Positions 1 to 29,841 of a DNA stretch of 29,841 bases are shown in pieces. The stretch lies in NCBI GenBank assembly GCA_937921735.1, contig CAKZTQ010000039.1:1-29841 (forward strand). The letters are read 5' to 3'. Each line of letters begins with the position of its first letter. Position 1 is the first letter of the stretch. A model generated the notes under the pieces. That model had not been told where the DNA came from. It was given only the letters and a program-made list of their open reading frames with translations, and did not search any database. This DNA comes from an uncultured archaeon (GTDB lineage: Archaea > Hadarchaeota > Hadarchaeia > Hadarchaeales > Hadarchaeaceae). Made by a program: the position numbers and the translations under genes.

Positions 1-3000
1 TCACGTCGTCGATCGGAGAGGAGAAGTCAGGGTCGTCGTCGACCAGCAGGCGGTGGTTGTCCGCATTGGCACCTGGCACCCACCTGAAGATGGGTTTATT
101 GTCGTTGGTCAGGGCCCCGTTCGAGGGCGAGAGCAGCGAGGGCCTGCCGGGCAAGCTGGGCAGCAACCGAATCGTGAACTTGAAGGCCTCGCTCCACTCG
201 CTCCAGTTGCCGGCTACGTCGCTCGCGCGCACGCGCCAGTAGTAGGTGCCCTCGTCAGCGAACTCGTAGGCGTACGCGTTCTCCCCAACCTGCGAGTTCT
301 CGTGCACGTAGGGCGGCGAGAAGCTGGGCTCGTCGTCGATCTGGATGCGATAGACGACGTCCGGCTCCGGCTCCGTCCAAGCGAAGGTGATGTAAAGCTC
401 ACCCACGACAGCGTTGTCCTCGGGCGAAACCAGCGTCGGCCTGCCCGGGGGCGTCACGTCCACCCTGAACCACCCGCTCGCCCATCCGCTGGCGTTGCCG
501 GCCCCGTCGACCGCCCTCACGCGCCAGTGCTGTACCCCCTCCCCCAGCTGCTCGGCGACGTCGTAGGAGGTCGAAGCAGTCGCGGCCGAAATCTCGGGCG
601 AGCTGAAGCTCGGGTCGTCGTCCACCTGTAGCTCGTAGCGCGCGACGCCGCTTAACGCGTCGCTGGCCGCGGACCAAGCTAGCGTCGGGGTGTTGTCGTT
701 GGTCCAAGAGCCGGCGATCGGCGAGAGGGGCGTTGGCGTGCTTGGGGGAGCGGTGTCCAAGCCGCAGGCGGCATCCGCTAGAGCGGGCGGCGCCTCCTCG
801 TTGCCGGCTTCGTCGCGGGCGATGCTGTAGAACTCGTAGTAGCCCTCGCCTCCAGGGAAGTCGAAGCTCCAGGACCAGGGAGGCGAGTCGTCGACGGCGA
901 ACAAGGCCCAACCGCCCCAGCTGGAGTTGTCGGGCGAGTGGCGGTAGTATAGCTTCACCTCCGCCACGCCGCTCGCGTCGCTGGCGGTGGCCGCGATCGC
1001 CAGGGGCGATGAGCTTTGCCAGTATGGAGCTATCGCCTCGACGCTCGAGCTGGGAGGCGTGGCGTCGACGGTGAACGTCCAAGCGTCCGAGAACTCGCTG
1101 ACCTCGCCGCACTTGTAAGCTCTAACGCGCCACCAGTAGCTGCCGTCCGGCAACCCGAAGGCCGGCGAAAAGGAGTTTTCGAAGACATTCTCGAGGATAA
1201 GCGGGGTGGAGAAGCCTGGCTCGTCGTCCACCCAAAGCTCGTAATTGTCCGCGGCGTAGGAGTTCTCCCACCTGAAGGTCGGCCTGCGCTCCCCGCTCAG
1301 GAAGCCGTTGGGCGGCTCGAGCAGCCTCGGAGGGGCAGGGCTCACGCTTGCGATGCAGGAGGCGGAGTTCTCGGCCCAAGTACCGCGGGCGATGACCGTC
1401 ACCTCGTTTCGTGTGCAAGGAACCGCGCCCCCGGGTATGCCCACCGCGAGCCGGACGACGGCCTGACCAGCCGGGGGTATCGAAAGCAGGGTGTTCTCCA
1501 ACTCGAGTTGCCAACCCAGCCCGTCGCTGGCTTCGAGCGAGAAGTTATCCGCAGCATTGCCCGCGTTCTTGACGGTGACGACGTAACTGAGGGTCGCGCC
1601 CGGGAGACCGCTCTGGTAGCTCGGCGAGATCGAAACCTCCACCCCTCCGACGATTGCCGCGTGCGCTACGCAGGAGGCCGAGTTCTCGGCTCCTGTGCCG
1701 ATGGCCCTGACGACTATGCGGTCCTCGCTGCAACCTAGCGCATCGAGGGGGATGGCGACGAGGAGCGTCGCCTGCCCGCTCCCGCCGGCCGGGACCTCGA
1801 GCGTAGTCGGCGAGAGCTCCAGCCCCCACCCGAGCTCGTCGGTCGCCTCCAGAGAGAAGTTGTCAGCGACGTTGCCCTTGTTCGTGACGCTTACGCCATA
1901 CGCTAGAACCGACCCCGGCGGTGCGCTCTGGTAGCTGGGCGAGATGGAGACCTCGACGCCATAGATGACCGTCACGCGCGCTACGCATGAGGCGCTGCCC
2001 CCGCCGATGGGATAGCCGACGGGAGCCGCGACGACGATCACGCGATCCTCGGCGCCGCCCGCGGCGTCGATCGGGACGGTGACCCTCAACGTCGTCGTCC
2101 TATTCTCGTCGGGCGGGATGACGAGCCAAGCGTCGTCCAGCTCAAGGCGCCAGCCGAGCTCATCCTCGACCTCCAGCGAGATGTTGTCCTCGAGCTCGCC
2201 CGCGTTTTTGACGGCGACGACGTAGCTGAGCACCCCTCCCGGCAGGCCCTCTTGGCTTTCCGGTGAAATGGAGACCTCCGCCCGTCGTAGTATCGGGTGC
2301 GCCACGCACGAATCGCTCGCCCTCACCGTCGGGTCCTCGAGCGAGGTGGCGACGACGGTTATGTTGTCCTCCACATAGCTTACGACGAGCTCCGGAAGTA
2401 CGACGCTCAGCGTGGCTACCCCGCTTTCTTGGGGCCACAGGACGAGCCACGCGGGATATATCGTTAAGGTCCAGTTCTCATCATCGCTCGCCGATAGGAC
2501 GAAGTTCTCCAACACGTTGCCCACGTTTTTGACGACGACGGTATACGTGAGCACCTCGCCCGGCAGGCCGCTTCGGTATTGCGGTGAGACGGATACCTCG
2601 ACCCCCCGCAACGCCGCCAGGTGCGCTACGCAGGTGGCGGAGTTCTCGACGCCGGTGCCGACCGCTATGACGGTCACGTTGTCCCTGGTGCAGCCGAGCC
2701 AGTTGTCTGGCACTACGACGCTCAGCGCCGCGGTGCCCGACTCCCCGGCGGCCAGCGTTAGCGTCGCGGGCGACAGGACGAGCGGCCAGCCCGCGTCATC
2801 GCTCGCGCTCAGGGCGTAGGTGTCTGGGACGTTGCCCAAGTTCTTGACGGTTACCTCATAGCTCAGGACCTGACCCGGCAAGCCGCTTTGGTAGTCGGGC
2901 GAGATCTCCACGCTCACGCCGCGCGCGACGATCGCATACGCCGTGCAGGTCGCGCTCGAGCTCACCTCGGCGTTCTCCAGCGAGGTGGCCTTGACCTCGA

Positions 3001-4162
3001 TGTCGTCGGCGGCGCCCATGGCTAGGTCATCGGGGATGTTGACCCGCAACGTCGTCGCTCGATCCTCGCCCCGCGGGACGATCAGCACCGCGTCGTCGAG
3101 GCTCAGGGGCCAGCCCAGCGCGTCCGTCGCCTCGAGCGCGTAAGCATCGTCGACGTTGCCGAGGTTCTTGACGACGACCTCAAAGCTCAAGGTCTCCCCC
3201 GGGGTGCCACCTGCCTCGCTCGGTGAGATCGAGACCCCGACGGCTCTGACGACCGCCGCCCGAGCTACGCAGCTGGCCGAGCTCGAGACGCCGGTGCCGG
3301 TGACGGTGACCGTCACGTTGTCCTCCTCGCCACCCGCGGCGTCATCGGGGACCCAAACGCTCAGCGCAACGGTCGCCGCCTCGCCGGCGGGCACCGTGAC
3401 GGAGTTCTCGGAAAGCGCCAAAACCCAGCCGGCGTTGTCGTCGACCGCCAGGACGTAAGTATCCTCGACGCCGCCCAAATTGGAGATCGTGACGGCATAG
3501 CTCAAGACCGAGCCCGGCGGCGCTTCTTGGGAGCCAGGTGAGATGGAGACCGCCACCGCGTACGTCGGCAGGAGATACCTCACCTCGAGGTAAGGCCTAG
3601 TGGAGGCGACGCTGTGCTCCTTGGACCTGAACCCATCGCTCCCGTCGACGTCCTCCTCCTCGGCCCTGAGGCAGAGGCTAACGATGCCATCCCCCGAGGA
3701 CTCCGCGCGGACGAAGTCGGTGACGTCCCAGGAGTACCACCTCTGGCTATGGCACTTAGCTATCTTGACGGTATCGAGCACTTCCTCGTGGGGCGGCTGG
3801 TTGCTCCAGGTTATCGTCCGCTCGCTCCAGGAGTCGTCGCGCACCGCTCGGGCTTGCACCAGCAGGTCGGCATTCACCGCCGCCTGGCAGTAGAGGTGGA
3901 GCCTGGCCTCGACGATGACCGCGTTTGGAGGGAGGGGTGACAGGTCGAACCTGATGAAAACTCGGTGGTTTCCGCCTGGGGAACTCCTGACCCAAACGAT
4001 GGCGCCCGCGCCGTAGTTGCTGCCCGGAGAAATCTCGCACACCTCGGCGTCGTCGGTCGGCGGAAGCGAGGTCGTTTGCAAGGGCTGCGAGCCCGAGATC
4101 TGGGGGATCAGGGAAACGGCTACGAAAGCGAGCAATAAAGCCACAAGTGCCTCGGCCCTCAC
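1..4162 (-). CDS. Large secreted/cell-surface protein (partial, >1380 aa): signal peptide, DNRLRE/CBM96-like domain, 7 tandem ~105-aa NEW3/CARDB-like Ig repeats, then FN3/Ig-like domains
   Basis: Manual translation from GTG at 4162, behind AGGAGG, gives MRAEALVALLLAFVAVSLIPQISG..., then IRFDLS..ARLHLY..W.E.TITW.NQP..WDVT..FRSKE..RPYLEV. Repeats read VSISP.YQSGLPG..L.Y.V.VKN.GN..D...L...D..GW, and later domains read VDDDPSFSSP..WRVRA.D.AGN. The frame is the same at 4162 and at base 4, and I saw no stop, which explains its absence from the ORF track. Confidence 0.85.
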   Translation of the reverse strand, partial: MRAEALVALLLAFVAVSLIPQISGSQPLQTTSLPPTDDAEVCEISPGSNYGAGAIVWVRSSPGGNHRVFIRFDLSPLPPNAVIVEARLHLYCQAAVNADLLVQARAVRDDSWSERTITWSNQPPHEEVLDTVKIAKCHSQRWYSWDVTDFVRAESSGDGIVSLCLRAEEEDVDGSDGFRSKEHSVASTRPYLEVRYLLPTYAVAVSISPGSQEAPPGSVLSYAVTISNLGGVEDTYVLAVDDNAGWVLALSENSVTVPAGEAATVALSVWVPDDAAGGEEDNVTVTVTGTGVSSSASCVARAAVVRAVGVSISPSEAGGTPGETLSFEVVVKNLGNVDDAYALEATDALGWPLSLDDAVLIVPRGEDRATTLRVNIPDDLAMGAADDIEVKATSLENAEVSSSATCTAYAIVARGVSVEISPDYQSGLPGQVLSYEVTVKNLGNVPDTYALSASDDAGWPLVLSPATLTLAAGESGTAALSVVVPDNWLGCTRDNVTVIAVGTGVENSATCVAHLAALRGVEVSVSPQYRSGLPGEVLTYTVVVKNVGNVLENFVLSASDDENWTLTIYPAWLVLWPQESGVATLSVVLPELVVSYVEDNITVVATSLEDPTVRASDSCVAHPILRRAEVSISPESQEGLPGGVLSYVVAVKNAGELEDNISLEVEDELGWRLELDDAWLVIPPDENRTTTLRVTVPIDAAGGAEDRVIVVAAPVGYPIGGGSASCVARVTVIYGVEVSISPSYQSAPPGSVLAYGVSVTNKGNVADNFSLEATDELGWGLELSPTTLEVPAGGSGQATLLVAIPLDALGCSEDRIVVRAIGTGAENSASCVAHAAIVGGVEVSISPSYQSGLPGATLSYVVTVKNAGNAADNFSLEASDGLGWQLELENTLLSIPPAGQAVVRLAVGIPGGAVPCTRNEVTVIARGTWAENSASCIASVSPAPPRLLEPPNGFLSGERRPTFRWENSYAADNYELWVDDEPGFSTPLILENVFENSFSPAFGLPDGSYWWRVRAYKCGEVSEFSDAWTFTVDATPPSSSVEAIAPYWQSSSPLAIAATASDASGVAEVKLYYRHSPDNSSWGGWALFAVDDSPPWSWSFDFPGGEGYYEFYSIARDEAGNEEAPPALADAACGLDTAPPSTPTPLSPIAGSWTNDNTPTLAWSAASDALSGVARYELQVDDDPSFSSPEISAATASTSYDVAEQLGEGVQHWRVRAVDGAGNASGWASGWFRVDVTPPGRPTLVSPEDNAVVGELYITFAWTEPEPDVVYRIQIDDEPSFSPPYVHENSQVGENAYAYEFADEGTYYWRVRASDVAGNWSEWSEAFKFTIRLLPSLPGRPSLLSPSNGALTNDNKPIFRWVPGANADNHRLLVDDDPDFSSPIDDV
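1340..3555 (-). repeat. Seven diverged intragenic tandem domain repeats (~315-325 bp period)
   Basis: V(S/E)(I/V)SP motif recurs near 3545, 3230, 2910, 2595, 2275, 1950 and 1635; units typically end in SA(S/T)C.A. Confidence 0.8.
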
Positions 4163-4207
4163 CCTTTGCCTCCTAGGGGTTTCCCATTTTTCCTATGGGG
4201 AAGGGGC

Positions 4208-4257
4208 TATTTAATTTTGTCGATTTGACGCCAAATTTGGCGAAATTTTGACAAAAT
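4208..4257 (-). promoter_or_regulatory. TATA-like element (TTAAATA on minus) abutting a 44-bp imperfect palindrome upstream of the surface-protein gene
   Basis: ATTTTGTC (4214-4221) and GACAAAAT (4250-4257) are concentric with the perfect palindrome CGCCAAATTTGGCG (4229-4242). Confidence 0.5.
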
Positions 4258-4263
4258 GCCGAA

Positions 4264-5544
4264 CTAGGCCGCATAGCTCACGTCGGCGCCGAGCTCGTGA
4301 AGCGTGGAGACGAAGCGCGAGTAGGAGGTCTGCAGCGCCTCCGCGCCGCCCTTGACCCTGGTCTCCCCCTCCGCCACCAGGCCGGCGACGACCAGCGCGG
4401 AGGTGATGGCGTAGTCGTCGTGCCCGTTCACCTCGCACCCCTTAAGCCTAGCCGGCCCCGCGACGAGCAGGCCGTCGCGCCGCTCCACCACCTTCGCGCC
4501 CAAGCGCTTGAGTTCCAAGGCGATCGAGGAGATGCGATCGGACTTCATGAACCTCGCCTCCCCAGCGCCGTAGAGGTACGTCTTGCCCCTCGCCGCGCAG
4601 GCGAGCACCGCCAAGATAGGCAGGAGCTCGGGCGCGGCTGAGAGGTCCACCCTCGCCCCCTTCAGCCTCTGGGGTCCGCTGATGATCATGGCCCCCCTAG
4701 TTTTACGCACCCTCGCGCCGAGCTTGGCCAGCGCCTCGAGGAATACGGCGTCCCTACCGCCGGTGGACGCGGCGCGGGGGAGCCTGACCTCGGACTCCGT
4801 CAAGGCCGCGGCGGCTACGAAGGGCGCGGCCGCCGAGAGCTCGCGCGGCACCTCGACGTCGAACGCGCGGTAGGGCGAGTTCGGGACCGAGAGCTTGCGG
4901 CCAGCCGTCCCCACCTCGACGCCGGCCGTGGCCATGAGCTCCCTCGCGAGCTCCAGCTGCGGCGAGCCAGGCGCGCGGGCGAACGTCAGCTCCATCCTCT
5001 TCCTGGCGTAGGGGCAGGGCAGGAGCAGCGCGGGCAGGTGGCTGGCGCTCACCCCTTTGCCCAGCACTACCTTGCCCCCCTTCAGCTCCCCCCCGAAGAC
5101 CACGAAGGGCGGGCTGCCATCCGCCTTGGTCGAACAGGCGCTCACGCCCAGGCGCTCGAGGGCTCCAAGCAGCCCCCCCATGGGGCGCGCCCTGAGCTGC
5201 GCGTCGCCCGTGAGCACGGTGATCCTGGGCACGAGCGAGGCCACCGACGTCATGAGGGCGAGCGCGGTCGCGGAGTTCCTGGCGTCGACCACGCTGCTCG
5301 AGGGCCTGGGCGAGCCACCCACCCCCCAGATCGACCACCTCTCCTGCGATCGCTTGACCGTCGCCCCCATGAGCTCCACCGCCTGGAGCAGCGAGGAGGT
5401 GTCCCTCGCGCGGAGGGGATGCTCGATGGTGCTCTTGCCCTCCGCCAGCAGCGCGAGCGCCGCGGCGAGCTGGGTGTACAACTTCGAGGGCGGGGGCTCT
5501 AGCTCGCCCGAGAGCTGGGGGGTCTGCCTGACTACCAAGTCCAT
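4264..5544 (-). CDS. EPSP synthase (AroA)-like protein with a degenerate active site
   Basis: Colinear with AroA over ~426 aa (PPSK, D..NS.T, TGD..LR.RPM, SDRI). ATG at 5544 follows GGAGGTG. Many catalytic residues are substituted (see findings). Confidence 0.85.
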   Translation of the reverse strand: MDLVVRQTPQLSGELEPPPSKLYTQLAAALALLAEGKSTIEHPLRARDTSSLLQAVELMGATVKRSQERWSIWGVGGSPRPSSSVVDARNSATALALMTSVASLVPRITVLTGDAQLRARPMGGLLGALERLGVSACSTKADGSPPFVVFGGELKGGKVVLGKGVSASHLPALLLPCPYARKRMELTFARAPGSPQLELARELMATAGVEVGTAGRKLSVPNSPYRAFDVEVPRELSAAAPFVAAAALTESEVRLPRAASTGGRDAVFLEALAKLGARVRKTRGAMIISGPQRLKGARVDLSAAPELLPILAVLACAARGKTYLYGAGEARFMKSDRISSIALELKRLGAKVVERRDGLLVAGPARLKGCEVNGHDDYAITSALVVAGLVAEGETRVKGGAEALQTSYSRFVSTLHELGADVSYAA

Positions 5545-5584
5545 GGGACCGCACCTCCTATCCAACCCTCTTTATGGGCGTGGC

Positions 5585-6730
5585 TCAAAAGGAAATCCTC
5601 TCGGCCCTCCCGAGGGCTTCCTCCAGCAGGGGGGCAAGGTCCAGCTTTCGCTCCGCCTCCAGGACTCGACCCAAATCCGCGCGGGTCTCCGGGCGCTTCG
5701 GCGCCGCCGCGCAGGGCATCGCCCGCTCGGTGGAAACCTCGTGGGTGCCCAACCTCCTCGCGATCCTTTCTACCTCCACCTTGTCCAAGCCGAGCAGCGG
5801 ACGGAAGACCGGCAGGTCGACGGCGGCGTCCAGCACGCGGAGGTTCGCCAGCGTCTGGGAGGCTACCTGCCCCAGCACCTCGCCCGTGACGATGCCGAGC
5901 GCCCCCTCCCTGGCGGCGACCATCTCCGCGATCCTATACATGCCCCGCTTGCAGAGCAAGCAGGTTAGTCGCCTGGGCGCCCGCTCGACGATCGCCCGCA
6001 ACACCTCGCCGTACGGGACGACGTACATCGCCATCTTCCCCCCCGCCGCCCAATCGCTCAGCGCCCTAGCCGCAGCCATCGCTCGCGCCCTGGCGTCGGA
6101 GTAAGGCCTGGCGTCGAGGTGGACCAAGACCGGCCTGCAGCCCCGCTTCATCATCAGCCAGGCGGCGACCGGGCTATCGATGCCGCCCGAGAGCAACGCG
6201 ACGACCGTGCCCTGCGTGCCCAAGGGCAGGCCGCCGGGGCCTTGAAGCACCTCCGTGAAGACGTACGCGCTTTCCCCCCTGACCTCTATCGAGATCTCCT
6301 CGTCGGGGGCGGAGAGGTCGACCCTAACGCCGGGTATCGCCGCTAGGATGGCCGAGCCCACCGCGGCATCCACGTCCCTGCTCGTGAACTCGTGCTCGCC
6401 CGCCCTGCGGGTGCGGACCGCGAAGCTCATGCCTGGCTCCAAGACCTTCTTGGCGACGTCCACGGCGGTCGAGGTCATCCCCTCAAGTGTGGCGCGCGTT
6501 TTGACCGCGGGGCTGACGGAGACCACGCCCGGTACTCTGACCAAGCGCTCGATCGCCTCGTCCGCCGAGGGCGTCTCGACGAATATCCTACCGCGCTCTC
6601 CCCTGAGCTCGTGATCGATGCCCTTCAGCGCCGCCTTGATGTTCTCGACCAAACATCGCTCGAACCTCCTGCGCACGCGCTCGCTCTTGAGCGCCAGCTC
6701 GCCGTAGCGCACGAGGATCGTCTCGACCAT
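5585..6730 (-). CDS. thiI: tRNA 4-thiouridine(8) synthase ThiI (archaeal Fe-S type, no rhodanese domain)
   Basis: N-terminal RYGELALKS, THUMP domain, GPGGLPLGTQG, PP-loop LSGGIDSPVA, CLLCKR plus a distal Cys, GEVLGQVASQT, RPL. Confidence 0.95.
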   Translation of the reverse strand: MVETILVRYGELALKSERVRRRFERCLVENIKAALKGIDHELRGERGRIFVETPSADEAIERLVRVPGVVSVSPAVKTRATLEGMTSTAVDVAKKVLEPGMSFAVRTRRAGEHEFTSRDVDAAVGSAILAAIPGVRVDLSAPDEEISIEVRGESAYVFTEVLQGPGGLPLGTQGTVVALLSGGIDSPVAAWLMMKRGCRPVLVHLDARPYSDARARAMAAARALSDWAAGGKMAMYVVPYGEVLRAIVERAPRRLTCLLCKRGMYRIAEMVAAREGALGIVTGEVLGQVASQTLANLRVLDAAVDLPVFRPLLGLDKVEVERIARRLGTHEVSTERAMPCAAAPKRPETRADLGRVLEAERKLDLAPLLEEALGRAERISF

Positions 6731-7003
6731 GGCATCCGATTGGCTCTATCGCCGGCGCCGTTAAGAAACTATTCCTTGAATGTTCGAACCTAAACCGCCT
6801 CAGCGCCGGCGGATTTCCCGCCGCGATGATATCGCTCGCCACCGTCGCGATCGCCTCACCGTGGGCGGGATCGACATCGCGCGAAAGACGAGGTAGCCAG
6901 AGATCGTCTCTTACGCCTCAATCCATCGCGTAGCCAAGCCCCCTCCATGCGGAGGCCCCGAGGCGCACATTTTTATCGGTGGAGATAAGTTAGTTGTGAG
7001 ACC

Positions 7004-7786
7004 ATGTTCCAGCCGATCGGGGAGAAGGAAATAACCAGGGCGATAGCCTCCGAGTTCCTCGCCACCCTGAGCGAGTTTGCGGAGAGCGATGTCATAGTCG
7101 TGGGCGCCGGACCGGCGGGGCTGATGGCGGCGAAGGAGCTCGCGGCGAAGAAGGCGAGGGTGCTGGTGATAGAGAGGAACAACTACCTGGGCGGGGGCTT
7201 CTGGATAGGCGGTTACCTATTCAACCCCGTCACCGTAAGGGCCCCAGCGCACGAGGTCCTCCGCGAGCTTGGGGTCCCCCTCAAGGAGAGCATGCCGGGC
7301 CTCTACGTGGTGGACGGCCCCCACGCGTGCTCGAAGCTGATAGCCGCAGCCTGCGACGCCGGAGCCAAGTTCCTGAACATGACCTTCATCGAGGACGTCG
7401 TGCTGCGGGAGGAGAGGGTCGCGGGGGTGGTGGTGAACTGGACCCCGGTGACCGCGCTCCCGAGAGAACTCACGTGCGTGGACCCCGTCGGCTTGGAGAG
7501 CAAGCTAGTGATCGACGCGACGGGGCACGACGCAGCGGTGGTGAGGCTGCTAGAGAGGCGTGGCCTCCTCAAGGTGCCAGGCTACGGGGCGATGTGGGTG
7601 GAGCGTTCCGAGGACCTCGTGGTCGAGCACACCGGCGAGCTCTATCCCGGCCTCATCGTCGCCGGTATGGCGGTGACGACGGCCTACGGCTTGCCCAGGA
7701 TGGGGCCGACGTTCGGGGCCATGATCTTGAGCGGACGGCGCGCGGCCGAGGTCGCCCTGCAGAAGTTACGCGAGCTAAGGGGTTAA
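7004..7786 (+). CDS. thi4: Thiazole synthase Thi4 family protein, with Cys at the sulfur-donor position
   Basis: [38 protein letters not shown]. Confidence 0.95.
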
Positions 7787-7988
7787 TGGACCGCCGCGGG
7801 CGGATGGTAGGTACAAGGTTCATTCGCCCCCAAAGTCGCTAAGGCTTCAAGAGGTAGCCCCGTACATGCGGGAGGACCTTGGGGCTTCCCTTTGACATTC
7901 AGGCCGGGATGTCTCCCCCGAGGTTTATTAACGCTACGAACCATAACAGCTGTGATTTCAGCTGGACCTTAGCCAAGTGGTGGAAGGA

Positions 7989-8405
7989 ATGAGATTGAGG
8001 ATCAAGCGCGAGGACCTGAGCGCGATCGAGAGGCACTCCAAACAAAGCTTTCCGCTGGAGTGCTGCGGCCTGTTGGTCGGAAGGCGCACGGGAACCGAGT
8101 TCGAGGTCCTCGAAGCAGTACCCGCCGAAAACGTGAAGAGATCTCCGACGCTCTTCGAGATGGACCCCCAGTTCGTCCACGCGGTCCTTTCGAGGGCGGA
8201 ATCGAGGGGGCTGACCATCGTCGGCTTCTACCACTCCCACCCGGGGGTGGGGGCGTACGTGAGCGGTAAAGATGCCGAGTTCCTGAAACTATGGCCAGGG
8301 GTAGCGTGGTTGATAATCAGCGCGACGAGGGAGCTCATCGAGGAGAGGAGGGCCTATGTCTACGAGGGCGATGAGATCCGAGAGCTCAAGATAGAGGTTT
8401 ATTAA
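7989..8405 (+). CDS. JAMM/MPN+ (M67) metalloprotease, desampylase-like
   Basis: PLECCGLL and YHSHP-x6-S-x2-D JAMM motif; ATG at 7989 preferred over GTG at 7977. Confidence 0.92.
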   Translation: MRLRIKREDLSAIERHSKQSFPLECCGLLVGRRTGTEFEVLEAVPAENVKRSPTLFEMDPQFVHAVLSRAESRGLTIVGFYHSHPGVGAYVSGKDAEFLKLWPGVAWLIISATRELIEERRAYVYEGDEIRELKIEVY

Positions 8406-8497
8406 GCCAGCTGAAAGCGTGTTAGCCCTATTGCCGCCACCTCGAAGTGAATTTATTTAGCGCGACGCGTCATTCAACCTGTAGAACCGGTGAAAGG

Positions 8498-9688
8498 ATG
8501 GAGATAAACCTCGATAAGTACAAAAACCTGCGCCGAGAGATCGACGAGGGCTGGATAAACCTCCATCCGATCCAGCGGGGCGGGATGCTTCCTCCCGAGA
8601 CCAGGCAAGCCCTGCTCTCCTTCGGCGACGGCTACAGCGTCTGCGATTACTGCTTGGAGGGGCGCGTCGACCTCCTGAAGAAGCCGCCGGTCAAGGATTT
8701 CGCCGAGGATGTAGCGAAGTTCCTCAACATGGACGAGGTGAGGTTCACCTCGGGCGCCAGGCACGCGAAGGCGATAATCTTCGGCTGCCTCGCGGAGCCA
8801 GGCGACACCATCGTCATCGACTCGCTCTCGCACTACACCACCTACATCGCCGCCGAGCTTCGTGGCCTGAGGATAGCGGAGGTGCCACACACGGGCTATC
8901 CCGAGTTCAGGATCGAGCCAGACGCCTACGCGGCGAAGGTCGAGGAGGTGAAGAGGGAGACCGGCAAACCCCCCGCGGCGATCCTGCTCACGCACGTGGA
9001 CTACAAGTACGGAAACCTCGCCGATGCCGCTTCGGTCGCGAGGGTAGCCAAGCAGCATGATGTGCCCTTCATCCTCAACGCCGCCTACACGGCCGGCGTC
9101 ATGCCGGTGGACGGCAAGCAGCTCGGCGCGGACTTCCTGACCTGCAGCGGGCACAAGTCATGGGCGGCCTCGGGGCCCATAGGCATCCTCGCTGCGACCG
9201 AGGAGTTCGCGGACAGGGTCTTCAGGAAATCCTCGATGCGAGGGCCGTGGAGCGGGCGGACCTTCCCCCAGAAGGAGGTATGCCTGTTCGGCTGTCCCCC
9301 CGTCTTCGGCACCCCCATAGCGACGCTGATGGCCAGCTTTCCGCACGTCGTCGAGAGGGTGAAGCGCTGGGACGAGGAGGTCGAGAAGGTGAGGTGGCTC
9401 GTGAGGGAGCTGGAGAGGATCGAGGGCTTCCGCCAGCTGGGCGAGCGGCCGAAGAGACATACCCTCGCCACCTTCGAGTCGCCCTCCTTCCACCGGGTCG
9501 CGAGGGAACACAAGCGGCGCGGGTTCTTCCTCCACGAGGAGCTCAGGAAGAGGAAGATAGCCGGCATACACCCGGGCATGACCAAGCTGATAACGCTGAA
9601 CACCTACGGCCTGGGCATGGACCAGCTCCGAAAAGTCGCGGACGCATTCCACGAGATAGCCAAATCTTACAATATCGAGATTAAGTAA
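8498..9688 (+). CDS. pscS: O-phosphoseryl-tRNA:Cys-tRNA synthase (SepCysS)
   Basis: INLHPIQRGG, GDGYSVCDYC, GAR, SHYTTY, SGHKS (PLP Lys), GC motif, GIHPGMTK; ATG at 8498 follows GGTGA. Confidence 0.93.
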   Translation: MEINLDKYKNLRREIDEGWINLHPIQRGGMLPPETRQALLSFGDGYSVCDYCLEGRVDLLKKPPVKDFAEDVAKFLNMDEVRFTSGARHAKAIIFGCLAEPGDTIVIDSLSHYTTYIAAELRGLRIAEVPHTGYPEFRIEPDAYAAKVEEVKRETGKPPAAILLTHVDYKYGNLADAASVARVAKQHDVPFILNAAYTAGVMPVDGKQLGADFLTCSGHKSWAASGPIGILAATEEFADRVFRKSSMRGPWSGRTFPQKEVCLFGCPPVFGTPIATLMASFPHVVERVKRWDEEVEKVRWLVRELERIEGFRQLGERPKRHTLATFESPSFHRVAREHKRRGFFLHEELRKRKIAGIHPGMTKLITLNTYGLGMDQLRKVADAFHEIAKSYNIEIK

Positions 9689-10009
9689 GCGCTAACGAAT
9701 GCTGGCCGTGCTCGCGCGAAAGCCTTGTAAACACCGCGCACAAACGAAACCTCTGCGGTCAAAATGGGCCCTCGCGCCGTTAATATCCTCGTTCGGCATC
9801 GTCGCCTCGGCGGAGTTCGAGGATAAAACGCAACTCGCCGCCATCACGCTAGCGACGAGGAGCAGACCGCTTCCGGTCTTTTCCGGGGCCATGCCCGCCC
9901 TGCCCTGCCGGCGAGCTATTTGAGGATACGTCCCTCCGCGATCTTCATCCGGTTCGGCATTTCGCTCACGTTGGGCGCGGCCGCTGGCATGGCATTGTCT
10001 TAGCGGGGA

Positions 10010-10432
10010 CTACTTCACCCGCTCGAGGATTATCGCCGGGCAGACCTTGGTGACGCCCTCGAGCCCCCCGATCTTCCCCGTGACGATGTCCGTGAGCTCG
10101 CGGTTGTCGTGGGCCCAGACCTCCGCCATGATCATATGGTCGCCGGTCGAGGTGACGACCGACTTCACCTCCTCAAAGCCCGTGAGTTCCCTCACGATCG
10201 TCAGATACTTGTCGGGCGCGACGTCCAGCCCGACGAGGGCGACGGCGTTGTAGCCCAGCTTCGAGGGGTCCACGACGATGGTGTATTTTTCGATCACCCC
10301 TTCCTGCTCCAGTTTCCTGACGCGCTTCCGCACCGCCGACTCGCTCATCCTGAGCTTTTTAGCTATCTCCAGGAAGGGTGTCCTCGCATCGGCCTGCAGG
10401 GCTTTTATGATCTCGAGGTCCTTTCCGTCCAT
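10010..10432 (-). CDS. Lrp/AsnC family transcriptional regulator (LrpA-like)
   Basis: D.KDLEII..LQADARTPF..IAK.L..SES.VRKRV..L...GVI HTH plus a RAM domain (STGDHMIM). Confidence 0.93.
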   Translation of the reverse strand: MDGKDLEIIKALQADARTPFLEIAKKLRMSESAVRKRVRKLEQEGVIEKYTIVVDPSKLGYNAVALVGLDVAPDKYLTIVRELTGFEEVKSVVTSTGDHMIMAEVWAHDNRELTDIVTGKIGGLEGVTKVCPAIILERVK

Positions 10433-10444
10433 AATCCCCACCTT

Positions 10445-10546
10445 TTGGACGAATTTCGAACGATAAATTTATTAATTAGTCATAATATTTAAAGTTTTGG
10501 GAAGAAAAATGGAAGAAAAAGTCCAAAAAACGACTAATTATGATAA
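10445..10546. promoter_or_regulatory. AT-rich divergent promoter region between lrp and the redox operon
   Basis: TTTATTAA and TTTAAA TATA-like boxes; inverted 9-mers TAATTAGTC (10473-10481) and GACTAATTA (10532-10540). Confidence 0.55.
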
Positions 10547-10547
10547 C

Positions 10548-10829
10548 ATGGCCGACAAAGTGAGGAAGGCTGCCCTCATGGCGCTCGCCGAGTTCAACAA
10601 ATGGCATAGCCCTGAGGCAAACGCTGAAGTCGCGGCTCTGGGCCCCTCCCGCCTGGTCGTGGAGTTGACTGGACCCTATTGTGAGACCTGCGGGTTTTAC
10701 GATTACCTTGACGACCTGAAGCTCGAGCTGGAGGGGAAGCTTAGGCGACCGTTGCGGATCGCTTCGCTCGACAAGCATCTCCATGGTTGCGCGATCGTTT
10801 ACGAGATCGGGGGCCATAGCGATGGATGA
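10548..10829 (+). CDS. Small hypothetical protein with an Nfu/NifU-C-like CxxC (LTGPYCETCG)
   Basis: VVELTGPYCETCGFYDY resembles the Nfu L.G.C..C signature; first gene of the operon. Confidence 0.7.
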   Translation: MADKVRKAALMALAEFNKWHSPEANAEVAALGPSRLVVELTGPYCETCGFYDYLDDLKLELEGKLRRPLRIASLDKHLHGCAIVYEIGGHSDG

Positions 10830-11016
10830 GCAATATAACTGCTTGTTCTGCGGGGGAAGGGTGAACAAGCGAGCAAGGCTGCGGGAGGGGGGAAGGGCGA
10901 GCTTCTGCGACTCCTGCCTGCGGAAACTCGGGCGGAAGGGGTTGCTCAAGAGGCTGTCCGACGGCACCGTGGAGCTCATAAAGCCTTTGATGGAAGTGAT
11001 CGCCAACTATCGATGA
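10822..11016 (+). CDS. Small C4 zinc-finger protein
   Basis: CLFC-x18-CDSC, ClpX-Zn-finger-like spacing; start overlaps the end of the upstream gene. Confidence 0.6.
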   Translation: MDEQYNCLFCGGRVNKRARLREGGRASFCDSCLRKLGRKGLLKRLSDGTVELIKPLMEVIANYR

Positions 11017-11064
11017 TGGTGAGATATAAAAACATCGGCGGAGAGGAGATTGGGGGGTGGATGT

Positions 11065-11400
11065 TTGATCCTATGGAGGTGCGGCGTCTGCGGGTACATC
11101 CACGACGGAGATCAGCCCCCGGAGAGATGTCCCAACTGCGGCGCGCCGAGGGAAAAGTTCGAGAGGCTGCCGGACGATAAGTCCCAACTGTTGACGAGGT
11201 CCAGGTTCACCAACGACTTGCACGTGCAACTGCAGGGCCTCCTCGGGGAGGTCATGGAAGTAGCGCGCATGGGCATCGAGGACAACTTGGACCCGAGGTG
11301 CCTCGAGATATTCACGCAGGCGAAGGAACTGGCGTGGATGCTCAGGCAGAGGTCGAAGGCCGAGGTCCAAACCCATGTGGGTAAAGGAAAGTGGGGGTGA
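11065..11400 (+). CDS. Rubredoxin-like Fe(Cys)4 domain protein with a helical C-terminal domain
   Basis: [26 protein letters not shown]; start uncertain (TTG 11050 or 11065). Confidence 0.85.
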
Positions 11401-11404
11401 GGCG

Positions 11405-11569
11405 GTGGACAAATGGGTGTGCACGGTCTGCGGATACGTCTACGACCCGGCGAGCGGCGATCCGACCGCCAATGTGGAGCCAGGCACGCCGTTCGAGGAT
11501 CTACCCGCGGACTGGGTCTGCCCCGTATGCGGCGCCTCGAAGGATATGTTCGAGAAGATGAGGGGCTAA
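11405..11569 (+). CDS. Rubredoxin
   Basis: [16 protein letters not shown]...[21 protein letters not shown]. Confidence 0.97.
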
Positions 11570-11621
11570 AGGGCGCCGTTTCGCGAGGCTTGAAGCCAAC
11601 TAAAAGATGGGAGGTGGTAGC

Positions 11622-12062
11622 GTGACCAAAGAGGAGATAGTTAGGATGTTAAACCAAGCGCTGGAGCTGGAGCATGCGGCCTACGTGCAATACCTGAGCC
11701 ATGCCGAGCTGGTGGACGGACTGAACGCTGAGCCGATAATAGCCAGGTTACAGGAGATCGCCGGAGACGAGCAGGAACACCAGAAGAAATTCAGGACCCT
11801 GATTAGCGACTACCTAGGAGGGGTGCCCTCGACCGGAACGGCCAGGACCTACCCGGCGAAGACCGTCGAGGAGATCCTACAGGTAAACCTAAAGAACGAG
11901 AGAGAGGCGGTCGACTTCTACAAGAAAATCCTAGAGAAGATCAACGAGGAGAAGGAAAACCTTCCCTACGAGTTCTTCCAGCTGGAGCACGAGGTGAGAC
12001 ACATCATCATGGACGAGCAAGAGCACATCGCCGAGCTTAAGATCCTGTTGGCGATGAGGTGA
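11622..12062 (+). CDS. Ferritin-like/bacterioferritin-like di-iron protein
   Basis: LN.AL.LE..A..QY..H, DEQEH, E.EAV.FY, DEQEH carboxylate/His motifs. Confidence 0.88.
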   Translation: MTKEEIVRMLNQALELEHAAYVQYLSHAELVDGLNAEPIIARLQEIAGDEQEHQKKFRTLISDYLGGVPSTGTARTYPAKTVEEILQVNLKNEREAVDFYKKILEKINEEKENLPYEFFQLEHEVRHIIMDEQEHIAELKILLAMR

Positions 12063-12121
12063 TCGGCTCCTTTTTAGCGTGGGACAAAGTACCATCGATC
12101 GTCGTTCGAGAAGGGGACTAG

Positions 12122-13324
12122 ATGGGCAAGGCGATCGAGATCGCGCCGGGAATTTTCTGGGTGGGGGTGGAGGATTGGCACCGTAGGGTGTTCGATGCCC
12201 TCATCCCCCTCCCCTATGGTACCTCCTACAACTCCTACCTCGTGGTCGGCGGGGAGAAGGTCGCCCTAATCGATACAGTAAACCCCGGCTTCGAGCAGGA
12301 ACTCCTCGAGAAGGTCGAACGGATCGTGGAGGTGGAGAGGATCGACTACGTGATCATGAACCACGCTGAGCCGGACCACGCCGGCGGTGTACCGACGATC
12401 CTCTCGAGGGCTAAAAATGCGAAGCTCGTCGCGACGAGGAAGGGCGTGGAGATGGCCGAGGCATTCTACGGCGTGGCAGCTGAGAGAACCGTGCCCGTAA
12501 GGGAAGGCGATACTCTAGACCTCGTCGGAAAGAGTTTGACGTTCGTCGAGGCCCCTTGGCTCCACTGGCCGGAGACGATGTTCACGTTCTGCCGAGAAAC
12601 CGGCGTTCTCTTCCCCTGCGATTTCTTCGGCTCGCACTTAGCGTCGAGCAGGCTCTTCGACGACGAGGTAGGGGACATCCTCCTACCCGAAGCCAAGCGG
12701 TACTACGCGGAGATCATGATGCCGTTCTCGCGGTTCGTGGCGATGGCGCTGGACAAGATCAAGGGAATGGACATCGGGATGATTGCCCCGAGCCATGGTC
12801 CGATCTACAGAAATCCGAGGAGGATCATCGATGCATACGAGAGGTGGGCTCGTGGGCCGCTCGAGCGCAAGGCGTTGATCATTTACGTCTCGATGTGGGG
12901 AAATACCGAGATGCTGGCCAAGACCATCGCCGACGCGATCTCGAGCGAGGGCGTCGAGGCCGTGCCCTACGACGTGCTCAAGGCCGACCTCTCGCACATC
13001 GCCAGGGACCTCGTCGATGCCAGCGCGATCGTCATGGGCTCCCCGACCCTACTAGCCGGCATACACCCGCTCGTGGGCTTGGCGGTGAGCCTCGTGAGAG
13101 GTCTTAGGCCGCGGGCGAAGCTTGCGGCAATCTTCGGATCCCACGGATGGGCCGGTGGGGCCGTTGACCAAATGGAAGGCCTCTTGCGACAGGCGGGCCT
13201 TGAGGTGGTCGACACCTTGAAGGTGAGGGGAAGACCATCGAGAGAGGACTTGGAGAGGGCCGTGAACTTGGGCAAACTCGTCGCGCAAAAGGTTAAAGAG
13301 ACCGCGATCGAAACTAACTCGTGA
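12122..13324 (+). CDS. fprA: Flavodiiron protein (FprA, O2/NO reductase)
   Basis: GTSYNSYL, NHAEPDH, LHWPET, CDFFG, PSHGP, then a flavodoxin domain (YVSMWGNT, FGSHGW.GG). Confidence 0.95.
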   Translation: MGKAIEIAPGIFWVGVEDWHRRVFDALIPLPYGTSYNSYLVVGGEKVALIDTVNPGFEQELLEKVERIVEVERIDYVIMNHAEPDHAGGVPTILSRAKNAKLVATRKGVEMAEAFYGVAAERTVPVREGDTLDLVGKSLTFVEAPWLHWPETMFTFCRETGVLFPCDFFGSHLASSRLFDDEVGDILLPEAKRYYAEIMMPFSRFVAMALDKIKGMDIGMIAPSHGPIYRNPRRIIDAYERWARGPLERKALIIYVSMWGNTEMLAKTIADAISSEGVEAVPYDVLKADLSHIARDLVDASAIVMGSPTLLAGIHPLVGLAVSLVRGLRPRAKLAAIFGSHGWAGGAVDQMEGLLRQAGLEVVDTLKVRGRPSREDLERAVNLGKLVAQKVKETAIETNS

Positions 13325-13328
13325 TCGA

Positions 13329-13577
13329 ATGGCCCGAAAACACCCACGTGTGAAAATTTACACCACACCAACCTGCCCCTACTGTGCGATGGCGAAGGCC
13401 TTCCTGCGGGAGAACGGGGTGGAGTTCGAGGAGATAAACGTGGCGGGCGATGTTTCCGCCGCCATGGAAATGATACAGAAATCCGGTCAGATGGGCGTGC
13501 CGGTGCTTGACATCGACGGGGAGATCATCGTCGGCTTCGATAGAGAGGCCATTAAAAGGGTCCTCAAGCTACCCTAA
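13329..13577 (+). CDS. Glutaredoxin-like protein (YruB/NrdH type)
   Basis: YTTPTCPYC, GQMGVPV, VGFD. Confidence 0.93.
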   Translation: MARKHPRVKIYTTPTCPYCAMAKAFLRENGVEFEEINVAGDVSAAMEMIQKSGQMGVPVLDIDGEIIVGFDREAIKRVLKLP

Positions 13578-13592
13578 GCCTCAGGGACGGGG

Positions 13593-14504
13593 ATGTACGA
13601 GCTGATAATAATTGGCGCGGGACCGGCTGGGATAACGGCCTCCATCTACGCCGCTAGAAAGCGGGTGAACTTCCTCGTGTTGACCAAAGATATCGGTGGA
13701 CAGGCGGCACTTAGCTCGGACATCGAAAATTACACGGGCTACCAGTACATCACCGGACGCGAGCTAGCCGAGAAGTTCGAACAACACATGCGAGAATTTC
13801 AAATCGAGGTGAGATACGAGGAAGTCACGGGAATCGCGAGGGTCGAAGATGGATTTGAGGTGAAAACCGATAGGGGTACCTATAGATGCCTGGCGCTTAT
13901 CATCGCCACCGGTGCTAGACCGAGGATGCTAAACGTCCCCGGCGAGCGAGAATTTAAAAACCTTGGGGTCACTTACTGCGCGACCTGCGATGCCCCCTTG
14001 TTCGCAGGTAAAGACGTGGCGGTCGTGGGGGGAGGTAACTCCGGCTTGGATGCAACCCTCCAGCTCATGAGAATAGCGAACAGGATCTATCTCATCGAAT
14101 TAGGGCCCGAGCTGCGCGGCGATGAGGTGATGCGCGAAAAGGTCAAGCGCAGCGAGAAGGTGACGATCCTCACCAACACCAAAGTGCTCGAGATCCTCGG
14201 TGATAAGTTCGTGACGGGTGTCGCGATCGAACGAAATGGTAACAGAGAGGTGCTAAAAGTGCAAGGAGTTTTTATCGAGATAGGCTACATCCCCAACTCC
14301 GATCTCGTCACCGGAATCGTCGAATTGAACGAGAAGGGCGAGATAGTCATCGATGACCGTTGCCGGACGAGCGTGGAGGGGATCTTCGCGTGCGGCGATG
14401 TTTCAAGCGTGGCACAGAAGCAAATCATCGTGGCGGCCGGAGAGGGAGCAAAAGCAGCCCTAGGCGCCTACGAATACCTGCAGAGGCTGAGGCGACGTCC
14501 ATAA
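13593..14504 (+). CDS. trxB: Thioredoxin-disulfide reductase
   Basis: GAGPAG, GGQ, ATG, YCATCDAP, GGGNSG, TS..GIFACGD, QI..AAGEG. Confidence 0.92.
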   Translation: MYELIIIGAGPAGITASIYAARKRVNFLVLTKDIGGQAALSSDIENYTGYQYITGRELAEKFEQHMREFQIEVRYEEVTGIARVEDGFEVKTDRGTYRCLALIIATGARPRMLNVPGEREFKNLGVTYCATCDAPLFAGKDVAVVGGGNSGLDATLQLMRIANRIYLIELGPELRGDEVMREKVKRSEKVTILTNTKVLEILGDKFVTGVAIERNGNREVLKVQGVFIEIGYIPNSDLVTGIVELNEKGEIVIDDRCRTSVEGIFACGDVSSVAQKQIIVAAGEGAKAALGAYEYLQRLRRRP

Positions 14505-14601
14505 TTTTCGGTACGGAAAAATCCGGCCATGAAGTACAGCAAGACCAAGATGTAAAATCGAAAATTTCCGTTGCCAAAATGTTAATGAAGAATGCGACCT
14601 C

Positions 14602-15834
14602 ATGGTTGGATGGGTACGTCACTTGAAAAGTCAGCTCGATGACCAAGAGCTCATAAGACGTGTGTTTAGGCAGAACCTGTCGCTAGCGTCGAGGCTCAAG
14701 GACATCATATGGAAATACGCGCGCGCGATCAAGGAGAGGGAGAAATGCGATGCGATCAAGATAATGAACTTCTGCGGCACCCACGAGTGGACCACCACTT
14801 ACTATGGGCTGAGGAGCCTCGTCCCTCCCTTCTTAGAGTTGATACCAGGTCCGGGATGCCCCGTCTGCATAGTTCCCTCTTATTACGTGGAGGTCGCGGT
14901 GAAGCTCGCCCGGGAGGGCATAAGGGTCTACACCTACGGCGATTCCCTGCGCCTGCGCAGCGCTCGCTCGAGCTTCCCAGCGAGCCTCCTCGAAGCAAGG
15001 GCCGATGGGGGCGACGTCAAGGTCGTCTACAGCTTCTTGGATGCGGTGAGGGACTCGCGGGAGCTCGGGAAAGAGGGCGTCTTCTTCGGCATTGGCTTCG
15101 AGACCACGGCCCCTAGCTACGCGCTGATGCTGAAGGAGGGAAGGGTACCGGAGAACCTCAAGTTCCTCAGCGCCGTGAGACTAACTCCCCCAGCTATGGA
15201 GTACACCATCGAGCACCATAGGGGGCGAGGACTCCTGCCGATAAGAGGGGTGATAGCGCCGGGCCATGTCTCGACCATAGTCGGCGCGGCGGAGTGGGAG
15301 TTCCTCCCGAAGGTGTACGGCCTGCCGACGGTGGTCGCTGGATTCGAGCCAATAGACGTGCTCATGGCCATCGCGCAGATCTTGTTGATGATAAAGGAAG
15401 GCAAACCCGCGGTGAAAATAGAATACAAGCGGATAGTCAAATGGAACGGCAACGAGTACGCGAAAAGGTTGATCGAAGAGGTCTTCGAGAGGACAAGCGC
15501 AGCTTGGAGAGGGATGGGCTTCATACCCCGAAGCGGCCTCAAGCTCAAGGATGGATTTTACGAAACACGAGATGCGCTAATGCATTTCGGTCTGCCGGAC
15601 CTTACGCCGGAGCGTTCGACGTTCTCCCAAGCTCATCCGGGGGTATCCGTCGAGGGCGATCTCCCGCCGAGCTGCAGGTGCGGGGAGGTGATCGTCGGAG
15701 CCGCGAGGCCGACCGAATGTCCGCTCTTCATGAAGGGCTGCTCGCCTATGAACCCATGGGGACCCTGCATGGTATCGACGGAGGGGGCATGTGCCATTTG
15801 GGCTAGATACGGCAAATCGAAACCCGAGGCGTGA
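14602..15834 (+). CDS. hypD: [NiFe]-hydrogenase maturation protein HypD
   Basis: CGTH, GPGCPVC, GFETT, PGHVS, GFEP, and the C-terminal CRCG..C..C..GPCMVS.EGAC. Confidence 0.95.
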   Translation: MVGWVRHLKSQLDDQELIRRVFRQNLSLASRLKDIIWKYARAIKEREKCDAIKIMNFCGTHEWTTTYYGLRSLVPPFLELIPGPGCPVCIVPSYYVEVAVKLAREGIRVYTYGDSLRLRSARSSFPASLLEARADGGDVKVVYSFLDAVRDSRELGKEGVFFGIGFETTAPSYALMLKEGRVPENLKFLSAVRLTPPAMEYTIEHHRGRGLLPIRGVIAPGHVSTIVGAAEWEFLPKVYGLPTVVAGFEPIDVLMAIAQILLMIKEGKPAVKIEYKRIVKWNGNEYAKRLIEEVFERTSAAWRGMGFIPRSGLKLKDGFYETRDALMHFGLPDLTPERSTFSQAHPGVSVEGDLPPSCRCGEVIVGAARPTECPLFMKGCSPMNPWGPCMVSTEGACAIWARYGKSKPEA

Positions 15835-15844
15835 GGTGGCTAAA

Positions 15845-16171
15845 GTGTGCTTAGGGGTCCCAGCCAAGGTGATAAGCGTCGATGGCCTTACCGCCTTGGT
15901 GGACTTCGGCGGGATCAGGAAAGAGGTGCTCGTGGCTGCCAGCGGGATATCGCCCGGGGACCTCGTGGTGGTTCATGCCGGGATGGTGATAGGTAAGCTC
16001 AGAGAGGAGGACTTCCTGGAAAACGTCGCGCTGTACCGCGATATCAGGGCTCAGGAGTTGGTGGAGGAGGGACTCGACGAGGAGGTCGCTGTCGAGAAAG
16101 CAACGGATGAGATGAAAGAGCTGTTGAGCTCGCTTGGTTTCTCGATTGCGAGCATTAAATCGAAGGCCTAG
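15845..16171 (+). CDS. hypC: Hydrogenase chaperone HypC with an acidic C-terminal extension
   Basis: MCLGVPAKV...ALVDFGG...GD.VVVHAG from GTG at 15845. Confidence 0.92.
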   Translation: MCLGVPAKVISVDGLTALVDFGGIRKEVLVAASGISPGDLVVVHAGMVIGKLREEDFLENVALYRDIRAQELVEEGLDEEVAVEKATDEMKELLSSLGFSIASIKSKA

Positions 16172-16239
16172 CCCAAGTAACGATTTTTTGATGCACTTTC
16201 GCAGCACGAAAAAATAAAAGGATCAGGTCAAACCAACCG

Positions 16240-16782
16240 CTACGCTCGATGGGAAAGTATTTTGGTAATTTTTTCCGCCGCCCTCTTTATGTCCTTCATG
16301 CTCTTTGCTCCAGCGCACACGCCCTTCCCCGAGACGAAAAGCAGCACCACGACCGGAGGATCGTCTAGCCTAAAGACAAGACCAGGAAAGACCTCGGGCT
16401 CGTACTCCGTATTCTCGAAGCTTCTGGCGATCCTTTCCAAGTCGAATTCCCTTCCGAAGTCGAACGAGGCGACCATGTTCTGCACCTCGACCTTCGGCTC
16501 GGATTTTATTTTAATGCCCGCCTTCCTGAGCTTCTTTGTCAGCTTCTTTATCGCCAGCAACGCATCGTTCATGCTCTTGGCGCCGACGCAGTTCATCTTG
16601 CCGGACGCGAAGATGAGGAACGACGCCGGTGGCTCCTCGGATTTGTACGCTATGCCGGGAAAGACCTCGGGATCGTACCTAGCGCCATCTAACGACTTCG
16701 CCAGCTTTTCGAGGTTAAACTCCACATCCTCATACGTGACCGAGAGCACGATGTTTTGGATCTGCGTTTTAACTTTAGCCAT
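16240..16782 (-). CDS. tbp: TATA-box-binding protein
   Basis: Two repeats: QNIV.S..YDPEVFPG..IFASGK and QNMVAS..YEPEVFPGLVFR..LFVSGK; ATG at 16782 follows GGAGGT. Confidence 0.96.
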   Translation of the reverse strand: MAKVKTQIQNIVLSVTYEDVEFNLEKLAKSLDGARYDPEVFPGIAYKSEEPPASFLIFASGKMNCVGAKSMNDALLAIKKLTKKLRKAGIKIKSEPKVEVQNMVASFDFGREFDLERIARSFENTEYEPEVFPGLVFRLDDPPVVVLLFVSGKGVCAGAKSMKDIKRAAEKITKILSHRA

Positions 16783-17043
16783 CTTTACCTCCTCAGCTTT
16801 TGCCCGATGAAGGGGGTTCCCTTGTTGCATCGGATAACCTTTGCGGTATCCATCTTCGATAGCACGTCGATCCGCCGACGCTGGACGTCATCGCTAAGCT
16901 CAACAAACCCCCTGCCATATTTTTCCGTTTGGTTTTTATATGCTTTTTAAGTGGGAAATTTCTCTCGACTCTATCTGCTGGTGAGTCCAAAATCGGGTCT
17001 AAACTTTATAATTGCATCGAGCCTAACAATAGGGGGTGAGCAG

Positions 17044-18060
17044 TTGGCGATAACGGTAAAGTTCTTCGCCAGCTTTAGGGAAGCCACCGGGAAAGAACAG
17101 GAGACCATAGAGGGAGCAGCTAATGTGGCATCGCTGCTCGAGCAGCTGACGAGAAGATTTGGGGATAAACTAAGTAGATTACTCTACGAGCCGGGCACGA
17201 ACAAACTGCGCGATACCGTCAATATCCTCGTAAACGGTCGGGGGATAAACCTATTGAGCGGGTTACGGACCGAACTGAAAGACGGCGACGTGGTGGCGAT
17301 CTTCCCGCCGGTTTCCGGAGGGGCGGCATTGACACCGGAGGAACTGGAGCGGTACAACCGCCAAATCATCATCTCGGGCTTCGAGAAACGGGGACAGCGA
17401 AAACTGAAGAGGGCACGAGTGCTCGTGGCCGGGCTGGGCGGCCTCGGCAGCCCGGCCTCCGCTTATTTGGTCGCGGCTGGCGTTGGGCACCTCACCATCC
17501 TAGATGCCGAGCAGGTGGAGCTGAGCAACCTCAACAGGCAGATACTGCACTGGAGCTCAGACGTGGGAAGACCGAAAGCAGCGTCGGCGATCGAGAAGTT
17601 ATCTAAGATGAACCCAAACGTGGAGCTGGAGGGCAGGCCGGAGGCGGTGACACGGGAAAACGCGGACGAGCTCGTGGAAAGCGTCGACGTGGTCATAGAT
17701 GGCATGGACAATTACCACGCCCGCTACTTACTGAACGAGGCCTGCGTGCGAAGGCAAGTCCCGTTCATCCACGGCGCCGTTGAGGGCTTCGTGGGCCAAA
17801 TGACCACTATCATACCCGGCGAAGGACCGTGCCTCAGGTGTATTTTCCCTAAGGAGCCGCCCTCGGCGCAGGTCCGTCCGGTCTTGGGCCCAACGCCGGG
17901 GGTGATGGGCTGCCTCCAAGCGATGGAGGCCATCAAGCTCATCGTGGGCATAGGAAAGCCGCTCGTGGGGCAGATGCTGCTCTTCGATGGCGGGGAAATG
18001 GTATTCGACTTCATCCAAGTCCGCAGGGACCCTAACTGCCCGACCTGCGGGGATGTTTGA
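17044..18060 (+). CDS. In-frame fusion of a SAMP/MoaD ubiquitin-like domain (..IFPPVSGG) and a ThiF/MoeB/UbaA E1-like adenylyltransferase
   Basis: TTG at 17044 follows GGGGTGA. ITVKFFASFRE...VNILVNG...LKDGDVVAIFPPVSGG continues without a stop into RYNRQ, GLGGLG, SNLNRQ, DGMDN, CLRC and CPTC. Confidence 0.92.
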   Translation: MAITVKFFASFREATGKEQETIEGAANVASLLEQLTRRFGDKLSRLLYEPGTNKLRDTVNILVNGRGINLLSGLRTELKDGDVVAIFPPVSGGAALTPEELERYNRQIIISGFEKRGQRKLKRARVLVAGLGGLGSPASAYLVAAGVGHLTILDAEQVELSNLNRQILHWSSDVGRPKAASAIEKLSKMNPNVELEGRPEAVTRENADELVESVDVVIDGMDNYHARYLLNEACVRRQVPFIHGAVEGFVGQMTTIIPGEGPCLRCIFPKEPPSAQVRPVLGPTPGVMGCLQAMEAIKLIVGIGKPLVGQMLLFDGGEMVFDFIQVRRDPNCPTCGDV

Positions 18061-18106
18061 CGGAAAAGATTTAGTAGGCCACCCTAGTCCTTTAATGGGC
18101 ATCGAA

Positions 18107-18532
18107 ATGGTAAACGTCGGCATCCATCGCAAGGGGGAGGTCGACTTCTCCAAGCTGCTAGAGGAGCTGAGGAGGGACCTCCCGAGCGATGTGGGCGCGA
18201 TCGGCTGTTTCATAGGCGTCGTCCGCGGCACCTCGAGCACAGGGACGGTGAGGTGTCTTCACTACGAATGCTCGGATGAGGCCGAGAGGAAGATCGAACA
18301 AATCGCTGCTGAGGTGGAGAGGGAACCCAACATCTCGCGGGTGATGATCCATCACATCGTTGATGACCTCTCGCCAGGCGAGGATGCCATTTACGTGCTA
18401 GTGGCCGGAAGGCACAGGGGGGAGGTCTTCTCCGCCCTCTCGAAGATCGTGTATAGGGTGAAAACCGAGGTGCCGATTTGGAAGAAGGAGATCACCGAAG
18501 GCGGGGAGCGCTGGGTCCACGAGGTCGAATGA
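18107..18532 (+). CDS. moaE: Molybdopterin synthase catalytic subunit MoaE
   Basis: GAI..FIGVVR, L.YE, H....L.PGE, HR...F, K..VPIWKKE....ERWV. Confidence 0.9.
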   Translation: MVNVGIHRKGEVDFSKLLEELRRDLPSDVGAIGCFIGVVRGTSSTGTVRCLHYECSDEAERKIEQIAAEVEREPNISRVMIHHIVDDLSPGEDAIYVLVAGRHRGEVFSALSKIVYRVKTEVPIWKKEITEGGERWVHEVE

Positions 18533-18533
18533 G

Positions 18534-19601
18534 TTGCGCCAAGTCGTCGAAACCCGCTACGGCTCGCTGCTGCTGGGCGAGATGCCCAAGGGTTGCAAGC
18601 TCTGCATCAAGGGCGCCAAGCTCGTGCTCTTCGTCACCGGACTTTGCGACCGGGGCTGTTTTTACTGCCCGCTGTCCGAGAGGCGCAGGAGGAAAGACGT
18701 CGTCTACGCGAACGAGCGCCCAGTTAGGTCGCAGCGGGACATAATCGAGGAAGCCAAGCTCATAGATGCCCTCGGCACGGGTTTGACGGGAGGCGACCCC
18801 GCGGTGAGGTTCGAGCGCGCCCTGCGCTACCTTCGGCTCCTTAAGCGAGCGTTCGGCAAGCGCCACCACGTCCACATGTACGTCGGCCGCCAGCTCTCGT
18901 CGAGGCAGCTGCTCAGGTTGCGACGGGCTGGGCTAGACGAGCTCAGATTTCACACTTGGTCGGCAGAACCGGTCGAGTTGGCGCTAGATGCTGGGTTGAA
19001 CGCGGGAGTCGAGATCCCTGCCATACCTGGTGAATTCCGGAGGATCGTGATGCTGCTCCGAGAGCTCGACCGCATCGGTTGCCCTTTCGTTAACCTGAAC
19101 GAGCTGGAGTTCTCGGATACCAACCTGCGTGCGCTCAAGGTGAGGGGCTTCGACATCAAGTCGGATGAGTCGATGGCGGTGAAGGGCAGCGAGGAGCTCG
19201 CGCGGAAGGTGCTCGAGTGGGCCCGAGGCACCGACCTCAACATCCACTATTGCCCCAGCGCCCTCAAGGATGGAGTACAGCTACGCAACCGGTTGAAGCG
19301 GAGGGCCAGAAACGTGGCTAAGCCTTACGATGTCATCACCGAGGACGGCTTGTTGGTAAAGGGGATCGCCTACGATATACCGCCGTCGAAGCTAGCGGAG
19401 GTGCGGAGGAGGTTGATGAGGGACTACGATATCCCCGGCGACCTGATAGCGGTCGACAGACAGAAGCAAAGGCTGGAAATGGCTTGGCACGTTGCGGAAG
19501 GGCTGGCCAAGTTAGAACCGAGCATGAAATTTGCACTCGTCGAGGAATACCCGACGTACGATCGCCTAGAAACTACCTTCGTGCCCCTCCATACCAACTA
19601 A
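18534..19601 (+). CDS. Uncharacterised archaeal radical SAM protein (COG2108-like)
   Basis: GCKLC..GAKLVLFVTG, CDRGCFYC (CxxxCxxC), TGGDP, GLDELRFH, NLNELE.S. Confidence 0.88.
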   Translation: MRQVVETRYGSLLLGEMPKGCKLCIKGAKLVLFVTGLCDRGCFYCPLSERRRRKDVVYANERPVRSQRDIIEEAKLIDALGTGLTGGDPAVRFERALRYLRLLKRAFGKRHHVHMYVGRQLSSRQLLRLRRAGLDELRFHTWSAEPVELALDAGLNAGVEIPAIPGEFRRIVMLLRELDRIGCPFVNLNELEFSDTNLRALKVRGFDIKSDESMAVKGSEELARKVLEWARGTDLNIHYCPSALKDGVQLRNRLKRRARNVAKPYDVITEDGLLVKGIAYDIPPSKLAEVRRRLMRDYDIPGDLIAVDRQKQRLEMAWHVAEGLAKLEPSMKFALVEEYPTYDRLETTFVPLHTN

Positions 19602-20149
19602 AGGCGGATGTTTTTGTTCAAGCCCGAGGACTTGTACATCTCAGCCAGCTTGGCGTAATTTTCCGCTTGTATCCTGATCTTTTCTATCTCCTCGTCGGTC
19701 AGCTTCCGCAAGGGCCTGGCCGGGATGCCTATGACAATGGTACGCGGCGGAACCCTGACGTCGGCGAGGACCACCGCCCCCATGCCGACGAGAGAACCCT
19801 TCCCCACCCTCGCGCCATTGAACACTATCGAACCCGCGCCCACAATGCAGTTGTCGGCCACCGAGCAACCGTGCAAAAGGGCACCATGGCCAACCACCAC
19901 GTAATTGCCGACCTTGACCCTTAGATATTTGGTCCTGCCACCATATACATCGGCCGCGTGGATGACGGCGTTGTCCTGCACACAAGTGTAGTTGCCTATT
20001 CTGATGCGTCCGAAGTCACCCCTGACGACCGCCCCCGGCCAGACGCTCGAGTGCTCACCTATCTCGACGTCGCCTATCACCACGGCACTCGGATGCACGA
20101 AAGCCGTCTCGTGAACGCGCGGCCTTTTTCCGTCAAACTCCTGCAGCAA
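19598..20149 (-). CDS. Gamma-carbonic anhydrase family hexapeptide-repeat protein
   Basis: AFVHPSAVVIGDV.IG, VVRGD, QDNAVIH, VGH..LLHGC. Confidence 0.92.
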   Translation of the reverse strand: MLQEFDGKRPRVHETAFVHPSAVVIGDVEIGEHSSVWPGAVVRGDFGRIRIGNYTCVQDNAVIHAADVYGGRTKYLRVKVGNYVVVGHGALLHGCSVADNCIVGAGSIVFNGARVGKGSLVGMGAVVLADVRVPPRTIVIGIPARPLRKLTDEEIEKIRIQAENYAKLAEMYKSSGLNKNIRL

Positions 20150-20378
20150 CGCCTACATCCTCCGTGCCCGCTGGCTTCTTCGTCCTAACGAGCACGATAT
20201 CGCCGATGGCCATGATGCTGCTGTACGGTATCGAAGCCACCTTGCCCTCTCTCCTCCCGAAGGCGAGACCGACGATCGCGCCCTCTTTATCATCTATGAC
20301 GACGTCCTCGACCGCGCCCACGTAGCGCGCCTTATCGCTGTAAATGCGCATGCCGTAGTACTCGGATATCCTCTTCAC
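20133..20378 (-). CDS. PRC-barrel domain protein
   Basis: YGMRIYSD...YVG.VEDVVID, IPY..I.AIGDIVLV. Confidence 0.88.
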   Translation of the reverse strand: MKRISEYYGMRIYSDKARYVGAVEDVVIDDKEGAIVGLAFGRREGKVASIPYSSIMAIGDIVLVRTKKPAGTEDVGVAAGV

Positions 20379-20522
20379 CTAACCACCCCCGATGGCTCGC
20401 CACCCTCATCGATCGTGAGCCGCGCGATAGCTATTCGGATGGGTGGCTTATTATTCTTTCGGGTCACTAGCGGAACAAACTTAAGGGCTTCGGCTAAGAT
20501 TTCCTCGGAGTTGGTGGTTCAA

Positions 20523-21182
20523 GTGGCTCGCCCTTACGTCATCCTCAATGCGGCGATGACGCTCGATGGCAAGATCGCCACCGTTGCCGGCGATAGCAGG
20601 ATCTCCTGTGAGGAGGACTTGGATAGGATCCACGAGCTCCGCGCCAGCGTCGACGCGGTCATGGTGGGCGTGGGCACGGTGCTCGCCGACGATCCCTCGC
20701 TAACCGTTAGGCGCGTATGCGGAAAGAACCCCATCAGGGTCGTAGTCGACAGCCTAGCGAAGACCCCCTCCGACGCCAAGGTCCTAGACTCCTCGGCGCG
20801 GACGATCGTAGCGGTGAGTAAGAGGGCCGCCGAGGAGGACATCGAGAGGCTCAGGAGGAAAGGGGCCTTGGTCATGATCGGCGGCGAGGAGGAAGTGAAC
20901 CTGCCCAAGCTGCTCGAGGAGCTGCACGCGATGGGGGTGCGCAAGCTCCTGCTGGAGGGTGGCTCCACCCTGAACTGGAGCATGTTGAGGGAAGGTTTGG
21001 TCGACGAGGTTCGGGTCGCGATCGCCCCCCGCATCGTCGGCGGCGAGGCGGCCAGAACCCTAGTCGGCGGAGCTGGTTTTAGGAGCGTCTCAGAGGGGAT
21101 CGAGCTCGAGCTCGTCAGCGTCGACCGCGTGGGAACGGACCTTTTACTTACGTATCGCGTGAAGGGGTGCGGAGATGCTTAG
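20523..21182 (+). CDS. 2,5-diamino-6-ribosylamino-4(3H)-pyrimidinone 5'-phosphate reductase (archaeal RibD C-terminal type)
   Basis: RPYVILNAAMTLDGKIA, DAVMVG.GTVLADDPSL, LLEGG; GTG at 20523. Confidence 0.92.
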   Translation: MARPYVILNAAMTLDGKIATVAGDSRISCEEDLDRIHELRASVDAVMVGVGTVLADDPSLTVRRVCGKNPIRVVVDSLAKTPSDAKVLDSSARTIVAVSKRAAEEDIERLRRKGALVMIGGEEEVNLPKLLEELHAMGVRKLLLEGGSTLNWSMLREGLVDEVRVAIAPRIVGGEAARTLVGGAGFRSVSEGIELELVSVDRVGTDLLLTYRVKGCGDA

Positions 21183-21894
21183 AAAGCTCCACGAGCGCTT
21201 GATCTTGGTCGGGGTCGCTCATATCTTGCCCGAAAGCAAGGCGGAGGTAGAGCAGGCGATAGTTGAGGAACAACCGGACGTGGTGGCGGTGGAGCTCTGC
21301 CCAGCTCGCTACCACGCGTTATTGCACGGCGGCGAAGGGGCCAGCGCTCTCAACGCGCTTCGCGCGCGGAGGTTCGGGCTTTTCGCGCTCAACAAATTGT
21401 TGTACTTCCTTCAGAATAGGTTGGCAAAGCAGACCGGCATGCCAGCTGGAAACGAGATGCTGACAGCCATCGAGCGGGCGAGAGAGGTCGGCGCCAAGGT
21501 GGAGTTCATAGATCGCGACATCGACATCACTCTTCAGAGGTTGATCGCTCGGACGGGGAGAGTGGAGAAACTTAGACTTCTCGCCGAGCTCCTGCTCGGA
21601 TTGATGCCGCTCGGCGCGCGCGTGGACCTTAGCAAGATGACGGAGGAGGAGGTCCTGTTGCGGGCGCTCTCTTCCCTCAAGCACGCCTCACCGACCGCCT
21701 ACGAGGTGTTGATCGAGGAGCGCAACGACTACATGGCGAATAGGATCGTCGAATTGCTGGCGCTGGCCAAGGGCAAGATCCTGTGTGTGGTGGGTGCCGG
21801 ACACCTGCCTGGACTATGTCAAAGGCTGAAGGACCAACGCTGGGGTTGGTGGGGGGTATCGATGGGTTATGAAATCGGGTCAGGAACGGCCTAA
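21175..21894 (+). CDS. TraB/PrgY (TIKI-like) family protein
   Basis: LVGVAH, VAVELC..R, G.EM, IDRDI, LI.ERN, VVGAGH. Confidence 0.88.
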   Translation: MLRKLHERLILVGVAHILPESKAEVEQAIVEEQPDVVAVELCPARYHALLHGGEGASALNALRARRFGLFALNKLLYFLQNRLAKQTGMPAGNEMLTAIERAREVGAKVEFIDRDIDITLQRLIARTGRVEKLRLLAELLLGLMPLGARVDLSKMTEEEVLLRALSSLKHASPTAYEVLIEERNDYMANRIVELLALAKGKILCVVGAGHLPGLCQRLKDQRWGWWGVSMGYEIGSGTA

Positions 21895-21957
21895 GGCAGA
21901 CTCGACAAAAAAATTTTTAAACATTCGCCGTAAAGCCCAGAACAGGAGTTGTGTCGC

Positions 21958-22152
21958 GTGGATGAGAAAACCATAAACCAATTGAAGGCGATGCTGAACG
22001 TCAAAATAGACAGGATCGAGGAGCAGGGTGACCAACTTATAGTATATGTGCCTAAGGATCAAGTCGCGAAGGCAATAGGCTCAGGCGGCTGCGTCGCCCG
22101 CTCGGCGGAACTCGTGCTGAAGCGAAAGCTCACGATCAAAGAATCGGTTTAG
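21958..22152 (+). CDS. Small single-KH-domain (NusA-like) protein
   Basis: IVYVP..QVAKAIGSGG (GxxG loop) in a 64-aa ORF. Confidence 0.7.
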   Translation: MDEKTINQLKAMLNVKIDRIEEQGDQLIVYVPKDQVAKAIGSGGCVARSAELVLKRKLTIKESV

Positions 22153-22212
22153 CGGCCTTTTGCATCCAAACGCTTTAAAACTATCCCGCATAAAGAAGGA
22201 TGAGGTGGGTAG

Positions 22213-22446
22213 TTGGCACAGGCATACGTCTTCGTGACCGCGGCCATAGGTAAGGTCAAACAGGTGGCCAAGGAGTTGGAGCGTTTGCCCGGGGTGAAGT
22301 CGGTACACGTCGTCACTGGACCCTATGACATAGTCGTCTTCCTCGAGGCGAAGGACCTGACCAAGCTTACGGATACCGTGGTCGAGAGCATCCACAAGAT
22401 CAAGGGCGTCGTGGACACGAACACGGCGATCGTGGTCGAAGTTTAG
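22213..22446 (+). CDS. Stand-alone Lrp/AsnC ligand-binding (RAM) domain protein
   Basis: AYVFV...GV..VHVVTGPYDIVV...I..I.GV.DT.T with no HTH. Confidence 0.9.
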   Translation: MAQAYVFVTAAIGKVKQVAKELERLPGVKSVHVVTGPYDIVVFLEAKDLTKLTDTVVESIHKIKGVVDTNTAIVVEV

Positions 22447-22452
22447 TTCAAG

Positions 22453-22579
22453 TGGTAGCCCCGCCCGGAATTTCGTCGAGCGATTTCGAACCGGGGTCGG
22501 CGGATCCAGATTGCGGCCCAGGGGGTGTCCGCCAGGATTGACCATTGGGCCCGACTTTGTCGGCCTACCCCACGGGGCT
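22453..22579 (-). tRNA. tRNA-Gln(CUG) with three BHB introns (15/16, 32/33, 59/60) and encoded CCA
   Basis: Removing 22545-22564, 22511-22526 and 22470-22484 gives a 76-nt cloverleaf: AGCCCCG TG GGGT AGTGGTCAA TCCT G GCGGA CTCTGGA TCCGC CGAC CCCGG TTCGAAT CCGGG CGGGGCT ACCA. Confidence 0.93.
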
Positions 22580-22605
22580 ACCGATAGAGATATTTTGTGG
22601 CGACG

Positions 22606-22612
22606 ATTTAAA
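22606..22612 (-). promoter_or_regulatory. Probable TATA box of tRNA-Gln(CUG)
   Basis: TTTAAAT on the minus strand, 27-33 nt upstream of tRNA position 1. Confidence 0.5.
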
Positions 22613-22628
22613 CCTGCCCCAAGCGTAG

Positions 22629-23057
22629 TTAGACGGGAGCTACCTCGACCCTTCGCCCGTGCAGATAAAGGGCGAGCTGGCCGAACAAATAGCCCAACAA
22701 GAGGAGCAGATAAGCGAGCAAGTTGGAGAAGAAGGTAGCGGGACTCATGCCGTAGGGCGGCTCTCCGACCACTTTCCTAACTACCTCGGGCAACCACTTC
22801 AGGAACAGGTAAAACACGTTCATGAAGGGAAACGCACCGATGTGGGTCAAGAGCGCGAGCCTTGGGTTCATGCTGAAGATCAAGAATAGGACCAATACAC
22901 CCAAGGCGAGCAGGATATAGCTCGCGTAGAATAAAACTTTGAGGTCAGGCCTCAGGATGGGCATGTTTACGTTCAAGATAAAATAGAACAGGGCCAGAAG
23001 GAACACGAAGGCGACGTCGATGGAGAGCTGAGGTTTTAGCTTCTCGTACCTCATCAT
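22629..23057 (-). CDS. Hypothetical membrane protein (~4 TM)
   Basis: Four long hydrophobic segments; no family recognised. Confidence 0.75.
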   Translation of the reverse strand: MMRYEKLKPQLSIDVAFVFLLALFYFILNVNMPILRPDLKVLFYASYILLALGVLVLFLIFSMNPRLALLTHIGAFPFMNVFYLFLKWLPEVVRKVVGEPPYGMSPATFFSNLLAYLLLLLGYLFGQLALYLHGRRVEVAPV

Positions 23058-23107
23058 GGAATCCTAGTTTTAAGACAAGCGGCGATGATTTAAATAAGTG
23101 ACCGCCT

Positions 23108-23791
23108 ATGCCCCGGAAGAAGCTGATGGATAGGCTCAGCGTACATCGCCCCAAATTGCCGAGCGTAAAGGGCCTGCTCGCGGCGGCTTTTTTGATCGGC
23201 CTATGCTTGGGCGCGGCGCTGGCCTCTGGCTGGTACGCCTCGAGACCTCCTCTGGAGCTGGCGGAGGGGGAAGTATACGCTCGACCGATCGCGGTGGTCG
23301 GGGTGCTCAAGGATAGCAGGGAAGGAAAGCTGGCGAAGTTGACGGTCGAGCTACGATCGGGAAGAGGACGTATGCTCATCGCCGTGCCACCCTATGAAAA
23401 CGAGGATACTCAAAGGTCCGCGATCGCCGCCAAGCGAGCGGCAGAGCAGCTGACAGGCCTCGACCTCGCCCTCGTGGACGTAGTATTTTCCATGCAAGCA
23501 GACGTGGAGTTCATCGCTGGACCTTCAGCGGGGGGAGCGATGGCCGCAGCACTGGTAGCGGCGATGGAGAATAAGTGGGTGAGGGAGGATGCCGTCGTCA
23601 GCGCCACCATCGATGAGCTCGGCAGGCTAGGGCCCGTTGGGGACATCGAGCTAAAGATACGCGCCGCAAGGGATGCCGGATTTAAGCTCTTCATCGTCGC
23701 GGCCAACCAATCGGGAGTGCCCACGATGGCTGGGATAGAAATAAAGCGAGCTCGGAACCTCAGGGAACTGGTGGGGCTGGTCTTGATTTAG
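23108..23791 (+). CDS. Membrane-anchored Lon-like (S16) serine protease domain protein without an ATPase domain
   Basis: N-terminal TM segment, GPSAG catalytic Ser, PVGDIELK catalytic Lys. Confidence 0.85.
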   Translation: MPRKKLMDRLSVHRPKLPSVKGLLAAAFLIGLCLGAALASGWYASRPPLELAEGEVYARPIAVVGVLKDSREGKLAKLTVELRSGRGRMLIAVPPYENEDTQRSAIAAKRAAEQLTGLDLALVDVVFSMQADVEFIAGPSAGGAMAAALVAAMENKWVREDAVVSATIDELGRLGPVGDIELKIRAARDAGFKLFIVAANQSGVPTMAGIEIKRARNLRELVGLVLI

Positions 23792-23800
23792 GCGGTAAGT

Positions 23801-23983
23801 TCAACCGCCAGCTAACCTCGCTTGATGTCTCTTGAGCTCCAAGTAGTCGGTCAACACTAGCGCCCCTTGGATTATCAGGAACAACCCCACGATCCACCGA
23901 AGGAGATCAGGAAAAATTATGACCAGCAGTCCGAAGATGATGCAGATCGCCGCTAGGGCCGGCTTGGAAATCGTTACCCCCAT
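23801..23983 (-). CDS. Small two-TM protein (DUF3096-like)
   Basis: IIFGLLVIIFPDLLRWIVGLFLII.G; ATG at 23983 chosen because the longer ORF start lies inside the tRNA. Confidence 0.7.
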   Translation of the reverse strand: MGVTISKPALAAICIIFGLLVIIFPDLLRWIVGLFLIIQGALVLTDYLELKRHQARLAGG

Positions 23984-24034
23984 TTCCCTCAGCCCCTTTT
24001 CCACCACGGCCACTTCCTCACCCCGCTCCTCTAA

Positions 24035-24130
24035 TGGTAGCCCCGGCCGGATTCGAACCGGCGTCGCGGGCTCCAAAGGCCCGCAGGATTGACCATTGGG
24101 CCCGACTTGGTCGGCCTACCCCACGGGGCT
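24035..24130 (-). tRNA. tRNA-Gln(UUG) with one BHB intron at 15/16 and encoded CCA
   Basis: Removing 24096-24115 gives 76 nt: AGCCCCG TG GGGT AGTGGTCAA TCCT G CGGGC CTTTGGA GCCCG CGAC GCCGG TTCGAAT CCGGC CGGGGCT ACCA. Confidence 0.95.
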
Positions 24131-24254
24131 ACCTATATTAAATAGCCTCCATCCCCTAAAAAAACTCGGGCCCCTCGAGCGAGCTTGAGCTTCGTCGCGC
24201 CTTCGAACCTAAATTTACTTAAACCGGCGGGCGCAAGTGGTACCGAGGACCGAA

Positions 24255-26060
24255 ATGAGGTTAAAGTTGCTCCGAGTGGACCTTTCGTCTGGCTCCATGA
24301 GAGATGAAATGGTGGACGATGAAGACGTGGAGAAATTCATAGGGGGACGGGGACTCGGGGTAAAAATTCTCATGGATGAACTAAAGCCCGGCGTCGACCC
24401 TTTGGGGCCGGAAAACAAGCTGATCTTCATGGTCGGCCCGGCGACGGGAACTGCCTTTCCCGCCAGCGGCAGGTTCCACGTGATCACGAAATCCCCGCTG
24501 ACGGGTGGGATAGGGGACTCCAACTGCGGGGGAGACTTCGGTCCAGAGCTGAGGTTCGCGGGTTACGAGGGCATCATCTTTGAGGGCAGGGCGGACGAGC
24601 CAGTTTACCTCTGGCTACACAACGGGGAGGCCGAGCTTCGACCTGCGAAACGCTATTGGGGCAAGGGCACATGGGATACCGAGGACGGCATTCGCAGGGA
24701 GCTGAAGGATCCGGCGGTTAAGATAGCCAGCATCGGTCCGGCGGGAGAGAACTTGGCCATGTGCGCAGCTATAATCAACGACAAACATCGCGCCGCGGGC
24801 AGGACGGGCGTGGGAGCGGTAATGGGCAGCAAGCGCCTTAAGGCGGTGGCCGTGAGGGGAACGAAAAAGCCGCCCATCGCGGACGAGGGAAAGCTCAAGG
24901 CAGCCGTGGAGAAGGCGCTGAAGATGATCAAGGACAGTCCAGTCACGGGGCAAAGCCTGCCCAAGTACGGCACGGCCGTCCTCGTAAACATCATCAACGA
25001 GGCCGGCATCTACCCGACTCGCAACTTTCAGACGGGCGTTTTCCCGACGGCGGACAAGACGGGAGGCGAGACCATAGAGAGGACCGTGCTCGTGAGGGCC
25101 AAAGCATGCTGGGGCTGTCCGATCGCGTGCGGCAGGGTGTCAAAGGTGACACAACCACCTTATCAAGTGGAGGGCGAGGGGCCCGAATACGAGACTACGT
25201 GGGCGCTCGGTGCGCAGTGCGGCATAGACGACCTCGCAGCGATAGTCAAGGCTCACAACCTCTGCGACGAGCTCGGCATAGACCCCATCTCCTTCGGGAG
25301 CACCGTGGGCTGCGCGATGGAGCTCTACGAGAGGGGTAAGATCTCCAAGGAAAGGCTGGGAGGGCTCGAGCTCAAGTTTGGCAATCCACAGGCGATCGTG
25401 GAGCTAGCTTGGAGGACGGCCTTCCGCGTGGGCTTCGGCGACGACATAGCGCTCGGCGCGAGGAAGCTCGCCGAGAAGTACGGCATGCCGGAGCTCGCGA
25501 TGCACTCAAAGGGACTCGAATTGCCGGCCTACGATCCAAGGGGCGTACAGGGCCACGGGTTGGGTTATGCGACGAGCAATAGAGGTGGCTGTCACCTTCG
25601 CGCGTACATGATCGCGCCGGAGATCATCGGCGTGCCCGAGCGCCTCGACAGGTTTGCGACGGAGGGCAAGGCAAAATGGGTGAAGACCTTTCAGGATCTC
25701 TTCGCCGTCTGCGACTCGGCGGTCGTCTGCAAGTTCTTGACCTTCGCGATAGGGGCACAGGAGATCGCCGAGATGCTCAACGCCATCGCCGGCTGGAACT
25801 GGACCGCCGACGACCTCCTCGGGGCTGGCGAGCGGATATACAACCTCGAGAGGCTCTTCATCAATCGCGAGGGCTTTGGGCGCGAGCACGACACCCTTCC
25901 GCAAAGGCTGCTGAAGGAACCCATGCCCGAGGGTCCTTCGAAGGGACATGTGGTGAGGCTAGACGCGATGCTCGACGAATACTATAAATTGCGGGGATGG
26001 AAGGACGGAAGGCCGACGCCGGAGAAGCTGAAGGAGCTTGGACTCAGCGAGTACACCTAG
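24255..26060 (+). CDS. aor: Tungsten-containing aldehyde:ferredoxin oxidoreductase
   Basis: LRVDLS, IGGRGLG, KSPLTG, IGPAGEN, GR.GVGAVMGSK.LKA, CWGCPIAC, PEYET, DELGID, YDPR, RGGCH, YY.LRGW. Confidence 0.95.
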   Translation: MRLKLLRVDLSSGSMRDEMVDDEDVEKFIGGRGLGVKILMDELKPGVDPLGPENKLIFMVGPATGTAFPASGRFHVITKSPLTGGIGDSNCGGDFGPELRFAGYEGIIFEGRADEPVYLWLHNGEAELRPAKRYWGKGTWDTEDGIRRELKDPAVKIASIGPAGENLAMCAAIINDKHRAAGRTGVGAVMGSKRLKAVAVRGTKKPPIADEGKLKAAVEKALKMIKDSPVTGQSLPKYGTAVLVNIINEAGIYPTRNFQTGVFPTADKTGGETIERTVLVRAKACWGCPIACGRVSKVTQPPYQVEGEGPEYETTWALGAQCGIDDLAAIVKAHNLCDELGIDPISFGSTVGCAMELYERGKISKERLGGLELKFGNPQAIVELAWRTAFRVGFGDDIALGARKLAEKYGMPELAMHSKGLELPAYDPRGVQGHGLGYATSNRGGCHLRAYMIAPEIIGVPERLDRFATEGKAKWVKTFQDLFAVCDSAVVCKFLTFAIGAQEIAEMLNAIAGWNWTADDLLGAGERIYNLERLFINREGFGREHDTLPQRLLKEPMPEGPSKGHVVRLDAMLDEYYKLRGWKDGRPTPEKLKELGLSEYT

Positions 26061-26109
26061 CGACGCGATGATCCCGACGGGTCACCGGACGACCGAGCGG
26101 TTGAGCACG

Positions 26110-26592
26110 TCACCACCAGCCTAGCCACCAGTAGATTACCCTGAAGGCGATCAGCGCGGCCAAGCCCACCGCCGCCGGGATGATGCCGAGCCAAGCCCTC
26201 TCCAAAAGCCCCAGGGCGACCATGGGCTCCATCAACCCGTACGCAAGCTGCGACGAGGTGAAGAAGGAAAGGAGGAGCTTGGCTATGATGTCCTCGATCG
26301 CATGCCAGAGGACGTAGAAGACCGCGCCTGCCCCTAGGCCTCCCGCTGAGAATATAAAAAGCGTGTCGATCAGACCCCTGGAAGGAGGGTCGATGCTCAC
26401 GACACCGTAGATGTAGGGGATCTCTATACCGTAGTGGACATCCGCCTCGTAGCCCAGCGCTCTGGCGACGAGAAGGTGGGAGGTCTCGTGGACTACTATC
26501 GATAACCCCAAGAATATCAAGAAGAGCGCCATGCCCCTCACCACATCGCTGGCGGTGCGCTTTCTCCTTCTCCTCCTTGGCAGTATGGTCAA
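26110..26592 (-). CDS. Small membrane protein with HExxH in a TM segment (M50-like metalloprotease)
   Basis: SIVVHETSHLLVA..LG, SAGG, several TM helices; start uncertain. Confidence 0.7.
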   Translation of the reverse strand: MTILPRRRRRKRTASDVVRGMALFLIFLGLSIVVHETSHLLVARALGYEADVHYGIEIPYIYGVVSIDPPSRGLIDTLFIFSAGGLGAGAVFYVLWHAIEDIIAKLLLSFFTSSQLAYGLMEPMVALGLLERAWLGIIPAAVGLAALIAFRVIYWWLGWW

Positions 26593-26696
26593 GCGGACCG
26601 TCCCCTGCTGATGTAGGCCGGAGGAGATTTAAGCGCGCGTCGGAGCAACGCTTATAGCACTCCGACGGATATCTAGAGGGCAAGGCTGCAAGGGAT

Positions 26697-27026
26697 GTGA
26701 ACCGCTTGCTCGAGGAGAGAAGGTGGTGCCCGACCTGCGGAAGGGAAACCCCTGCTATTAAGGTCGGTGGGACCAATTGGTGTGCGATTTGCTACGCGAG
26801 GTGTGCCAAGCGCAGCGTCGTGCCTGAACTTCGGGAGGAGGACCTGCCGCCGAGATGTCCAAGGTGCAACTTGGCTTCGATCTTCATCGTCGGCGACCGC
26901 TTCGGGTGCGAGCGGTGTGGCTACTCCGGACACAAGGATGAAGTACTGGGAAAACTGAGGCCGGAAGTCAACATCTCGCAGGTGGAGGGCGGTGAACCCC
27001 CTGCCCTGAATTCAGCTCGAATTTGA
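26697..27026 (+). CDS. Small double zinc-ribbon protein
   Basis: CPTC, CAIC, CPRC and CERC pairs. Confidence 0.7.
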   Translation: MNRLLEERRWCPTCGRETPAIKVGGTNWCAICYARCAKRSVVPELREEDLPPRCPRCNLASIFIVGDRFGCERCGYSGHKDEVLGKLRPEVNISQVEGGEPPALNSARI

Positions 27027-27034
27027 CGGTTCCA

Positions 27035-28450
27035 TCACGATCGCGAACGCTCATCGCGCCCTAGCCTTTTCCACAGGAGAAATGCGGCCCCTCCCGCTGC
27101 AAGGATCGCGATCGTCACGATGGATATCACGATCGCCGCCGATCCGCCTGGGGTTGTCCCCTTCGATGGCTCCTTTTGCAAGCTGAACTCGTCGAACACG
27201 TCGCCCTCGCTGTCCACCGCCCGAAGACGAAGCATGCCGTTCTCGGACACATCGACGACCAAGTGATGGAACCTGCCCTCGGGTCCGGCGGCCGTGCACC
27301 ATGCGGGAGGGCGTCCGCTCACCGGACCTCCCCATCCGCCGGCAATTATGTAGATGGTCCCCTCCCCGGGCTGCACGATCTCGCCGGGCGCCCTGGTCCA
27401 GTCGAGCGGGTGCGAGCGCTCGTAGCTATGGGTGTGTCCGGAAAGCACTAGGTCGACGCGGTACTTGTCGAACAAAAAGGCCCACTCCTCCTGTCTGGGC
27501 TCAAGGGTGCCCCCTATCACCATTCGCCTGTGGAAGATCACCACCTTCCAGAGATAATCCTTGGACGCCTCCAGCTCGCTCTGCAGCCACACCACCTGCT
27601 CCCTCCAAGCCTCGGAGCGGGGGTCCAGGATCTCGCTGTCGAGCACTATTATCCTCAAATCCGGCCCCCAGCTCAGCGCGTACCACCGCTCGTTGCCTGG
27701 CAGGTTAAACCGTGCGTAGTAGTTCCAAGCGTCGACCTCAGGGCTGTAATCGGTGGGCTCGGGATACACTATCTCGTGGTTCCCTATCGTGGGTATGATC
27801 GGCACCATTAGCCCCTCAGGCGTGACTAGATAGCGATCTAAAGCCTCAAACCAGTCCTCCCACTCCCACTGGTCGTCATAGTAAAAGACGTAGTCACCCA
27901 AGCCGAGGAGGAAGGAAGGGCTTTGCTGCGCCATGAGTTTGGTGTTGTTGTCACGAGACTCCGGCCATTCGGGGTAGGGACGGACATCGGCGCCCGAGTG
28001 CGAGTCCCCGGCGATGACGAATCTGAAGCTCTTCGCCCGCTCAGGTGCTGTGCGGAAGGCGCGCTCCCCGCTCCACCCGTGCTCCGGATGGCCAGCGATG
28101 AAGTAATACACCGTATCCGGCTTTAGGCCGGTGAGCTCGACGTGGTGGACGTAGCCCTTTAACCCCTCATGTCTCACGGGGGTGACAGCCGGGTCCCCCA
28201 CTGCGCGATAGCGGTAGAACTCTGGGTTACCTCCCCTTGGCTCGGTGTCGTAGCGCACCTCTCCAAGATACCCTCGTTCCATCGTGCGCCAGCTGACGTT
28301 GATGCTGTGGGCCGTGTCGTCGCGAGCCCAAGTCAGGTAAACGTAAACCGGAGGGTCTAGACCTTGGGCTTTCACTGGGAGGGTAAAGACCGCGCATGCG
28401 AGGACCGATGAAATTAAAACCGCCGGGACCCAGCCACCCTTCTTCCACAT
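27035..28450 (-). CDS. Secreted, C-terminally anchored purple-acid-phosphatase-like metallophosphoesterase with an FN3-like N-domain
   Basis: Signal peptide, HHVELTGLKPDT.YY, GDSH, GDYV, GNHE, FH, GHTHSYER, C-terminal TM segment plus basic tail. Confidence 0.92.
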   Translation of the reverse strand: MWKKGGWVPAVLISSVLACAVFTLPVKAQGLDPPVYVYLTWARDDTAHSINVSWRTMERGYLGEVRYDTEPRGGNPEFYRYRAVGDPAVTPVRHEGLKGYVHHVELTGLKPDTVYYFIAGHPEHGWSGERAFRTAPERAKSFRFVIAGDSHSGADVRPYPEWPESRDNNTKLMAQQSPSFLLGLGDYVFYYDDQWEWEDWFEALDRYLVTPEGLMVPIIPTIGNHEIVYPEPTDYSPEVDAWNYYARFNLPGNERWYALSWGPDLRIIVLDSEILDPRSEAWREQVVWLQSELEASKDYLWKVVIFHRRMVIGGTLEPRQEEWAFLFDKYRVDLVLSGHTHSYERSHPLDWTRAPGEIVQPGEGTIYIIAGGWGGPVSGRPPAWCTAAGPEGRFHHLVVDVSENGMLRLRAVDSEGDVFDEFSLQKEPSKGTTPGGSAAIVISIVTIAILAAGGAAFLLWKRLGRDERSRS

Positions 28451-28451
28451 C

Positions 28452-29479
28452 TTATCCTCCCGCCTTTGCGCGTCGCCTGAAGCTTCTGCTGCCAGGTACT
28501 ATGATGACCACGGCGATCGCGATCAGCGCTGCGATCTGGCCCCAAGATACCCTGCTCGGAGTTTCCGCTGGCTCAGCGAGGACCTACCATATCACCTCCC
28601 CGTTCCAGCCCTCGGGAGGCGAGAGCCCAGCTAGCGTCACCAGCGTGGGCGCGATATCGATGATGCGGTGCGCCACGTAAGTTTCGCCATGCGTAGCGGT
28701 GCGTCGACGTAAAGGTTGTCGACCATCTCGTAGCCCTTCTTGACGCCGGGGCCTTGCCAGATCGAAAATATTCGCATGTCCGTCTCGTAGCCTCGGCTGT
28801 GGGAGGTGCCGGTTATGCCGTGGTCGGTGGTGATCGCTATCAAGGCTCGATCGAAGACCCCTAGCTCCTTGAGCGCTTGGACGAGCCTGCCCGCGTGGTA
28901 GTCCGCGTTCTCTATCGCCGACCTATATTCCGCGCTGTCGTGGCCGTAGGCGTGGCCCACCCTATCCGGCACCGGGTTGTAAACGTGGGTGAAAAACGGC
29001 CTGTGCTCTATGAACCGCTGAATCGCCACATTCGCTGAGCGCGCGTCCTGATCGCTCCCGTAGTAATAGCCCGTGGAATAGGTCAGCTCTATGCCGCTAT
29101 AGGTTATGGTGCTTCCCCTATCATGGCCGTGGACAGCCCTGCCCTCTCGAACACGTCGAAGATAGATTCCACATCGCTCCAGTACTTGAAGCCAGCCGCG
29201 TTGTGGACCTCGGGGGTGGAGCCGGTCAGGAGCGAGGGGATGGCGTACCCGGTCTCAGAAGGGAAGACCGTCCATGCGTTCCACGTGTACGAACCCTCGC
29301 TTGCTAGTTCGTCGAACGTGGGGATGTTGGCTTGGAGGAGGACATCCGGGCGCACGCAGTCGATCACGATGTATTCGACCTGCTTCGCCTGCTCAGCCTA
29401 GGAGGTCTCGATTCCGAAATATACAAACGAAACGGTTAGCAGCGCCAAGACGAAAACGCCTGCTAGTGCCTTTTTTCAT
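28452..29479 (-). pseudogene. Disrupted alkaline phosphatase/nucleotide pyrophosphatase family exoenzyme
   Basis: Fragments join into signal peptide-IVIDCVRPD..PSET...SLLTG..D.VGH.YG..ITTDHG..DIAPT-TM anchor. There are about three frameshifts and in-frame TAGs at 29398-29400 and 28584-28586. Confidence 0.85.
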
Positions 29480-29719
29480 TTTTCTGGGCACCATCCGCTC
29501 TATTTTTCGGGACATAAAAACACCGCCGCGGCGCCGATTTGTCTTTCAGTTAGAACACCGAATTCAAAATCAAGGATATACTTCGGTAGCTGCCTTAGTC
29601 CCAACCTTCCATCACCCGCGTGACCATAACCAACTTAATGTTTTCTGGCAGAAGCATAAGGTGGCAATATTATTGCTCTATCTCGTTCACGATTACTAAA
29701 AGAATGAAGTTTGCACGTT

Positions 29720-29841
29720 TTAGGGGCTATTCTGGGGGCTTTTTCGAAGTAGGAGTTCTTGGTATTCCGAGTTTACTTTTCCGTATTTTTCTTTGATGGT
29801 TCTGCTGATTTTATGCCAGTCTTGGGCTATTTTTGGCCATA
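29720..29841 (-). CDS. Possible 3' end of an AT-rich gene entering from outside the window
   Basis: Open frame WPKIAQDWHKISRTIKEKYGKVNSEYQELLLRKSPQNSP* reaches the window edge; too short to classify. Confidence 0.35.
   Translation of the reverse strand, partial: WPKIAQDWHKISRTIKEKYGKVNSEYQELLLRKSPQNSP

Follow-up and report, generated by a model that had tools for sequence, protein, structure and literature searches.

Analysis of the window (the whole 29,841-nucleotide stretch of DNA, from an uncultured archaeon of the Hadarchaeales) revealed a gene in which a MoaD/SAMP1-type ubiquitin-like carrier (Ubl) is joined in frame, via its Gly-Gly, to the start of its own MoeB-type adenylyltransferase (E1). 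The fusion is real and under selection, and it is probably a precursor that is cut after Gly93 by a class-A JAMM metalloprotease encoded at 7989–8405 of the same window, the freed carrier then being used for thiocarboxylate formation and by MoaE. In the activation chemistry of MoaD, ThiS and ubiquitin, a C-terminal Gly that is held in a peptide bond cannot be adenylated. The window gene has no stop after the GG (GCG GCA TTG continue in frame), and Gly93 is therefore peptide-bonded and without a carboxylate, so the chain would have to be cut after it. The cut would most likely be made by this PfJAMM1/HvJAMM1-like enzyme; the freed 93-residue carrier would be adenylated by the E1 dimer, converted to a thiocarboxylate via a persulfide donor and used by MoaE to make molybdopterin/tungstopterin for eight AOR-type enzymes, and it may serve other sulfur-relay routes too. 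From the observed architecture, its conservation and orthology, and the motif and phyletic link of the JAMM protein, we infer that cleavage takes place, which protease performs it and what chemistry follows. The features are collected in Table 1.

Table 1. Features of the window and contigs of other studies that cross the junction (window coordinates)
Feature	Position	Strand	Evidence or remark
JAMM/MPN+ metalloprotease, class A (PfJAMM1/HvJAMM1-like), candidate processing enzyme	7989..8405	+	Prok-JAB E 5.3e-19
SepCysS (Sep-tRNA:Cys-tRNA synthase)	8447..9688	+	TIGR02539 517.8 bits (cut-off 365)
Shine-Dalgarno-like GGGGGTGA	17032..17039	+	4 nt upstream of the TTG start of the fusion gene; sequence inspection
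Ubl-E1 fusion gene (MoaD/SAMP1-type + MoeB/ThiF-type)	17044..18060	+	338 aa, TTG start, TGA stop 18058-18060
Ubl (beta-grasp) domain, residues 1-93, C-end AIFPPVSGG	17044..17322	+	Pfam, NCBIfam and PDB matches
Gly92-Gly93 codons GGA GGG	17317..17322	+	Proposed cleavage after 17322; GGAGG is also a potential Shine-Dalgarno sequence for TTG 17329
Two-codon spacer GCG GCA (Ala-Ala)	17323..17328	+	Same position is TAG or TGA in sister species
E1 adenylyltransferase domain, residues 96-338	17329..18057	+	RYNRQ, GLGGLG, Asp222, CxxC 263/266 and 332/335, loop without Cys
Junction-spanning peptide of the uncut fusion, ..PPVSGGAALTPEELER			
moaE, molybdopterin synthase large subunit	18095..18532	+	Pfam MoaE E 6e-23; sole MoaE found in the genome
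Radical SAM protein	18534..19601	+	Subfamily unassigned; position behind the fusion (and behind moaE, if scored) conserved in G003, G012
Aldehyde:ferredoxin oxidoreductase (AOR; tungstopterin enzyme)	24237..26060	+	One of 8 in the genome; pterin-cofactor consumer
Junction-crossing contig X2 (study P2)	16800-18038		
Junction-crossing contig X3 (study P3)	16805-18106		
Junction-crossing contig X6 (study P4)	17297-17466		

The original prediction, made from the letters of the window, described a SAMP that ends in PPVSGG and reads through Ala-Ala into a complete E1, with moaE behind it. This was borne out, as both domains lie in one open reading frame and moaE follows (Table 1). The TTG at 17044 is the likely start of the gene, and the anti-Shine-Dalgarno sequence at the 3′ end of the genome's 16S rRNA (..GATCACCTCC) pairs with the GGGGGTGA that precedes it. 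Pfam ThiS matches residues 5–93 (E 2.3e-18; 67 bits, cut-off 22.5). Taken alone, the Ubl exceeds the cut-offs of the NCBIfam models moaD_arch (TIGR01687; 101.2 bits, cut-off 49.5) and SAMP1 (NF041918; 73.1 bits, cut-off 60), and it matches Thermoplasma Ta0895 (2g1e) in a phmmer search of the PDB (E 4.7e-17). Pfam ThiF is covered over its full length (profile positions 1–238 of 238) by residues 104–334 with an E of 3.8e-79, and the best PDB relatives of the E1 domain by phmmer include 1jw9_B and 1zfn_A (E about 2e-54). Its scores lie just below the cut-off of the NCBIfam MoeB subfamily NF004281 (260.5–261, cut-off 266) and below those of UbaA NF047750 (259.9, cut-off 450) and TIGR02355 (210–212, cut-off 376.55); judged by these profiles, the domain is a member of the MoeB/ThiF family without an equivalog assignment. 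Following Ala-Ala, the gene continues with TTG ACA CCG GAG.., which reads LTPEELERYNRQ. Residue 2 of E. coli MoeB (1jw9_B) pairs with fusion residue 94 in the phmmer alignment, so a whole carrier abuts a whole E1, essentially without a linker.

When fused proteins are aligned, R103, Y104, R106, Q107, G130–G135, the catalytic D222 and the two CxxC zinc pairs (C263/C266 and C332/C335) do not vary in any of the 46. In MoeB, an arginine of the N-terminal helix acts in trans. The tail AIFPPVxGG, G92 and G93 included, is likewise invariant in all 46, and no other stretch of the Ubl is as well conserved; the one or two residues after the GG vary and include an indel. Within this alignment, an invariant tail followed by variable residues is what a functional tail and a spacer would be expected to show. 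The AlphaFold2 monomer model of the fusion (mean pLDDT 76.6, pTM 0.63), which does not fix the position of the Ubl with respect to the E1, has a pLDDT below 50 at residues 90–96, and this is weakly compatible with a tail that is exposed and flexible. The fused E1 resembles those of the E. coli MoeB-MoaD (1jw9/1jwa/1jwb) and ThiF-ThiS (1zud) complexes in that it aligns end to end and keeps the nucleotide loop, the Asp and the CxxC pairs, but in E. coli the carrier and the E1 are separate proteins, and MoeB Cys187 and ThiF Cys184 have no counterpart here. Their position is Ala/Gln in the PPSAQVRP stretch of the fusion E1 (phmmer alignment), and the crossover loop that follows the first CxxC contains no Cys in any of the 46 aligned fused proteins. 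The absence of the loop Cys was thus correctly recognized in the original prediction. Its corollary, that the enzyme would not work through a thioester, is not secure, since Cys290, located in the helix after the loop, is invariant across the same 46 proteins.

Several lines of evidence show that the read-through is genuine. Among the best 120 protein clusters listed, 45, at 59–95% identity, contain both domains in one protein; they are drawn from four source collections, and their named members are Hadesarchaea. Logan contigs from three other studies, 90–95% alike to the window, span 17322/17323 without a stop or an indel; in this check, which rests on assembled contigs rather than reads, no indel is listed for X2, X3 and X6 between 17000 and 18084, and the changes at 17316, 17328 and 17334 are all synonymous. 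X3 is labelled metatranscriptomic but is flagged as probably DNA, and no RNA data set was listed as containing the stretch. Another contig, X1, is identical over 16800–18600 and is probably the source of the window, so it was not counted as independent. One might suspect a mistake in assembly or sequencing, or a stop lost recently in the manner of a pseudogene, because the window genome is a metagenome bin (60 contigs, 83% complete) and sister species do carry a stop at this position. The likelihood of such an artefact is practically negligible, however, and it is ruled out by the 45 independent fused clusters, by 12 fused species genomes and by the bridging contigs of the three other studies, with the frame intact and dN/dS low. 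A 46th cluster, P0046, begins with MFPPVSGG.. and looks like a truncated gene call.

Within the order, the fused gene was identified in 12 of 65 species genomes, plus one partial copy. In ten further genomes the carrier and E1 coding parts likewise share one frame but are separated by a single stop placed exactly after the GG, which gives 22 colinear orthologues (12 fused, 10 stop); the relatives are not independent by kinship, and the contrast between the two forms rests on about two clades. The stop is followed directly by ATG in g16 and by CTT ATG in G006. Relatives with a stop after the GG had been named in the original prediction as evidence against it. Such relatives exist, but they speak for the need for a free GG, since the position of the stop identifies the fused domain as the orthologue of a carrier that is free and ends in GG. 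A tree was built from 19 of the orthologues; it omits G001, which is cut by a contig end, and the two g16 rows, which the motif filter missed. It requires a minimum of two state changes and separates two clades. Clade I comprises the window genome, G003 and G012, all fused, and G006 with a stop, and in this clade TBP, the Ubl-E1 pair, MoaE and the radical SAM gene occur in this order (moaE is unscored in G003). Clade II comprises eight fused and seven TAG forms. Its flanks, scored in G004, G021, G019, G008 and G014, place the pair between a homocysteine operon (HcyBio-CBS, NIL-ferredoxin and a protein of ~259 residues) and SepCysS, which is the gene directly after the pair; this location bears on the sulfur donor of those routes. 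With the stop located after the GG in 10 of the 22 orthologues and at least two switches of state, the conserved function is that of a carrier with a free GG. The dN/dS of the Ubl is 0.23–0.24 in fused lineages and 0.26 in TAG (free-carrier) lineages. These are rough values, calculated from ungapped windows and non-independent pairs with near-saturated dS in the fused clades, and they suggest that the Ubl is constrained to a similar degree in both states.

The fused carrier is not the only one in the genome. Five free MoaD/ThiS-type proteins are encoded elsewhere, all GG-ended except for one that ends in GGGF, and one of them (C18:30580-30864) is 44% identical to the fused domain. The genes next to the free Ubls encode a tRNA-thiolation PP-loop ATPase (one case), AORs (two) and a ThrC/CysM-like enzyme (one), and one free Ubl is an orphan. 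The genome also contains MoaC and a second E1, which has a Cys in its crossover loop (PTCEVAG). Given the five free carriers and the second E1, another carrier could serve MoaE. These proteins provide the basis for an alternative in which the fusion remains uncut, with its Ubl serving as a fixed module that is not passed on and that fills or regulates the Ubl site of the E1 and a free Ubl acting as the real carrier. In this alternative, free E1 may come from the in-frame TTG at 17329, which lies 7 nt 3′ of GGAGG (17317–17331) and could act as an internal start without any cleavage. As a conserved feature the internal start was rejected, because the fused orthologues have TTC (G003), TTA (G012) or CTG/CTC (clade II) in its place. 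The fused Ubl is also the only Ubl of the genome that adjoins MoaE. A permanently attached module is moreover difficult to reconcile with a tail and GG that are invariant next to varying residues, and with a domain that 10 sister genomes encode as a separate protein ending in GG and that is under equal constraint when fused and when free. We therefore regard the uncut alternative as unlikely, and cleavage of the precursor remains the preferred explanation. The 1:1 ratio of carrier to E1 and the proteolytic switch that the original prediction attached to the fusion are conjectural for the window gene, considering the possible free E1 from TTG 17329, the five free Ubls and the second E1.

The JAMM protein that had been predicted at 7989–8405 was confirmed by Pfam Prok-JAB (68.6 bits, cut-off 25), and its motif HSHPGVGAYVSGKD corresponds to HxHx7Sx2D. 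The Glu (E28), H86-S-H88, S96 and D99 are the same in all 16 orthologues compared. The protein aligns with P. furiosus JAMM1 (5lda/5ld9; E about 3e-14) and falls below the haloarchaeal desampylase equivalog NF041370 (75.2 bits, cut-off 130). Two classes of JAMM, A and B, occur in the order. With the window's protein as a query, class A was detected in 10 of the 12 fused-gene genomes and in 1 of the 10 stop-form genomes, so fusion and protease do co-occur in this survey, which was based on bins that are 56–95% complete and on relatives that are not independent. The class-A gene is located within 1.3 kb of the fusion in six genomes (G004, G046, G021, G051, G050 and G054), 7.5–9 kb away in G003 and G000 (9 kb in the window), and on a different contig in G012 and G019. 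The single stop-form genome with class A is G014, where the gene lies next to a Ubl-E1 fusion of a second kind. When both kinds of fusion are pooled, 18 of 20 genomes have class A, compared with 12 of 43 without a fusion. In seven of these 12 fusion-free genomes it lies 0.3–3.4 kb from an unfused E1 gene, which argues for a general SAMP protease rather than a partner specific to the fusion. Class A thus appears, from its distribution, to be a general companion of Ubl/E1 systems that is retained wherever a fusion exists.

It is quite improbable that the precursor is cut after the GG by a different agent, such as the second JAMM of the genome (G000:C45:29407-29814), another peptidase or the E1 itself through assisted self-cleavage. 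The second JAMM is intact (HSHx7SxxD), and class A was not found in two of the 12 fused genomes, G001 (79% complete) and G055 (87%), both of which have a class-B JAMM. However, class B is also present in the stop-form genomes G052, G047, G008 and G006 and does not track the fusion, whereas class A, the closer relative of PfJAMM1, tracks it and is syntenic (1.3 kb) in six genomes. In the three g16 genomes no JAMM of either class was found. Cleavage after the GG by the class-A enzyme is, on the strength of these comparisons, the most likely and best-supported mechanism.

The seven-species TAG clade raises the question of how the E1 is made downstream of a stop. The junction of this clade reads ..GGT TAG CTT ACG CCA.., and ATG, GTG and TTG are all missing ahead of the essential RYxRQ motif; G043 reaches a canonical start only 30 codons in. 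The 12 codons between the stop and RYxRQ nevertheless evolve as coding sequence (dN/dS 0.23, a rough value). A Shine-Dalgarno-like GG[A/G]GGT precedes the E1 in the TAG clade, and G006 has ATG at the position of the ACG. Six of the seven genomes yielded no JAMM-A. A genome-wide sense reading of TAG was rejected: in G014, TAG ends 51 of 194 stop-ended open reading frames of at least 150 residues (in 237 kb), and in-frame stops within tblastn matches were TGA 28 times, TAA 17 times and TAG 12 times. TAG is an ordinary stop in this clade. Pyrrolysine is not supported, with PylS above the cut-off in none of five TAG-clade genomes, and neither is a conserved RNA structure after the TAG (1 of 33 predicted pairs compensatory; covariation term −0.13). 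With an ordinary stop, no PylS and no conserved structure, the E1 of the TAG clade would come from non-canonical initiation or from read-through. If it comes from read-through, the uncut fusion must be active. The uncut Ubl-E1 chain, the same fusion protein as in the window, would then itself be an active E1, and the lack of an E1 start codon and of JAMM-A in this clade is for this reason also a point in favour of a fusion that works uncut there. A possible, though doubtful, extension is that the codon after the GG serves as an evolutionary toggle, in which TAG, through read-through or a non-canonical start driven by the Shine-Dalgarno-like sequence, would give a high ratio of carrier to E1, and a sense codon would give a 1:1 ratio and employ the JAMM protease.

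Precedents for the proposed cut come from fusions of the carrier to MoaE. In the parts of the published accounts that deal with these fusions, HvJAMM1 cuts a linear SAMP1-MoaE fusion exactly after the GG both in vitro and in vivo, the cut requires the GG, and MPT synthase is active only afterwards (PMC4443979); DRJAMM acts in the same way on the MoaD-MoaE fusion that occurs naturally in D. radiodurans (PMC8832034). The original prediction was therefore right that JAMM cleavage of linear fusions after the GG is experimentally established. The Hadarchaeales protein is similar in being a carrier-GG-partner fusion in the molybdopterin synthase pathway, with a JAMM of the same family in the window, and differs in that its partner is the E1 and not MoaE; the HvJAMM1 substrate, in addition, was engineered (PMC4443979, PMC8832034). 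Processing of an archaeal Ubl precursor by a JAMM-type enzyme is also described for Caldiarchaeum subterraneum, where CsRpn11 trims the ubiquitin precursor, but there a short C-terminal extension is removed in an E1/E2/E3 conjugation operon, as presented in the relevant part of that work, whereas the cleavage proposed here would separate an E1 in a sulfur-relay context (PMC6043591).

The Ubl-E1 (MoaD-MoeB) architecture has already been catalogued and is not new. 'Fusion/fission protein family identification in Archaea' counted archaeal MoaD-MoeB fusions in 2024 (cluster 356.1); its main text reports them for Thaumarchaeota (61/98), Rokubacteria and NC10, and the supplement row of the cluster lists one Hadesarchaea assembly among the fused ones (Hadesarchaea:1; PMC11237513); a 'Ubl-E1-TBP' fusion of Thaumarchaeota was described in 2010 (PMC2948915). 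An N-terminal MoaD/ThiS-type beta-grasp domain and a MoeB/ThiF E1 are common to these proteins and the one studied here. The catalogued fusions are, in the portions of these sources that cover them, recorded as architecture only; the Hadarchaeales gene adds a junction without a linker and the lack of an extra C-terminal domain, and the Hadarchaeales system adds stop-bearing sister species and the phyletic link to JAMM, which were not found for the catalogued fusions in those portions (PMC11237513, PMC2948915). The gain is thus a testable system, not a new principle. No report of experimental cleavage of a natural Ubl-E1 fusion was found in the literature searches made here. Confirmation of the cut would establish a natural case in which a ubiquitin-like protein is synthesised on its own E1 and then set free by a JAMM protease, and would extend the experimentally shown MoaD-MoaE case to the activation step. 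The Hadarchaeales offer a ready comparison, as close species differ only in whether the GG is followed by a sense or a stop codon and in whether the protease is present. The pair also carries metabolic weight: its neighbour is the sole MoaE of a small genome that encodes eight tungstopterin enzymes.

A Ubl N-terminal to a ThiF-type E1 is found in the ThiS-ThiF fusions of delta/epsilon-proteobacteria and Firmicutes, whose operons additionally code for a stand-alone ThiS-like protein (Iyer, Burroughs, Aravind 2006, PMC1779556), a parallel to the five free Ubls of the window genome. Those fusions differ in their thiamine context and in the family of the Ubl, and the passages devoted to them do not discuss processing (PMC1779556). 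More distant ThiS-ThiF(-rhodanese) fusions account for 12 of the best 150 representatives at 50% identity in our searches; the GG is kept in all 12, and their linkers vary, reaching about 26 residues.

In seven sister species, the two glycines that end the same MoaD/SAMP1-type Ubl are followed at once by TAG (L018, L050, L054, L055 and L057, labelled g7; L020 and L056, labelled g8), and this junction corresponds to positions 17323–17365 of the window. No canonical start codon lies between the TAG and the conserved RYxRQ of the E1 in any of the seven, and the 12 codons that separate them evolve in a coding-like manner (a rough dN/dS of 0.23), which together point, at the level of sequence, to production of the E1 by read-through or non-AUG initiation. 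In the fusion of the window, the stretch at 17317–17331 holds GGAGG, which belongs to the Gly-Gly codons, and, 7 nt after it, an in-frame TTG. The layout resembles the start of the fusion gene itself (GGGGGTGA, 4 nt, TTG), and this TTG is a possible internal start that would yield free E1. Further along, Cys290 (17911–17913, in GVMGCLQAMEA) is invariant in the alignment of 46 fused proteins, whereas Escherichia coli MoeB and ThiF align with Ser/Thr at this position; it may or may not substitute for the missing crossover-loop cysteine.

Another, independent Ubl-E1 fusion (39–47% identity) is present in 8 genomes of the order. Its linker after the glycines comprises ∼5–9 residues, the loop cysteine is present (IPTCQEAG), and a C-terminal tail, ..CEVRF, is conserved. 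It is neighbored by a PALP (CysM/ThrC-like) gene, TusA, and a class-A JAMM metalloprotease. In the genome of the window (G000), the counterparts of its parts are split genes on contig C15, where the region at ∼6000–12000 holds the second E1 of this genome, NifS, a SepCysS-like gene, ThiS, and a ThrC-like gene. This region, with a local GC content of 0.48 vs 0.556 for the whole contig, may have been laterally acquired.

The SepCysS of the sulfur-relay cluster in the window is a true SepCysS (TIGR02539, 518 bits). An HcyBio/NIL-ferredoxin operon on one side and SepCysS on the other flank the Ubl-E1 pair in relatives, and the pair has been lost from this operon in G000 (C21:29057–32626). The order of fusion, moaE, and radical SAM gene is common to the window and G012, and in G003 the radical SAM gene is likewise downstream of the fusion (moaE was not scored there). 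No subfamily could be assigned to the window's radical SAM gene (best NCBIfam E-value 6.6e-06).

Coordinates of features in the window, its genome (G000), and loci of relatives
Feature	Location	Strand
Sulfur-relay cluster: ThiI (-), Thi4, JAMM, SepCysS	window 5585–9688	
Radical SAM gene, downstream of fusion and moaE	window 18534–19601	
Second Ubl-E1 fusion	L032 3055–4170	-
Second Ubl-E1 fusion	L033 3609–4709	-
Second Ubl-E1 fusion	L034 3517–4617	+
Second Ubl-E1 fusion	L035 3262–4365	+
Free MoaD-type protein, ends ..PPVGGGF	G000 C16:58445–58810	-
16S rRNA matches	G000 C55:6926–8402 and C24:8–1546	

The free MoaD-type protein of G000, whose gene is flanked by two aldehyde:ferredoxin oxidoreductase genes, has a C-terminus that extends one residue beyond the glycines, so judging from its sequence it would also need C-terminal trimming. 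Archaeal 16S rRNA is matched at two places in the bin, with scores of 1519.8 and 1069.6 bits; the latter match may represent a copy that is divergent, interrupted, or foreign.

Follow-up and report, generated by a model that had tools for sequence, protein, structure and literature searches.

Three short BHB introns at non-canonical positions in the tRNA-Gln(CUG) gene of a Hadarchaeales archaeon

The sole tRNA-Gln(CUG) gene of an uncultured Hadarchaeales archaeon is very probably matured by the removal of three short BHB introns, each cut by the splicing endonuclease EndA, and by the joining of its exons by the ligase RtcB. The gene lies on contig C39, the whole of which (29,841 nt) was analysed and is called the window here. 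The source is a metagenome-assembled genome (MAG) of 1.06 Mb in 60 contigs, with 57% G+C, 83% completeness and 0.5% contamination. HypD from the window shares 92% identity with its counterpart in a Candidatus Hadarchaeales MAG; of the 16 loci that rank next, nearly all belong to Hadarchaeota. The SepCysS gene (window 8447–9688, plus strand) matches TIGR02539 at 517.8 bits, against a cut-off of 365. A first-pass annotation of this DNA had described a Hadarchaeota-like gene set with SepCysS; the TIGR02539 match and the HypD neighbours, which are Hadarchaeales MAGs, bear this out.

Removal of the three inserts in silico leaves 76 nt, which ARAGORN identifies as tRNA-Gln(ctg). All four arms of this product are regular: the acceptor stem has 7 bp and the T stem 5 bp, the T loop is normal, and CCA is at the terminus. 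The unspliced 127-mer receives no call from ARAGORN, and it is missed by the Rfam tRNA model at the gathering score in the window and at E values up to 1 across the whole genome. Pfam detects no family in the ORFs that overlap the gene. The first-pass annotation had reported a tRNA-Gln(CUG) with three BHB introns, none of them at 37/38, and had warned that standard callers might overlook it. In silico splicing, motif geometry and orthologues agree with that description, the intron sizes and their sites (Sprinzl numbering) hold as given (Table 1), and ARAGORN and Rfam both prove blind to the unspliced form. The lack of a spliced product together with an intact copy elsewhere had been named as the finding that would count against the annotation; ARAGORN, Rfam, DNA search and a relaxed BHB scan turned up no further tRNA-Gln(CUG) in the assembly, although at 83% completeness an extra copy could be unassembled. 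A search of sequencing runs listed no RNA run containing this gene. Contigs were obtained from four runs: the DNA run from which the genome probably derives, a hot-spring DNA run, and two that are labelled metatranscriptomic yet flagged 'probably DNA'. These contigs carry the gene in its unspliced form with no joint over any intron, and are uninformative on expression.

Table 1. Features of the tRNA-Gln(CUG) gene and of other intron-bearing tRNA genes of the source genome. Positions refer to the window unless a contig is given; families are those of the 20 genomes examined.
Feature	Position	Strand	BHB helices (central; inner h'; outer h)	Carriers among 20 genomes	Basis or remark
tRNA-Gln(CUG) gene, 127 nt including encoded CCA (22453–22455)	22453..22579	-			In silico splicing and ARAGORN
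Exon 1 (tRNA positions 1–15)	22565..22579	-			In silico splicing, BHB scoring
Intron 1, 20 nt, site 15/16, D loop	22545..22564	-	H4; 5 bp; 0 bp	20/20, families f1, f2 and f5	BHB scoring, folding, orthologues
Exon 2 (positions 16–32)	22527..22544	-			In silico splicing, BHB scoring
Intron 2, 16 nt, site 32/33, anticodon loop	22511..22526	-	H4; 3 bp; 1 bp	13/20, family f1 only	BHB scoring, folding, orthologues
Exon 3 (positions 33–59, contains anticodon CUG)	22485..22510	-			In silico splicing, BHB scoring
Intron 3, 15 nt, site 59/60, T loop	22470..22484	-	H4; 2 bp; 5 bp	10/20, family f1 only	BHB scoring, folding, orthologues
Exon 4 (positions 60–76)	22453..22469	-			In silico splicing, BHB scoring
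TTTAAAT, TATA-box-like, ~27 nt upstream of the mature 5' end	22606..22612	-			Sequence reading; putative promoter
tRNA-Gln(UUG) paralogue, 96 nt with CCA, one intron at 15/16	24035..24130	-			BHB scoring, DNA search
tRNA-Asn(GUU), 174 nt, introns at 8/9, 37/38 and 59/60	C1:2546-2719	-			Missed by ARAGORN and Rfam
Initiator tRNA-Met, 158 nt, introns at 30/31, 38/39 and 59/60	C21:33217-33374	+			Missed by ARAGORN and Rfam

In BHB scoring, each of the three introns has a fully paired central helix (4/4 bp) between two 3-nt bulges, with cuts falling after the second base of each bulge. The motifs quoted in the first-pass annotation, GGGT AG|G...GCCC AA|T, GCGG AC|A...CCGC AA|T and TTCG AA|A...CGAA AT|T, are all present. 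The central helix of intron 1 pairs D-stem bases 10–13 with the 3′-end of the intron; with no outer helix, this is a relaxed HBh' motif. Intron 2 pairs anticodon-stem bases 27–30 with its 3′-end, and its single outer base pair is followed by a U.U mismatch and then by 3 bp. Intron 3 pairs T-loop bases 54–57 with its 3′-end, the T stem serving as outer helix, while its inner stem, short in the source genome, reaches 3–5 bp in most relatives. None of the three is a strict hBHBh' motif: the outer helix is absent from intron 1 and stops at 1 bp before the mismatch in intron 2, and the inner helix of intron 3 has only 2 bp.

When the local segments are folded singly, the minimum-energy structure is the BHB for each intron (for intron 2, its central and inner helices), and the three motifs do not overlap, so that they can form simultaneously. 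Two results of folding the whole precursor count against the proposed maturation. The structure with all three BHB motifs has an energy of −44.0 kcal/mol at 37 °C, against −51.9 kcal/mol for the minimum-energy structure, which is a different fold and 7.9 kcal/mol more stable; and relative to shuffled sequences the minimum energy is not lowered (z-score −0.03).

Transcription of the minus strand would yield a precursor of ~127 nt. For each intron, four bases of the exon just 5′ of the cut would then pair with four bases near the 3′-end of the intron, placing two 3-nt bulges four base pairs apart. EndA, probably as a homotetramer of its 182-residue subunit, would cut after the second base of each bulge, and RtcB would join the four exons into the 76-nt tRNA. 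As the motifs do not overlap, no fixed order of splicing would be required. EndA would, however, have to accept a relaxed motif, since intron 1 lacks an outer helix; for the same reason, the relaxed-specificity EndA suggested by the first-pass annotation may fairly be inferred.

One EndA gene was found in the source genome, on contig C32; its product, of 182 residues, is matched over its full length by TIGR00324 (132.1 bits; cut-off 59.6). The gene adjoins that of tryptophanyl-tRNA synthetase, the latter named by reading the ORF translation. RtcB is encoded on contig C15 (E 1.1e-182). EndA is a single-unit protein that consists of one N-terminal domain and one catalytic domain; its best solved relatives are the enzymes of M. 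kandleri (5x89, E 5.6e-47), ARMAN-2 (4fz2, E 5.1e-40) and M. jannaschii (1a79, E 1.2e-38). From its likeness to the last of these, it most likely forms a homotetramer. The first-pass annotation had looked to the subunit type and specificity loop of EndA; typing returned a single-unit, alpha4-like gene, in which the crenarchaeal (CSL) and ARMAN-2 (ASL) loop inserts are lacking. In the alignment with the A. pernix alpha subunit, the Hadarchaeales protein lacks the 9-residue insert that holds K44 (the CSL). Aligned with ARMAN-2, the ASL region is ungapped, so that by that alignment no insert is missing, and the protein is 5 residues shorter before the catalytic His. Against M. jannaschii there is no insertion of more than one residue.

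The catalytic Tyr, His and Lys do not vary among 12 Hadarchaeales EndAs, and neither does a GKPL(S/T)GG(K/R) loop. At the CSL/ASL site, the loop exceeds that of M. jannaschii by 2 residues and carries an invariant Lys, and for these two reasons an ASL-like role is possible for it. The nearest EndAs outside the phylum are also single-unit proteins, from Woese-, Nano- and Aenigmatarchaeota and Hydrothermarchaeota. A second loop, RG(E/V/I)(K/R)PGE, within the Tyr-x9-His stretch, is common to Hadarchaeales and Woese-/Nanoarchaeota EndAs and equals its M. jannaschii counterpart in length. A loop around the catalytic His was placed there by Hirata et al. 2012 (PMC3488258) and later called L3, under which name the available text of Kaneta et al. 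2018 (PMC5829648) describes it for DPANN and Hadesarchaea; the shared (K/R)PGE loop may correspond to L3.

It could be that the gene is real and that the single EndA is insufficient, broad specificity being supplied by an unrecognised or unassembled second subunit or by another nuclease. In the available text of PMC5829648 and PMC6379350, the enzymes tied to cleavage of relaxed motifs are those of the (alpha-beta)2 and epsilon2 types that have specific loops, the former source giving it as shown only for these. This counts against cutting by a single-unit EndA of intron 1, without an outer helix, and of intron 3, with its 2-bp inner stem, and at 83% completeness the source genome may be missing an endonuclease subunit. 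Such an arrangement nevertheless appears unlikely. Of 41 Hadarchaeales genomes, 38 contain a PF01974 match that exceeds the cut-off of the model (open frames of 174–239 aa), among them all 23 that are at least 90% complete, and the strong match is single in 37 of the 38; the other genome, G017, has two and is 3% contaminated. An EndA protein search of the source genome at E values up to 10 returned no second subunit, only EndA itself. The beta-subunit model NF007085 likewise pointed to the same locus alone, below its cut-off, with a weak control (matches in 3 of 14 genomes, none over the cut-off). Weak PF01974 matches occur in three genomes (G011, G021 and G022), of which that in G011 was inspected; the 359-aa ORF there was rejected as a second subunit, reading like a primase/LigD-polymerase domain.

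A more specific proposal can be drawn from the sequences, to which about an even chance of being right is given. An alpha4-type EndA without a CSL/ASL insert, which is the only splicing endonuclease seen in those 38 genomes, would cut relaxed HBh' introns such as the 15/16 intron, conserved in all 20 genomes examined. If so, broad specificity would be independent of both subunit architecture and the two known loops, and the determinant would be either the GKPL(S/T)GG(K/R) loop at the CSL/ASL site or the (K/R)PGE loop that precedes the catalytic His and is shared with DPANN enzymes. A single-unit EndA that lacks both characterised loops, combined with introns nested in their distribution (20, 13 and 10 of 20 genomes), offers a clean natural system for alpha4-type cutting of relaxed motifs.

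Thermoproteales tRNAs with up to three short BHB introns, in the D-, anticodon- and T-arms, have reportedly been described by Sugahara, Fujishima and colleagues. The introns of this group are often relaxed HBh' motifs and are missed by standard callers, and its EndA is a heterotetrameric (alpha-beta)2 enzyme with a Crenarchaea-specific loop. The Hadarchaeales EndA differs in being a single unit and in lacking that loop, as judged against the A. pernix alpha subunit. ARMAN-2 (Micrarchaeota), another small-genome archaeon, resembles the present case in its non-canonical introns, including some in the T loop (Hirata et al. 2012, PMC3488258), and its epsilon2 enzyme is among the best structural matches of the Hadarchaeales EndA (4fz2). 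It differs in its three-unit protomer of 395 aa and in a pre-His loop that is 5 residues longer in the alignment. Methanopyrus kandleri, the source of the best PDB match (5x89), has a D-arm HBh' intron in pre-tRNA-Glu(UUC) and an EndA without CSL/ASL; according to the available text of PMC5829648, however, its enzyme has two subunits, such introns are few and cutting is inefficient, whereas the Hadarchaeales have one subunit and many introns.

The closest precedent comes from the same lineage. Kaneta et al. 2018 (PMC5829648) predicted the tRNA genes of Hadesarchaea archaeon YNP_N21 and linked the alpha4-type EndA of Hadesarchaea with marked tRNA gene disruption. As in the present genome, a single-unit EndA there accompanies many non-canonical and multiple tRNA introns. 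The first-pass annotation had taken this to be a lineage not known for tRNA intron gain, which this earlier survey contradicts, and the phenomenon of intron-rich tRNAs with a single-unit EndA in Hadarchaeota is already published in outline. For YNP_N21 there is a survey figure; the tRNA-Gln(CUG) gene, its three sites, their distribution over 20 genomes and the covariation are absent from the text sections and the Figure 7 legend of that paper (PMC5829648). Judged by title or abstract, no other paper on tRNA introns in Hadarchaeota or Hadesarchaea was found, and a 2026 Asgard preprint makes no mention of the Hadarchaeota lineage.

A DNA search of 41 related genomes gave matches in 31, and loci were returned and examined in 20. 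The tRNA-Gln(CUG) gene is present in all 20, and splicing each orthologue in silico at the same sites yields a 73-nt tRNA-Gln(CUG). The exons are near-invariant across these genomes. The distribution of the introns is nested, the carriers of the 59/60 intron lying within those of the 32/33 intron and these within those of the 15/16 intron; in genus g8, the 59/60 intron is both present and absent. Central helices are paired in every carrier (20/20, 13/13 and 10/10 for introns 1, 2 and 3), and compensatory changes are seen in 3 of 5, 3 of 3 and 1 of 5 inner-stem pairs, respectively. In alignment A1, paired cells make up 93.3%, where shuffles average 87.9%; the covariation score reaches 0.116, where shuffles give 0.043. 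None of 500 shuffles was as high on either measure. Pairing falls to about 51–54% when the partners are slid by one column. As related genomes are not independent, these figures on pairing and covariation express constraint, not probability. On an RtcB tree of 35 genomes, arbitrarily rooted and with a topology that does not match the family labels, intron 2 corresponds to one change and intron 3 to four, at least three of them forced; no order of events is drawn from it. The nested series could be used for dating tRNA intron gain or loss.

The tRNA genes of the source genome were surveyed with a SPLITS-like scan, in which BHB candidates were combined with T-arm and acceptor anchors and ARAGORN served as the final judge. 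A strict scan of both strands of the 1.06-Mb assembly returned 21 loci, all of them tRNA genes and none spurious; in a relaxed scan, 4 of 36 loci were spurious. The strict result, with the conservation and covariation in relatives, shows that the inserts of tRNA-Gln(CUG) exceed what chance would give. Ranking solutions by the fewest introns was misleading, because ARAGORN accepts long variable arms, and the 16 intron-bearing loci were curated by hand. The census comprises 35 archaeal-type tRNA genes, 16 of which carry 26 introns; the lineage is rich in tRNA introns, as the first-pass annotation had suggested. Ten introns are at 37/38, two at 38/39 and 14 elsewhere, so that 16 of the 26 are not at 37/38. 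The 14 lie at 8/9, 15/16 (two), 20/21 (two), 21/22, 23/24, 30/31 (three), 32/33 and 59/60 (three), positions in the D loop being approximate. About a dozen isoacceptors were not found in the assembly, which is partly expected at 83% completeness. Since standard callers miss the tRNA-Gln(CUG), tRNA-Asn and initiator tRNA-Met genes, Hadarchaeota MAGs will appear to lack essential tRNAs.

Invisibility to standard callers is also what would be seen if the gene were a decaying tRNA pseudogene with chance insertions. Such decay is highly improbable, given that the exons are near-invariant and the helices kept in 20 genomes, that compensatory changes fall inside the introns, that this is the only tRNA-Gln(CUG) gene found in the assembly and that other tRNAs of the genome have inserts at the same positions. 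The gene is almost certainly functional. Fewer than three true introns (with, for example, the 15-nt T-loop insert retained) or other splice registers can be set aside with similar assurance: ARAGORN does accept some two-insert solutions with a long variable arm, and intron 3 of the source genome has a weak inner stem, but the alternative solutions yield incorrect anticodons and poor cloverleafs, intron 3 combines a perfect central helix with the T stem as outer helix and has longer inner stems in most relatives, and the 59/60 site is also used, as H4 h'6 h5, in tRNA-Asn and initiator tRNA-Met.

The 20-nt intron of the tRNA-Gln(UUG) paralogue (window 24096–24115) differs by one base from intron 1 of tRNA-Gln(CUG). 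ARAGORN miscalls this gene as Leu(caa) or Pro(tgg), and Rfam covers only part of it (24038–24102). In two runs, summed contig depth rises to ~1200–2000 over its 3′ half (window 23948–24081), a jump that most likely reflects conserved tRNA exon sequence from many organisms and not a signal of the locus. The 60-nt intron near 37/38 of tRNA-Asn on contig C1 fits a standard BHB poorly; its best register has a 3/4 central helix, and it can form an 8-bp stem with the 3-nt bulge on the wrong side. Beyond the 35 genes counted, contig C24 carries adjacent tRNA-Ile(GAT) and tRNA-Ala(TGC) genes (C24:1600-1823) that are bacterial-looking and resemble an rRNA-operon spacer, and this contig is probably a contaminant of the bin.

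The RtcB ORFs of five related genomes (G003, G026, G037, G034 and G039) are 636–973 aa long, with matches that begin only at query residue 32–52, a pattern that an intein-like insertion close to the N terminus would explain. The RtcB genes of G004 and G015 contain 30 extra bases with in-frame stops. Elsewhere in the window, a protein of >1387 aa, open at the contig end (2–4162, minus strand), contains CBM96 and many Ig-like domains and looks like a surface or adhesin-type protein. A fused ThiS-ThiF protein of 369 aa is encoded at 16951–18060 (plus strand), with an unnamed radical-SAM gene just downstream (18534–19601, plus strand), and ThiI is encoded separately at 5585–6730 (minus strand).
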